From Myxococcota bacterium (lineage in GTDB: Bacteria; Myxococcota_A; UBA9042; PHBI01; JAWLBL01): DNA of 64,000 nt. Made by a program: the position numbers and the translations under genes. Where the stretch lies: positions 67,627 to 131,626 of the forward strand of contig JAWLBL010000015.1 in assembly GCA_041687695.1 (NCBI GenBank), written 5' to 3'. A model generated the notes under the pieces. That model made no database searches and was not told the origin of the DNA. It saw only the letters and a program-made list of their open reading frames with translations. Shown here piece by piece: positions 1-64,000 of this stretch; position 1 is the first letter of the stretch, and every line of letters starts with the position of its first letter.

Positions 1-2570
1 CCGCGCCGCCTTCGATGGCCTCTGGCCGCGACGACACCCCCAAGGCCATCGAGCGCCTCTGCCTCGATCTGCTCGCCAAGGACCCGTCCAAGCGCCCCTC
101 GACCGCCGCCGAGGTCACCACGCGCCTCGAGCCCTGGCTGGCCAAGGCCCCGCGCCCCATCACCTCGGCCGTCGTCCACCCCATCTCCGAGCCCGTCCGC
201 GCCGCCCGCCCGGCGCTCAAGGCGCCCTTCATCGGGCGCGTCGAGCTGCGCGCCCGGCTCGAGGGCCTGATGGATCGGTCCATCCTCGGCCGCGAGGGGT
301 GCCTGGTGGTGCTCGAGGGCCCCGGCGGCGTCGGCAAGTCGCGCCTGGCCGGCTGGCTCGAGGGCCACGCGATGCGTCAGGGCTGGCGCGTCGCGCGCGG
401 CCTGCACCAGGAGGCTTCGGGCGGGGCGCTGGGCGCCATCCGCGAGGCGCTGCAGGTCCTCGAGCGTCCGACCCGCGCCTCGAGCCTGACCATCCCCATC
501 ACGCCCCCCAACGGCGTGTCGGCCCCGGCCAGGGACGCCGCCCCCTCGCCCCACGATCTGGCCCCGCCTGCGCTCATCCAGCGCGTCGCCGAGTGCATGG
601 CCCAGGAGCCGACCCTCGTCGTGCTCGAGGATCTCCGCGGCCCCCGCCCCTTCGAGCCGGACGTGCTCGAGCACCTGGCCTTCGCGGTCGCCGAGTGCGA
701 GCGCCCGGCCATGGTGGTGCTGGCCGTTCGCTCCGACGCGGGTGGCGGCGCCGAGTCCGCCCACGACGCGGCGAAGCTGGTGACCGTCCTGCGCGACCGC
801 CAGCACCACATCCGCGTCGGGCCGCTGACGCCGGTCGAGATGGGCGCGCTGATCGAGGCCGCGCTGCCCGGCGCCGACCCCGAGCTGGTCGGACACGTCC
901 GCGATCACGCCGGCGGCAGCCCGCTGCACGCCCTGCAGCTGCTCCGCCACCTGGCCAGCGAGGGCGCGCTGCGGTTCCAGGACCGCGGCTGGCGCCTGGT
1001 GCGGCAGCCGACCATGCCCGCCGAGCTGCAGGCCCTGCTCCGCGAGCGCCTGAACCGCCTGCGCCTGTCGGGGCCCGAGGGCGAGGCCCAGCAGGCCCTG
1101 CTGACCCGCGCCGCCCTGCTGGGGCCCCGGCTGTCGGTGCGGTGGCTCGAGGGCCTGTTACAGCGCGAGGGGCGCTACGATCTGATCGAGGGGCTCGATC
1201 GGCGGCTGGACCGCCTGATCACCGACGGCTGGCTGCGGGATCTAGAGGTCTGGGACGACGACGTCCTGCAGTTCGACCACGGCTACGTCCACGAGGCGCT
1301 GGTCTCGATGATGGAGGGCCGACGGGCGGCGCGTGCGCTGCATCGCCACGCGGCCGAGGCGCTCGAGTTGGCCTTCGCGGGGCAGCCCGACGTGCACGCG
1401 CGGCCCATCGGCGAGCACTGGGCCGGCGGCGGCGAGGCGGCGCGCGCGCTGCCGTGGATGATCCGGGCCGCGCAGAGCGCCGAGGCCCGCTTCGTCCCGC
1501 GCGAGGCGCTCGAGGCGTGGCGGCGGGCCGAGAGCCTGCTGGACGCGGCCGGCGCTGGCGACGAGATCGCGGCCAGCGTCCGCCTGGGCATCGCGCGGCA
1601 GCAGCTGGGGCTGGGCCAGCACGACGAGGCCGAGGCGACGGCGCGGCTGCTGCGCGAGGACGACCCCGAGCGGCTCGAGCTGTTGGGAGATCTGGCCGAC
1701 GCGCGGGCCCGCGACGACGAAGCGCTGGAGCGGTTCACGCAGGCGGCCGAAGCGTGGCGGGCCGTCGGCGCGAGATCCAGGGCCGCCAGCGTCGACCTGA
1801 GACGCGGCCGCACGCTGTACAAGCGGTCCCGGGTGCCAGAGGCCGAGGCGCTGTACCGCCACGTGCTCGACGTGGCGATGGAGACCGGCGACAAGCGCCT
1901 CGAGGCCGACGCCTGCAACGCGCTGACCGAGCTCAACAACCGCCTGGAGCGGCGCGATGAGGCCATGGCCTTCATCGCCCGCGAGGAGCGCCTGCGCCGC
2001 GAGCAGGGCGACCCGGTGGCGCTCGGGCGCTGCCTGTACGTCAAGATGGGCCTGCACACCGCGAAGCACGAGACGGCGCTGGCCGCGCGCGACATGGCCG
2101 AGGCGCTCGAGCTGCTCACGCGCGCCGGTCACCGACGCGGTCTGGCCCACACCCTGCGCCTGGCGGGCGTGGTCGCCCTGGGCGAGGGGCGTCTCGACGA
2201 GGCGCTGACCATCGTGACGCGCGCGAAGGTCCTGTTCGAGCGCCTCGGCGACCGACGCGGCGAGCAGCGCGCGTTGGCCGAGACGGCCGACGTCTATGTG
2301 GCCATGAAGCGCTTCGACGTGGCGCTCGAATACGCCCAGGCCTGCCTCGAGCTCGCGGAGTCGCTCGGACCCTACGATCAGGTGAACGGGCTCATCACCG
2401 TGGGCGAGACGCTGCTGCACGCGGGGCGCGCCGAGGCTGCCATCGAGCCGCTGCAACGCGCCATTTCGCTGGGCCGCGACAACCATGTAGGGGCGCACGA
2501 TCTCTCGATCGCTCGCGCGGCGCTGGACAATGCCCTGCGCCTGCTGCCGCCGGTGGACGTCGAGGGCTGA
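1..2570 (+). CDS. Ser/Thr kinase-AAA ATPase-TPR protein, 5' end outside window
   Basis: Kinase C-terminal tail (LLAKDPSKRP), then FIGR, Walker A GPGGVGKS, Walker B VVLEDL, a GSPL motif and C-terminal TPR-like helices. The frame is open from the window edge. Confidence 0.85.
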   Translation, partial: APPSMASGRDDTPKAIERLCLDLLAKDPSKRPSTAAEVTTRLEPWLAKAPRPITSAVVHPISEPVRAARPALKAPFIGRVELRARLEGLMDRSILGREGCLVVLEGPGGVGKSRLAGWLEGHAMRQGWRVARGLHQEASGGALGAIREALQVLERPTRASSLTIPITPPNGVSAPARDAAPSPHDLAPPALIQRVAECMAQEPTLVVLEDLRGPRPFEPDVLEHLAFAVAECERPAMVVLAVRSDAGGGAESAHDAAKLVTVLRDRQHHIRVGPLTPVEMGALIEAALPGADPELVGHVRDHAGGSPLHALQLLRHLASEGALRFQDRGWRLVRQPTMPAELQALLRERLNRLRLSGPEGEAQQALLTRAALLGPRLSVRWLEGLLQREGRYDLIEGLDRRLDRLITDGWLRDLEVWDDDVLQFDHGYVHEALVSMMEGRRAARALHRHAAEALELAFAGQPDVHARPIGEHWAGGGEAARALPWMIRAAQSAEARFVPREALEAWRRAESLLDAAGAGDEIAASVRLGIARQQLGLGQHDEAEATARLLREDDPERLELLGDLADARARDDEALERFTQAAEAWRAVGARSRAASVDLRRGRTLYKRSRVPEAEALYRHVLDVAMETGDKRLEADACNALTELNNRLERRDEAMAFIAREERLRREQGDPVALGRCLYVKMGLHTAKHETALAARDMAEALELLTRAGHRRGLAHTLRLAGVVALGEGRLDEALTIVTRAKVLFERLGDRRGEQRALAETADVYVAMKRFDVALEYAQACLELAESLGPYDQVNGLITVGETLLHAGRAEAAIEPLQRAISLGRDNHVGAHDLSIARAALDNALRLLPPVDVEG

Positions 2571-2758
2571 AACCCCGGCCAATCTGGCCGATTTCGATCC
2601 GTCCTCGCGGGATCGTCGTCCTTTCACGCGGCCTCGAGCGCCGCGCGGGCCGCAGTGCGCGCAAAACCCCCTTGCGTCCGTCGACGCGCTGGTCCATGCT
2701 GAACGACGCTACCTCTCCAGGTAGCGTGGCTCAAGCTATTGGAAAGAGGGGAGAAACG

Positions 2759-3169
2759 ATGTCTCTGACATATCCGCACTCGTGTACCCTGGGGACCGGT
2801 GCGACCACGCTCACGTTCGCCGACGGGATGGTGCTGACCATCGCGTCGGGCACTTTCACGTCCAGCACCTCGGTGACCGTCGACAAGATCACCGCGCAGG
2901 CGCCGGCGGGCCAGGACTCGGTCTCGGTCTGTTACACGCTCGAGGACTCCAACGGCGACTCCGTCGCCATCGAGCGCGAGATCACCGTGGTGATCCCGAC
3001 CACCGAGGCCACCAGCGGCAGCGTCACCTACGACCTGTACTACAACCCGCAGGGGCACCACAGCCCCGAGGGCTGGCTGCCCACCGAGGACGGGCCCACT
3101 CGCGAGTCCACCTACCTGCTGGCCGGCGTGCTGCCGCACTGGGCCGACTTCGAGGCGACCAAGCGCTGA
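2759..3169 (+). CDS. Small beta-rich protein, possibly ZU5-like
   Basis: ATG 2759 after a purine-rich RBS, host-like codon usage, Thr/Ser/Val-rich strands ending in VLPHWADF (resembles the ZU5 HFS motif). Confidence 0.6.
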   Translation: MSLTYPHSCTLGTGATTLTFADGMVLTIASGTFTSSTSVTVDKITAQAPAGQDSVSVCYTLEDSNGDSVAIEREITVVIPTTEATSGSVTYDLYYNPQGHHSPEGWLPTEDGPTRESTYLLAGVLPHWADFEATKR

Positions 3170-3373
3170 CGCGCCGCAGCACACGCCACCCGGACGGCCC
3201 CGAGAGGGGACGGGGCTTTCCGGGTGCGCGTGTCCTTCGCATCGCCGCGCGCCCGGTCCCCCCGAGCGCGCGGCGATGCCGCGTCGCGAATTTCATGGTG
3301 GATGTGCCATGTGCCATGTGCCACCTTGGTGGCAATCCGTGAATTCCTGGCGAGGCGAGAAAGCCGCACAATG

Positions 3374-6300
3374 TCACGGCCGGGCCGTCGCGCGCAGGCG
3401 CAGGTTCGCGCTGTAGCCGTGCACCGACGGGTCGTAATAGGCGAAGGCGCGCGCGCCGTGTTGGGTGACGTCGCAGGCGGCCGTGGCCTCGAGGGCATAG
3501 TCCAGGGTCACCGTCTCGCCCGCGCCGAGCTGCGTCATATACAGCTGCAGCTCGCGGCCGTGGTCCTCGAAGCGGGCCAGACGGCCCTCCGCGACCAGCC
3601 GCTCGAGCGAGCGGGCGTCCACCTCGAAGCCGGGCGGCACCGGCACCACGGCGGTCGGCATCGCCAGCACCGCGCTGCCCGGGTGGGTCAGGCGCAGCCG
3701 CATCGGCACCTGGCCGCCGACCTGCGTCTGGGGTGAGTCGGTCGTCAGCGAGACCGCGAGCCCGCTCTCGACCGCCTCGGCCTGCTCGGCGCCGCGCCAC
3801 CTCGCGCGCAGCTCGACCCTCAGGCGCCCCGGGACCTCGGTCGACACGCGCAGCGCGTGCTCGCCGGGTGACAGACCGCCGGGCAGCTTCAGCGTCGGCA
3901 CGCCGTCCCCCGCCAGGTCCAGCGACGCCGGCGCCCGGCCGTCCAGGGCCACCTCGACCAGCCCCTCCTCGGCCGGCGCGGCCCCCTCGGCGTGTGCTGC
4001 CAGCGCGCGCAGCGACTGAACGGTCGCCTGGGTCGTGCCCCAGCCGCCGCGCGGATCCCGGGCCGCCCACAGCCACTCCAGCATCGCCTCCGCCGGCAGG
4101 GCGTCGCCCAGCGTCGCTGCCAGCGCCGTCACCTCGACGTCCGCCGCCCGCCCGCCCCCGTACAGCAGCGTCGGCGCCTGCATCGCGACGAAGCGCGCGT
4201 CCCCCTCGGTCTTCAGGTGCGCCGTCACCAGGCGCGTCGCCGCCGCCGAGGGGCGCCCCGCCAGCCGCGCGGCCGCCGCCCACAGCGCCGCCACGTACGG
4301 GCCGTCGACGCTCGCCGCGTTGCGCTGCAAGAAGGCCAGCGCCTTGCCCAGCGCAGGGTCCTCCGGCGCGGCCTGCGCCAGCGCCCAGGCGATCCACGCC
4401 GTCGTCGCGACCGTCCCCTGCTGCGCGCTCCAGTCGTGCAGCCACTTCGGGTCGGGCTCCCACGACCCGTCCGGCCGCTGCAGCCCCACCAGCCACTGCC
4501 GCGTGCGCTCGATGACCGCCGGGTCGACCGGGTAGACCCGCGCCATGTCGCTGAACTGCGCCAGCCCATAGGCGGTCAACACCCGGTTGGCCGGCGCGTC
4601 GCCGAACCACGAGAACCCGCCGCCCTTCACCTCGTAGCGCAGCAGCCGCTGGTAGCCCTTGGCGACCAGCTCCCGCGCCCGCGCCCGCGCCGCGTCGCGC
4701 CCCCGCCGCCCCTCGAGCAGCCGCAGCACCAGCAGGTTGGGGTAGGTCGTCGTGCTGGTCTGCTCGAAGCACCCGGTCGGCTCCCGCAGCAGGTCCTCCA
4801 GCCCGTCCAGCGCCTGGTCGCTGGCGTCCCGGAACACCCGCACGCGCCCGTCCAGGCTCTCGGGCGACAGCGTCGCCGGCAGCGTGAACGGCAGCACCAG
4901 CCGCCCCCCCGCGCCCGCGCTCACCCGCCCGGTCGCCACCAGGAACTCCGGCCGCCCCGGCGGGTCCACGACCACCGGCCGCCGCATCGCGTCCACCTCG
5001 CCGCCCTCGTCCGACAGCCGCAGCGTCAGGCTCGCCTCGCCGGCCGCCTCGGCCACCAGCGGCACCGGCACCGCCGCCGTCGCCCCGTCCGGCACCACCA
5101 CGCTCTGCAGCCCGCCCCCGTCCAGCCGCACCGCCCCCGCGGCCGCCGCCTCGACCGTCAGCCGCCGCTCGGCCCCCGAGTGGTTCGCCACCACCGCCTG
5201 AACCGTGAACCGGTCGCCCACCGTCAGCCGCTCGGGCAGCGCCGCGTCCACCGCCATCGGCAGGAACGTCTCGAGGCGCCCCTTGGCGTGCCCGACCGCC
5301 CCCCGCGGCGACAGCGCCTCGACCGCCACCTCCCAGCCCGTGACGCTGTCGGCCAGCGGCACCTGCAGCGTCGCCCGCCCCTGTCCGTCCGTCCGCGTCC
5401 CCACGCTCCACAGCACCGTCTCGTCGAACCGCTCGCGCAGCGGAGCGGTCAGCGCCCCCATCATGGCCCCGCGCGCGATGGACCCCACCTTGTTGAAGGC
5501 CAGCGAGCCGTTGCGTCCCGCCAGCGTCCCCACGCCGGCGGCCCCATAGGCGGCCATGAGCCAGCCACGGCCGCTGCCCGGCGTCATCACCTCGGGCAGA
5601 ACCAGGTCGTCGCCCGTGCCCACCCGGCCGTCCGGCCCCGGCGCGACCAGGCTCAGGCCCTCGCCCCGCGCCTTGACCAGCGCCACGCGCCCGCCCCACG
5701 CGTCGAGCCGCAGCGCCTCCGGCAGCCCGCTCACGGCGTCCAGCCCCCGCGCCACCAGCGCCGCCCGGTCCACGCCCTGCGCCTCCGCCAGCCGCTCGAC
5801 CTCACTCTCCAACCGCTCCAGCCGCTCCCAGCTGATCCCCGACGCGGCCGCCGCCGCCGTGATCTCCCCGCCCGCCGCCTCGACGTCGCCCCACGTCAGC
5901 GCCGCCCCGAACGGCCCGCGCCGCCGCTCCTCCTCGACCCCGCCCCGCGCCAGCGCCTCGGCGACCGTCACCGCGGGCACCCACCGCGCCCCCTCCCGCC
6001 GCACCAGCGCGCCCGGGCTGGCGCGCAGCCCCTCGACCAGCGCCTCGGCCAGCTCGCCCACCTGCCGCGCCACCTGCGCGCGCCGCGCCTCGGCGGGCGC
6101 CATCACCACCGGGTCTCCGGCCGCCCCCAGCACGGCGTCCAGGATGCCCCGCAGCAGCGCTCGCGCCCCCGCCCGCCCGGCCTCGGGCAGGTAGTCCCGG
6201 AAGGTCAGCCCCGCCGCCGTCGCCGCCTCCAGCCCGCCGAAGCGCACCGCCTCGGCCAGCGGCTGACGCGGCGGCCCCAGGGTCAGCACCCGCTCGTCGA

Positions 6301-8374
6301 CCACCGCCGCCGCCAGCCCGACCCCCGCCGCCGGCCGCCCCGCCGCGTCGGCGACAAGCACCTGGACCTCGGCGTCGTCGCCCGGCCGGTGCCGCGTGGC
6401 GGCCTCGACCCGCACGTCCAGCGCAGCCGGCGCCAGATACACCGCCGTCTGCTCATCCTCGACAACGACGCCGTCCCCGTCCCAGCCCGCCTCCGTCACC
6501 CGCACGCTGGCCAGCCCGAACACCCCCTCGGGCGCCCGCAGCCTCGCCCGCGCCCGCCCGTCCGCGCCCACCTCGGCCGTCGCCGTGGCCAGCGCCGCCC
6601 CCTCGCGCACCAGGGTCACCACCAACGGCCGCCGCGTCGCCGTCCACGCCGCCTCGACCTCGATGGGCGCCCCGGCAGCCACCACCGGCGTGCCTACCCG
6701 CACCCCGCGCGCCGGCCCCGGCGTCACCTCGACCTCCAACGTGGCCTCGGCCACCTCGCCCGCGGCCCTCGCCGTAGCCTTCAACGTCTGCGGCGGCGGC
6801 CCCTCGTCGTCGTCCGCCTCGGTCGCCCCGACCGTCAGGTTCAGCTCCAGCCGCCCGCCGTCGCGGGCCCCGCCGGGCAGGCGCAGCGTCCCCAACGCCT
6901 TCTGCACGCACGTCCGCTCGGCCGCCTCGACGTCGACCGCCAGGTCCGGCAAGCCGGGATCCTGCCTCGCGACGCGCAGCACCCGCGGCCGCCCCCGCTC
7001 CGAGGTCACCGTGACCTGCGCCCAGGCATCGAACGGCTCGGTCCGCGACCCCACCAGGCACCCGGCCACCCGCGGCAGGCGCGCCTCGAGCGCCTCCAAC
7101 AGCCGCTCGAAGTCGCGCTCCTCCCACTCCGTCCCCCGCGTCTCCACGCGGTGCAGCGCCGCCCACGGCTCGAGCCGTCGCGCCCAGGCCGGCGGCTCGA
7201 TCTCGGCCACCAGCACCCCCTCGGGCGCCGCCCCCCGCGCCACCACGCGCCCGTCCACCCGCAGCCGCACGTCCGCCGCGACCAGCGCGCCCTCGTCGTC
7301 GGTCGCCACCACGGTCACCCGCTGCTTCATCCCCGCCCGCAGCGGCTCGCGCTCGGGCAGCACCGCCAGGTTCAGCCCCCGGCCTCCCAGCCGCGCCGTC
7401 GCCGACCCGTGCCGCGTGCGCTCGGCCCCGTCGGTCACCGACGCCAGCACCCGCAAGGTCCCGCGCCGCCCCTTCAGCCCCGGCAGCGTGAACTCGAACC
7501 GCCCGTGCGCGTCCAGCGCGCCCGCCGGCGTCGGCACCGGCGCCCCGTCGACGGTCGCGATCACCCGCACCGCCCCGCGCACCGGCTCGCCGTACGGGTA
7601 GCGCGCCGTGACCCGCCCGCCGGTCGCGTCCGCGCTGACCTCGACCGTGAAGGGCGGCAGTTCGAAGGCCCGCACGTCGACCGAGGCCTGGGCCCGCGTG
7701 TCTCCCAGCCGCGCCTCCAGCCGATAGGTCCCCAGCAGCAGGTCGTCGGCCAGCGGCAGCTCGCCCGCCACGAACCCGCTCGCGTCGGTGCTCGCCGCGC
7801 CCTGCCAGATCCGCGTCCCCCTCGGATCGGTCACCCGCACCTCGACCGCCGCCCCGTCCAGCGGCCGCGCGTCGACCCCGCCCAGCGCCGCGACCCGCCA
7901 CCGCACCGTCTGCCCGCCCCGGTACACCGCCCGGTCGGTCGTCAGCTGCAGCAGCGTCCGCGTGACCACCTCGACCGGCCACTCGGTCCGGTGTTCGGCC
8001 TGCTCGCTGCGCGCGATCAGCTCGAGCTGATGGCGCCCGTCGGCGACCGTCACCGGCGCCAGCGTCACCTCGAGCGACCCGTCGGCCCCGGTCCGCCCCT
8101 CGAACAGCACCTGGCCCGCCCCCTGCGCGCCCTCGCGCGGCGCCAAGGTCACCAGCACGTCCGCCGCCGTGCCCTCGCGCCGGGTCAGCGACCAGGCGTG
8201 GGACGTCCGCAAGGCCAGGACCCCCGGCACGCCGCGCACCAGGGTCGCGTCGGCGGTCAGCTCGACGTCCAGCAGCGGCGCGCGCGACGGCGCCTGCTGG
8301 GCCTGGGCGGTAGGGACGGGCAGGGCGGTCAGCGCGGCGAGCGCGGCGACGGTGAGCCGGGTGAGCCAGGGCAT
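3374..8374 (-). CDS. Alpha-2-macroglobulin family thioester protein
   Basis: Signal peptide MPWLTRLTVAALAAL, MG2 motif TDRAVYRGGQTV, RERFDETVLW after a bait-like region, DSVTGW, thioester PTGCFEQ, GGFSWFG, GGWGTTQAT, C-terminal AYYDP. Confidence 0.92.
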   Translation of the reverse strand: MPWLTRLTVAALAALTALPVPTAQAQQAPSRAPLLDVELTADATLVRGVPGVLALRTSHAWSLTRREGTAADVLVTLAPREGAQGAGQVLFEGRTGADGSLEVTLAPVTVADGRHQLELIARSEQAEHRTEWPVEVVTRTLLQLTTDRAVYRGGQTVRWRVAALGGVDARPLDGAAVEVRVTDPRGTRIWQGAASTDASGFVAGELPLADDLLLGTYRLEARLGDTRAQASVDVRAFELPPFTVEVSADATGGRVTARYPYGEPVRGAVRVIATVDGAPVPTPAGALDAHGRFEFTLPGLKGRRGTLRVLASVTDGAERTRHGSATARLGGRGLNLAVLPEREPLRAGMKQRVTVVATDDEGALVAADVRLRVDGRVVARGAAPEGVLVAEIEPPAWARRLEPWAALHRVETRGTEWEERDFERLLEALEARLPRVAGCLVGSRTEPFDAWAQVTVTSERGRPRVLRVARQDPGLPDLAVDVEAAERTCVQKALGTLRLPGGARDGGRLELNLTVGATEADDDEGPPPQTLKATARAAGEVAEATLEVEVTPGPARGVRVGTPVVAAGAPIEVEAAWTATRRPLVVTLVREGAALATATAEVGADGRARARLRAPEGVFGLASVRVTEAGWDGDGVVVEDEQTAVYLAPAALDVRVEAATRHRPGDDAEVQVLVADAAGRPAAGVGLAAAVVDERVLTLGPPRQPLAEAVRFGGLEAATAAGLTFRDYLPEAGRAGARALLRGILDAVLGAAGDPVVMAPAEARRAQVARQVGELAEALVEGLRASPGALVRREGARWVPAVTVAEALARGGVEEERRRGPFGAALTWGDVEAAGGEITAAAAASGISWERLERLESEVERLAEAQGVDRAALVARGLDAVSGLPEALRLDAWGGRVALVKARGEGLSLVAPGPDGRVGTGDDLVLPEVMTPGSGRGWLMAAYGAAGVGTLAGRNGSLAFNKVGSIARGAMMGALTAPLRERFDETVLWSVGTRTDGQGRATLQVPLADSVTGWEVAVEALSPRGAVGHAKGRLETFLPMAVDAALPERLTVGDRFTVQAVVANHSGAERRLTVEAAAAGAVRLDGGGLQSVVVPDGATAAVPVPLVAEAAGEASLTLRLSDEGGEVDAMRRPVVVDPPGRPEFLVATGRVSAGAGGRLVLPFTLPATLSPESLDGRVRVFRDASDQALDGLEDLLREPTGCFEQTSTTTYPNLLVLRLLEGRRGRDAARARARELVAKGYQRLLRYEVKGGGFSWFGDAPANRVLTAYGLAQFSDMARVYPVDPAVIERTRQWLVGLQRPDGSWEPDPKWLHDWSAQQGTVATTAWIAWALAQAAPEDPALGKALAFLQRNAASVDGPYVAALWAAAARLAGRPSAAATRLVTAHLKTEGDARFVAMQAPTLLYGGGRAADVEVTALAATLGDALPAEAMLEWLWAARDPRGGWGTTQATVQSLRALAAHAEGAAPAEEGLVEVALDGRAPASLDLAGDGVPTLKLPGGLSPGEHALRVSTEVPGRLRVELRARWRGAEQAEAVESGLAVSLTTDSPQTQVGGQVPMRLRLTHPGSAVLAMPTAVVPVPPGFEVDARSLERLVAEGRLARFEDHGRELQLYMTQLGAGETVTLDYALEATAACDVTQHGARAFAYYDPSVHGYSANLRLRATARP

Positions 8375-8607
8375 GGGTTCCTCCGAGCGGCGGGCAACGG
8401 CCGTTCGACCGCGTCCCCGCTGGAAAGTTCCCGCCTCCGCCCCGCGACGGCGCCGACGGTGCCCTCCCCCCCTCCCCATGACCCGCCCGAACGGGCACAC
8501 TGCCGGCCGTGCCACTTTTTTCGACGAGACGCCGCGAGGTCGCGAATGGACCCCGTCGAGCCCCTCCGCCCACGCCACGGGCCGGCGCGGACGGGGCGAG
8601 CGGGACC

Positions 8608-9183
8608 ATGGACGACCTGTTGCGTGACGACGCCGCGGCCCGCGAGGCCTTCCGGCGCGGAGAGAGGTGGGCGATGGAGGCGGTCTACCGGAGCTATCTG
8701 CCGCTGGTCCGGGCCGTGGTGGGCCAGGGCTTCGGCGGGTTCCGGGGCTTCGCCAGCCCGGCCGACCGCGACGACGCGGCCCAGGCCATCTTCGCCGCCG
8801 CCTTCGAGGAGCGCGCCCGGCTCGCCTACGACGGGCTGTCGCCCTACGGCGGCTTCCTGCGCGGCATCGCCCACAACGTGGTGCGCCAGATCCTCAGCAA
8901 GAACCAGCGCTTCTCCCGCCAGCCCGACGCCCCGCACGCCGAGCCGCCCTGCGTCGAGGCCAGCTTCCTCGCCGGCGAGCGCGCCCGCGTCCTGGCCGCC
9001 TTCCGCGCCCAGTGCACCGACGCCGAGCGCGAGGTGCTGACCCGCTACTTCGCCGAAGGCTGGAGCGAGGAGCGCCTGGCCGAGCACCTGGGCCAGACCC
9101 GCTACCGCACCCGCAAGACCATCGCCCAGCTGCACAAGCGCATGGAGCGCCACCTGAGGGACCATGGCTTCGGTCGGGCATAG
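8608..9183 (+). CDS. ECF sigma-70 factor
   Basis: sigma2-like region (AFRRGE..AMEAVYRSY, DAAQAIF, FLRGIAHN) and sigma4 HTH. Overlaps a zinc anti-sigma gene. Confidence 0.8.
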   Translation: MDDLLRDDAAAREAFRRGERWAMEAVYRSYLPLVRAVVGQGFGGFRGFASPADRDDAAQAIFAAAFEERARLAYDGLSPYGGFLRGIAHNVVRQILSKNQRFSRQPDAPHAEPPCVEASFLAGERARVLAAFRAQCTDAEREVLTRYFAEGWSEERLAEHLGQTRYRTRKTIAQLHKRMERHLRDHGFGRA

Positions 9184-10060
9184 CCGCGCGCGGGCCCTGA
9201 CCGCCCGCTACCTGGACCCGCGCCGCCCCTGGACGGGCGCCGACGCCGCCGCCCTGCGCGCGCACCTGGCCGCCTGCGACCCCTGCCGCGCCGCCTACGA
9301 CGAGGCCGTCTGCGCCCACCGCGCCCTGGTCGGCGGCGACCCGGCCGTCCCCAGCGGCTTCGAGGCCCGCCGCCAGCTGGACGCCCTGCTCGGCCCCGCC
9401 CCGGACGCCGCCCCGCCCCTGCTGTGGCGCTGGCTGCGCCCCGGCGCCTACGCCCTGACCGCGGCCCTGGTCGCCCTGGCCGTCCCCTTCGGCCCCTGGT
9501 GGCCCGCCGAGCCCCCGCCCCAGCCCCGCGGCGCCGCCTCGGCCGCCCCGGTCGCCGGCCTGGGCGTCTCGGGCGTCGACCAGCACGGCCGCGAGTACGA
9601 GGTCCTGGCCTCCGCCGGCGCCCACCGCGGCGACTGGCTGCGCTTCTCCTACTCCATCGACGCCGCCGCCCCGGCCGCCCCGACCCACCTGTTCGTCTTC
9701 GGCCTGCAGCCCGGCGCCCCGCCCCTGTGGTACGCCCCCATGCCCCCCGACGAGGCCGCCAGCCTGCCGGTCGCCCCCGGCCGCTTCGTCGCGCTGCCCT
9801 TCGAGAGCCGCCTGTCGCCGCGCCACGCGGACGGCCCGCTCACCGTGGTCGCGCTCTTCACGCGCCGCCCCCTGACCCTCGACCAGGTCGCCGCCGCGCT
9901 TCCCGACCCGGCCCCCGCGCTCGGCGCCGCGCCCCCGGCGGCCGTCGCCGCCCTGCTGCGCCACGGGCTCGACCTGGGCCCGGACGCCGTCGTCCAGCTC
10001 CTGCCCACGCGCGTGCTGCCGCCCTCGACCTCCCCCGACGCCTCTGAGGTCGCTCCATGA
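9164..10060 (+). CDS. Zinc-binding (ZAS/zf-HC2) transmembrane anti-sigma factor
   Basis: HLAACDPC (HxxxCxxC), one TM helix, extracytoplasmic beta domain (DUF4384-like). Confidence 0.8.
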   Translation: MASVGHSRARALTARYLDPRRPWTGADAAALRAHLAACDPCRAAYDEAVCAHRALVGGDPAVPSGFEARRQLDALLGPAPDAAPPLLWRWLRPGAYALTAALVALAVPFGPWWPAEPPPQPRGAASAAPVAGLGVSGVDQHGREYEVLASAGAHRGDWLRFSYSIDAAAPAAPTHLFVFGLQPGAPPLWYAPMPPDEAASLPVAPGRFVALPFESRLSPRHADGPLTVVALFTRRPLTLDQVAAALPDPAPALGAAPPAAVAALLRHGLDLGPDAVVQLLPTRVLPPSTSPDASEVAP

Positions 10061-11613
10061 CCCTGCCCTCGCCCCGCTGCCTCGCGCTCGCCGCCGTCTG
10101 TTGCGTCACGGCCACGCTCTCGGCCTCCCCCGACGCCAACGCCGCCGACCGCCGCTTCGCCCTGGTCGTCGGCCACAACCACTCGGACGACCCGACCCTC
10201 GACGCCCTGCGCTACGCCGACGACGACGCCCTGCGCTACCACGGCCTGCTCTCGCACGTCGCCGACCGGGTGCTGGTCCTGGCCCGCCCCGACGCCGAGA
10301 CCGCCCGCCTGCCGCTGCCCGCCCCCGACGGCCCGCCCACCCGCGCCGCCGTCCTGGCCGCCCTCGACACCCTGCGCGCCGAGATGGCCGCCGCCCGCGC
10401 CGCCGGCGACCGCCCGGTCCTGTACTTCGTCTACAGCGGCCACGGCCAGTACGACGCCGAGGGCCGCGGCTACGTCCACCTCGAAGAGGGCCGCTTCACG
10501 ACCCGCGATCTGTTCCACCACGTCCTCGGCCCCGCCCAGGGCGACCCGGTGGTGCTCATCGTCGACGCCTGCAACGCGGCCCTGCTGGTCGGCACCCGCG
10601 GCGGCGGCGAGCGGCGCCCGACCCGCCCCACCACCTTGTCGCTGACCCACCACCCCAACGTCGGCCTCATCCTGGCCAGCAGCACCGCCGGCGAGACCCA
10701 CGAGTGGGGCCGCTACCTGGCCGGCGTCTTCAGCCACGAGGTCCGCTCCGGCCTGGTCGGGCCGGCCGATCTGGACGACGACGGCCGCGTCACCTTCGCC
10801 GAGCTGGCCGCCTTCGTCGCCGCCGCCAACGCCCGCGTCGCCAACCCGACCGTGCGCATCGCGCCCACGATCCGCCCGCCGCTGAGCGACCCCGAGCTGG
10901 CCCTGGTCGACCTCTCGGCCGCCCGCTTCCCGCGCCGGGTCCGCGTCGACGCCCAGCTGGCCGGGCGCGCCCACGTCGTCGACGGCGAGCTGGTCCGCTA
11001 CGCCGACTTCCACAAGGCCGCGGGCGCCGCCTTCTGGCTGGCCCTGCCGGCCGGCCCGGGCTTCCGCCTGGTGCTGGGCGACGCCGAGCACGTCATCCCG
11101 GACGACGCGCGCGGGGACCTGACGCTGGCGGGCCTGCAGGCGCGGCCCAACACGGTGCTGTCGGCCCGCGGGGCGGGCTCCGAGTACTTCGAGCGCACCC
11201 TGTTCAGCGAGCCGCACGGCCGCGCCTTCGCGGTGGGCTACCTGCAGCGCGAGTGGCTGACCGGGCTCGAGCAGGTCGCCGCGCACCGGCGGCCCTGGCA
11301 CGAGAGCAGCTGGGGCTGGGTGGCCAGCGGGGCGGGCGTGGCGGCGCTGACCGCGGGCACCGTGTTCGCGCTGGGGGCGGCCGACTCGCTGGACGCGGCG
11401 AACCGGACGCCGTGGGCCGACGAGCGGGCGCGGCTGAACGACGCGGCGCGGCAGGACCGGGTGACCGCCGGGGTGCTGATGGGCCTGGGGACGGCGGCGC
11501 TGACGGCGGGGCTGGTGACCTTCTGGCTGGACCGGCCGGTCGAGGTCGAGCGCACGCCGGCGCCCTTCGAGGTCGAGGAGACGGCGGCGGGCGTGAGGGT
11601 GCATGCTCGTTAG
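10057..11613 (+). CDS. Caspase-family (peptidase C14) exported protease with C-terminal membrane helices
   Basis: Signal peptide, RRFALVVGHN, LRYADDDA, catalytic YSGHG and DAC motifs. ATGA overlap with the anti-sigma gene. Confidence 0.88.
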   Translation: MTLPSPRCLALAAVCCVTATLSASPDANAADRRFALVVGHNHSDDPTLDALRYADDDALRYHGLLSHVADRVLVLARPDAETARLPLPAPDGPPTRAAVLAALDTLRAEMAAARAAGDRPVLYFVYSGHGQYDAEGRGYVHLEEGRFTTRDLFHHVLGPAQGDPVVLIVDACNAALLVGTRGGGERRPTRPTTLSLTHHPNVGLILASSTAGETHEWGRYLAGVFSHEVRSGLVGPADLDDDGRVTFAELAAFVAAANARVANPTVRIAPTIRPPLSDPELALVDLSAARFPRRVRVDAQLAGRAHVVDGELVRYADFHKAAGAAFWLALPAGPGFRLVLGDAEHVIPDDARGDLTLAGLQARPNTVLSARGAGSEYFERTLFSEPHGRAFAVGYLQREWLTGLEQVAAHRRPWHESSWGWVASGAGVAALTAGTVFALGAADSLDAANRTPWADERARLNDAARQDRVTAGVLMGLGTAALTAGLVTFWLDRPVEVERTPAPFEVEETAAGVRVHAR

Positions 11614-12067
11614 GGGGCTCCTGGCACCGGTGGCGCTGGCGCTGGCGCTGATGGCGGGGGCGTGCGAGCCGCTGCCGCCGATCGAGGGGGCGTGGTGCAA
11701 CACGCAGCGGCCCTGCCCGGACGGGTACGCCTGCCGCGCCGGCGAGTGCCGCAAGCTGGTGGGCCACGTCATCCTGGGCTGCCGAGAGGACGCCGAGTGC
11801 GCGCCCGGGGCCTGCCACGTCGAGGCCGGGCTGTGTGTGCAGTGCATGAAGGACGACGACTGCCTGACCGGGTCGTGCCTGCCGGGGCTGCACCTGTGCG
11901 GCTGCACCGAGCACGCGCACTGCAGGCGGACCGGGCGGTGTGATCTGCAGGCGTCGAGCTGCGTGTCGTGCTTTTCGGACGCGCAGTGCCCGAGCGGGCA
12001 GTGCAACGAGGCGGCGGGCGTGTGCGTGCCCGAGAAAATAGATCGACGAAGCGACGGCGGGTCGTGA
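11603..12067 (+). CDS. Small Cys-rich lipoprotein
   Basis: Lipobox-like AGAC, repeated CxxDxxC modules. Confidence 0.75.
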   Translation: MLVRGLLAPVALALALMAGACEPLPPIEGAWCNTQRPCPDGYACRAGECRKLVGHVILGCREDAECAPGACHVEAGLCVQCMKDDDCLTGSCLPGLHLCGCTEHAHCRRTGRCDLQASSCVSCFSDAQCPSGQCNEAAGVCVPEKIDRRSDGGS

Positions 12068-12122
12068 AAGGACCCCCGTCACAGACGAGGACGATGGCGC
12101 GCGGGAGCGCGGGGAGGGAGCG

Positions 12123-15100
12123 ATGAAGAGCCTGAGGTGGGGAGCCCTGGTGTTCGGGGCGCTCGGGGCGTTGGCCCTGGGCGGGTGTCTGGTGCCGGAC
12201 GTGCCCGAGCAGGGCGGGTCGGACGCGGGCGTGGACGCCAAGGCGGACACGGCCAAGCCGTGCGAGGGCGACGCCTGCGGCGGGACGCAGGTCGGCTGCG
12301 AGACGGACGCGGACTGCGGCAAGGGCGGGGTGTGCCACCCCGAGCTGAAGGCCTGCGTCAACTGCATCGACGACGGGGACTGCGCCGAGGGCGTGTGCCA
12401 TCCCAAGGCGCTGGTGTGCGTGCAGTGCGTCGACGACTCCGACTGCGGCAGCGGCGGGGTCTGTCACCCCGACAAGAACCAGTGCGTGCCGTGTCTGCAG
12501 CCCAAGGACTGCCCGGGCGGGCAGTGCGACCCGGCGGTGGGCTGCATCGGCTGCGGGTCGGACGCCGAGTGCGACGACGGCAACCCCTGCACCAAGGACG
12601 CCTGCGACGTCGCGACCGCGCAGTGCGCGCACGAGGTGCTGCCGGACGGCGCGTCGTGCGACGACGGCGACGCCTGCACGGTCAAGGACGTGTGCGCCGC
12701 GGGCGCCTGCGTCGGCGGGGCCAAGGACCCCGAGTGCACCTGCAAAGACATCGTCTGCCCGGCCATCTACGTGCCCATCGACAGCGACAACGACGGCTGC
12801 GACGACCAGTGCGTCTGCCCCGACGGGCAGCTCCCGGGCCCCGACGGCGGCTGCGGCGGCCCGGTCGCCTGCGTCACGCACGACGACTGCGAGGACGGCG
12901 ACCCCTGCACCGAGAACCTGTGCAAGGCCGGCGTGTGCGTCGCGGAGAAGGACCCGAGCTGCGGCACGGTCTGCGCCGACGGCCAGGTCTGTGACGACGG
13001 CAACCCCTGCACGGTCGGCAAGTGCGACCCGGCGACCGGCGCCTGCCACTTCGCGCCGCTGGCCGACGGGGCCAGCTGCGAGGACGGCGACAAGTGCACC
13101 GTGGGCGACTTCTGCCAGGCCGGTCAGTGCCAGGCGGGCAAGGAGGACGTCGGCTGCGGCTGCAAGGACCTGGTCTGCCTGGCCATCTACGTGCCCATCG
13201 ACACCGACGGCGACGGCTGCCCCGACACCTGCGCCTGCCCGGACGGGACCGAGCCCGGCCCCAACGGCGGCTGCGGCACGGTGTGCAACTTCGTCGGCTG
13301 CGCGCCCAACATGATCCCGGTCGACAAGGACGGCGACGGCTGCCCCGACGGCTGCACCCAGAGCTGCAAGAAGATGTGCGACCCCAACGCGTGCCCGCCG
13401 TGGGCGGTGCAGGCCGACACCGACGGCGACGGGTGCTACGACACCTGCAAGGCGTGCCCGGACGGGATGATCGGCAGCGACTGGGACGGCGACGGCTGCG
13501 TCGAGAGCTGCGTGAAGTGCGAGCTGCTGCCGTGCCCCGCGGGCAGCAAGCCGGTGGATCTCAACGGCGACGGGTGCCCCGACCAGTGCAGCTGCGGTGA
13601 CGTGGCCTGCGGCTGCGACGCGGCCTGCCCGGCCGGCAGCAAGCCCTACGACGGCGACTTCGACGGCTGCCCCGACAAGTGCAAGTGCCCCGACGGCCAG
13701 GTGGTCCCGCCGGGCGGGTCGTGCGGGTGCCCGTACGAGATCCTGTGCCCCATCGGCACCAAGCCGGTCGACCAGGACGGCGACGGCTGCGCCGACGCCT
13801 GCGTGTGCGCCGACGGGGCGTCGGCCGACGCGAACGGGCAGTGCTGTAAACCCCTCGAGTGCCCGGCCGGGACCTATCCCTTCGACGTGGACGGCGACGG
13901 CTGCCGCGACCTGTGCCTGTGCAAGGACGGCAGCAAGCCGGCGGCGGACGGGACCTGCGGCTGCAAGCCCATCGTCTGCAAGGACGGCCTCGCCGGCTTC
14001 GACAAGGACGGCGACGGGTGCGCCGACACCTGCGTGCCGGCCTGCGGCGACGCGTGCGACTGCTACGACATGGGGCTGAGCTTCCCCAGCGAGTGCCTGC
14101 TCAAGTGCGGCGGCTGCGGCAATTTCTGGACCTGCCAGCAGGGCGCCTGCGTGGCCAACTGCGGCTTCGTGCCGCCCGAGGTCGGGATGTGCGAGGTGTG
14201 CGCCGACCCGCCGAAGTGCCCGCTGGGCCAGCAAGCCGTCGACACCGACAAGGACGGCTGCCCCGACACCTGCCAGTGCGTGCTGGGCGGGCCGACCGAC
14301 CCGAACGGCGTGTGCGCCTGCCCGTACGTCATCGACTGCATGCCGGGGACCTGGCCCAAGGATCTGGACGGCGACGGCTGCCCCGACGTGTGCCTGTGCG
14401 AGGACGGGACCAAGCCGGACCCGAACACGGGCAGCTGCTGCGAGCCGGTCTACTGCCCGGCGGGCGCCAGCGCCGGCGACAGCGACGGGGACGGCTGCAT
14501 GGACACCTGCACCTGCTGGGACGGCACCGAGGCCGGCCCGAACGTGGTGTGCCCGTGCTCCATCGCCATCAAGTGCCCGGCCGGCACGCAGGCGGTCGAC
14601 ACCGACGATGACGGCTGCGCCGACAGCTGCCTGTGCGCCAACGGGCAAAAGCCCGACGCCAGCGGCCAGTGCTGCGCGGCCTTCGAGTGCCTGGTCGGCA
14701 CGCCCTACGACAGCGACGGCGACGGCTGCCCGGACGCCTGCGGGTGCCTGGACGGCTCGACGCCCAGCAGCGCCGGCTGCCCCTGCTACGACCTCATCTG
14801 CCCCGAGGGCAGCAAGGGCGACGACCAGGACGGCGACGGGTGCTTCGACGCCTGCGTCTGCCCCGACGGCGCCTCGCCGGTGGGCGGCGCCTGCTGCAAG
14901 CCCATCTACTGCCCCAAGGGCGCGACCGCCAAGGACACCGACAAGGACGGCTGCCCCGACACCTGCGTCTGCTGGAACGGCAGCAAGCCGAACGCGGACG
15001 GCCTGTGCTGCCAGGCGCTGCAGTGCCCGGTGGGCAGCTACGCGGCCGACACCGACAAGGACGGCTGCCCCGACACCTGCCTGTGCAAGGACGGCAGCAA

Positions 15101-16181
15101 GCCCAGCTGGGACGGGTCGTGCGGCTGCACCATCTCGTCGTGCCCGCCGGGCGCCTCGCCCAAGGACTACGACGGCGACGGCTGCGCGGACATCTGCCTG
15201 TGCCCCGACGGCTCCAAGGCGGGCCCGGAAGGCTGCGTCACCACCTGCGAGCCCATCACCTGCGACGAGCCGCTGCCGCCCTACCTGGTGATGGTCGACG
15301 ACAACGGCGACGGCTGCTACGACTACAAGGAGGCCTGTCCGATGGGCACCCAGGGCGCCGACACCTCGGGCGACGGGTGCAGCGACACCTGCGTGTCGTG
15401 CTCGACGGCCATCAAGTGCGCCGTCGGCACCTGGCCGGCCGACACCGACGGCGACAACTGCCCGGACGCCTGCCTCTGCAAGGACGGCTCGCTGCCCGAG
15501 GGCGGCAGCTGCTGCGCCGCCTTCGCCTGCCTGGCGGGCGACCCGGTGGACACCGACGGCGACGGCTGCCCCGACGCCTGCCTGTGCCCCGACGGCACCA
15601 AGCCGGGCCCCAACGGCTGCTCGACCTGCAACTTCAAGTGCGAGCCGGGCTCGATGCCGTCCTACGCGGTCCTGCTCGACACCGACGGGGACGGCTGCTA
15701 CGACGCCAAGGGCGGCTGCAAGCTGGGCACCTACGGCGCCGACACCACCGGTGACGGCTGCCACGACACCTGCGAGGTCTGCCCGACCGCCATCAAGTGC
15801 CCGGCCGGCACCCTGCCGACCGACACCGACGGCGACAACTGCCCCGACAGCTGCCAGTGCCAGCCCGGCTCGGACGCGACGCAGTGCTGCGACGCCTTCA
15901 CCTGCCTCATCGGCGACCCGGTGGACACCGACGGCGACGGCTGCCCCGACGCCTGCCCCTCGGCCTGCAAGTCCAACCTCGAGTGCGGCAAGGGCACCTT
16001 CTGCAACAAGAAGCCGGGCACCTGCACCGACTACGGCGTGTGCGATCCGATGCCCGTCGGCTGCCCCGACGTCTGGGACCCGGTCTGTGCCTGCAACGGC
16101 CAGACCTACTCCAACGCCTGCGACGCCGCCGCCGCCGGCACCCCCATCGCCTACTTCGGCCCCTGCAAGGCCACCAAGTAG
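12123..16181 (+). CDS. Giant Cys/Asp-rich repeat lipoprotein with C-terminal Kazal protease-inhibitor domain
   Basis: Lipobox LGGC, CxxDxDC and CDDGNPCT repeats, about 27 DxDxDGC modules (manual count), and the Kazal motif CPDVWDPVCACNGQTYSNAC...YFGPC. Confidence 0.88.
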   Translation: MKSLRWGALVFGALGALALGGCLVPDVPEQGGSDAGVDAKADTAKPCEGDACGGTQVGCETDADCGKGGVCHPELKACVNCIDDGDCAEGVCHPKALVCVQCVDDSDCGSGGVCHPDKNQCVPCLQPKDCPGGQCDPAVGCIGCGSDAECDDGNPCTKDACDVATAQCAHEVLPDGASCDDGDACTVKDVCAAGACVGGAKDPECTCKDIVCPAIYVPIDSDNDGCDDQCVCPDGQLPGPDGGCGGPVACVTHDDCEDGDPCTENLCKAGVCVAEKDPSCGTVCADGQVCDDGNPCTVGKCDPATGACHFAPLADGASCEDGDKCTVGDFCQAGQCQAGKEDVGCGCKDLVCLAIYVPIDTDGDGCPDTCACPDGTEPGPNGGCGTVCNFVGCAPNMIPVDKDGDGCPDGCTQSCKKMCDPNACPPWAVQADTDGDGCYDTCKACPDGMIGSDWDGDGCVESCVKCELLPCPAGSKPVDLNGDGCPDQCSCGDVACGCDAACPAGSKPYDGDFDGCPDKCKCPDGQVVPPGGSCGCPYEILCPIGTKPVDQDGDGCADACVCADGASADANGQCCKPLECPAGTYPFDVDGDGCRDLCLCKDGSKPAADGTCGCKPIVCKDGLAGFDKDGDGCADTCVPACGDACDCYDMGLSFPSECLLKCGGCGNFWTCQQGACVANCGFVPPEVGMCEVCADPPKCPLGQQAVDTDKDGCPDTCQCVLGGPTDPNGVCACPYVIDCMPGTWPKDLDGDGCPDVCLCEDGTKPDPNTGSCCEPVYCPAGASAGDSDGDGCMDTCTCWDGTEAGPNVVCPCSIAIKCPAGTQAVDTDDDGCADSCLCANGQKPDASGQCCAAFECLVGTPYDSDGDGCPDACGCLDGSTPSSAGCPCYDLICPEGSKGDDQDGDGCFDACVCPDGASPVGGACCKPIYCPKGATAKDTDKDGCPDTCVCWNGSKPNADGLCCQALQCPVGSYAADTDKDGCPDTCLCKDGSKPSWDGSCGCTISSCPPGASPKDYDGDGCADICLCPDGSKAGPEGCVTTCEPITCDEPLPPYLVMVDDNGDGCYDYKEACPMGTQGADTSGDGCSDTCVSCSTAIKCAVGTWPADTDGDNCPDACLCKDGSLPEGGSCCAAFACLAGDPVDTDGDGCPDACLCPDGTKPGPNGCSTCNFKCEPGSMPSYAVLLDTDGDGCYDAKGGCKLGTYGADTTGDGCHDTCEVCPTAIKCPAGTLPTDTDGDNCPDSCQCQPGSDATQCCDAFTCLIGDPVDTDGDGCPDACPSACKSNLECGKGTFCNKKPGTCTDYGVCDPMPVGCPDVWDPVCACNGQTYSNACDAAAAGTPIAYFGPCKATK

Positions 16182-16206
16182 CGCCCCCCTGACGGCCTGA
16201 GACACC

Positions 16207-16250
16207 AACGCCGCCCCGGGCCCCCGCGCCCCGGGCGGCGTTCGTGTTTC
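16207..16250 (+). terminator. Probable intrinsic terminator hairpin
   Basis: AACGCCGCCCCGGG...CCCGGGCGGCGTT imperfect stem followed by CGTGTTT, between convergent genes. Confidence 0.45.
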
Positions 16251-16313
16251 ACCGCCAGGTCAGCTCCCGCTCCGAACACCCACGGAGTCGAACGTGCCGA
16301 TGCCGAATCGGTA

Positions 16314-18458
16314 CTACGGACAGCCTGATGACGAAGTCCGAGGTGCCAAGGAATCAACGAGCCACGACCACGTTCCAGGCACGTCCAGGAGAAAGCGTCC
16401 GACGACCTCGCGTTGCACCCAATCCGGCATCAGCGGTTGGAACTTGCTCAGTCGATAGGCGGGAAGCTCCTCGGCAACCTCGCTCCTGAAACTCGCATCC
16501 TCCCATAGCCCTGCGTCCGCCAAGCGCGCCAAGAGTGGAGCCAGGGTGCGTTCGTCGGCGTCGTTCCCGCGGATCTTGATCACGAAGTTGTCGCACACGA
16601 CGCGCCACTCGGCCCCTAGCCCTCGCAGGGCGTGACGCAGGGTGCTGTTGATGCGTCCACCTGCGAACGTCCACCAACGAACCTCGCCGTCGCCGAACTC
16701 GAAGTCGCTCGCGTTCTCGGGCGAAAGGACGTGAGCCATGGCTGACCGTTGGGCGTTCAACACGTCTGAGGCTGAGTGTTGCAGGTAGGCGTAATCTCGT
16801 CGCCCAACCAGCACGTCCCGAATCGTCCGACACAGGGTCCGTCCCAGGAACTGCGGTAGGAAGCCTCCCCAGGTCGGCTGTCGACCCGCAGGTGCCGGTT
16901 CGACCACCACTCGTCTCTCGTCATGCCTCACCTGAGCGAGGAGCCAAGCGCGTCCCCCCAGGAGGAAGCAGCTCACATCCTCGACAAGACCGTCGACGAA
17001 ATCCTGGGAAAGCGTCCCGAGCGGCTGACCGGCCCTGGTCGCAACCGAGTAGGTCGCCGGGCTCGAGAACACGGCGTAGAGCGACATGAAGTTGCGCCGT
17101 CCAAACCGCTTCTCGGCTTTGGGACCCAGGACCAGACGACCGCTGCTGAGGCTCATGGCGCCATCGCCGAGCATCCAGTCCAGGAGGCGGTCGAACTCGC
17201 CACGTGAGATCCCTCGAAAGTCCGGTATCGAACTGAGCAGTCGCCATGCCTCCTCGACGGGCACCCCGCTGTCGGCCAACGATATCGCCAGCAGCTGGTG
17301 GATGAGAACAGGCCAACATCGATCATTCAGCTCGACGTCTTCGACCCATCCCGACTTGGCCAGTTCCACCAGCGCGACCGCCTGCAGAACACCGTCGGTG
17401 GACTCGCACAGAAACGAAGTGTTCGCAGCCTGGCCGGCGCGCCGGCCCGTTCGTCCCATGCGCTGCAAGAACGAGCCGACGGTATCGGGAGCCTCGATCT
17501 GAAGGACGCGATCCAGGTCTCCGACGTCGATCCCCAGCTCCAGCGTGGACGTGCACACGATACAGGCGTCACTACCGTGATGGAATCTCTCCTCAGCGAG
17601 CTGTCGCTCCTCTCGAGACACCGCGCTGTGGTGAACGAACACCGTCGTGCCCGCTCGACGCATTCGCTCGGCCACGGCCTCTGTCGTGGCTCGCGACTGG
17701 CAGAAGAGCAGGCTCTTGCCCGATTTGGCCAGGCGCGCCGCATCCCGCGCGAGATCCGACAGATCCGAGCGGTGTGCGACCAGGATCTGTCGTCGCCCTG
17801 GAGCTTTCGGAGGATCTACGACCACACCGACTCGCCGCGAAGTTCCCGTCAACCATCCGAGGATGGCCGCCGGATTACCCACCGTCGCGCTCAAGCCGAC
17901 ACGCTGCACATCGTGGCTGGACAGCCGCGCCAACCGCTCGACGACACTCATGAGGTGAGCGCCGCGGTCGGTGCCAGCGACGGCATGGACTTCATCAACG
18001 ACGACCACGCGCAGGTCCGCGAAGAGCGATCGCGCATCCACCCGCTCCGAGATCAGCATGACCTCGAGGGACTCGGGTGTCGTCATCAACAGATCGGACG
18101 GCTCCGCCAGGAACCGGTTCCGCTCGTTGGCCGGAGTGTCTCCGTGCCAGACGAACCGCCTCAGCCCCACCATCTCCGTATATAGCCCCAGCCGATCGGA
18201 CTGGTTGTTCAGCAGCGCTTTGATGGGAGCGATGTAGATGGCCCCGATCCCGGCTGGCGGATTGGACGCCAGCATAGATAGAGTTGGGAACATCGCCGCC
18301 TCAGTCTTACCCCCGGCCGTCGGTGCCAGAACGACCGCGTTCGCCCCGTCCAGTAGCGCCGCGCCCGCTTCATCTTGCACTGGGCGCAGACTCGTCCAAC
18401 CCAGTCGCGCGACGATCGCCTCCTGCAGCCGCGGTGTGAACCGGGAGAAGACGCTCAC
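16314..18458 (-). CDS. brxHI: BREX Lhr-like DEAD/DEAH helicase
   Basis: APTAGGKT, TTPESL, DEVH, SAT, HHS, TSTLELGID, QRMGRTGRR. Last gene after brxD, with a GTGA overlap. Confidence 0.9.
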   Translation of the reverse strand: MSVFSRFTPRLQEAIVARLGWTSLRPVQDEAGAALLDGANAVVLAPTAGGKTEAAMFPTLSMLASNPPAGIGAIYIAPIKALLNNQSDRLGLYTEMVGLRRFVWHGDTPANERNRFLAEPSDLLMTTPESLEVMLISERVDARSLFADLRVVVVDEVHAVAGTDRGAHLMSVVERLARLSSHDVQRVGLSATVGNPAAILGWLTGTSRRVGVVVDPPKAPGRRQILVAHRSDLSDLARDAARLAKSGKSLLFCQSRATTEAVAERMRRAGTTVFVHHSAVSREERQLAEERFHHGSDACIVCTSTLELGIDVGDLDRVLQIEAPDTVGSFLQRMGRTGRRAGQAANTSFLCESTDGVLQAVALVELAKSGWVEDVELNDRCWPVLIHQLLAISLADSGVPVEEAWRLLSSIPDFRGISRGEFDRLLDWMLGDGAMSLSSGRLVLGPKAEKRFGRRNFMSLYAVFSSPATYSVATRAGQPLGTLSQDFVDGLVEDVSCFLLGGRAWLLAQVRHDERRVVVEPAPAGRQPTWGGFLPQFLGRTLCRTIRDVLVGRRDYAYLQHSASDVLNAQRSAMAHVLSPENASDFEFGDGEVRWWTFAGGRINSTLRHALRGLGAEWRVVCDNFVIKIRGNDADERTLAPLLARLADAGLWEDASFRSEVAEELPAYRLSKFQPLMPDWVQREVVGRFLLDVPGTWSWLVDSLAPRTSSSGCP

Positions 18459-19798
18459 CACACGTCCTCACGCGGCACCAGCTCATCTTCCTCCGAATCC
18501 TCAGACGATTGTTGACGACGAGGTCCCGAGCCGGGAAGCGCCAACTCCTCTTCGGGTTTCAGCTCCGAAGGTGTGAAGCCGTAGCCCTTCATCGGGTCGT
18601 ACTCGGGCTCGTCTTGCACCAGGTCCATCACCGTGACTAGCGCGCGCAAGAACTGGCGCGGGACGACACCTACATCGCGCTTGAAGCCCGCTGTGACTTC
18701 TTGGACCAGCCGCTTGATGAACTCACGCGTGACACGCGACTCGAGGCGACCCTCGACGTTTCCGGGATGCAGCTCGAGCAAACGCAGCGCCACGCTCTCG
18801 AGCCGCTCGGCGTCGAAGGGCTTGAGCACCAACTGTGGTTGTCGAACGCTCGCAAACCCTGCCTGCTCCATGAAGCCGATGCGCTCGTGCAGCGGAGCCA
18901 GACCCGCGACGCCCTGTCGTGAGTCGAAGAAGTCGGGAGTTCCGGTGAAGACCCAAAGAAGCCCCGGGTAGGAACCGGCGGCATCGGCGATCTGTCGGAT
19001 ACCATTGAGCGACTTGTGCCGTGAGTCTTTGCGCATCCGCAAGATCGTCTCGGCCTCGTCGATGACTACTACCAGGCCTCGGTATCCAGCCGCCTTGACG
19101 ATCTCCAGCACGCCTCGAAGGTAGTCCAGAGCGTCTCGGCTCTCGATGTCACCCTTGACGCCTGCGACTCGCTTTGCGACGGCGCTCACATTCCCACTGC
19201 CGCACAGCCACGAGATCAATGCACCGGCCTCGGCGACGTCTCCCCGCTGCTTGAGATCGAAGATCGCCTGCACGACGCGCACGAAGTCCTGCGGCGCCTG
19301 CCCAGCCGTCATGGCCGCGAGGTCTTCATCAAGCGCGCGGCGCACCTTCTCGTCGAAGTCGCTGGCCTCCTCGTCCGCGCCAGCAGCGATGAGTCGCTCC
19401 TCCACCTTGCCTATCCAGCGGTCGAGGACGTCTCCCAGCGCTCCACGTCCGCATGAGGCCGTTCCAAGCTCGGTCATTACCTTTCGGTACACATCGTCGA
19501 ACCGGTGGAAGCGCAGGTCGTTGTCGCTCACCACGACGAAGCTGGTTGCGAAGCCCCGCGCCTGCGCGTCGAGGACCGCCAATCGCGCCATGAAGGTCTT
19601 TCCGCATCCGTATCCACCGCGCAGGAACTTCACCGTCCCCTCGCCCTGAGCCGCCAGATCCAGCTGCCTGCCGATCTCGCCACGCTGCTTGTCGACACCA
19701 ATCGCGAAGGTGTCGATCCCTCGCTCGGGCACCAGGCCCTTGCGAAGCGATTCGAACACGTGCTCCTTGTCTCGCGCGCTCATGACCTGGCCCATCAC
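18455..19798 (-). CDS. brxD: BREX ATP-binding protein BrxD
   Basis: SLRKGLVP, Walker A GGYGCGKT, Walker B VVIDEAE. Lies between pglZ and the helicase. Confidence 0.9.
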   Translation of the reverse strand: MMGQVMSARDKEHVFESLRKGLVPERGIDTFAIGVDKQRGEIGRQLDLAAQGEGTVKFLRGGYGCGKTFMARLAVLDAQARGFATSFVVVSDNDLRFHRFDDVYRKVMTELGTASCGRGALGDVLDRWIGKVEERLIAAGADEEASDFDEKVRRALDEDLAAMTAGQAPQDFVRVVQAIFDLKQRGDVAEAGALISWLCGSGNVSAVAKRVAGVKGDIESRDALDYLRGVLEIVKAAGYRGLVVVIDEAETILRMRKDSRHKSLNGIRQIADAAGSYPGLLWVFTGTPDFFDSRQGVAGLAPLHERIGFMEQAGFASVRQPQLVLKPFDAERLESVALRLLELHPGNVEGRLESRVTREFIKRLVQEVTAGFKRDVGVVPRQFLRALVTVMDLVQDEPEYDPMKGYGFTPSELKPEEELALPGSGPRRQQSSEDSEEDELVPREDVW

Positions 19799-22662
19799 CG
19801 CTGTCCTCCATCCCTCACGTAGCGCTTCACGCCACCTACATCTTCAATCCTCACCTCGAAGGGCGCCTTTGCGGCATGCAGCTCGAATGCTCGAGCGAAG
19901 CGCCGGAAAGCCCGCGGCGACCCGAGCATTCGCGCCGCCTCGTCCTCTCGGATCGCTCCGTGAGCCTCGATGTGCGCGAAGACCTCACGCACGCCGCTGT
20001 CCGGCAGTTCAGCCAGCCACGCGCTCCCCACCGCGCCCTCGGAACGGACCTCGTCCTTGGCGTTCCGGACCCGTGACCCGGACACGGCGTATCTCGCGTC
20101 GACCCGAGCGGGTGTCACCTCGACCTGTCCAAGTGGGTGATGCACCTCCACCTGCACCCGGACATCGGTCGGCCCAGTCAACCTGAAAAACGCCTCGAAC
20201 CACCCGCCAACCTTCGCATCGATCAGCCCGCCATGGAGGCTTCCGGCTTCCGACACCTGGACCAGTTCCAAGTCGACACCAACGGCATCCACCACCCGAA
20301 TCCCCAAGGCGACCGACGCTCCGTCATCCAGACTCAGGGCGTCGGCCCGCACACGACCCTTCAGACGATGTAGACCGGCGACCCCATCGCCCGCCTTGAC
20401 TTCCAACCGGTACGTCGCAAGGCGCCCACCGGCAGGCGCCGTATGGGTCACCGTGATGACCGGGATGACTCGCTCCTGCAGGCTGTTGCCCCCGTGCGCA
20501 AACCCCCGCGCTGCCTTGCCGTTGGCGAACAGAGCGGCCGTCTCCGGGACGACCAGATGACCATCCGCGCCGTCGTACCGCAGCTCGCCAAGCGCCATCC
20601 GTACGTTCCCTGGCTCATCGGCAGCCTCCTGCCGGAACACATGCCGCCGCCCCGCATCCCCCGTCTTTCCGAACGGCACCCGAGGCGATTCGTCGTCCGC
20701 CAGCAAGAACCCATGGTCCGCCGTGACTACGAACCGCTGAACGCCCGCAGACCGCAAGCGACGCCATGCTCGGGTCAGATCCCTCAGGACGCCCTCGAAG
20801 GTCTGTAGACCGAGCCCCTGCTCACCGGCCTGATCGATCTCCAGGCTGTGCACCACCACCAACCGAGCCTCGGCGATCTTCTGCTTCAAGACGTGCGTTT
20901 CGCACCCGACGACCTCGTGCAGCGGAATCGACGGGCAGGTCCGGCCCCCAATCCGATCGTGCATCGCCCGTCGCCGACTCTCCGGGTCACACACCCGGAA
21001 TTCACCGGCCCGGAGCCCCAGCACCCGGCCGCCCTTCATATCCAAGCCCAATCGTCCGCGCTCCACCACCGGCGCCAGAGCGTTCATCCCGACTTCCGTG
21101 ACCGTCGGCAGCTCGGCTAGCCTCGCCTCCACCTCGACGGTGGTCATCTCGTCCTCGCGCATACCCGCGGCGAGCTGCGCCCCCATCTCGAAGCGGAGCG
21201 CGTCCACCAGGAAGTAGGCCACGGCGCCCGCCCTGCTATCCACCAGTGGCTTGACGACCTCGTCGAAGATGGCCCGCTGAAGGAGGCGTTCCTCTGGCAA
21301 GAAGCCCTCGGCCCGACACAAGGCGTTGAAGTCGCTCGCCCAAGCATCGGACCACTCGCGCACCGGGCGCCTCATCGCATCCAGGCGCGCCCGCAGCACC
21401 TCGGCTTTCGGCAACGCCGAATCGAGCAGCGTCAGACGTCGCGCCTCCAACCGCCGATGCGCCGCATCCACGGCCGCGCCTCGCTGCTCGTAGCGCTGCA
21501 CGGCGGCTCCGAGTCCGCCAGACTTCACCCCGAGCCGCGGGCCTGCCGCCCTGAGCGCCTGCCCCAGCGCCGCCGCCAGCCCGATCAGCTCCCAGGCCGA
21601 GCGGCGCGGTACATCCTCCTCCACCCAGAACGATCCTCCTCCCAGACGCTGCTGCGCCCACTCGGCCGCCTCGTCCCAGGCCTGCCGTCCCAACGCTGCC
21701 AACGCAGCCTCGAAGATCAGCTCTTCCTCGAATCGGAAGGTGTCGATGCGGCCCAGGTCGCTCGCGGCGGCGGCTATCACCTCGACCTGGAGCGCCGCCT
21801 CGGTAGCATCGGCCGTCCGGATGTAGACCTCGCGTCTCCGGCGCAGGGCCCGCGCCAACCCCGTACAGTTGGCCACCACCTGGGCCGGGAGCGCCTTCGC
21901 CGCATGCAGCTCGGCAGCCGTTGGCGGCCGACTCAGGTCATGCACATACTCGACCGCCAGAGCCCAACTCGTCACCTCGAAGGCCACCGCCTCGGCCGCC
22001 AGCCGGCCCCCCAGGCCCTGCGCACCGATGTCCCGCCACGCCGTTGGCAGCCCCGTCCAGCGCTCGAACGCGCCCCGCACCGCGCGTCGGTCGGATTCCA
22101 AATCCATGCGTTTCGCCAAGGGACCACCCCCTAGCAGCTCGTCGACCACTCGTTCGAGCCCCATTGCCTCGAGCTGCGCGGCCAGGCCGTCATCTCCCTC
22201 GCTCAGAGCCGCCAACCAGGCATCCGCCTCCTCCAGAGTCGGCGCGCCCTCGCGACCCTGCGTGTGGAACCGATCGATCAGGCCGGGTTGAACCCGTCCC
22301 GCCGCGGCCTCCACCACCAGGGTCTCCAGGCTCTTCGTGTACGTTCGCCCAATCTCGGCCAGCTCGAGTAAAGGAGTCGTGGCGAGCGCCGCTTCATCGA
22401 AGCCCGGCACGTGCACCAGCAACTGCGGCTTGGCCAGCCCTCCAGTGAGCTCGATCACGTCCAGCATCAACTCGAGGTGGCTTCCTCGGAACGCGCGCAC
22501 CTCGAATCCCGCCCGAGCCCCAGCCCTCCAGCGGTCCACGAAACCGGTGAAGGCCTTCTCCGGGTCCAGCCAGATGACGAGACCATGCTGCCGGACCACC
22601 CGGCTGACTTCGGCCTCCAGCACCGCCGAAACCGGCCCTACCTCGTCGGCCGCCACCTGCAT
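19795..22662 (-). CDS. pglZ: BREX PglZ phosphatase/nuclease
   Basis: LVDALRFEMG, LPTVTEVGMNAL, VTADHGF, HGGNSLQE. ATG 22662 has an AAGGAGG RBS (alternative GTG 22680). Confidence 0.92.
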   Translation of the reverse strand: MQVAADEVGPVSAVLEAEVSRVVRQHGLVIWLDPEKAFTGFVDRWRAGARAGFEVRAFRGSHLELMLDVIELTGGLAKPQLLVHVPGFDEAALATTPLLELAEIGRTYTKSLETLVVEAAAGRVQPGLIDRFHTQGREGAPTLEEADAWLAALSEGDDGLAAQLEAMGLERVVDELLGGGPLAKRMDLESDRRAVRGAFERWTGLPTAWRDIGAQGLGGRLAAEAVAFEVTSWALAVEYVHDLSRPPTAAELHAAKALPAQVVANCTGLARALRRRREVYIRTADATEAALQVEVIAAAASDLGRIDTFRFEEELIFEAALAALGRQAWDEAAEWAQQRLGGGSFWVEEDVPRRSAWELIGLAAALGQALRAAGPRLGVKSGGLGAAVQRYEQRGAAVDAAHRRLEARRLTLLDSALPKAEVLRARLDAMRRPVREWSDAWASDFNALCRAEGFLPEERLLQRAIFDEVVKPLVDSRAGAVAYFLVDALRFEMGAQLAAGMREDEMTTVEVEARLAELPTVTEVGMNALAPVVERGRLGLDMKGGRVLGLRAGEFRVCDPESRRRAMHDRIGGRTCPSIPLHEVVGCETHVLKQKIAEARLVVVHSLEIDQAGEQGLGLQTFEGVLRDLTRAWRRLRSAGVQRFVVTADHGFLLADDESPRVPFGKTGDAGRRHVFRQEAADEPGNVRMALGELRYDGADGHLVVPETAALFANGKAARGFAHGGNSLQERVIPVITVTHTAPAGGRLATYRLEVKAGDGVAGLHRLKGRVRADALSLDDGASVALGIRVVDAVGVDLELVQVSEAGSLHGGLIDAKVGGWFEAFFRLTGPTDVRVQVEVHHPLGQVEVTPARVDARYAVSGSRVRNAKDEVRSEGAVGSAWLAELPDSGVREVFAHIEAHGAIREDEAARMLGSPRAFRRFARAFELHAAKAPFEVRIEDVGGVKRYVRDGGQR

Positions 22663-22826
22663 CCGGTCCTCCTTGGCCACCCCGACTGCTCGCGGCAGCC
22701 TATCCTCATCACATTATTCGACCAATCCCACCAGACCGCGAAAAGCGTCCGTGCCCTCGGTTTCGTTCGATGAGAGGGCGGCGGGTCGATCCCCTCTTTC
22801 GCGAGCCGGCGCCAAGCGGCCGCCAG

Positions 22827-24491
22827 TCAGCTTTCGCTTGCATGCTCCAATCGGGTCTCACCCGCCCGCCGTCGGCCGGCTTCTCTGAGGCCGTCCACCA
22901 GACGTGCGACCTCCAGTCGCGCTACCTCGTCGTCGGGTTCCGGGACCGGACAGATGAGACGGTGCTCCTTGCTCGCTTCCTGTTCGGCCGCCCCCGTCCA
23001 CCTGGTTCGTGGGCCAGGGAAAACTACGAAGGCGTTCGGTTCCTGGCACGACAGGAGCCGGTCGTCCCCCGACTTCCACCGCAGTTCGGCTTGATATCTG
23101 CCTACTTTCTCGATTTTCTTCGTGCCGTCGCTGAACTCCGGATTGGCCAGCGATGCGTCACCGATGGCGAAGGCGCAGCAGTCCCCACTCGACCAGATCA
23201 GTAGGTAGTCTGGAGAACGCTCCTTGCCACTGAGCAGTGTGTCCCGCTCCTCGATCTGTTCGGCCGCCCACGTCCACCGCGAAATCGTCCTCTCATGCAA
23301 GCCAGGAGCATCTCCGAGGTTCACCTGGATCGACGTCGGCTGGAACTCGAACCTCAGCCGTTCACCTTCGCGAGACAACGTCCAGACTGCGTGAGTGATG
23401 CTGCCGGCAAAGCCGTGCGTTGGCGGGCCTGTCACGTGAGGCGCGTCGCCCGTCCAGCCCAGCTCTCGCAGCGCCCGAACCATGCGCACGGCGCCCCAGA
23501 CTTCGAAGATGTCTGGGGCCTTGAGCATGGGAAGGGCGGAGTAGCTGCTCTGATCCATGATCGGGCGCTCGCTCAGCTTGCTTTGGAAGGCCTGCAGCAA
23601 ACGGCGCAGCCTGAAATCGCGCTGGACGGCCGGCGTCACAGCGACCTCGGATTGCAGGTGTCGTACATGAGCGAACAAGGACCAGACCCGTGTTTGCACG
23701 GTTCGCAGCTCACTCAACCTCTGCGAGCAGTCATCGCGCTCCCTTCGCACCTCCGCGGCTCGTTTCGGCCCGCACGAGCTCAGGCGAGCTTCCACCTCGC
23801 GCAGCGTTGCCATCAGAGCCGACTCGTGCTGCAGCAGATCCGCAACCCGCTTGCGACACCAGGCCGACATCAGTCGATGCTCGGGCAAGTCATCCAACAC
23901 ATCCGTTGTGTGGCTGCGGGAAAGAACCCCGAGTTCTCGGTAGGGCAGAAGCACGAGCCCTTGGGCGCAGCCGAGTTCCTGGTCCACGTCTTGGATCAGA
24001 AGGTCTCTCTGGCCGCCCGCGCTCCGAATGGCTTCAGCGTGTGCCCTCGAACGCAGGTTGGCCGCATCCCAAACGACTGCGCATCCCAACTCGGCCTCGA
24101 TCTCGGCCAAGATGCGCACCAACTGTGCACGATCGAACAGACTGGCGGGCCAGAGGTAGCATTCCAGCCGAGCCTCGGGCGCGCCCCGTAGGCGCGCCGC
24201 GAAAGTACCGAACCTGCGTTGCTCAGCGATCTCCCCACCCAGCGGCTTCCAGGAGAACCAAGTGAGACCTTCCGCCGGAAGACCCGCACTCGTTATCACC
24301 TCCGGCGCGAGCTGCTTGCGTTCTCCGTCTCCGCCGCGCTCGAGCGCGATGCGGTTGGAAGTCGCCGCGAAGTACAGCTCGGGACATCGATCGTCGAGCT
24401 GCACCACGAACGGCTCGTCGTAGGGAAGCACGTCGAAGCGTTCGGCGGTGGCCGAGCGGACGGCGATCATGGAGATCTGCGGAACAGACAT
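22827..24491 (-). CDS. McrC-like (DUF2357-type) PD-(D/E)XK-fold protein with coiled coil
   Basis: Directly downstream of the McrB-like gene. IFEVW, RSPDYLL, IGDAS, KIEKVGRY and a central heptad-rich helix. Start could be GTG 24512. Confidence 0.6.
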   Translation of the reverse strand: MSVPQISMIAVRSATAERFDVLPYDEPFVVQLDDRCPELYFAATSNRIALERGGDGERKQLAPEVITSAGLPAEGLTWFSWKPLGGEIAEQRRFGTFAARLRGAPEARLECYLWPASLFDRAQLVRILAEIEAELGCAVVWDAANLRSRAHAEAIRSAGGQRDLLIQDVDQELGCAQGLVLLPYRELGVLSRSHTTDVLDDLPEHRLMSAWCRKRVADLLQHESALMATLREVEARLSSCGPKRAAEVRRERDDCSQRLSELRTVQTRVWSLFAHVRHLQSEVAVTPAVQRDFRLRRLLQAFQSKLSERPIMDQSSYSALPMLKAPDIFEVWGAVRMVRALRELGWTGDAPHVTGPPTHGFAGSITHAVWTLSREGERLRFEFQPTSIQVNLGDAPGLHERTISRWTWAAEQIEERDTLLSGKERSPDYLLIWSSGDCCAFAIGDASLANPEFSDGTKKIEKVGRYQAELRWKSGDDRLLSCQEPNAFVVFPGPRTRWTGAAEQEASKEHRLICPVPEPDDEVARLEVARLVDGLREAGRRRAGETRLEHASES

Positions 24492-24502
24492 GGGACCGCC
24501 TG

Positions 24503-27496
24503 CTACTGCCACGGCGAGACGAAGCCCATCGTCATCTGCTTCGAAGCGAGTTCGATACGGCGGCGACAGCGGGGCAGGTCGTTGAGGCCCAGCTTCTTGA
24601 GCGCGGCGATGACCGGTCCCACCTGGTCGGCGGCTCCCGATAGTTTCGTCAGGATTCGGCTGGCCAGCAGGCGGTCGAGGACCTCGCTGGCCGAGATCAG
24701 CTCGGCCGCGTCGGACCCGAGGCTCTCGTACAGGCTGATGAAGCCCGCGACGTCCTCCAGCACTCGGCGCGAGGGCAACAAGTCTTCGCGAAGGTGGTCC
24801 TTGCGCACGGTCTCGGTCATGGTCCGAGTGACGGAGGCGACTTGCTCCCAGGCCTCGGAGCTCGGCTTGCTGTCCGGGAGCGACGGTAGGCCGCTCAGGG
24901 TGACGGGCTCCTTGGGATCGACACCGAGCGGTCGCACCCTCACCGAACTCAAGTCCAGCTCGGGTGCATCGAGCTCGATGAGAAAGCAGCGGTCGAGCAC
25001 CTTGGGCGACGGCGGGCGAGAGGTGTCATCGATGTTGAGGGTTCCGCAGGCATACAGTTCGGTTGGCCACTCCGCGGGACGTGAGGAGACGGGCAGGTCC
25101 TTAAAGAACTTGGCCAGATAGTACTCGGGCCGCGTCAGGTTCACCTCGTCGAACAGCACGAGGTGCCGGTCTCCCCGCAACTCCTTGAGCTTCGGGACCA
25201 GGCCCTTCGATCCATAGATCGTCTTGTCGTTCGTCCAGTGAGCCTGGACCGCTATCTCGTGGAAGGTACGCTCACCTACGGTGCCAAGCAGCTGGCTGGC
25301 CGTGCGGACCAGGGTCGTCTTCCCGCATCCAGGGGGGCCGGCCAACAGCACGAAGGGCCTGACCGCCAAGCCCAGCAGCAGCATCGTCAGGTTGCCGCGT
25401 TCGACAGGCTCTCCAACGCTGCTTGCGTGGTCCATGGCCTCGAAGAGTTGCCCGATGAACGGCTTGTTCGGCGCTCGACCTCGGCGGGCTGGCGTGATCG
25501 GGGTGGCCGGCTGCGGGGCCTCGGGCGGCTCAGCTGCGGCTTCGACCTCCTCACTACTCGGCTGCGCGTCCAAGTCGGCTTCGGCCCACGGCCTTCCGTC
25601 GACGAGGGGCGGACCCGCGTCGGCTTCGGGGAGGATTAGCGGCGGCTCCTTGCGCTGCTCCGATCCATATCTCGGGCCCGCATCGATGCTCGTGGAGTCC
25701 GACGTCACGATGTTGCCTCCGGTGGGCTCACCTTCCAATCGCCGGAAGACACGGGGACCCTCGTGCTGAAACGCCTTGATGGGCAGCGTGCCGGCCTGTG
25801 CTGTGACCACGACGGTCTTCGACATGCCGAGATCGATGATGATGTCGCTGGCCTCATCGAACCCAACGCAACCCTCAGGGACAGTTCTCTCCGCCATCGG
25901 GTGAGCCACTGGCTGGCTCGCAACTCGAACCCCTTTCATGTCCAGGAACAGGGCATCGGTGTTCTGCACCTGCATGGACTTGACTCTGGCGATTCGCTCG
26001 TCAGGGTCCCAGAGCACCTCCATCGACCCGGGAGCGCGCCTGACCGTCAAGTCCCTCCGGGGGTACTCGGTTCGGTCTACGCGTCCGCCATCCTTGCTTG
26101 GCAGCAGGCCTGCGGTGAGCTCGTCATCCTTTCGGAAGGGAGGTGTCGGGATGAGGCGAAGTCCCCCGACATCCGCGAACTCCTCGTTGCGCTCGACGAC
26201 CGTCACGCTGTTCGCCTTCGCCCCGCGTACTCGCCACTCGAAGACGACGTCGGCCGGCATGGTGGACAGGAAGTCGCTTTCGGGAGCCTTGACGTCGACC
26301 CGCCCGGGGCCGTGAAGGCGCCGGGGCTGATGTTGCTGATGCAGTACGTGAGCAAGTCCGCCGAGGGCAGCTGCGATTGCGTACGCGCTCCCAACTCTGA
26401 AGATGTCACATGAGACTACTTCCTTGCCGTAGATCGCCGAGTGCATCGCCTCCTCGAACCCGACGAGCTGGCTGGTGCCGCCGGCGAGGATGATGCCGTC
26501 GATGATCCGATGAATCTGTTCGCCTGACGTCACGCCATGGCGCTCGAGGTGGGGGGTGATCTGCTCCTTGGCGTACTCCGACTTCGTGAGCTGCCCGTAC
26601 AGACGATTAGCCAGGTTGCGATAAAGCGGTGCCAGCTCGTGCCAGAGCCGCTTCGATGCCTTGCGCAAGTGGTCGGGCGTAAGCTCCAGCCCGGCGGGGC
26701 AAGGCGGCGACGTGAGCGCCACGGGCTCCTTCGACTCGGAAACCGCACGCTTGGCGGCCTCCATCAGATCCAGCATGCCCTGGCGACTTGCACCATCGTC
26801 AGTCGACGATGTCAGCTTGAGATCGCGAACCAACTGCTCGTCGACCCACCGGCCACCCAATTCGCTACTATCGCCGCGGACGGGGCGCAGGCGCTCGGGG
26901 CGCTGGCGAGCCGTAGTCGCGTCGACCGTAGTGGCATCCTTGCGAGTCAGGACGAAGGTCATGTTGCAGGTGGCGGCACCTACGTCGATCACCAGGTAGA
27001 TTCCCGTGCGCCGCTTCTCCAGCGCCAGTTCGCGTGTTACCAGCCGGAAGTACTCGAGGACCATTTCGGGCTCGAACAGCGTCGACGCTTCCGGGGCCGC
27101 AGCTTGGATGGCCTCGAGGTACCTCTTGCGACGCCCCTCGTCACCAATCGACGGCATCAGCACCCAAACCGGCCGCCGGTCCTCGCTCCCAGCTCGAACT
27201 CGGCCGAGGATGCTGGACAGGTATCGGCCAAAGACCTCCTGGCTTCCGTAGACCCGGAGCAGAGTCTGGCCTCGCGCTGTGCTCCCGAGGTAAAGGTACC
27301 TGTCCTGCTTTTCACCGAAGAGGATCCAGCGCTTGAGGTCGTCGACTCGGACCACGCTGCCAGCAGGACGTCCGGTCGGCTCGTCCAGATGAAAAGACCA
27401 TTGATCCGGCTTGTTCTCCAGCCCTTCGGCCGCCACCCAGCAGCGGGTGGGACGGAAGGGTTCGCCGGTGTCGTTGTCGGTGTAGAGGAACTTCAT
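24503..27496 (-). CDS. Hsp70-like ATPase domain fused to McrB-family AAA+ domain
   Basis: N-half: VIDVGAATCN, LGGRWVD, EAAKRAVS, ILAGGTS, AAALGG. C-terminus: FVLLAGPPGCGKT, LFDEVNLTRPEYY, GTLNIDDT, SPKVLDR. Confidence 0.82.
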   Translation of the reverse strand: MKFLYTDNDTGEPFRPTRCWVAAEGLENKPDQWSFHLDEPTGRPAGSVVRVDDLKRWILFGEKQDRYLYLGSTARGQTLLRVYGSQEVFGRYLSSILGRVRAGSEDRRPVWVLMPSIGDEGRRKRYLEAIQAAAPEASTLFEPEMVLEYFRLVTRELALEKRRTGIYLVIDVGAATCNMTFVLTRKDATTVDATTARQRPERLRPVRGDSSELGGRWVDEQLVRDLKLTSSTDDGASRQGMLDLMEAAKRAVSESKEPVALTSPPCPAGLELTPDHLRKASKRLWHELAPLYRNLANRLYGQLTKSEYAKEQITPHLERHGVTSGEQIHRIIDGIILAGGTSQLVGFEEAMHSAIYGKEVVSCDIFRVGSAYAIAAALGGLAHVLHQQHQPRRLHGPGRVDVKAPESDFLSTMPADVVFEWRVRGAKANSVTVVERNEEFADVGGLRLIPTPPFRKDDELTAGLLPSKDGGRVDRTEYPRRDLTVRRAPGSMEVLWDPDERIARVKSMQVQNTDALFLDMKGVRVASQPVAHPMAERTVPEGCVGFDEASDIIIDLGMSKTVVVTAQAGTLPIKAFQHEGPRVFRRLEGEPTGGNIVTSDSTSIDAGPRYGSEQRKEPPLILPEADAGPPLVDGRPWAEADLDAQPSSEEVEAAAEPPEAPQPATPITPARRGRAPNKPFIGQLFEAMDHASSVGEPVERGNLTMLLLGLAVRPFVLLAGPPGCGKTTLVRTASQLLGTVGERTFHEIAVQAHWTNDKTIYGSKGLVPKLKELRGDRHLVLFDEVNLTRPEYYLAKFFKDLPVSSRPAEWPTELYACGTLNIDDTSRPPSPKVLDRCFLIELDAPELDLSSVRVRPLGVDPKEPVTLSGLPSLPDSKPSSEAWEQVASVTRTMTETVRKDHLREDLLPSRRVLEDVAGFISLYESLGSDAAELISASEVLDRLLASRILTKLSGAADQVGPVIAALKKLGLNDLPRCRRRIELASKQMTMGFVSPWQ

Positions 27497-27620
27497 CGCA
27501 TCCCCAGGGCGAAATCTTGAGCCCGACGATTATTCGGCGAGAGCAAGCTGCGCAAGCATCTTTGACGCCGAGCTGTATCGGCGCATGGGCTGGCCAGCGG
27601 TTCAGCTCACGGGGGCTCGG

Positions 27621-28346
27621 CTACTTGAAGGGCGGTCCGTAGCTGAGGAGGTGGCGGTCCGGGCTGACTTCGAGCTTCGAGCGCCTGGCAACTGCAACGT
27701 GTTCGTCAAACAGTGCCCTCTTGAGGTGCATCAAGTCATTCCTGTAGTCCTGACGCAGAATCGCGTGCTGTCCGGAAGCGAAAGCCTCTCGTATGGCGGG
27801 GAGGTTGTCCGGCATGCTCCTGGGCTTTCGATACTTGCTCCACACCCGTTCAGCCCACTCCGCCCAGGCATCGTAGAAGTAGTTGCGATAGAGCAAGTCG
27901 AGGAACTCGACCAGAACGCCGTCGTGGCCGAGCCCCCCCAGGTACATCCGCGGCTCGCCCGCAGGAATGGTGTGGACGTGAGGCAACGGCTCTTTGTAGA
28001 GCGGACCAAGACACGTGGGGTCGAAGTCCAGCCGGAAGTACTGCGCGCTCACGCCGGCGTGCCCACGATAGAACTCTTCCAGCGGACCGTCCAACGTGAC
28101 GAGCGCCTGGGCGTTGATGTACGTGACCTGAGCCCCTTTGCGAGCCACTACGCAGAAGAACGCGAGGTTGTCTTCGACCTGGCAGGCTTCAGGTTGGCGG
28201 TTCAGGTGTTGGTCGACGATGCGCTTGAACCAGGCATGCAGGGTCTCGCTAGGGCCTATTCGGCCATCAGATACTTGCCACGTAGGAGGAAATCGCCCTC
28301 CACTCCCAAGAAGCAGCAACAGGTTCTTTGATCCATCTGTGAACAT
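27621..28346 (-). CDS. Hypothetical protein, DUF2290-like motif
   Basis: FRLDFD...EPLPHVH...PR. Starts 1 bp after the upstream gene's stop. Confidence 0.55.
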   Translation of the reverse strand: MFTDGSKNLLLLLGSGGRFPPTWQVSDGRIGPSETLHAWFKRIVDQHLNRQPEACQVEDNLAFFCVVARKGAQVTYINAQALVTLDGPLEEFYRGHAGVSAQYFRLDFDPTCLGPLYKEPLPHVHTIPAGEPRMYLGGLGHDGVLVEFLDLLYRNYFYDAWAEWAERVWSKYRKPRSMPDNLPAIREAFASGQHAILRQDYRNDLMHLKRALFDEHVAVARRSKLEVSPDRHLLSYGPPFK

Positions 28347-28347
28347 G

Positions 28348-29103
28348 TCAGCTCTTGCGCGGCACTGAGGGGGCGCGAAGCGCCGCTTGTATCCTCTCCA
28401 CGGGAACCTCGTTGCCCGAATCAGCGCTCATCAACCAGTTCGCGAGCAAGGTCTCGTGCAGCGCATACAGCTTCCAGGAACAGACATCAGCTCTGAGGTT
28501 GAGGGGTTTGCGTGTGTTGAGCCAGAGCTGGTGCCGTAGACCTACCGGCTCGCCGGTGATCGCGTCGTAATCGTGTGCCAACTCCTCCTCCTCCCCCAGG
28601 AGCTGGGCCGTCTCGCACATCAAGGGGACCACCTTGGGCCCTCCCGCCTTCTCGATGGCCTCGTGAATCGCACGGCAACGGCTGGTGTGGCCAGAGAAGA
28701 CCTTCCATTGCAGCTCGGGGAACAGACGGTGCATCTCTTTGACGAGTCGCTCCTGGACCAGCTGGCTGGCTGCATACCAGGGAGGCATGCGCCCGGACTG
28801 TGACAGGAACTCGAGAACTTCGAGCAGGCTGTCTTGGTGCATGCCCAGCCGGACCGCGGCCCAGCGGACGGGCAAGACCTCCTCCTTCTGGAAGAAGTTC
28901 TCCAGGCTGTGTCGGTCGTAAGTCTCTCCGGCCAAAGCTTCGGGCGGCTGGCTGAAGCCCTGTCGGAACAAGAAGGCCCTCCACTGCCCGTGGACCCAAC
29001 CGACGGCCACTTCAGGCCCGTACATGTCGGCAATCAGTTGGTAGTCGCAGTACCGAGCGCTAAGGCGCTTCAGCTTCTCCTGGACTTCCTCAGCAGTCAT
29101 CAT
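28348..29103 (-). CDS. Hypothetical protein with possible HTH
   Basis: GAGGAG RBS. VLPVRWAAVRLGMHQDSLLEVL resembles an excisionase/MerR-type HTH. Confidence 0.65.
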   Translation of the reverse strand: MMTAEEVQEKLKRLSARYCDYQLIADMYGPEVAVGWVHGQWRAFLFRQGFSQPPEALAGETYDRHSLENFFQKEEVLPVRWAAVRLGMHQDSLLEVLEFLSQSGRMPPWYAASQLVQERLVKEMHRLFPELQWKVFSGHTSRCRAIHEAIEKAGGPKVVPLMCETAQLLGEEEELAHDYDAITGEPVGLRHQLWLNTRKPLNLRADVCSWKLYALHETLLANWLMSADSGNEVPVERIQAALRAPSVPRKS

Positions 29104-29143
29104 GGGTAGGTCTCCTCGTAATCATCTGGGTACGGGCACGGGG

Positions 29144-33393
<4,250 letters not shown>

Positions 33394-33394
<1 letters not shown>

Positions 33395-33984
33395 CACTTC
33401 CCTCCGAGAGCGTCGGCGACGCGGCGTTCGAGATCCGCCACTTCGGGGCACAGGCGCTTGACCCGCTTGTAGTTGGCGGCGGCCTCACGCCCCAGGGGCT
33501 CCCGGCCTCCACCGGCTGCCGCCGAGAGTCCGCGCTTTTGGGCATAGGGCCTGAAGTACGTTTCCTTGGGGTCCCGATGGCCACGCACCTTGGCCCAGGC
33601 CCAATCCTTAGGCAGGTCCTTCATAGCAGCCAAGAGCCACACTTCGACTTCTTGCCAAGCGTGCTCTGCGAGAAGGACCTTCCCAGCAGTTCCGAGGACG
33701 GCCTGCGCCTGTGCTTCGATGCTATGGAGCCTGGCTTTTCGGGTGGGCTCGCCGTCCCGATCCACCAGAATGAGAAAGAGCCGGGTCATGGGCCGCCAAG
33801 CGTCCAAGATGGAGCTGACAGTCGCCCAATCCAGCGCCTGATCCACCCCCTGGAGAAAGGGCTCCTGGCAGACCCGAACGCGCGCCTTGTAGCCCAGCTC
33901 GGTCATCATCCTGGTGATGAGCGGCTTGAGCATCGCCTCATCTCCTCGGCTACTCTCTGGGATGATGGTCACTCCGAGGGCCAC
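33394..33984 (-). CDS. TOPRIM-like protein (DUF4276/RloB-like)
   Basis: N-terminal IIPE..GD, ILVDRD (DxD), QEVEVWLL, DPK. Overlaps the ATPase gene. Confidence 0.65.
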
Positions 33985-35351
33985 GGCGATCCCTCCTCTT
34001 CATCGGGTTCCGACAGAGCCGCCGCGTCTTCGAGCCATCCCGAGGCCAGGAGGCGGCCCAGGTCGCGCGTCTGCAGGAGCCGCGCAATCTCAGGGAGGTC
34101 CGCGATGCGGCGGATGCGCGAGTGCGAGTCGTCTTCGGTCCGATAGACGAGCAATGCGTCACTGAGCACCTCGGATGAGACGTAGGTGAGCAGGGCCGGG
34201 TTGTGTGTGGTCGCGACCACCTGGAGATTGTGCTCCTCGCTGGCGCTCTGGATGAGGTCGAGCAGCAAGTGTAGCCGTGTCGGGTGAATCCCGGTGTCCA
34301 ACTCCTCGATGTAGATGAGCTCGTCCTTAGCCGTCAGCAGCGCCGACAGCAGGGCCAGAAAGCGCAGGGTTCCGTCACTGGCGCTGTAGGCCGACACGGT
34401 CTCGCCGGACGACTCGACGAGGTGCAGCAGAACCCGGCCCGAGAAGTCGTGCTCGAAGGTCAGGTCGATGGCGTCCATCGGCGTCAACACGCGAATCCAG
34501 CTGAGGACGATCTCCTTTCGGGCAGGTTCCCGGCATAGATTCATGAGCACGCTGGACAGATGCTCGCCTCGATCGCCGAGGACGGTCGTTCCGGGCGGTG
34601 ATGGTTCCCGCGCTGCGCGTGGCTCGATGTCGAAGAAGCGCATATGAGCGAGATGGTGACCCACCGTCCACGATACAGCCGTGGAATGCGGGAAGCGTCG
34701 CGAGCGACGGGTCATCAATTGCGTCAGGGCTGGTTTGCTCGACGCCAAGCGTGTTCGCCGCCTGTCCCACTCGCCGTGCCCTTCGAGGCGATGTTGAACG
34801 GCGACTTCGTGGCGTCCCCGCGTCTTGACGCTGTTGTTGTCGGGATGCGTCGACCAGATGGCTTTGGGCTCACCGGCTTTGCCGATCAAGCGGCCAGGCG
34901 GAAGGCTGTCGCCCTCGGGAAGGTCGAGTTGGGCTTCGATAACCGCTTCACGGACGACCCGAGGACCGAAGTCGTCGTCGCTGACGTCGACCTGCAATCG
35001 ATAAACGAGCGTACGGTCCACCGCAACCAGGACATCGCAAGCTACCATGAACTCGTGTTCACCATGGGTCACGACCTCATGGGCGCCCCCCCGGATGCCG
35101 GGCCACATGGGGATACCCCCGGGCCCAAACTTGCCTCCCAGGATCTCGGGCATGCTGAAGCCCAGGCCAACCCCGTGCAGCAAGCGCAGCGCATCACCCA
35201 GATTGCTCTTGCCCGAAGCGTTGGCGCCCAGGACCAGGGTCAGGGGCCCAAACTCCGCGACGGCGCCGCTCGGCGCCCCGAAGCTCTTGAAGTTCCACAG
35301 TTGTAGGCCACTCAGCACGACGTCCCCCGGCCGACCTGAATCCGAAGACAC
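33969..35351 (-). CDS. ABC-type (AAA_21-like) ATPase
   Basis: NFKSF, GANASGKS, signature SASDGT, IEELDTGIHP, TTHNP. Confidence 0.88.
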   Translation of the reverse strand: MSSDSGRPGDVVLSGLQLWNFKSFGAPSGAVAEFGPLTLVLGANASGKSNLGDALRLLHGVGLGFSMPEILGGKFGPGGIPMWPGIRGGAHEVVTHGEHEFMVACDVLVAVDRTLVYRLQVDVSDDDFGPRVVREAVIEAQLDLPEGDSLPPGRLIGKAGEPKAIWSTHPDNNSVKTRGRHEVAVQHRLEGHGEWDRRRTRLASSKPALTQLMTRRSRRFPHSTAVSWTVGHHLAHMRFFDIEPRAAREPSPPGTTVLGDRGEHLSSVLMNLCREPARKEIVLSWIRVLTPMDAIDLTFEHDFSGRVLLHLVESSGETVSAYSASDGTLRFLALLSALLTAKDELIYIEELDTGIHPTRLHLLLDLIQSASEEHNLQVVATTHNPALLTYVSSEVLSDALLVYRTEDDSHSRIRRIADLPEIARLLQTRDLGRLLASGWLEDAAALSEPDEEEGSPWPSE

Positions 35352-38300
35352 TCACCCCAGCAGGCGCACCCGAACGTTGCTGCCGGCCTTCAGCTGAGCC
35401 AGCAGCTTGTTCCTGATCTCGTCGACCAGCTGGTCGACCTCTTCCGGGCTGTTCACTTCGCGGTCCCGCAGCTTCAGGTTCACCTTGCGGACGACCACCT
35501 TGACGAAGTCGTCCAGCTTGTCGTGAGCCTCGTCGACCGCCCGGCGCAGCGTCTCGGGGAAGGTGTCGCGCAAGACGGCCAGCGAGGGAGCGATCGCGTC
35601 CGCCGAGGTGTCCGACACGGCCAGAACCAGGGGCCGCGTCACCTGATGGGCCTGGTCATTGGTCAGGGTGACGAAGCCCTCGCGCTGCTTCACCCGTTGC
35701 CGGGCGGACTCGGCCGCTTCCTCTTGCCAGCCCAGGATGCGTCGGCGTTCGGCGGCATAGGCCGCGGTCAGCGCGTCCAGATCGGGCGTCAAGCTGTCGG
35801 CGTCACGCCACGGCCGCTCGGCCGCCAAGTGGGAGTCGATGCGGTCGGCCGCGGCTTGCAATTCGGCGGGCAGCGCGCCCACCGCGCGAAGCTGCGTCAG
35901 CTGGTGGTCGCGCACCAGCCCGGCCCGGCGCAGCACGGCTATCGCCTCGTCGGTCAGGTCACCTTCGATGCGACCCAACAGGTCCAGCCCGTCGGTCAGC
36001 CTCTGCAGGTGCTTGGCGACGTGCTCGACGGTGGGGCGGGTCTGCCGGCTCTTGCCGACCGCCTCCTCCAGGACGCGGTACAGCTCGGCGAGCCTCGGCT
36101 CGGTTGGGCCGCCGGGCAGGCGCAGCATCTTGTCCTGGACCGCGCGCACCCGGCGGGCCGCTTCGGGGAAGTGTTGGGCGACCGCGTCGGCGATGGCGCC
36201 GTCCTCGCGCTCGAAGCGGCCACCGAAGGTCTTGCCGAACAGGTGGGCGATCTGCGCCCGCACCTGGAACGGCACGTCCTGCTCGCCGGCCGGGTTGAAG
36301 CTGGCCCGCCGAAAGGTGCGGTCCTTGTCGAACAGCTCTTGCACGCCAGCGTCGCGGACGTTGGTGATGACCACCCCGCCGTCCAGCTCGATCTTGACCT
36401 TGCCTCCGCGTAGCAACCCCGCCACGCAGGCCTTTACCAGGTCGGGCGAGAAGCCGTAGGGCGGCCCCCCGAACCAGGCCAGCAGGCTGGTCCCGGTGAC
36501 GCCCTTCTGGCCCTCGATGTAGCGCAGGACGCGGCTGGGGATCGGGCCGGCGCACGACGCGACCCAGCCGCCCGAGTCGCTCTCGCGCTCGAGGATGCCC
36601 AGCTCGGCCGGCAGGAACTTCACCGACGGGCCGGTCAGCCCCTTGTCGGTCAGCAGCTGCGCGATCTCGGCCGGGGTGACGGTGGTCATCACGAACTGCG
36701 GGTACAGCTCGGGCAGGATGCGGGTGGCGACCCCGGTCAGAGAGGGGCCGAAGGCGCCGCCGAAGTCGCGCGGCGACAGCGGGTGACCTCGGAAGTACAA
36801 GCGCCCGTAGAAGAAGCACTGGGCGACCGCCTTGTGCATCTGGGCGCCGAGATCCTCGGCCCGGCCCTTCTCCTCGATGAGCAGCTTCTGGCGGGCGACC
36901 GACATCGAGGCCCGCTTGGCCTCGTAGCGCTGCACCATCTGGCGCGAGCGGCCCAGCTCTTCGAGCAGCTCTTCGAGGGAGTCGGCTTCGCCCGAGACCC
37001 AGACCAGGCGTTCATTCAGCTCGGTCTCGGCGCTGCGTTTGACCCAGACGTCCTGCTCGCGCGGTCCATTGGGGAGGTAGCGGAAGTCCACCCGGACCGG
37101 GGCCTGCTCCTTGGGGCCTGGCAGCGTCTCGTCGCGATAGCGCATGCCGCCGTCCGAGAACACGCCCGCCCAGGGGAAGCCCCGCTGCTGCAAGCGGCCG
37201 CGCTCGACGCTGCCGAGCAGCTCGCCCAGCGCGAGGGCGACCATCTCGCTGCGCTGTTCGCTGCTGACCATCAGCTCGCGCCGCTCGCGCTCCCACTCCT
37301 CGCCGGCCGAGGACTGCACCTTGTAGCCGTGCTTTTCCGAGTAGCCCAGCAGGGTCTTGCGCCGCAGCGTCTCGAGCGCCTCCTCGACCCGGGCCTCGAG
37401 CCCGTCGGCGTCGAGCCGGTCGTACAGGCATTCGGCCACGAGGCGGGCGGTGGTGGGCACGGTGTCCTGGATGAGCTCGAGCAGGGCCACGACCTTGGCG
37501 ACCCGCTGGTAGAGTGGGTCCTCGCCGACCACCTGCGCCGCGATGCGGCCCAGGCTGTCCTGCACGTCCTTGTCCAGGGCGGTGCGTTGCACCTCGTAGA
37601 CGTCCTCCAGGGTGACCAGGGCGCCCACGGGTCGCTCGGCGAAGCCACGCTCTCGGAACAGCTCGCCCAACAGCTGCAAGAGGCCGCGGATGGCCTGGTC
37701 GTCGCCCTGTGCTCGGGCCGAGCGCGTGCGCAGCGCGGTCGTGATCTGAAGGAAGAGGTCCACCTGTGAGGGGAGCAGAGGGTAGGTCTCGACCAGCTCC
37801 TCGATGGTGGCGTTCTGGCAGCCGTAGGCGAACAGGGTCAGGTTCGAGCGATGGCGTTCGATGAGCTCGCGGAGGGCGGGCTCTCTGTCGCGGTGCTTTT
37901 CCAGAAGGCGTCGGTGGACCACGTCGCGGATGTTGGACGAGTCCAGGTGGACCCGCAGGCGCGGAGGGAAGCGGTCCTGGGCCCAGCTCAAGAAGCGGTC
38001 GCCCGCCTCTTGCTCGAGCTTCTGCTGACCCAAGGCCAGCAGCCAGACCCGGCCGCGAAGCCCGGTCCCCAACTCCGAGGCGAACGCGCGGAGCCGATCG
38101 ACCCGCTCCTCCTTGCCCAGGACGTACTGGGAGACCTCGTCGACCACCACGAACAGGGTGGCCTCGGGGGCGCGGTGCTCGAGCATGGAGCGCAGGGCGT
38201 CGACCGCCTCGCGAGGGGAGAGGTCCCGGTTGTGGGTGCCGCCGCGGGTAGCGAGCCAGGCGAACGGGTCGGGATAGAGCTTGGGGAACAGCTTGGACAG

Positions 38301-38996
38301 CACCATCGAGAACTGGTCTTCCGCGAACTCCTCGAGGGCTACCTCGGCCCAGGGCCGGCCCAGCTCGTGTTGGGCGGTCTGGAGGAACTGGGGCCAGTGA
38401 CCGTCCCGTTCGAGACGCAGCTCGAAGTCGGCCACCAGGGCGCTGGTCGGGCAGTAACCCAGGCGCATCTGCACCTGACGAACGATGGCGGCGTGGATGT
38501 GCTCGCCGTCACGGGCGCTGCCGCCTACGTCGAAGACCACCGCCTTGGGTTCGATCTTCTGGCGCAAACGCTTCCAGGCTTCGTGGAGCTGGTGGCTGAG
38601 CGGGGAGCGGTCGCGCTCGAGCCAGGCCTCGGCCAATGAGCGGCCGTCCGGGAGCGCGACCCCGTCCAGCGCCAGGCCCAGCAGCTTGGCGAAGCTGGAC
38701 TTGCCCGAGCCGTAAAAGCCCGAGATCCAGACGGTCGGTAGCTCGGGGCCTCCGGGGCGTTCCAACTCAGCGGCCATCGCTTGGAGTAGGCCCACATAGT
38801 GTTCATGGAGGCCGCGAGGCACGCGTCGGTAGGCCGGGGTACCGGGCTTGTGACCGCCGGTGATGATGTATTCGCGGACCTCGCCGTCGAGCTGGGCGGG
38901 TGTCTGCTCGTGGAAGTAGACGACCGGAGGGATGTCCCGGCTGACGTCCGAGGCGAAGAGGTCGCGGACCTTCATCGAGCCGATGGGGAGGGGCAT
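35352..38996 (-). CDS. brxC: BREX P-loop ATPase BrxC
   Basis: RDIPPVVYFHEQ, EVREYIIT, WISGFYGSGKSSF, VVDEVSQY, DRF, RLLEK, YP. Confidence 0.92.
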   Translation of the reverse strand: MPLPIGSMKVRDLFASDVSRDIPPVVYFHEQTPAQLDGEVREYIITGGHKPGTPAYRRVPRGLHEHYVGLLQAMAAELERPGGPELPTVWISGFYGSGKSSFAKLLGLALDGVALPDGRSLAEAWLERDRSPLSHQLHEAWKRLRQKIEPKAVVFDVGGSARDGEHIHAAIVRQVQMRLGYCPTSALVADFELRLERDGHWPQFLQTAQHELGRPWAEVALEEFAEDQFSMVLSKLFPKLYPDPFAWLATRGGTHNRDLSPREAVDALRSMLEHRAPEATLFVVVDEVSQYVLGKEERVDRLRAFASELGTGLRGRVWLLALGQQKLEQEAGDRFLSWAQDRFPPRLRVHLDSSNIRDVVHRRLLEKHRDREPALRELIERHRSNLTLFAYGCQNATIEELVETYPLLPSQVDLFLQITTALRTRSARAQGDDQAIRGLLQLLGELFRERGFAERPVGALVTLEDVYEVQRTALDKDVQDSLGRIAAQVVGEDPLYQRVAKVVALLELIQDTVPTTARLVAECLYDRLDADGLEARVEEALETLRRKTLLGYSEKHGYKVQSSAGEEWERERRELMVSSEQRSEMVALALGELLGSVERGRLQQRGFPWAGVFSDGGMRYRDETLPGPKEQAPVRVDFRYLPNGPREQDVWVKRSAETELNERLVWVSGEADSLEELLEELGRSRQMVQRYEAKRASMSVARQKLLIEEKGRAEDLGAQMHKAVAQCFFYGRLYFRGHPLSPRDFGGAFGPSLTGVATRILPELYPQFVMTTVTPAEIAQLLTDKGLTGPSVKFLPAELGILERESDSGGWVASCAGPIPSRVLRYIEGQKGVTGTSLLAWFGGPPYGFSPDLVKACVAGLLRGGKVKIELDGGVVITNVRDAGVQELFDKDRTFRRASFNPAGEQDVPFQVRAQIAHLFGKTFGGRFEREDGAIADAVAQHFPEAARRVRAVQDKMLRLPGGPTEPRLAELYRVLEEAVGKSRQTRPTVEHVAKHLQRLTDGLDLLGRIEGDLTDEAIAVLRRAGLVRDHQLTQLRAVGALPAELQAAADRIDSHLAAERPWRDADSLTPDLDALTAAYAAERRRILGWQEEAAESARQRVKQREGFVTLTNDQAHQVTRPLVLAVSDTSADAIAPSLAVLRDTFPETLRRAVDEAHDKLDDFVKVVVRKVNLKLRDREVNSPEEVDQLVDEIRNKLLAQLKAGSNVRVRLLG

Positions 38997-39012
38997 GGCG
39001 GGGCTCCCAGAA

Positions 39013-39684
39013 TCAATAGATGCGCGGCCGGTAGTCGTGGTCGGCTGGCAGGACGCCCATGAAGCGCAGGCCTGTCTGGCCTTCGCGGGTGCCCGGGTAG
39101 AGGAGCACCACCGGGACGTTGCCGGTCTTGCCATCGAGCTGCCGCAGCAAGGCGGACGACCGGAAGAAGGGGTAGACCGCGCCGGCGCGCCCGATGAGTG
39201 CGAGCGTGGTGTCTCGTCGATCGGGGTGCCGGGCGAGCTGCGCCTGAATGAGGTCGGCGCAGTCCTTGGCCAAGCCGCCCATGGGTTGGGACCGGTTGGG
39301 GGCGCTGGGACCCTCGATGACCGGGTCGAGCTTGCTCTTCAGGTGCTCGAGTCCGCGCCCCGGGTCATAGCGGCTGGTCATGCGCTCCCCCTCGATGACC
39401 TTCCGGGCAAAGTCCGGGCCCCTGGCGCGAATGCGGTCGAGCAACAGGCGGCCCAGGTCGATGGTGATGACCGACCAGCCGTGGGCGATGAGCTGCTGAG
39501 TCAGCCGCTGGGCCTCTCCCCGGACCTCTAGCTCGTCCGCCGGGCGGTATTGCAGGATGGCGAAGCGGTAGTTCCGCATCGTGCTGATGCTGGGGCCGTT
39601 GGGACCGAGCAGGTCGTTGGCCAGCCCGTGGAAGCTTTGACGTACTGGGGTCTCGGCGAGACCCGGCAGGGGCAGCGTCGTCAC
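39013..39684 (-). CDS. brxB: BREX protein BrxB
   Basis: RNYRFAILQY, AVYPFFRSSALL, PVVLLYPG, LRFMG, YRPRIY. GTGA overlap with brxA. Confidence 0.85.
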   Translation of the reverse strand: MTTLPLPGLAETPVRQSFHGLANDLLGPNGPSISTMRNYRFAILQYRPADELEVRGEAQRLTQQLIAHGWSVITIDLGRLLLDRIRARGPDFARKVIEGERMTSRYDPGRGLEHLKSKLDPVIEGPSAPNRSQPMGGLAKDCADLIQAQLARHPDRRDTTLALIGRAGAVYPFFRSSALLRQLDGKTGNVPVVLLYPGTREGQTGLRFMGVLPADHDYRPRIY

Positions 39685-40490
39685 GGATGGGCTCCCTGCT
39701 CGGAACGCGACAGGGTCTCCGTGGCCCACGAGGACAGGTCGGGATGGCGCAGGTTCAGCTCGACCAGCTCGCCCTGTCGACGGAAGGTCAGGGCGCCCTG
39801 TTGGGCCTGGACGCGAAGGGCGGCTTCCAGATCCGGCCCCGCCAGGCCGACCGAGGCCAGGTAGGGGTTGTCGACCAGGGTCCCGGCGATGCGGGTCTGG
39901 TGCAGCAGGTAAAGCACGTACAGCAGCGCCTCGTCCGGTACGCGCGGCCGCGTGAGCGGGCGCGGATCCCGGGTAGTGGCGACCAGGCCCGTGGCGTAGG
40001 CGGCCGACAGGAGCTTACTGGCGAACTGATTGCGGGTGGCGGCGGTCCAGCGGGCGGCACCTTGCTCGCGAACCCAGGCGGCGGCGATGTCGCGGGTGAT
40101 GGGGCGACCTTCGGTCAGGCGGCTGGGCAGGTAGTCGCCGGTGAACGCGCGGTAGAGCGGATCCGAGAGCTGCAGGTGCCAGTGACAGATGAGGCGCCGG
40201 GTGGCCGGCTGCATGAGGTGGGCCGGCCAGCGGGCCAGGACGGCCAGCGCGGCGGGGAACGCGTCGAAGCGGGCGCGCAGGTTCTGCAGCAGGATCTCGA
40301 CGCGCGGCAGGCTGCGAGGGCCGAAGACGAAGTTCTCGAAGACCTCGGTGGCGCTTGGGGAGCGGCCGTGTTGGCCGACGAAGGTCCAATAGGCGCGGGC
40401 GTGCTCGAGTTCGAGGGCTGCCTTCAACAGGCGCGTGTGAAGCGCGGTCTCTTCCGCCGGCACCGCGGCGGTGGGCTGAGCGAGGGTCAT
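39681..40490 (-). CDS. brxA: BREX protein BrxA
   Basis: HTRLLK, ICHWHLQLSDPLYRAF, SKLLSA, YVLYLL, NPYLAS. Lies between brxE and brxB. Confidence 0.8.
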   Translation of the reverse strand: MTLAQPTAAVPAEETALHTRLLKAALELEHARAYWTFVGQHGRSPSATEVFENFVFGPRSLPRVEILLQNLRARFDAFPAALAVLARWPAHLMQPATRRLICHWHLQLSDPLYRAFTGDYLPSRLTEGRPITRDIAAAWVREQGAARWTAATRNQFASKLLSAAYATGLVATTRDPRPLTRPRVPDEALLYVLYLLHQTRIAGTLVDNPYLASVGLAGPDLEAALRVQAQQGALTFRRQGELVELNLRHPDLSSWATETLSRSEQGAHP

Positions 40491-41092
40491 CGGGCGATCC
40501 GATAGAAGGGCAGCGGATAGTCAGCCGCGAGCGGAACGAGGGCGGCGGCGAGGCGCGCGGCAGCGACGTCCAGAGCCGGCGGGATGGAACCTGTGAGTCG
40601 CCGGCCGACCGGCTCGGTGGTGGTGTCGGGGCGGCCCTGCTCGCGGGCCCAGGACATGAAGGCATCCGCGTCCCATGCGGCGTCCCATGAGTCGCCGGTG
40701 CCGAGGACGCGGGCCAGGCCGGGGAGAGCAACGTGGGGGGCGCGGCCGGAGGCCTTCAGTAAGCGCAGGCGTTCAGTCAGGCGTTCGTCGACCGCTGGGC
40801 CGAGGTGGTAGAGGGAGACCAGCTCGTCGGGGCTGGAGGCGCGGGCGCGAGCAGCGGCGTCGATGCGGCGTGCGGCCTCTCGTGCGGCCTGCAGGGCGGC
40901 CCATGGGGCGGTACGCGGGGCCAGGTCCGACAGCAGGGCAAGTCCGCCATAGTCGGACGTCAGCAGGGTGCGCCACCAGCCGAGGCGGGGAGGCGCCTCG
41001 CCGGCCCAGGCGACGATGAGCTGGACGGTCAGGATGAAGTCCAGGGCTTGGTCGTCCGGGAGAGTCGAGGCTTGGGAAGTCGTCGAAACCAT
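40487..41092 (-). CDS. brxE: BREX type 6 protein BrxE
   Basis: ILTVQLIVAWAGE..RLGWWRT, YPLPFY. First gene of the operon. The frame stays open upstream to GTG 41242. Confidence 0.8.
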   Translation of the reverse strand: MVSTTSQASTLPDDQALDFILTVQLIVAWAGEAPPRLGWWRTLLTSDYGGLALLSDLAPRTAPWAALQAAREAARRIDAAARARASSPDELVSLYHLGPAVDERLTERLRLLKASGRAPHVALPGLARVLGTGDSWDAAWDADAFMSWAREQGRPDTTTEPVGRRLTGSIPPALDVAAARLAAALVPLAADYPLPFYRIAR

Positions 41093-41251
41093 GAGCCGCC
41101 CTTGCGCCGTGGTGGCGAGTTCAGGGGCGACGGTACGCGGGACGGCGACGGGACGCAACGCGGTCCAGCAGGTTGCTCGCCGGGCGATGGCGGGTATGGG
41201 GACAGGGTAGGCCACGCAGGGGGGGGGGCGAGGCGGGGCCACGGGGAGTTA

Positions 41252-41280
41252 AGTGTAGCCGGGTAGGCCAGGCGTGTCCG
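41252..41280 (-). promoter_or_regulatory. Predicted sigma70 promoter of the BREX operon
   Basis: Minus strand CGGACA (41280-41275), 17 bp spacer, TACACT (41257-41252), in a local AT-rich patch. Confidence 0.5.
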
Positions 41281-41559
41281 TTGGGGGTGGAGGAGGGGGC
41301 TGGGGAGGGCAGGCGTGTCGGTTGGGGGTGGAGGAGGGGGGCGAGAGACGACACGCGTGTCGTCGTCGGGTGGAGAAGGGGGCCGGGGAGGGACACGCGT
41401 GTCGTTGTCGGGTGGAGAAGGGGGCCGAGGAAGGACACGCGTGTCGGTTGGGGGTGGAGAAGGGGGCTGAAAGACGACACGCGTGTCGTTCCTTGGCGGA
41501 GAAGGGGGCCGAGGAACGACACGCGTGTCGTTGCAGGGTGGAAAAGGGGGTACGCCTGT
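41267..41559. repeat. Tandem array of 7 units, 42-bp period, with GACACGCGTGTC palindrome and GGGTGGAGAAGGGGG box
   Basis: Cores at 41269, 41310, 41352, 41394, 41436, 41478 and 41520. The first two are degenerate. Confidence 0.92.
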
Positions 41560-41565
41560 TCAGGG

Positions 41566-42324
41566 TCAGGCGGTCGGCTCGGGGACCGGGGCGGGCTGCT
41601 GCTTGGCGGCCGCGGCCTCGCGGGCGACCTGGGCGCGCAGGTCGTCGATGGGCCGGAGCGCCTCGCGGACGGTCGCGACCGCCTCGGGGTCATGCTCGTC
41701 CAGGCCGCCGATGAGCTTGCTGGTGTAGTAGAGGATCGCCTCGCGGAGCAGACGCATCGGCTCGGCCACCAGGACGGTCTCCTCGTCCACGGGCTCGCGC
41801 TTGCGGGAGATGCCCAGCACCTCGCCGTAGACCGCCTGGGTGGCGCGGACCTCGGTCAGGAAGTCGGCCCCGGCCAGCTCGATGAGCTCGGCTTCGAGCG
41901 CCTGCGCGTCGATGGCCTCGAGCCGGAGCTGCCCCTGGTTGTACTGCTTGTCATAGGGCAAGTTCAGAAAGCCCGTGCCGTCGGGCAGCAGGCGCTCGAG
42001 CAGCCGGGCCGCGCGCGCCGCCTTGGGATAGCGGTCGTGCGGCAGGCGGGCATAAGCGGTCAGCCGGTCGCGGAGGGCGATCCAGGACGTGTCGACCGCG
42101 ATGTCGGCCGGACGCTTGGCCGAACGCTGGGCCTCCTTGCTGGGGGGGCGCCGCACGGCGTCCAGCTCGACCTTGTGCTGGCCGATCTGCGCCAGCGCGC
42201 GGGCGATGAGCGGACCATGGTCGGGCGGGGCCGCGGCGAGCAGCGACTCGGCGAGGGAGCTGAGACGCGAGGCGTCGGCGGCGGGCAGGCTGGCGTAGGT
42301 CTTCTGATCGATGACGACGTACAT
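41566..42324 (-). CDS. Uncharacterised helical protein (252 aa)
   Basis: AAGGAGG RBS before ATG 42324, host-like codons, stop about 6 bp from the repeat array. Confidence 0.8.
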   Translation of the reverse strand: MYVVIDQKTYASLPAADASRLSSLAESLLAAAPPDHGPLIARALAQIGQHKVELDAVRRPPSKEAQRSAKRPADIAVDTSWIALRDRLTAYARLPHDRYPKAARAARLLERLLPDGTGFLNLPYDKQYNQGQLRLEAIDAQALEAELIELAGADFLTEVRATQAVYGEVLGISRKREPVDEETVLVAEPMRLLREAILYYTSKLIGGLDEHDPEAVATVREALRPIDDLRAQVAREAAAAKQQPAPVPEPTA

Positions 42325-42706
42325 GGGAGCCTCCTTGGGCGTGTGGTGGGCGTGCATGACGCGTTCGCTGGCCATGACAGCACGTCAGCGACGAAGCCTG
42401 CAACACGACCCGGGCCAAGCGAAGAGACCGGGCGGAGGCGAGCGTAGAGATTTCGGTCGGTTGGGGTCGGTTCGGGCAGATTCCTGCGGTGCGTTCGCTG
42501 GCCCTGGTTCGTGGCAATGGCGTCGTATGCGGGGATCACGGCGGGCAAGAGCGCCGGGGTGGCCGGCGCGGGGCCGGGCGGCGGCATGGGCGGCGCGGTC
42601 CTCGATGGCCCGCGGGGCAAGGTGCCGGTGTCGGCGACGTGGTCCGGAGCGTCGGCGTGGCGTCCCTGGGCGGACGGGGTAGGATGGGCGCGCGGGGAGG
42701 TGGGCG

Positions 42707-43237
42707 ATGGAGGTGTTCGGGCGGGTGGCGGGGGCCGGGGTGGCGGTTCGGGAGGCGAGGGACCAGTACCTGGGCGACAACGGGTTCGACGTGGCCGGGT
42801 ATACGGCGCCGACCTTCGAGCTCGAGGTGTTCGGCAGGCCGGTGAGGTTTCGCAACACGCGGGGGCGGCAGCGGGTGGTGCCGCTGCACGACCTGCACCA
42901 CGTAGCGACCGGGTATGGGACGGACTACGTGGGCGAGGCCGAGATCGGGGCGTGGGAGCTGAGGGGAGGGTGCCCGACGCTCATCCTGTGGGCGCTCAAC
43001 GGGGCGGCGGTGCTCATCGGGCTGTTCCTGGCGCCGCGGCGGGTCGTGAGGGCGTGGCGGCGGGCCAAGGGGCAGCGGACGCTGTATCGATCGGGGCTGG
43101 GCTACGACGAGGCGCTGGCCATGACGGTGGGCGCGCTGAGGGCGCACCTGGGGCTGGCGGCCGAGGGGCTGGTCCGTGGGCCGGTGCGGCTGCACGGCAA
43201 GGCGCCGGGGCCGCCGGAGGGCCGGGCGGCGGCGTAG
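42707..43237 (+). CDS. Coq4-like metal-binding protein
   Basis: LHDLHHVATGYGTDYVGEAE motif. Confidence 0.65.
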   Translation: MEVFGRVAGAGVAVREARDQYLGDNGFDVAGYTAPTFELEVFGRPVRFRNTRGRQRVVPLHDLHHVATGYGTDYVGEAEIGAWELRGGCPTLILWALNGAAVLIGLFLAPRRVVRAWRRAKGQRTLYRSGLGYDEALAMTVGALRAHLGLAAEGLVRGPVRLHGKAPGPPEGRAAA

Positions 43238-43384
43238 TCTGGCCGGATCGGGTCAGCCCCGGGAGGGCCTTCAGCCGGGTCGGGGCTCGGTGTTCGGCGC
43301 GAGCGCCTCTTCGAGCGCAGCATCGCCACCCGCTGCATCCCAATCGCGGACCGCTGCGACCTGCTGTGTGAGGGGGGCCGGCGA

Positions 43385-43848
43385 GGCCGGCGCGGGGCGC
43401 AGCGACGTTGGTCGCGCCGGGGGTGTCGTTCCGCCGCCGCAGGCGGCTGTGGACCGCGCAGGCCTTGCCTGCGCTGTGCGATGGTCGCAGCTGCTGTGAA
43501 TCCGTGCCGTCCATAGCGCCGGCGTGGCCGGCGCGGGGCGCAGCGACGTTGGTCGCGCCGGGGGTGTCGTTCCGCCGCCGCAGGCGGCTGTGGACCGCGC
43601 AGGCCATGCCTGCGCTGTGCGATGGTCGCAGCTGCTGTGAATCCGCGCGGTCCATAGCGCCGGCGTGGCCGGCGCGGGGCGCAGCGACGTTGGTCGCGCC
43701 GGGGGTGTCGTTCCGCCGCCGCAGGCGGCTGTGGACCGCGCAGGCCTTGCCTGCGCTGTGCGATGGTCGCAGCTGCTGTGAATCCGCGCGGTCCATAGCG
43801 CCGGCGTGGCCGGCGCGGTCCATAGCGCCGGCGTGGCCGGCGCGGTCC
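43385..43848. repeat. Three near-identical 141-bp tandem repeats plus 27-bp terminal duplications (REP-like)
   Basis: GCGACGTTGG at 43402, 43543 and 43684. GCGCGGTCC at 43786, 43813 and 43840. Lies between convergent genes. Confidence 0.9.
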
Positions 43849-43869
43849 GGAAGCCTCGAGGCGGCGTAG

Positions 43870-45375
43870 CTACTTGGGGGCGGTGCCGGAGAGGATCCAG
43901 GCGCGGCGGGTGCGGACGAGGTCGAGGAGGTTGCCGAAGCCGGGCTGGGTGGGGTGGGTCGCGGCGAGGTAGTCGGGGAGGCTGGCGTTGGGGTCGACGG
44001 TGAGGACGGGGCGGGCGAGGGCGTCGAGCTCGGCGACCCAGGTGGCGTGGACGGGCTCGGCCAGCCAGGCCTCGGCGACGTGGCGCAGGTAGGCGAGGTA
44101 GCGCTCGCGGTAGGCGGGGACGGCCAGGATGCGGCCGACCAGGGGGTAGTTGGCGCCGGCGCCGCAGACCGGGTCGGTGGGGTCGTCGCAGGAGCCGGCC
44201 TCGTAGGCGCGGTCGAGATCCCAGGGCAGCATGGTGAAGCGGCCGGTGTCCGGGCGGCGGTAGAGGTAGAAGTTGTTCCCCTTGCCGAAGTAGCTGTCGT
44301 AATTGCCCAGGGCGACGGTGACGGCGGTGAGGCGCAGGAAGGCGTCGACGTCGAAGACCGCTTCGAGCGCCGGGCCGAAGCCGTCGTCGGGCGCGTGGTT
44401 CAAGACGTCGAGGAAGGCGACGAGGTCGGCGTAGTCGCTGCGGGCGGGGTCGTCCTCGTTGGTCTTGAGCACGAGGCCGCACTGGTCGAAGCCCTGGCCG
44501 CAGCCGCCGTCCTGCGCGTCGTGGAGGTAGTCGGCCTTGGTGTCGCCCTTCCAATGGAGCAGGCAAGTGCCGTTGAAGTTGTAGACGCACTTGTAGAGAT
44601 TGCCGTCGTCGGCGCCGCCCTGGGTGCCGAAGCGCTCCTTGAGGAAGCGCTTGTCGATGGGCTGCACCAGCGTGTACAGGCCGTGGTCGCGGCCGTCGAC
44701 CCGCAGGCGGACGTAGGCCGTGCGCGGCGCCGGGACGCCCATGCCCTGGTAGACCCGGGCGGCGAGGCGCTCGCGCATGAAGCTGGGGTCGTTGACGGCG
44801 TTGCTGAGGCCGACCTCTTCGGCGCCGTGCAGGCGCAGGCCCGAGTAGGCGTCGAAGTGCAGCTTGAGCGGGTACTTGGCGCCCGGCGGGGCGGGGCCGT
44901 CGCCGGCGGGCGGGACCACCAGCGACGAGAAGCCCTTGAGGCGCACGCCGATGGGGTCGCGCTGCAGGTCGTCCCAGGTCAGCGCCGCCGGATAGACCAC
45001 CTTGTCGAACAGGGTCTGCCAGTCGACCAGCATGGCCGCCCAGTCGCCCTCGGCGAAGGTCAGCGAGACCTCGATGACCCGGTCCTGCACGAACAGCTGG
45101 TCGAGGGCCTCGGGCAGCGGCGGCTCGGGCTCGGAGCCGAGGTCGCCGCTCGCGGCGTCGTCAGTCGCCGCATCGCCGGTCACGGCGTCGCCGGTCGCGG
45201 CGTCGGGTCCGCGCGCGTCGGCCGGGTCGGCGTCGGTCGTGGCCGCGTCGTCGCCCGAGACCTCGCCAGCGGCGTCGGGGGCGGGTGAGGCGGTGGGCTC
45301 GGCGTCACAGCCGGCGCCGGCCGCCAGGGCGACCAGGCCGAGCACCAGCGAGCGAGCGAAGGGAACCGAGCGCAT
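43870..45375 (-). CDS. CotH-family kinase lipoprotein
   Basis: Lipobox AGC, IGVRLKG, DPSFMRERLA, GLYTLVQ, GNLYK, NYDSY, NNFYLY, LPWDLD. Confidence 0.9.
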   Translation of the reverse strand: MRSVPFARSLVLGLVALAAGAGCDAEPTASPAPDAAGEVSGDDAATTDADPADARGPDAATGDAVTGDAATDDAASGDLGSEPEPPLPEALDQLFVQDRVIEVSLTFAEGDWAAMLVDWQTLFDKVVYPAALTWDDLQRDPIGVRLKGFSSLVVPPAGDGPAPPGAKYPLKLHFDAYSGLRLHGAEEVGLSNAVNDPSFMRERLAARVYQGMGVPAPRTAYVRLRVDGRDHGLYTLVQPIDKRFLKERFGTQGGADDGNLYKCVYNFNGTCLLHWKGDTKADYLHDAQDGGCGQGFDQCGLVLKTNEDDPARSDYADLVAFLDVLNHAPDDGFGPALEAVFDVDAFLRLTAVTVALGNYDSYFGKGNNFYLYRRPDTGRFTMLPWDLDRAYEAGSCDDPTDPVCGAGANYPLVGRILAVPAYRERYLAYLRHVAEAWLAEPVHATWVAELDALARPVLTVDPNASLPDYLAATHPTQPGFGNLLDLVRTRRAWILSGTAPK

Positions 45376-45449
45376 GCGACCTCCGTGACGGCAGGACCGC
45401 GGAGATTAGTGTCGCGCTGCGCTCGGTTCCAGCGTTCGCGGATCGGCGG

Positions 45450-45848
45450 TCAGGACAGGCGCGCCAGCAGGCGGTCGACCATCCAGATCCAGTCGTCCTT
45501 GGCCTCGTCGTCGAACCACTTGCGCTGCAGATCCGAGGCGCCCTTGACGCGCTCGACCGCGCCGCGGGCCAGCAGCACGTCCTCGTCCTCGAAGGCCTCC
45601 TCGTTGTCCTCGATCCAGGCGGGGATCGTCTCGGGCACCCGCGGCGCCGCCTTGCCCCGCGACGCCGCGACCACCTCGGCCGCCGCGATGGCGATGGCCG
45701 CCGTCTCCTCGTCGATCCGCTCGCCGTCGTCCGCCTCGGCGACCGCGCTCAGCGCGTCGAGCACGTACTGCTCGTCCTCGCCCTCGAGCTCGACCAACCA
45801 CTCGACCGCCGCGTCGTTCTGAAAGCTTCCGGGACCCCAGGCATCCAT
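45450..45848 (-). CDS. DUF4259 family protein
   Basis: MDAWGPGSFQNDAAVEW N-terminus, acidic composition. Confidence 0.75.
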   Translation of the reverse strand: MDAWGPGSFQNDAAVEWLVELEGEDEQYVLDALSAVAEADDGERIDEETAAIAIAAAEVVAASRGKAAPRVPETIPAWIEDNEEAFEDEDVLLARGAVERVKGASDLQRKWFDDEAKDDWIWMVDRLLARLS

Positions 45849-46054
45849 CGCGCACCTCAAGCAGTTTCGGCAACAGCCGTCTCGTGGCTGCGCGCCCCGA
45901 CACCTCGCCGGGCCGCGCGAAGGCGCGCACCGTAATCGCGCGCGCCCCGATGCGCCACCAAGCGTTGTGGGCCGACGTCGATTCCCGCGCACGCCTTGCG
46001 GTGGCGCCGGCCCCGGTGTCTCTCGCTGAGGCCGGGCCGCCTCGCGCCGCCGCG

Positions 46055-49000
46055 TCACTGGATCGGCAGGTGGACGATGAAGGTCGAGCCGCGGCCGACC
46101 TCGCTGTCGACGCTGATGGTGCCACCCATGGCGCGGACGATCTCGGAGACCACCCACAGGCCGACGCCCAGCCCGGCGTAGCGCGCGCCGGACACCGCGC
46201 GCTCGAAGCGGTTGAAGATGCGCGCGCGGTCGTGCTGCGCCACGCCGATGCCCTGGTCGCGGACCTGCAGGATGGCCTCGTCGCCCTCGCGGGTGAGCGA
46301 GACCGCCACCGGCTGGCCGCCGCCGTAACGCAGCGCGTTCGACAGCAGGTTGCTGAGGATCTGGTCGATCCGCATGCGATCGAACTGGCCGTGCAGGTCG
46401 CCCGACAGCGTCAGCGTCAGCTCGGAGCCGGCGCCGTCGGCCTCGGGGCGGAAGCGGGCCACGACCTCGCGGGCGACATCCGCCAGATCCAGCGCGTGGG
46501 GCATCAGCAGCGGCGGCCCGGCGCTCAGGCGCGTGACGTCGAGCAGGCGGTTGATGAGCTCGTTCAAGCGGTTGAGGCTGAGCACGGCCGACTGCGCGTG
46601 GCCGTGCAGGACTCGAGGGTCGCTCGCCGCCGGGGGTGCGCCGGGGCGGGTGGCGCGCAGGAGGAGCTGCAGCTGCAGGTCCACGGCGGTCAGCGGGGTC
46701 TTCAGCTCGTGCGAGGCCAGCGAGATGAACTCGTCGCGCACGGTGACCGCCACGCGCAGCTCGTCGAGCAGGCGCTCGCGCTCGACCTCGGCCTGCTTGG
46801 CCGCGGTGACGTCGATGACGGTCCCGATGACCCTGGCCAGCACCGGGTCCGCGTCGGCCGGCGCGTCGGGCGGGGACGGCCGCAGCACGGCCTGGCCGCA
46901 CAGCTCGACCCAGCGCTGCGATCCGTCCATGACGGTGATGCGGCCCACCCAGCGCAGCGGCGCCGCGACGCCCGCCAGCAGCTGCTTGCGCAGGCGCTCG
47001 ACGCCCTCGCGATCGTCGGGGTGCACCATGCGCAGCACCTGCCGGTAGTGCGCCGGCCGTGGGCCCCGGGGGCCGTCGACGATGGCGTAGGTGCGCTGGT
47101 CGCCGTGCATCATCTCGGTCGCGACGTCGAACTCCCAGGTGCCGATGGCGGCGGCCTCGAGCGCCAGGCGCAGCCGCTCCTCGGCCTTGCGCCGGGCCTC
47201 GAACAGGTGCGCGCGCTCGAGGGCCTGCCCGGCCACCTGACCCAGGGTCAGCAGCAGCTCGCGCTGCTCGGGCCGGAAGCGGGTCGGGGCGCCCAGGCCC
47301 ATGGTGATGACGCCCAGGACCCGCTCGCCCAGGCAGATGGGGACGGCCGCCCAGGCGCGGCTGGGCGACCTGGCGATGTGGACGGCCATCTCGGGGAAAG
47401 CCAGGACCATGGCGTCGGGCGTCTCGACCCAGACGGCCTTGCCGGTGCGCAGGGCGCGCGAGCCCGGCGAGCGGTCGTCGGGGTGGAGCAACGCGAAGGC
47501 CTGGAGGGTCGGCACGGCGAGCCCGCGGGCCGCGACCAGGCGAGCCGAGCCGGGCGGCGCGGTGTCGTCGACCAGGTAGATGGCGGCCGAGCGGGCGCCG
47601 ATGGCGTCGGGGGCGTCGCTGACGAGGGCGTCCGCGATGTCGGCCGGCGTGACGGCGCGTGCCATGGCGGCGGTGACGGCCTGCAGGCGGCTCATGCGTT
47701 CGGCGGCCTCGTGGGCCTCGTCGAACAGCATGGCGTTCTCGATGGCCAGCGAGGTGCGGCGGGCGAGATCCTGGGCGAGGCGCAGCTCGTGGGGGCCGAA
47801 GCGGCGGCCCGACTCGCCGGTGGCCAGGGCCAGCACGCCGACGGTGGCGCCGCGGGCGAGCAGCGGGACGACCAGGTACGAGCGGAGATCCAGGCGGCGC
47901 AGGATGGCCAGGTGCTGGGCGTCGCGGGCGATGGCCTCGAGGGTGACGTCGGACAGGTCCGAGAAGAGCTGGGGCTGGCGCGTGCGGATGACCGCGGCGA
48001 TGCCGGAGTCGTCCTGGGTGTGGGCGGGGTAGCGGTGGGCCAGCTCGTAGCCGAGGGCGACGTCGGCGGGGGTCGGGGCGGCGACGGCGACGCGGCGCGT
48101 GAGGCCGCCCTCTTCGCAGAGATCGACCAGGGCCCAGTCGGCCAAGGTGGGGACCGCCAGGTGCACCAGATCCTGCAGGGTCTGCTCGACGTCGAGGGAC
48201 TCGCTGAGGCGCTCGCTGGCGTTGGCGAGCAGCTCGAGGTCGGCCTGGGCCTGGCGGACCGCCGTGACGTCCTGCATCGCGCCGACCATGTGGAGCGCGC
48301 GGCCCCGGTCGTCGCGCAGCACGGCGCCCCGGTCGAGGACGATGGCCCAGCTGCCGTCACCGCGGCGGAAGCGGTACTCGCTGGACCAGAGCTTGTCCCC
48401 CTTGTCGAGCGCCTCGTCCAGCTCGCGCATCACCCGGTCGCGGTCGTCCGGGTGGAGCTGCCGCTCCCACCAGCGGATGTCGGGGGTGACGGTCGACAGG
48501 TCGTGCCCGAAGAGGGTGGCGATGTTCTCGTTCCAGTAGATCTCGCCGCTGTCGAGGTGCCAGTCCCAGACCGCGTCGGCGGTGGCCGTGGTGGCCAGGG
48601 TGTAGCGGGTCTCGGCGCGGCGCAGCGCCTCGTGGACGTCGAAGGTGGTGCCGGCGGCCGAGCGCGGCGCCAAGATGGCGAGGGCGGCCGTGACGCGGCC
48701 GTCCTCGAGGACCGGGTAGCAGCTGATGAGCCAGATCTCGTCGTGGGGGTGGCCGGGAGGGGCGTCGAGGGCCTGGGACAGGACCGGGGCGCCGGCCTCG
48801 AGGGCCTTGCGCACGTGGACGGCGGTGTGGTCCGGGAGCCGCTCGGCGAGGGCGTCGAGGGGCAGGCCCGGCAGCGCGTCGGCGGGCATCTTCACCAGGT
48901 CGGCGAAGGAGGGGTTGGCGCCCAGCAGCGAGGCGTGGGCGTCGACGACGGCGACGCCCATGGGCAGAGACAACATGACCCTGTGGAGGACGTGACCGAT

Positions 49001-49177
49001 GCGGGTCGGGTCGTGCTCGGGTGGGGGCAATCGGGGCTCCGCGGAGGTCGGCGCGAGAGATGCCCCCTGGTGATAACACGGCGGCGCGTCAGCGGCGACT
49101 CGCGGTGACCAGTCGCTGTTACCGACCTCGGAGGGGGTGTCCAGGGTTGCCCGAGGTCCCCCGAAAGGGGGGCGCAC
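46055..49177 (-). CDS. PAS/GAF sensor histidine kinase (start uncertain)
   Basis: PAS (HPDDR), two GAF domains, ASHELKTPLT, NLLSNALRY, DQGIG, GLGVGL. Confidence 0.9.
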   Translation of the reverse strand: MRPPFGGPRATLDTPSEVGNSDWSPRVAADAPPCYHQGASLAPTSAEPRLPPPEHDPTRIGHVLHRVMLSLPMGVAVVDAHASLLGANPSFADLVKMPADALPGLPLDALAERLPDHTAVHVRKALEAGAPVLSQALDAPPGHPHDEIWLISCYPVLEDGRVTAALAILAPRSAAGTTFDVHEALRRAETRYTLATTATADAVWDWHLDSGEIYWNENIATLFGHDLSTVTPDIRWWERQLHPDDRDRVMRELDEALDKGDKLWSSEYRFRRGDGSWAIVLDRGAVLRDDRGRALHMVGAMQDVTAVRQAQADLELLANASERLSESLDVEQTLQDLVHLAVPTLADWALVDLCEEGGLTRRVAVAAPTPADVALGYELAHRYPAHTQDDSGIAAVIRTRQPQLFSDLSDVTLEAIARDAQHLAILRRLDLRSYLVVPLLARGATVGVLALATGESGRRFGPHELRLAQDLARRTSLAIENAMLFDEAHEAAERMSRLQAVTAAMARAVTPADIADALVSDAPDAIGARSAAIYLVDDTAPPGSARLVAARGLAVPTLQAFALLHPDDRSPGSRALRTGKAVWVETPDAMVLAFPEMAVHIARSPSRAWAAVPICLGERVLGVITMGLGAPTRFRPEQRELLLTLGQVAGQALERAHLFEARRKAEERLRLALEAAAIGTWEFDVATEMMHGDQRTYAIVDGPRGPRPAHYRQVLRMVHPDDREGVERLRKQLLAGVAAPLRWVGRITVMDGSQRWVELCGQAVLRPSPPDAPADADPVLARVIGTVIDVTAAKQAEVERERLLDELRVAVTVRDEFISLASHELKTPLTAVDLQLQLLLRATRPGAPPAASDPRVLHGHAQSAVLSLNRLNELINRLLDVTRLSAGPPLLMPHALDLADVAREVVARFRPEADGAGSELTLTLSGDLHGQFDRMRIDQILSNLLSNALRYGGGQPVAVSLTREGDEAILQVRDQGIGVAQHDRARIFNRFERAVSGARYAGLGVGLWVVSEIVRAMGGTISVDSEVGRGSTFIVHLPIQ

Positions 49178-49313
49178 CCGTCACTGGTAAGGAGGTCACG
49201 CGATGGACGTCTTCGAGCTGTCGAGGGCGGACCGCATCGGGGAGCGGGTGCACGAGGCGCGGCGCGGGTGAGGGCGGGTGGGCCGGGGCGGCGCGATCGC
49301 CCCGGGGCGGGCG

Positions 49314-50759
49314 TCAGCGGCCCGGGCGCGGGGGAGGGCAGGGCAGCGGGGGGCGCGCGGCGGCGTCGGGGAGCGCGTAGAGCCACCGGGCGAAGAGGTC
49401 GCGGACGCGCGGGTCGCCGGTCGAGCAGGCGAGGTGGCGCTCGAAGTCGGCGGTCGAGAGGTGGTCGCCCGGGTGGGTGTCGAGCAGGGTGAGCAGCAGG
49501 TCGCGGAGGCGGTCGCGGCCGAGGTGGGCGTCGAGGGCGAGGAAGAGGGAGCGGCCGAACGGCAGGGCGGAGGGCGAGGTGTGGCGGGCCCAGGGGTCGT
49601 CGACGAGGGCGGCGACCGTGGGCGGCGGCGCGGCGCGGGCGCCGAGGAGGTAGTCGGTCCAGGCCTCGTCGAGCCAGCCGTCGGCGGCGCGGGCGGGGGA
49701 GAAGCCGCGGCCGAGGGTGGCGCGGCGGCCGCGGCCCAGCCACTGGTGGATGAGCTCGTGGGCGAGGACCAGCTCGGAGTCGCGGTGGAGCTCGAGGGCG
49801 CCGGCGTACTCCATGCCGCCGGTGGCGTCGGTGGGGGGCGTCTCGAAGATGAGCAGGGTGTCGCCGTGGGGGTAGGCGCCCAGCAGGGGGACCAGCCTGG
49901 CGAGCCAGGCGGCGGCGCGGTCGAGGACGGTGTCGTGGGCGGCGGGGGCGGTGACGCCGGCGTCGCGGTAGGCGAGCAGGGTGACGCGCTGGCCGCCCGG
50001 CAGGGTGACGGTGCGGCGGCGCGAGGTGACGTGGGCGGCGGGGCGGACGGCGAGCAACGGGTCGGCCGGGCCGAAGTGGGGTGGGAACGTGAGGCGCCAG
50101 CGGTTGGGGGCGAGGGCGGTGAGGGCGCCGTTGGTGATGACGGCGTGGGGCTCGGCGGCGCCGGTGAGGGTCACGTCGAGGGCGAGGGTGAAGCTGTCGT
50201 GGACGAGGCCGGCGGGGAGCCAGCTCTCGAGGAAGCGGCCGGGGGCGAGGTCCGACAGGTCGAAGTCGAAGCGGAGGGCGCCGGGGAGCCAGCGGGGCGC
50301 GCGGGCGCCGGGGGCGCGCGGCGCCGAGAGCGGGTAGGCGAGGCGCAGGACGTGCCGTGAGCAGGCGGGCAGGGCGGCCCGGACGACCAGCACGTCGGAG
50401 GCGGGGGCGGTCGAGAGGGCGCGGCGGGTGAGGGTGACCGGCGCCCCGTCGAGCGCGGCCTCGGCGACCTCCTGTCGCAGATCCAGCACCGGGTAGCCGC
50501 CGTCCGGGCCCATGGCGAAGCGCACCTCGGCGACGGCGGAGGCCTGCTGGCGGGCCACGTCGAAGGTCAGGGTCGCGTGCACCTCGTGGAGGTCGACGAC
50601 GGTCGCGCGCAGGCCATCGACCAGGGCGGGCGGCGGTGCGTGCGGCGACCACTCGGCCTCGCAGCCCGCGGCGACCGGCGGGTCGACCTGGGCCACGGTC
50701 GCGACGCCGCCGCAGGACCAGAGCACGGACGTCAACGCAACGGACCGCAGGGCGAGCAT
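49314..50759 (-). CDS. M1-family-like zinc metallopeptidase, probable lipoprotein
   Basis: GGMEY, HELIHQW, downstream WLDEA. Confidence 0.75.
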   Translation of the reverse strand: MLALRSVALTSVLWSCGGVATVAQVDPPVAAGCEAEWSPHAPPPALVDGLRATVVDLHEVHATLTFDVARQQASAVAEVRFAMGPDGGYPVLDLRQEVAEAALDGAPVTLTRRALSTAPASDVLVVRAALPACSRHVLRLAYPLSAPRAPGARAPRWLPGALRFDFDLSDLAPGRFLESWLPAGLVHDSFTLALDVTLTGAAEPHAVITNGALTALAPNRWRLTFPPHFGPADPLLAVRPAAHVTSRRRTVTLPGGQRVTLLAYRDAGVTAPAAHDTVLDRAAAWLARLVPLLGAYPHGDTLLIFETPPTDATGGMEYAGALELHRDSELVLAHELIHQWLGRGRRATLGRGFSPARAADGWLDEAWTDYLLGARAAPPPTVAALVDDPWARHTSPSALPFGRSLFLALDAHLGRDRLRDLLLTLLDTHPGDHLSTADFERHLACSTGDPRVRDLFARWLYALPDAAARPPLPCPPPRPGR

Positions 50760-50926
50760 CCCGCGAGCCTAGCCCAGCCCGCCCGGCGAGCGCCACCGCC
50801 GCCGCCGCCGCCGCCTCCGCCGCCATCATCTCGCCACATCTCCTCCCCGGACCTTCCTCGGCGCGTCCGTCACCCGGCCCCAGGCGGCGCCCAACCTGAG
50901 GCTCGTCCACTGCCAAGGAGCCTCCC

Positions 50927-51436
50927 ATGGACACCGCCACCCGCCCGTCCGTCCCCACCGCCCTGCTCGTCGCCTTCGGCGGCCCCGCCGCCGCCGGCGC
51001 CCTGCTCGGCCTGCGCGCCGGCGCCGCCGACGCCCTCGCCCAGGCCGGCGCCCTCCCGGCCGTCATGGCCGGCACCGCCGCGCTCACCCTCCCGGCCCTG
51101 TACATCGGCGCCTCCATCCTGGGCCTCGTCCCCGCCGCCGACGTCATGGCCCGCGCCACCCTCGCCGCCCTGCGCGCCACCGGCCTCCTCCTGCTCGGCC
51201 TCGCCCCCGCCCTGGCCTTCCTCATCGCCACCCTCCCCAGCCCCTCGGTCGCCCTGGCCCTGGTCGCCGCCGCCACCGCCGGCGCCGTCCTGGCCGGCCT
51301 GCGCACCCTGCACCTCGCCCTGAGCGCCGCCGCCCCCGCCGACCGCCCGCCCCTGCTCCTGACCGCCCTCCTCACCGGCTGGTCCCTGGCGGCCCTCGCC
51401 ATCGGCGGCCAGCTCTTCTTCCAACACGTCGCCTGA
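50927..51436 (+). CDS. Integral membrane protein
   Basis: AAGGAG RBS, multiple hydrophobic helices. Confidence 0.7.
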
Positions 51437-51450
51437 CCCGGAGCCCCCCC

Positions 51451-52178
51451 ATGACCCAGCAGCCCGCCACCGCCACCGCCACCTTCGACCGCCTCCTGCG
51501 CGACCTCCCGGCCACCCTGGCCCGCATCCGCGCCGGCGACGACCTCGCCGGCCTCGCCCGCGTCGCCCTCGCCGTCCTCGCCCTCAGCGCCGCCGTCTTC
51601 GGCGCCGTCCTGGGCGCCCACCGCGGCGGCCTCCAGATCCTCTACGCCGCCGTCAAGCTCCCCCTGGTCTTCCTCTTCACCGCCGCCCTGTGCGCCCCCG
51701 CCCTCACCGCCCTCAACGCCGCCCTCGGCCGCCGCGCCGACCTCCGCCGCGACCTCGCCCTGCTGCTGGTCGCCCTCGCCCGCGTCGGCCTCGTCCTCGC
51801 CGCCCTCGTCCCGCTGGTCCGCCTGGCCCCCGCCGCCGGCGCCAGCTACCACATGGCCGTCCTGCTGGTCGTCCTGGCCTGCGCCCTGGCCGGCCTGGTC
51901 GGCGTCTTCACCCTGTGGCGCGGCCTGCGCCTGGCCGCCCCCGACGCCGCGGGCCTCGCCGCCGCCGGCCTGCTCCTCGTCTTCTCCCTGGTCGGCGCCC
52001 AGATGGCCTGGACGCTGCGCCCGTGGCTGCTGCGCCCCCGCGCCCCCGAGCCGGTCTTCGTCCGCGGCCTCGAGGGCAACTTCCTCGACGCCCTCGGCAC
52101 GACCGCCGACTCGGCGCGCGGCCACTACGTCCGCCCCGAGGCGCCCGTCCCCGCGCCCTGGCCCGCGGAGGGACGCCG

Positions 52179-52182
<4 letters not shown>
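51451..52182 (+). CDS. Integral membrane protein
   Basis: About 5 TM helices, KLP and [10 protein letters not shown] motifs. Confidence 0.75.
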
Positions 52183-52835
<653 letters not shown>

Positions 52836-52846
52836 GCTGCGGCGCG

Positions 52847-53553
<707 letters not shown>

Positions 53554-53557
<4 letters not shown>

Positions 53558-55053
53558 CCGCGTCCCGCTCGCGCCGCGCCCGCCTGTTCGACTGGCTCTA
53601 CCGCATCCGCACGCGGCTGCTGCTGGTCAAGGTGCTCATCGTGGCGGTGCCGCTGGTGGGCCTCGGCTTCGCGCGCCTGTACGAGCGCGAGATGCTGCGC
53701 GCCCTGGAAGACGACATGGTCCACCAGGGCCAGGTGCTGCGCGCGGCCCTGCTCGCCGACCCCACCGGGCTCCGCCTGAGCGAGCGGCAGGCCCTGCTGG
53801 TCACCGCCGCCCGCGAGACCCGCGCGCGGATTCGCCTGCTCGGCCCGGATCTGCGCGTGTGGGCCGACTCGCACGCCGACGGGCCGCCCGAGGGCCCCGA
53901 GCGGCCGCCCCCGCGCCTGCTGCCCGGCGAGGCCCCCAGCGCCCGCGTCGCGACCGAGCCGCCGGGCCCGGTCGACCTGACCGACCGCCGCGAGCTGGTC
54001 CTGGCGCGCCGCGGCCAGTACGGCGCCGCCACCCGCGTGTGGGAGCGCGGCCGCCGGGTCTACCTCTTCAGCGCGCTGCCCATCGAGCAGGGCGGCCAGG
54101 TCACCGGCATCGTCTACCTCACCCGCTCGACCTACCCCGTGCTGGCGGCCCTGTACCGCCTGCGGACCAGCCTGCTGCAGGTGCTCGCCGCCGCCGTCGC
54201 GGCCACGGCCGTGCTCACCCTGCTCTTCGCGGCGACCATCTCGCGGCCCCTCACCCGCCTGACCCGCATCGCCCGCCGCATCGCCGCCGGCGACCGCACC
54301 GACGCGAACGTGTGGGGGGCCTTGGCCCTGCGCCGCCGCGACGAGATCGGCGACCTCGCCCGCGCCTTCGATCAGATGGCCCGCGAGCTCGACGAGCGCG
54401 CCCGCTACGTCGCCGAGCTGGCCGCCAACATCTCCCACGAGTTCAAGAGCCCCCTCACCAGCCTCCGCGGCGCCGCCGAGCTGCTGCTCGACGGGGCGGC
54501 CGACGATCCGCGGGCCCGCACGCGCTTTCTCGAGAACATGCTGGCCGACGCCCACCGCCTCGATCGCCTGGTGACCCGCCTGCTCGAGCTGTCGCGCGTC
54601 GAGGCCGACCTCGCCCCGGTCGAGGTCCTCGACCTCGAGGCCCTGACGCGCGAGGCCGCCCGCCAGGCCCCCGGCGCCGCCCCGGTCCGCGTCACCTGGG
54701 CCGCCGGCGCCACCCTGGTCCCCGGCCGCCGCGCCCACCTGGCCGCCCTGCTGGCCAATCTGGTCGACAACGCCCAGCAGCACGCCGCGCGCGACACGGA
54801 GGTGTCGGTCCACGTCGCCGACGTCTCGGGCGGCCTTCGGCTGGACGTGACCAACCAAGGCCCGCCCATCAGCGCCGCCAACCTGCCCCGGGTCTGGGAC
54901 CGCTTCTTCACCACCCGCGCCGGCGAGGGCGGCACCGGCCTCGGCCTGCCCATCGTCAGGGCGGTCGCCGAGGCCCACGGCGGGACCGTCGCGGTGACGA
55001 GCGGCGACGGGGCGACGACATTCTCGGTGCAATTGCCAGCCGCCCGGGCCTGA
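53554..55053 (+). CDS. HAMP sensor histidine kinase (CreC-like)
   Basis: Two TM helices, [31 protein letters not shown]. Confidence 0.92.
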
Positions 55054-55151
55054 GCGGATTCGCGGCGCCGCCCGGTCCGGCACGTGACGACTTCCCCTCG
55101 GGCCGGCTGGAAGCCAGCGATCCCAGCGGGGGGACGCTGCCGATGTGGTCG

Positions 55152-55590
55152 TCGGGCCGGCTGGAAGAGGGTGTCGTATCGACCCAGTCGCAGGTTGCCT
55201 TGGAGTGCTCCGGCTTGCCGGAGCCCCGGTCCCGGCGGCTTGCCGCCGGGTTCTGGCCGCCAAACCGGCGCAGCAAGCTGCGCCGAATCGGGGCTCCGGC
55301 AAGCCGGAGCACTCCGGGAGAGCTTCTGCGACACCCTCTGGAAACCGGCGATTCCAGGGGCTTGACGCTGCCGATGGGGACCGGTCGGGCCGGCTGGAAG
55401 AGGGTGTCGTATCGACCCCGTCGCAGGTTGCCTTGGAGTGCTCCAGCTTGCTGGAGCCCCGGAGCCGGCGGCTTGCCGCCGGGATCTGGCCGCTAAACCG
55501 GCGCAGCAAGCTGCGCCGAATTGGGGCTCCGGCAAGCCGGAGCACTCCGGGAGAGCTTGTGCGACACCCTCTTGAAACCGGCGATTCAGG
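55152..55590. repeat. Two 233-bp-period REP/REPIN-like units with nested inverted repeats
   Basis: GTGTCGTATC at 55171 and 55404. Each unit has GGAGTGCTCC(G/A)GCTTGC...GCAAGCCGGAGCACTCC and AGAGGGTGTCG...CGACACCCTCT arms. Confidence 0.85.
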
Positions 55591-55854
55591 AGGCCGCCGG
55601 TGCTTCAGGAGTGCCCGCGCTAGCGCGGGCTCGTTGGATCGCGCCGCTTGCGGCGCACCGGGCCGCGGTCATCTTCCGGCCGGACGCCAGCGATCCCAGC
55701 GGGCGGATGCTGCCGATAGGGGCCGTCGGGCAGGCTGCAAGCCGGCGCCCCTAATGGAGGCGGCGGAGTGTGACGACACCCTGCCCAGGTCGGCGGCCCC
55801 TGCGCTGCGGGGGTGACCCGCAGGGTCGGGGGCCGCCGTCTGGACCTTCGGGCG

Positions 55855-57369
55855 CTACTTCTTCAGGCGTCGGCCCTGGGCGTCGTACTCGTAGATGGGC
55901 AGGCCCAGGCCCTCGAGCTCGGCGCGGATGGCCTTCAGGTCGCCCGCCACCACGACGATCATCTGCTTGGGGTCCAGGAAGGTGTTCGCGCTCCCCTGCG
56001 CCGCCGACAGCGTGACCGCCTCGACCCGCGACGGGTAGGCGGTCAGCCAGGTGTTGGGCAGGGGATAGCCGGCTACGGTCGAGATCTGGCCGGCCACGGC
56101 GCCCATGGTCTCGAACTGCCCCGGGTAGCCCAGCAGGAGGCCCCCCGAGGCCTGCTCGAGCTCCTCGGCGCTGATGGGTCGGGTGTCCTTGATCTCGGCG
56201 ATCTCCTTGAAGATCTCGTCCAGACTGGCGCGCGTCGTCGGGCTCTCGACCCCCGCGTAGGCCAGCCAGAAGCCGGCCTCGCGGTAGCGCACGAAGTCGG
56301 TGCGCGCGCCGTAGGTGTAGCCCTTGTCCTCGCGCAGGTTCATGTTCACGCGGGCCGTGAAGGCGCCGCCCAGCACGCGGTTCATCACCAGCGCGTCGAA
56401 GTAGTCGCCGACCGCCTCGCCCCGCGGCATGGGGCCGGCGCGACGCGCCACCGCGATGGCCGACTGCGCGGCGCCCGGGTAGTCGACCACGTGGATGGCC
56501 GGGACGATGCGCGGCGCGGCCACCTTGCGCGGGGTCGCCGTCGGCGCGCCCTTCCAGGCGCCGAAGTGCTTGGTCAGCGCGGCCTCGACCTCGGCCCGCT
56601 CGAGGTCGCCCACGACGACCATCGCGGCGCCCTTGGGCGCGAACAGGGCCTTGTAGTGCTGCTTGACGTCGGCCAGGGTGATGCGCTCGAGGGTCGCGCG
56701 GGTCCCGTCCGCCGCCGTGCCCGCATAGCCGTCGCCGAACAGGGCGGTCCGCAGCACGTTGCCGCGGCCGGTCGGCGGGGCGGCCTCGTCGGCCAGCGCG
56801 GTGGCGATGCGCTGGGCCTTGCGGCGCTCGTACTCGGCGGGCGCGAAGGTGGGCGCCATCACGATGTCGCGCATCAGCGCCAGCGACGGGTCCAGCTTGT
56901 CGGCCAGCAGGTTCATGCGGACGGTGACGGTGTCGGTGTCCGCGCCGGCGGCGTAGTCGGTCGCGAGGCGCTGCAGGGCCTCGCTGAGCTCGAGCGCGCC
57001 CAGCCGGCCGGCGCCCTCGTCGAGCATGTCGGCGGTCAGGCTGGTCAGGCCGGCCTTGGCGGCCGGATCGGTCGCGGCGCCGCGGCGCAGGACCAGGCTG
57101 ACCGAGGCGAGGGGGGCCTGGTCCTGCTTCAGGTAGTAGACCTCGAGCCCGTTGGGCATGGTCCAGGTCTGCACGACCGGCGGGGCCCACTCGGGGGCGT
57201 CGCCCTGGGGCAGCGGCAGGCGGCTGCGGTCGACCGCCGCCGGGGCCTGCGCGGCGGGCTTGGCCGAGGTGGGGGTGGGCGTCGTCTGGGTGGCGGCCGC
57301 GCAGCCGGTGGCCAGCGGGGCGGCGAGGGCCGCGCCGAGCGCGGCGATGAGGAGGCGTGCGTGCTTCAC
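55855..57369 (-). CDS. M16 peptidase, non-catalytic subunit, lipoprotein
   Basis: Lipobox ATGC, NGLEV, RVNMNLREDKGYTYG, no HxxEH. GTGA overlap. Confidence 0.88.
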   Translation of the reverse strand: MKHARLLIAALGAALAAPLATGCAAATQTTPTPTSAKPAAQAPAAVDRSRLPLPQGDAPEWAPPVVQTWTMPNGLEVYYLKQDQAPLASVSLVLRRGAATDPAAKAGLTSLTADMLDEGAGRLGALELSEALQRLATDYAAGADTDTVTVRMNLLADKLDPSLALMRDIVMAPTFAPAEYERRKAQRIATALADEAAPPTGRGNVLRTALFGDGYAGTAADGTRATLERITLADVKQHYKALFAPKGAAMVVVGDLERAEVEAALTKHFGAWKGAPTATPRKVAAPRIVPAIHVVDYPGAAQSAIAVARRAGPMPRGEAVGDYFDALVMNRVLGGAFTARVNMNLREDKGYTYGARTDFVRYREAGFWLAYAGVESPTTRASLDEIFKEIAEIKDTRPISAEELEQASGGLLLGYPGQFETMGAVAGQISTVAGYPLPNTWLTAYPSRVEAVTLSAAQGSANTFLDPKQMIVVVAGDLKAIRAELEGLGLPIYEYDAQGRRLKK

Positions 57370-58727
57370 TGGGCGCCCTCCGAGCGGGCGGCCGACTGGG
57401 CGGCCGGGACGATGTCGACGCGCAGGGGGCGGTCGAGCTGGACGTGGCGGCCGGCGGCGGCGTGGACGTCGGCGGGCGACAGGGAGGTGTAGCGGCCCAG
57501 ATCGCGGTCCAGGTAGTCGGGCTGGCCGGCCACGTGCAGGTAGTTGCTGAGGATCTGGGCGCGGTCGAGCACCGCCTCGAGGCGCTGGAAGAAGGACTTG
57601 CGCCAGCCGTTGACGCTGCGCGCGACCTCGTCGTCGGTGGGCGGCGTGGCCAGCGCCTTGGCGAGCGCGGCCTCGAGGGCGCGGGCGACCTCGTCGGCGC
57701 TCTTTCCGGGGGCGGCGGTGGCCTCGACGACGAACATGCCGCCCATCATGCGCGAGTACTGGAAGGCGCTGACGTCTTTGGCGACCTTCTGCTCGTAGAC
57801 CAGCGGCTGGTACAGGCGGCTGGTCTTGCCGTCGGTCAGGACCGAGGCGAGCACGTCGAGGGCGGCGTCGCCGTCGGCGTACAGGGCCGGCGAGTGCCAG
57901 GCGAGGACGACCTTGGGCAGCTTGATCTTGTCGTCGGTGTGCACGACGTGCTTGCGCTCGGTCAGCGCGGGCGTCGCGGCCTTGGGGGTCGGGGCGCGCT
58001 GGCCGGCCGGGATGGCGCCGAAGTACTTGCGGACCAGCTCCTTGGCGGCCTGAGGCTCGAAGTCGCCGACGATGGTGACCACCGCGTTGGCCGGCACGTA
58101 GTACTGGCGGAAGAAGCCCTTGACGTCGTCCAGGCTGGCCGCGGTCAGGTCGGCGTGCGAGCCGATGGTGAGGTGCCGATAGGGGTGCCCCTCGGGGTAC
58201 AGCCCGGTCGACAGCGCCTCCCACAGGACGCCGTAGGGGCGGTCCTCGTAGTTCTGACGGCGCTCGTTCTTCACGACGTCGCGCTGGTTGTCGAGCTTGC
58301 CCTGCGTCAGCGCGGGCAGGAAGTGCGCCATCCGGTCGGACTCCATCCACAGCACGGTCTCGAGGTAGTTCGAGGGGACGCGCTGGTAGTAGTTGGTCCG
58401 ATCGGAGTTGGTCGTGCCGTTGATGCGGCCGCCGATGGGCTCGAAGGGTTTGAAGTACTCGTCGTCGTAGTGCTCCGAGCCCTGGAACATCAGATGCTCG
58501 AACAGGTGCGCGAAGCCCGTGCGGCCCTTCACTTCATGGGCCGAGCCGACGAAGTAGCGGACCTCGACGGCGACCACGGGCAGGCGCGTGTCGCGGCTGA
58601 GGAGCACGGTCAGGCCGTTGTCGAGCTTCATGGTCTCGACGGGCAGCTCGGGCGCGGCAGCCGTCGCCGGGGGTGGGACGGCGACCTGCGCCAGGGCGAG
58701 CGCGGTCAGAAGTGGGATCACGAGCAC
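57366..58727 (-). CDS. M16 zinc peptidase (insulinase family)
   Basis: GFAHLFEHLMF, ESDRM, VKNERR. Start approximate. Confidence 0.92.
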   Translation of the reverse strand: MLVIPLLTALALAQVAVPPPATAAAPELPVETMKLDNGLTVLLSRDTRLPVVAVEVRYFVGSAHEVKGRTGFAHLFEHLMFQGSEHYDDEYFKPFEPIGGRINGTTNSDRTNYYQRVPSNYLETVLWMESDRMAHFLPALTQGKLDNQRDVVKNERRQNYEDRPYGVLWEALSTGLYPEGHPYRHLTIGSHADLTAASLDDVKGFFRQYYVPANAVVTIVGDFEPQAAKELVRKYFGAIPAGQRAPTPKAATPALTERKHVVHTDDKIKLPKVVLAWHSPALYADGDAALDVLASVLTDGKTSRLYQPLVYEQKVAKDVSAFQYSRMMGGMFVVEATAAPGKSADEVARALEAALAKALATPPTDDEVARSVNGWRKSFFQRLEAVLDRAQILSNYLHVAGQPDYLDRDLGRYTSLSPADVHAAAGRHVQLDRPLRVDIVPAAQSAARSEGAQ

Positions 58728-58978
58728 CTCGCTGTCACGGTAGGGAGGATGGGGACGGGCCGCGGCTTCGGGCCCGGCGGTCATGTGCGAACGCGGGAGG
58801 AGCGATCGACGACACGCGGCGCACTGTCAACCCGCGGTGACGAGAGGTGTTCCCCAATTCCCGTGGGGCGTCACGCTTTCGGGCCGCGTCGCAATTGACT
58901 GATTGTGAATCGTCCGGCGGGCGTGTACCCTGGCCCGCAAACCTGCGCGCACCCCCACGCCCCTCTCCGGAGCCTTTC

Positions 58979-59632
58979 ATGAAGATCGCCGTCCTCGGGA
59001 CCGGCACCGTCGGTCAGACCATCGCCAGCAAGCTCGTCAGTCTGGGCCACGAGGTGCGTCTGGGCGCCCGGGACGCCTACAACCAGAAGGCCGTCGCCTG
59101 GGCCGGTCGCGCCGGGCCCCTGGCGTCGTTCGGCACCTTCGCGGACGCGGCGCGGTTCGGCGAGCTGGCCTTCAACTGCACCGCCGGCGTGGCCAGCCTC
59201 AAGGCCCTCGAGCTGGCCGGCGCCCCGGCCCTGTCCGGCAAGATCCTGGTCGACGTGGCCAACCCGCTGGACTTCTCGCGCGGCTTCCCGCCGACGCTGG
59301 CGGTGAGCAACCACGACTCGCTGGGCGAGCAGATTCAGCGCGCGTTCCCGGACACGCGGGTGGTCAAATCGCTCAACACCGTCAACAGCGAGGTGATGGT
59401 CGATCCGTCGCGGGTCCCGGGCGACCACGTGATGTTCGTGTGCGGCGAGGACGAGGCCGCCAAGGCGCGCGTCACCGAGATCCTGAAGGAGTGGTTCGGC
59501 TGGGGGACCGTGCTGGATTTGGGCGGCATCGGCAGCGCGCGCGGGATGGAGGCCTACCTGCTGCTGTGGGTCCGCATGTGGCGAGCGCTGGGCACCGGGG
59601 ACTTCAACGTGGGCGTGAGCTACGCGATGTGA
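58979..59632 (+). CDS. NADP oxidoreductase, F420-dependent family
   Basis: MKIAVLGTGTVG, DVANPL, VVKSLNT. Confidence 0.88.
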   Translation: MKIAVLGTGTVGQTIASKLVSLGHEVRLGARDAYNQKAVAWAGRAGPLASFGTFADAARFGELAFNCTAGVASLKALELAGAPALSGKILVDVANPLDFSRGFPPTLAVSNHDSLGEQIQRAFPDTRVVKSLNTVNSEVMVDPSRVPGDHVMFVCGEDEAAKARVTEILKEWFGWGTVLDLGGIGSARGMEAYLLLWVRMWRALGTGDFNVGVSYAM

Positions 59633-59742
59633 CGGGCCATCCGGCGTCGCAACATCGGCGCTGGGAGGGCGCGCGGACCTGCGGCTCTGGACATTGAGAG
59701 ACGCGCGGCCCGATCGGAGGGCCCGGGCTCGGCGGCGCCGCG

Positions 59743-60696
59743 TCAGCGCAGCAGCACGAGCAGCTTCTTGACCAGGGGATCGAGCTCCTCCTGGGTCAGA
59801 TCGAGGGCCAGCTCGACCTGCGCGCGCTTGGTGGTGACCTGCACCTTGGACAGGGCCGAGGCGAAGCCCATCAGGCGCATCTGCGGGTCGGCGGCGGCCT
59901 CGGCGAGGCCCTTGCGCGTCTCCTCGGCCATCTCGACGGCGGACTTGGCGTCGACGGCGCCCAGGCTGAGGCGGACCTTCAGGCCGTCGCCCAGATCGAA
60001 CGAGCCGGCGGCGCTCTGGAAGCGGCCGTAGAGCGGGTTGTCGCGGCCCATCTCGTCGCGCATGCCCTTGGGGACCAGCATGGCGAACCAGGCGTCGGCC
60101 TTGGTGTCGACCGCCTTGACCAGCTTCATCATGGCGGCGTTCTTCTCGAGCGAGGCGCCCTTGGGGGCGCGCGCCGCGATGGCGGCCTGGATGGCCGGGG
60201 TGTTGCCCGCCACGGCGTGGTCGCCGACGAACAGCAGGCCCCCGCCGTCGATCTCGTACCAGGCCTGGCCCAGGTGCTCGCGCGCCGTGGAGGGGGCGCC
60301 GCGCTTGTCCGAGAAGGCCAGCAGCTTGGGGCCGTCGATCTTGCCGCGGGCGAAGATGAGCGCGTCGCCCGGCGCCCCGCCGGACGTGAACGGCATCACG
60401 ATGGTCAGCGAGCGCAGGTCCTGGTGGACGTCGAGGCCGACCTCGGCGCGCAGCTCCTCGAAGCCGCGGCGCGTGGACTCGTCCTTGGTCAGCTCGGCGA
60501 CCGCGGCCGGGTAGGCGGGGTGTTTGCGCAGCTGCTCCAGATCGACGGACACGACCAGGGTCGAGTCCCGCGGCGCCATCTTCAGCGCGGCGCGGCCGTC
60601 GTCGGCCACCGCGGGACCGGCGGCGACGAACACGAAGAGCGCGGCCGCCAGCGCGACGGCGACCCGAACGGGCGAGCGGAGGGGGAGGGCGAGCAT
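59743..60696 (-). CDS. Exported hypothetical protein
   Basis: Signal peptide, host-like codon usage. Confidence 0.7.
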   Translation of the reverse strand: MLALPLRSPVRVAVALAAALFVFVAAGPAVADDGRAALKMAPRDSTLVVSVDLEQLRKHPAYPAAVAELTKDESTRRGFEELRAEVGLDVHQDLRSLTIVMPFTSGGAPGDALIFARGKIDGPKLLAFSDKRGAPSTAREHLGQAWYEIDGGGLLFVGDHAVAGNTPAIQAAIAARAPKGASLEKNAAMMKLVKAVDTKADAWFAMLVPKGMRDEMGRDNPLYGRFQSAAGSFDLGDGLKVRLSLGAVDAKSAVEMAEETRKGLAEAAADPQMRLMGFASALSKVQVTTKRAQVELALDLTQEELDPLVKKLLVLLR

Positions 60697-60898
60697 GGCA
60701 GGCTCCACGAGGCAGGGCGACACAGGCGCGGGACAGGCGCAGCATGGGCCGTAACGACGCTACGTCAAGCCAACGCTGCCCCTCCTCCAACGCGCCTCCG
60801 CCCCTCCTTCGTCCTCAGCGCCCCTCGCGACCACCCGGGCGACCAGCCGCGACGGGGGGCTTGGCCAGGGGCGCGTCGCTCGTGGTAGCTTCCGCGGC

Positions 60899-61588
60899 AT
60901 GTTGCTCGCCGCGGGCCTGATGTTGACCGTCCTCTTCGCCGCACCCGACGCGCGGCCGGCGGACGAGGTGCGCGCGGCCGCTCGCAAGGTGCTGGACGAC
61001 TCGGGGTACCAACGCCAGCTGCCCGCCGTCGCGCCGGAGGTCAGCGACAAACCGGCCTCGCCGCCTGTGACGCGTCGGCTCTCGCGCCCGGGGCCGGTGG
61101 CGCACATCGCCAGCTGGCTGCTGTGGATCCTGCTCGCGGGCGTCCTGGTCGTCGGGCTGCTGTGGCTGGCGCAGCAGTGGCGCGGCGGAGAGGCCGCCCA
61201 GGTCGACCTGGCCGCGACTACGCCGGGGACGGGCAGCCCGGCCCCGCCCCCGGTCCGCCCGCTGGGCGAGGCCGACGTCTTGGCCGAGACCGGCCGCTAC
61301 GCGGACGCCATCCACGTCCTGCTGCTCGCGGCCATCCGCGAGATGGCGCAGCGCCTGTCCCTGCGCATCCCCGACTCCGACACCAGCCGCGAGGTGCTCG
61401 GCGCCGCTCCCGTCGGCGCCGCCGGCCGCGACGCGCTCGGCCGTTTGGTCCGCGCCGTCGAGCTGACCCGCTTCGGCGACGCCGCGGCCGACGCCGACGA
61501 CTACGCCCGCTGCCTGTCGCACTACCGCCGCTTCGTCGCCGAGTGCGACGCGGCCGACCGCACGACCACGCCCGCGAGGGCCGCTTGA
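60899..61588 (+). CDS. DUF4129-like membrane protein
   Basis: GRYADAIHVL, TSRE, FG motifs. First gene of a MoxR operon. Confidence 0.7.
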   Translation: MLLAAGLMLTVLFAAPDARPADEVRAAARKVLDDSGYQRQLPAVAPEVSDKPASPPVTRRLSRPGPVAHIASWLLWILLAGVLVVGLLWLAQQWRGGEAAQVDLAATTPGTGSPAPPPVRPLGEADVLAETGRYADAIHVLLLAAIREMAQRLSLRIPDSDTSREVLGAAPVGAAGRDALGRLVRAVELTRFGDAAADADDYARCLSHYRRFVAECDAADRTTTPARAA

Positions 61589-62821
61589 CCGGAGCCACCA
61601 ACCCCTTCGGCCGCCGCGCCGCCTGGTGGATCGCCGGCCTGTGCGCCGTCTCGTTCGTCTTCGGGCTGGTCGCGGTCATCTTCGCCGAAGACCTGGGCGA
61701 CGGCGGCGCCGCCTCGGCCGAGGCCAACAGCTTCAGCCGCTCGGCCCTGGGGCACCGCGCCTTCGTCGACCTGCTGCGCGAGCTCGACGTCCCGGTGGTC
61801 GTCAGCCAGCACGCCTCGGCCGCCCGCGCGCGCGACGGGGCCCTGCTCGTCCTCGAGCCGGGCGACGCGAACGACCTGGACCGCGACCGCGACGGCCTGC
61901 GCGACCTGGTCTACGCCGACGCCCACGTCCTGCTGGCGCTGCCCAAGTGGCGCGGGGTGCCCGACCCGAACCGGCCCGGCCATTGGATCGCCCGGGCCGA
62001 GCCGCTGCCGACCAGCCACCCCGACGGCCTGCTGGGCGAGGTCGGCCTGGACGCCCGCGTCGTCCGCACGTCGGCCGCCCGCGTGCGCTGCGACGCCCCG
62101 CGCTACGGGGCGACGGTCGAGCTGCCCTCCCCGCAGCTCCTCGAGGACCGGGCCGACCAGCTCGAGCCCCTCATCACCTGCGACGGCGGCCTGCTCGCCG
62201 GCCTGACCTGGGACGACGACGGCCGCCGCCTGCTGGTCCTGGCCGACCCCGATCTCCTGGCGACCCACGGCCTGGGCCTGGCGGACAACGCCGTCGCCGC
62301 GGTCGCCCTGGTCGACGCGCTCCGCGACGGCGGCCCGGTCGTGCTCGACGAGACGCTGCACGGCTTCATCCGCCGCCCCAGCTTCTGGCGGCAGCTCGCC
62401 GAGTTCCCCCTGGCGCTCGCCACCCTGCACGGCCTGCTGCTGCTCGCCGTCGGCCTGTGGGCGGGCCTGCGCCGCTTCGGCCCGGCCCTGCCGCCGCCGC
62501 CCGCCATCGCCCCCGGCAAGGGCTTCCTCATCGCCAACACGGCCGACCTCATCGAGGTGGCCGGCCACTCGCGCGCCTCGCTCCAGCGCTACTGGGTCGC
62601 CACCCGCGCCGAGGTCGCCCGCGCCCTGCACGCGCCCGCCGGCCTGGACGCGCCCGCCCTGCGCGCCTGGCTCGCCTCGCTCTCCGGCGGCCGCCACGCC
62701 GAGCGCCTCGCCGCCGCCGAGGCCGCCGTCGACGCCGCCACCGCCTCCGACGCCCCCGCCGGGCGCCGCCACCTGCTCCGCGCCGCCCGCCTCGTCCACG
62801 CCTGGAAGGAAGACGTCCTCG

Positions 62822-62844
<23 letters not shown>
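61585..62844 (+). CDS. DUF4350-like membrane protein
   Basis: TTGA overlap, N-terminal TM, LADPDLL, LDETLHG, RRFGP. Confidence 0.7.
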
Positions 62845-63808
<964 letters not shown>

Positions 63809-63816
63809 GCCGTCCG

Positions 63817-64000
63817 ATGCGGATCACCCCCACCCGGCGCGCCCTCCTGCTCTTCGCGGCCGGCCTGCCCGTGGCGCTGCTGCCGGCCCTCGTCTCGGCC
63901 TCGCTCTGGCCCGTCTGGCTGGCCTGGGTGGCGGCGCTCGTCCTCCTCATCGGCGCCGATCTCGCCCTGGGCCTCCCCCGCCGCCGCCTGCAGGTCCAGC
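63817..64000 (+). CDS. Probable DUF58 protein, truncated by window
   Basis: MRITPTRR followed by TM helices, directly after moxR. Confidence 0.65.

Follow-up and report, generated by a model that had tools for sequence, protein, structure and literature searches.

A divergent DUF6261-superfamily gene paired with a fixed-period palindromic satellite in a Myxococcota bacterium

Results

A gene followed by an array of palindromic units

The window studied here is a 64,000-nucleotide stretch of the genome of a Myxococcota bacterium (assembly GCA_041687695.1, contig JAWLBL010000015.1, positions 67,627 to 131,626). It contains the gene for a protein that we call P0001 and, after its stop codon, a tandem array of seven units with a period of 42 bp (Table 1). 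The units are marked by GCGTGTC anchors at 41272, 41313, 41355, 41397, 41439, 41481 and 41523, giving spacings of 41, 42, 42, 42, 42 and 42 bp; the single 41-bp step breaks the reading frame within the array. TRF returned a period of 42 with 6.7 copies and 80% matches, in keeping with the seven units recorded by a first-pass annotation of the same DNA; the array spans 41267-41550. The perfect 12-bp palindrome GACACGCGTGTC occurs five times in the window, every time inside the array, compared with 0.43 +/- 0.69 copies in shuffled windows, none of 100 of which reached five. Pairwise, units 1 to 5 are identical at 30-36 of 42 positions, and all seven units at 21-36 of 42.

The readings that the annotation had given for the variable five-nucleotide segment of each unit were confirmed in the sequence, as were the extension of the palindrome to 18 bp in the gene-proximal unit (41515-41532) and its decay in the two distal units. 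No general polarity of decay was found among 24 arrays (p 0.59), so the decay at this locus is not a rule of the family. Two further details needed amending. The second box, GGGTGGAGAAGGGGG, which had been placed in every unit, is exact in only three of the seven; and the gap of about 6 bp between stop codon and array is 6 bp only if the variable nine-nucleotide segment is counted with the unit, the distance to the last box being 15 bp. Fourteen of these 15 bp form a non-repeat leader, which is also found ahead of the closest paralogue's array (contig C18) and of a gene-less copy of the array (contig C49).

Table 1. Features of the P0001 gene and its array (positions in the window).
Feature	Position	Strand	Basis
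Tandem array of seven 42-bp units (a single step is 41 bp)	41267..41550		TRF, anchor spacing
Unit 1 (gene-proximal) dyad, perfect 18-bp palindrome	41515..41532		sequence
Unit 2 dyad, 12-bp core perfect	41476..41487		palindrome count
Unit 3 dyad, 12-bp core perfect	41434..41445		palindrome count
Unit 4 dyad, 12-bp core perfect	41392..41403		palindrome count
Unit 5 dyad, 12-bp core perfect	41350..41361		palindrome count
Unit 6 dyad, one arm decayed	41308..41319		sequence
Unit 7 (distal) dyad, one arm decayed	41267..41278		sequence
Box 2 of unit 1, recurs every 42 bp; second dyad axis position, 21 bp from the first	41536..41550		sister arrays
14-bp non-repeat leader, stop codon to first unit	41551..41564	-	comparison with C49 and C18
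Gene for P0001, 252 aa, all-helical, DUF6261 superfamily, Pro-rich C-terminal tail	41566..42324	-	profile and model
AGGAGG ribosome-binding site, 5 nt before the ATG at 42324	42330..42335	-	sequence

Gene and array are flanked by brxE and a Coq4-like gene, with no ParA/ParB match. The brx genes beyond the array share the strand of the P0001 gene, and about 175 bp separate the end of the array from the likely start of brxE. They form a BREX-type operon (29144-41242, minus strand) of brxE, brxA, brxB, brxC, an AAA_21 ATPase with a DUF4276 partner and then pglX, in which the AAA_21/DUF4276 pair is inserted before pglX; the operon sits in a lower-GC island of about 16-40 kb. Searches of the locus found no terminator or promoter consensus, and neither Pfam nor PADLOC detected a toxin family. 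A weak sigma-70-like pair seen by eye on the minus strand (41252-41282; 8 of 12 consensus bases, below the scan threshold) overlaps the last, decayed unit and points to brxE. Two other repeats lie in the window: three tandem 141-bp non-coding units with a 27-bp tail (43377-43848), which belong to another repeat family, dispersed over the genome in 51 pieces by BLAST, and a 233-bp unit present twice in tandem (55107-55587, 91% matches).

P0001 belongs to the DUF6261 superfamily

The gene had been annotated as an orphan, which did not hold: P0001 has DUF6261-superfamily homologues, and a profile search built on six sequences reached 1722 related clusters at 50% identity. All 30 matches in the ESM Atlas were DUF6261-bearing clusters, commonest in Myxococcota, with DUF6261 accounting for 12-38% of the members in the three clusters shown. 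P0001 itself has no PADLOC match and no Pfam match, falling below the PF19775 gathering cut-off, and PF19775 was matched at E <= 0.01 by 19 of 147 aligned relatives. The profile of these 147 sequences (A2) aligned with a profile of 28 PF19775-detected proteins over 221 columns with a probability of 99.25 (E 5.7e-20), and P0001 scored E 9.4e-10 among 1945 genes of its own genome in the profile search. Profile-level homology and the PF19775 matches among its relatives thus assign P0001 to the DUF6261 superfamily, of which it is, judged by sequence, a divergent member lying under the Pfam cut-off. HagB is presumably a DUF6261 member as well.

A structure model built from the single sequence was unusable (pLDDT 43) and was replaced by one built from 147 sequences (pLDDT 93.8, pTM 0.68). 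The latter is all-helical without beta sheet, in agreement with the helical protein announced by the annotation, and the ranges over which it aligned with other structures suggest a bundle of N- and C-terminal helices into which a four-helix bundle (about residues 65-178) is inserted. Foldseek with this model gave nothing at E <= 0.001 in the PDB or viral libraries, and the best match in a sequence search of solved structures had an E of 0.09. The best VIA-align Z, 9.5, fell on generic helical bundles, a modelling result that shows evidence for neither a known nor a new fold. No DNA-binding fold was recognised in P0001 by fold and structure searches, and the protein is acidic (pI 5.5; family median 5.7). 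Its conserved residues include R71, D74, D78, W81, R87, E130, R134, R160, H163, Y166, Y200 and R230. Neither P0001 nor its relatives matched an HUH, DDE, tyrosine-recombinase or serine-recombinase family or fold. The annotation had seen no Nop or Cas motif; Pfam likewise found no Nop, Cas, ToxN or ParB family in P0001 or the 147 relatives, and there was no Nop or Tas chain among the fold matches listed for the pLDDT-94 model. No fused form appeared among 8000 longer candidates, which is weak evidence, and plasmid, phage, viral and metagenome contigs gave no match to the single protein query, which reaches close relatives only.

Arrays accompany the gene family

The criterion for an array was an identity of 60% or more across 84 bp, at a lag of 41-44 or 83-88, in a 700-bp flank. 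All nine profile-defined DUF6261-superfamily genes of this genome (eight at E < 1e-4 to the profile, the ninth weakly linked) have a downstream array, compared with 44 of 500 random genes of the same size that have one in either flank. In a sample of the phylum, 21 of 251 genomes contained the closest family and 16 of 201 contained PF19775. An array is present at 21 of the 31 closest-family loci examined (of 40 places), one of these positives being a gene fragment and one of the negatives probably a false match, and at 18 of 28 when three loci of this genome are set aside; at three loci the downstream flank was too short to score. PF19775 loci gave the same fraction, 18 of 28 (30 of 61 places, less two duplicates), with 14 arrays downstream, two upstream and two on both sides; one positive proved to be a simple hexamer repeat. 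Of 504 control windows drawn from 18 of the sampled genomes, 9 were positive. These figures bear out the annotation's suggestion that gene and array form one module, though kin are not independent and the counts therefore overstate significance. The loci with no array, 10 of 28 for PF19775 and 10 of 31 for the closest family, include some with short flanks. The array need not lie downstream, as the annotation's test had supposed: at the 21 positive closest-family loci it was downstream in 16 and upstream in 5. Array windows made up 2 of 458 in genomes without a detected gene versus the 9 of 504 in genomes with one, an underpowered comparison in which several of the nine are coding or of short period.

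A screen by C-terminal tail, in which 20 of 24 genes had arrays, was discarded as circular because the tail pattern had been taken from array neighbours, and profile-defined sets were used instead. A second family of similar size, A3, has eight genes in this genome (L013, L017, L019, L022, L010, L025, L026 and L020; 220-290 aa, an IRxGxGHxDxAxD motif, no Pfam match) and occurs in 14 of 201 genomes, with an array at 11 of 20 foreign loci; profile comparisons did not demonstrate its homology to DUF6261. Six more array-linked genes (L012, L015, L016, L021, L024 and L027) encode proteins of 240-310 aa with Pro-rich tails ending in ...PVA/PDA-like residues and have no demonstrated homology to DUF6261 or A3. 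Beyond the DUF6261 genes, about 15 array-linked genes of the genome are without demonstrated homology to that superfamily.

The clustering with defence genes that the annotation had proposed to check was seen as an enrichment: 10 of 20 array-linked genes have a restriction-modification, toxin-antitoxin or transposase gene no more than two genes away, versus 0 of 20 random genes (Fisher p 4e-4). The same count was 3 of 8 among the eight other DUF6261-profile genes.

Fixed-period arrays across the genome

The 7.97-Mb genome contains 328 non-redundant tandem arrays, 52 of them with a period of 41-44 bp, as against one at 37-40 and three at 45-47. Periods of 41, 43 and 44 are no codon multiples, and 88 of 113 arrays with periods near 21, 42, 63, 84 or 126 (21-bp arrays are also present) lie mostly outside genes called with our own codon-usage script and are thus non-coding. 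The fixed-period arrays of this one genome make up many unrelated sequence families. That of the P0001 gene has three gene-less sisters, on C49, C11 and C6, those on C49 and C6 being 91% homogeneous. The annotation had reasoned that array-less homologues, together with a repeat scattered through the genome, would speak against a module; homologues without arrays did not turn out to be the rule, whereas the same repeat does occur without the gene at these three loci. Ten of 15 multi-member array families include a gene-adjacent array, nine of them exactly one, and five include none, by a gene list that took in tail-defined genes.

Homology stops near the array edges in most of the 14 array pairs compared. 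The arrays of this locus (C15) and of C49 align over 255 bp at 79%, leader included, and those of C29 and C23 over 237 bp at 95%. Homology that ends in this way indicates that arrays move, or stay behind, without the gene. As for their intergenic setting, 36 of 84 arrays lie in convergent gaps and 15 of 84 in divergent ones. Some are rearranged about their dyads: the C11 array has a linker that is turned round between alternate dyads, and the direct 21-22-bp units of the C29/C23/C13 family change direction at a central dyad. At C22:81950-84424, two copies of a 41-bp array, each beside the same gene 3' end, bracket a 393-aa gene in an arrangement that resembles an insertion with a long duplication.

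The palindrome of this locus recurs at 42-44-bp spacing at 12 loci in public genomes, with no profile match within 2.5 kb of any of them. Four of these genomes (two Pirellulales, one Polyangiaceae and one Amycolatopsis) had no PF19775 or A2 match, and only the Polyangiaceae genome matched A3. Amycolatopsis and Actinophytocola (L060-L062, L065 and L067-L070) have intergenic arrays with a 21-22-bp period whose units share this ACGCGT-centred palindrome; a search of one of the genomes gave no DUF6261 match.

Period and symmetry are conserved while the sequence diverges

Across loci, the period and the dyad are conserved and the unit sequence is not. Array word overlap was 0.35 for the eight pairs of closely similar proteins versus about 0.09 for the other 182, although co-inheritance by itself would also leave close paralogues with shared array sequence. 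At positions 2-7 from the best axis, symmetry had a mean of 0.68-0.83 in 21 arrays, versus 0.56-0.62 in 210 column-permuted controls. The closest paralogue, a 58% identical protein encoded on C18, has a leader and first unit that are colinear with those of the P0001 gene without internal gaps, and its palindrome persists through changes in both arms at two positions. All 10 matches to an extended-site pattern fall in C15, C49 and the array of this C18 paralogue. Box 2 of the C6 and C18 arrays is a symmetric second dyad 21 bp from the first; at this locus that second dyad is half-decayed. A 5-2-5-8-5-4-5 double-dyad geometry with 9 of 10 pairs was found in 5 of 20 closest-family arrays (control 1.3%) and in 0 of 17 PF19775 arrays, the array studied here reaching 6 of 10; since it was inspection of some of these arrays by eye that first suggested the geometry, only two of them count as independent confirmations.

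Discussion

Our data directly support the pairing of the family with arrays, a conserved period with locus-specific sequence, dyads, the joint duplication of gene and array, and gene-less copies. In the best reading of these observations, gene and satellite would together form a mobile module, and the protein likely binds the phased sites of its own array. We favour a model that we consider plausible, if short of probable, in which a DUF6261-superfamily gene is paired with its own fixed-period satellite and its all-helical product binds the palindromes as two-fold symmetric oligomers. These oligomers would align along one face of the DNA, one every 42 bp, that is, every four helical turns. Each paralogue may recognise, or at least prefer, its own array family, and such recognition would let selection keep period and symmetry while the sequence drifts. 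The module might then be a selfish or accessory element that spreads, frequently to defence islands, with arrays copied alone to other intergenic sites where they may still be recognised in trans. DNA organisation, segregation or titration of the protein are putative roles of the complex. Binding of P0001-like proteins to their own arrays would explain the fixed period, the retained symmetry, the free sequence and the indifference to side and orientation. Against it weigh the acidity of the protein, even with R71, R87, R134, R160 and R230 conserved, the absence of a recognised DNA-binding fold and the roughly one third of family loci without a detectable array, together with the same-palindrome arrays in genomes without a PF19775 or A2 match and the 5 of 15 array families without a gene-adjacent member.

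Several known systems resemble parts of this arrangement. The sopC site of the F plasmid consists of phased units of about 43 bp with an internal palindrome, bound by the product of the neighbouring gene, SopB; other centromere or operator arrays share this arrangement. The units described here are similarly spaced and built, beside a single gene; in contrast to sopC-SopB, they are chromosomal, occur in many paralogous pairs and as orphan arrays, and have a partner with no ParA/ParB or helix-turn-helix match and, as far as close relatives are reached, no plasmid or phage match.

REP and REPIN elements provide a second comparison: the RAYT gene, encoding an HUH transposase, is flanked by its own palindromic repeats, which are dispersed as hairpin doublets. 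Shared features are a repeat family for each gene, gene-less copies across the genome and a bias to gene 3' ends; P0001, however, has no HUH (Y1) match, and its repeats are fixed-period tandem arrays rather than dispersed hairpin doublets. The main rival to binding follows from this likeness, namely that P0001 is an enzyme or adaptor that copies and rearranges its array, the orphans being non-autonomous copies. The presence of one gene-adjacent array plus orphans per family fits such an activity, as do copies that stop at the array edges (one pair at 95% over 237 bp), inversions located at dyads, the preference for convergent over divergent gaps (36 versus 15 of 84) and the strong conservation of D74, D78, H163, Y166 and Y200 in the family. 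We nevertheless consider it unlikely, given the lack of a match to any HUH, DDE, tyrosine- or serine-recombinase family or fold and given that the loci inspected by eye showed no target-site duplication.

Bacterial satellites of constant length and variable sequence have been described in 20-21 nt and 52 nt classes by Subirana and Messeguer (PMC8161180), who, in their account of these classes, propose a protein polymerising on them without identifying one. Like the arrays studied here, these satellites are non-coding tandem arrays in several unrelated families per genome, with one fixed period of whole helical turns and with short motifs accompanied by their reverse complements (PMC8161180). 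The arrays of this genome differ in their period of 41-44 bp, or four turns, and in being tied to a specific gene family, there being no evidence of a dedicated protein in that account (PMC8161180). We class the locus as a four-turn class of fixed-period satellites with a partner gene family. A term search of the main text of a survey of prokaryotic satellites (PMC6749651) found no mention of 41-43 nt classes or of myxobacteria. Dispersed elements built of 41-nt tandem repeats are also found in Porphyromonas gingivalis, where MITE464/PgRS carry IS5-type terminal inverted repeats (PMC4596501); such terminal repeats are not evident here, and no partner gene is mentioned in the part of that article describing the elements (PMC4596501). 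In searches mostly at title level, with most subscription journals outside their coverage, we found no description of the gene-array pairing, and the papers returned for DUF6261 appeared unrelated.

The arrays might instead be host-type satellites maintained by a general factor, such as a nucleoid protein or topoisomerase, or by replication, which DUF6261 genes merely adjoin or carry. Most arrays of the genome have no such gene alongside, same-palindrome arrays occur in genomes without a detectable gene, arrays of this kind accompany A3, whose homology is undemonstrated, at 11 of 20 foreign loci, and fixed-length satellites have been described without a partner gene (PMC8161180). This explanation, which we regard as quite unlikely, accounts neither for the arrays at 9 of 9 family genes nor for the separate sequence family of each gene and the symmetric changes of the palindrome between paralogues.

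In type III toxin-antitoxin systems, an upstream repeat array is followed by a terminator and an endoribonuclease toxin. The array could likewise act as RNA, its transcript being cut into hairpins of about 42 nt that bind the protein, as in those systems or in the manner of TIGR-Tas guides. The array lies directly downstream of the gene and co-oriented with it here, array-linked loci are enriched near defence genes, and the Bacillus 52-nt satellites are transcribed (PMC8625621). The array RNA also folds strongly (z -10.6 versus shuffles), as expected of any repeated palindrome, so the score does not discriminate between a DNA and an RNA role. Unlike a type III antitoxin, the array is downstream at this locus and at 16 of 21 positive loci, with no terminator and no toxin family. 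TIGR-Tas systems, whose defining features are a Nop domain, box C/D motifs and variable spacers (PMC12045711), likewise have an array of 5-15 short units that lies upstream or downstream of one gene, with repeats that vary between loci (PMC12045711). They differ from the present case, which has no Nop match, no box C/D, no variable spacers, a period of 42 rather than 36 and no fixed linker orientation (PMC12045711). Within the array, TGATG is absent from both strands and CTGA occurs once on the plus strand and not on the gene strand. Rfam gave no family at gathering score, only three weak miRNA matches far below it, and no Cas or ToxN match was found. The TIGR-like or small-RNA reading raised in the first-pass annotation thus fares poorly, since the units are near-copies (21-36 of 42 identical) without distinct spacers and the linkers invert in sister arrays. 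The inversion of linkers and of entire half-arrays, together with arrays on either side of the gene, favours DNA sites over an oriented RNA, and points to two-fold DNA sites, not guide RNAs, in the related arrays; we hold a role as RNA to be decidedly unlikely.

A role of gene and array as regulators or members of the neighbouring BREX operon is highly improbable, close and co-oriented as brxE-brxA-brxB-brxC-pglX are: none of 20 other array-gene loci examined here has a BREX neighbour (Pfam, within two genes), sister arrays lie among unrelated genes, and no promoter consensus was found. BREX is a matter of neighbourhood and no component of the gene-array module. A neutral local VNTR unlinked to the gene, which near-copy units and decay at one end might suggest, is just as improbable and largely refuted by the association counts, together with the period peak and the symmetric divergence.

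Satellites of fixed length and changing sequence have been described as unexplained (PMC8161180), and DUF6261 is a candidate partner family for them. If the proteins bind their own arrays, the pairing may explain the fixed repeat length of some bacterial satellites, an idea that binding assays could address with the matched and mismatched protein-array pairs that C15, C18 and C31 provide from one genome. We hold more tentatively a wider possibility, that DUF6261 and at least one further helical family are dedicated satellite partners, each paralogue reading and propagating its own 42-bp dyad array, with two dozen orthogonal pairs per genome and non-autonomous orphan arrays; such pairs would then be DNA elements of a new class, selfish or driven by conflict, whose code for recognising DNA can evolve. 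Should cognate binding or propagation hold, the module would be a new kind of element and possibly a source of orthogonal DNA-binding modules, and the large, uncharacterised DUF6261 family would gain its first function.
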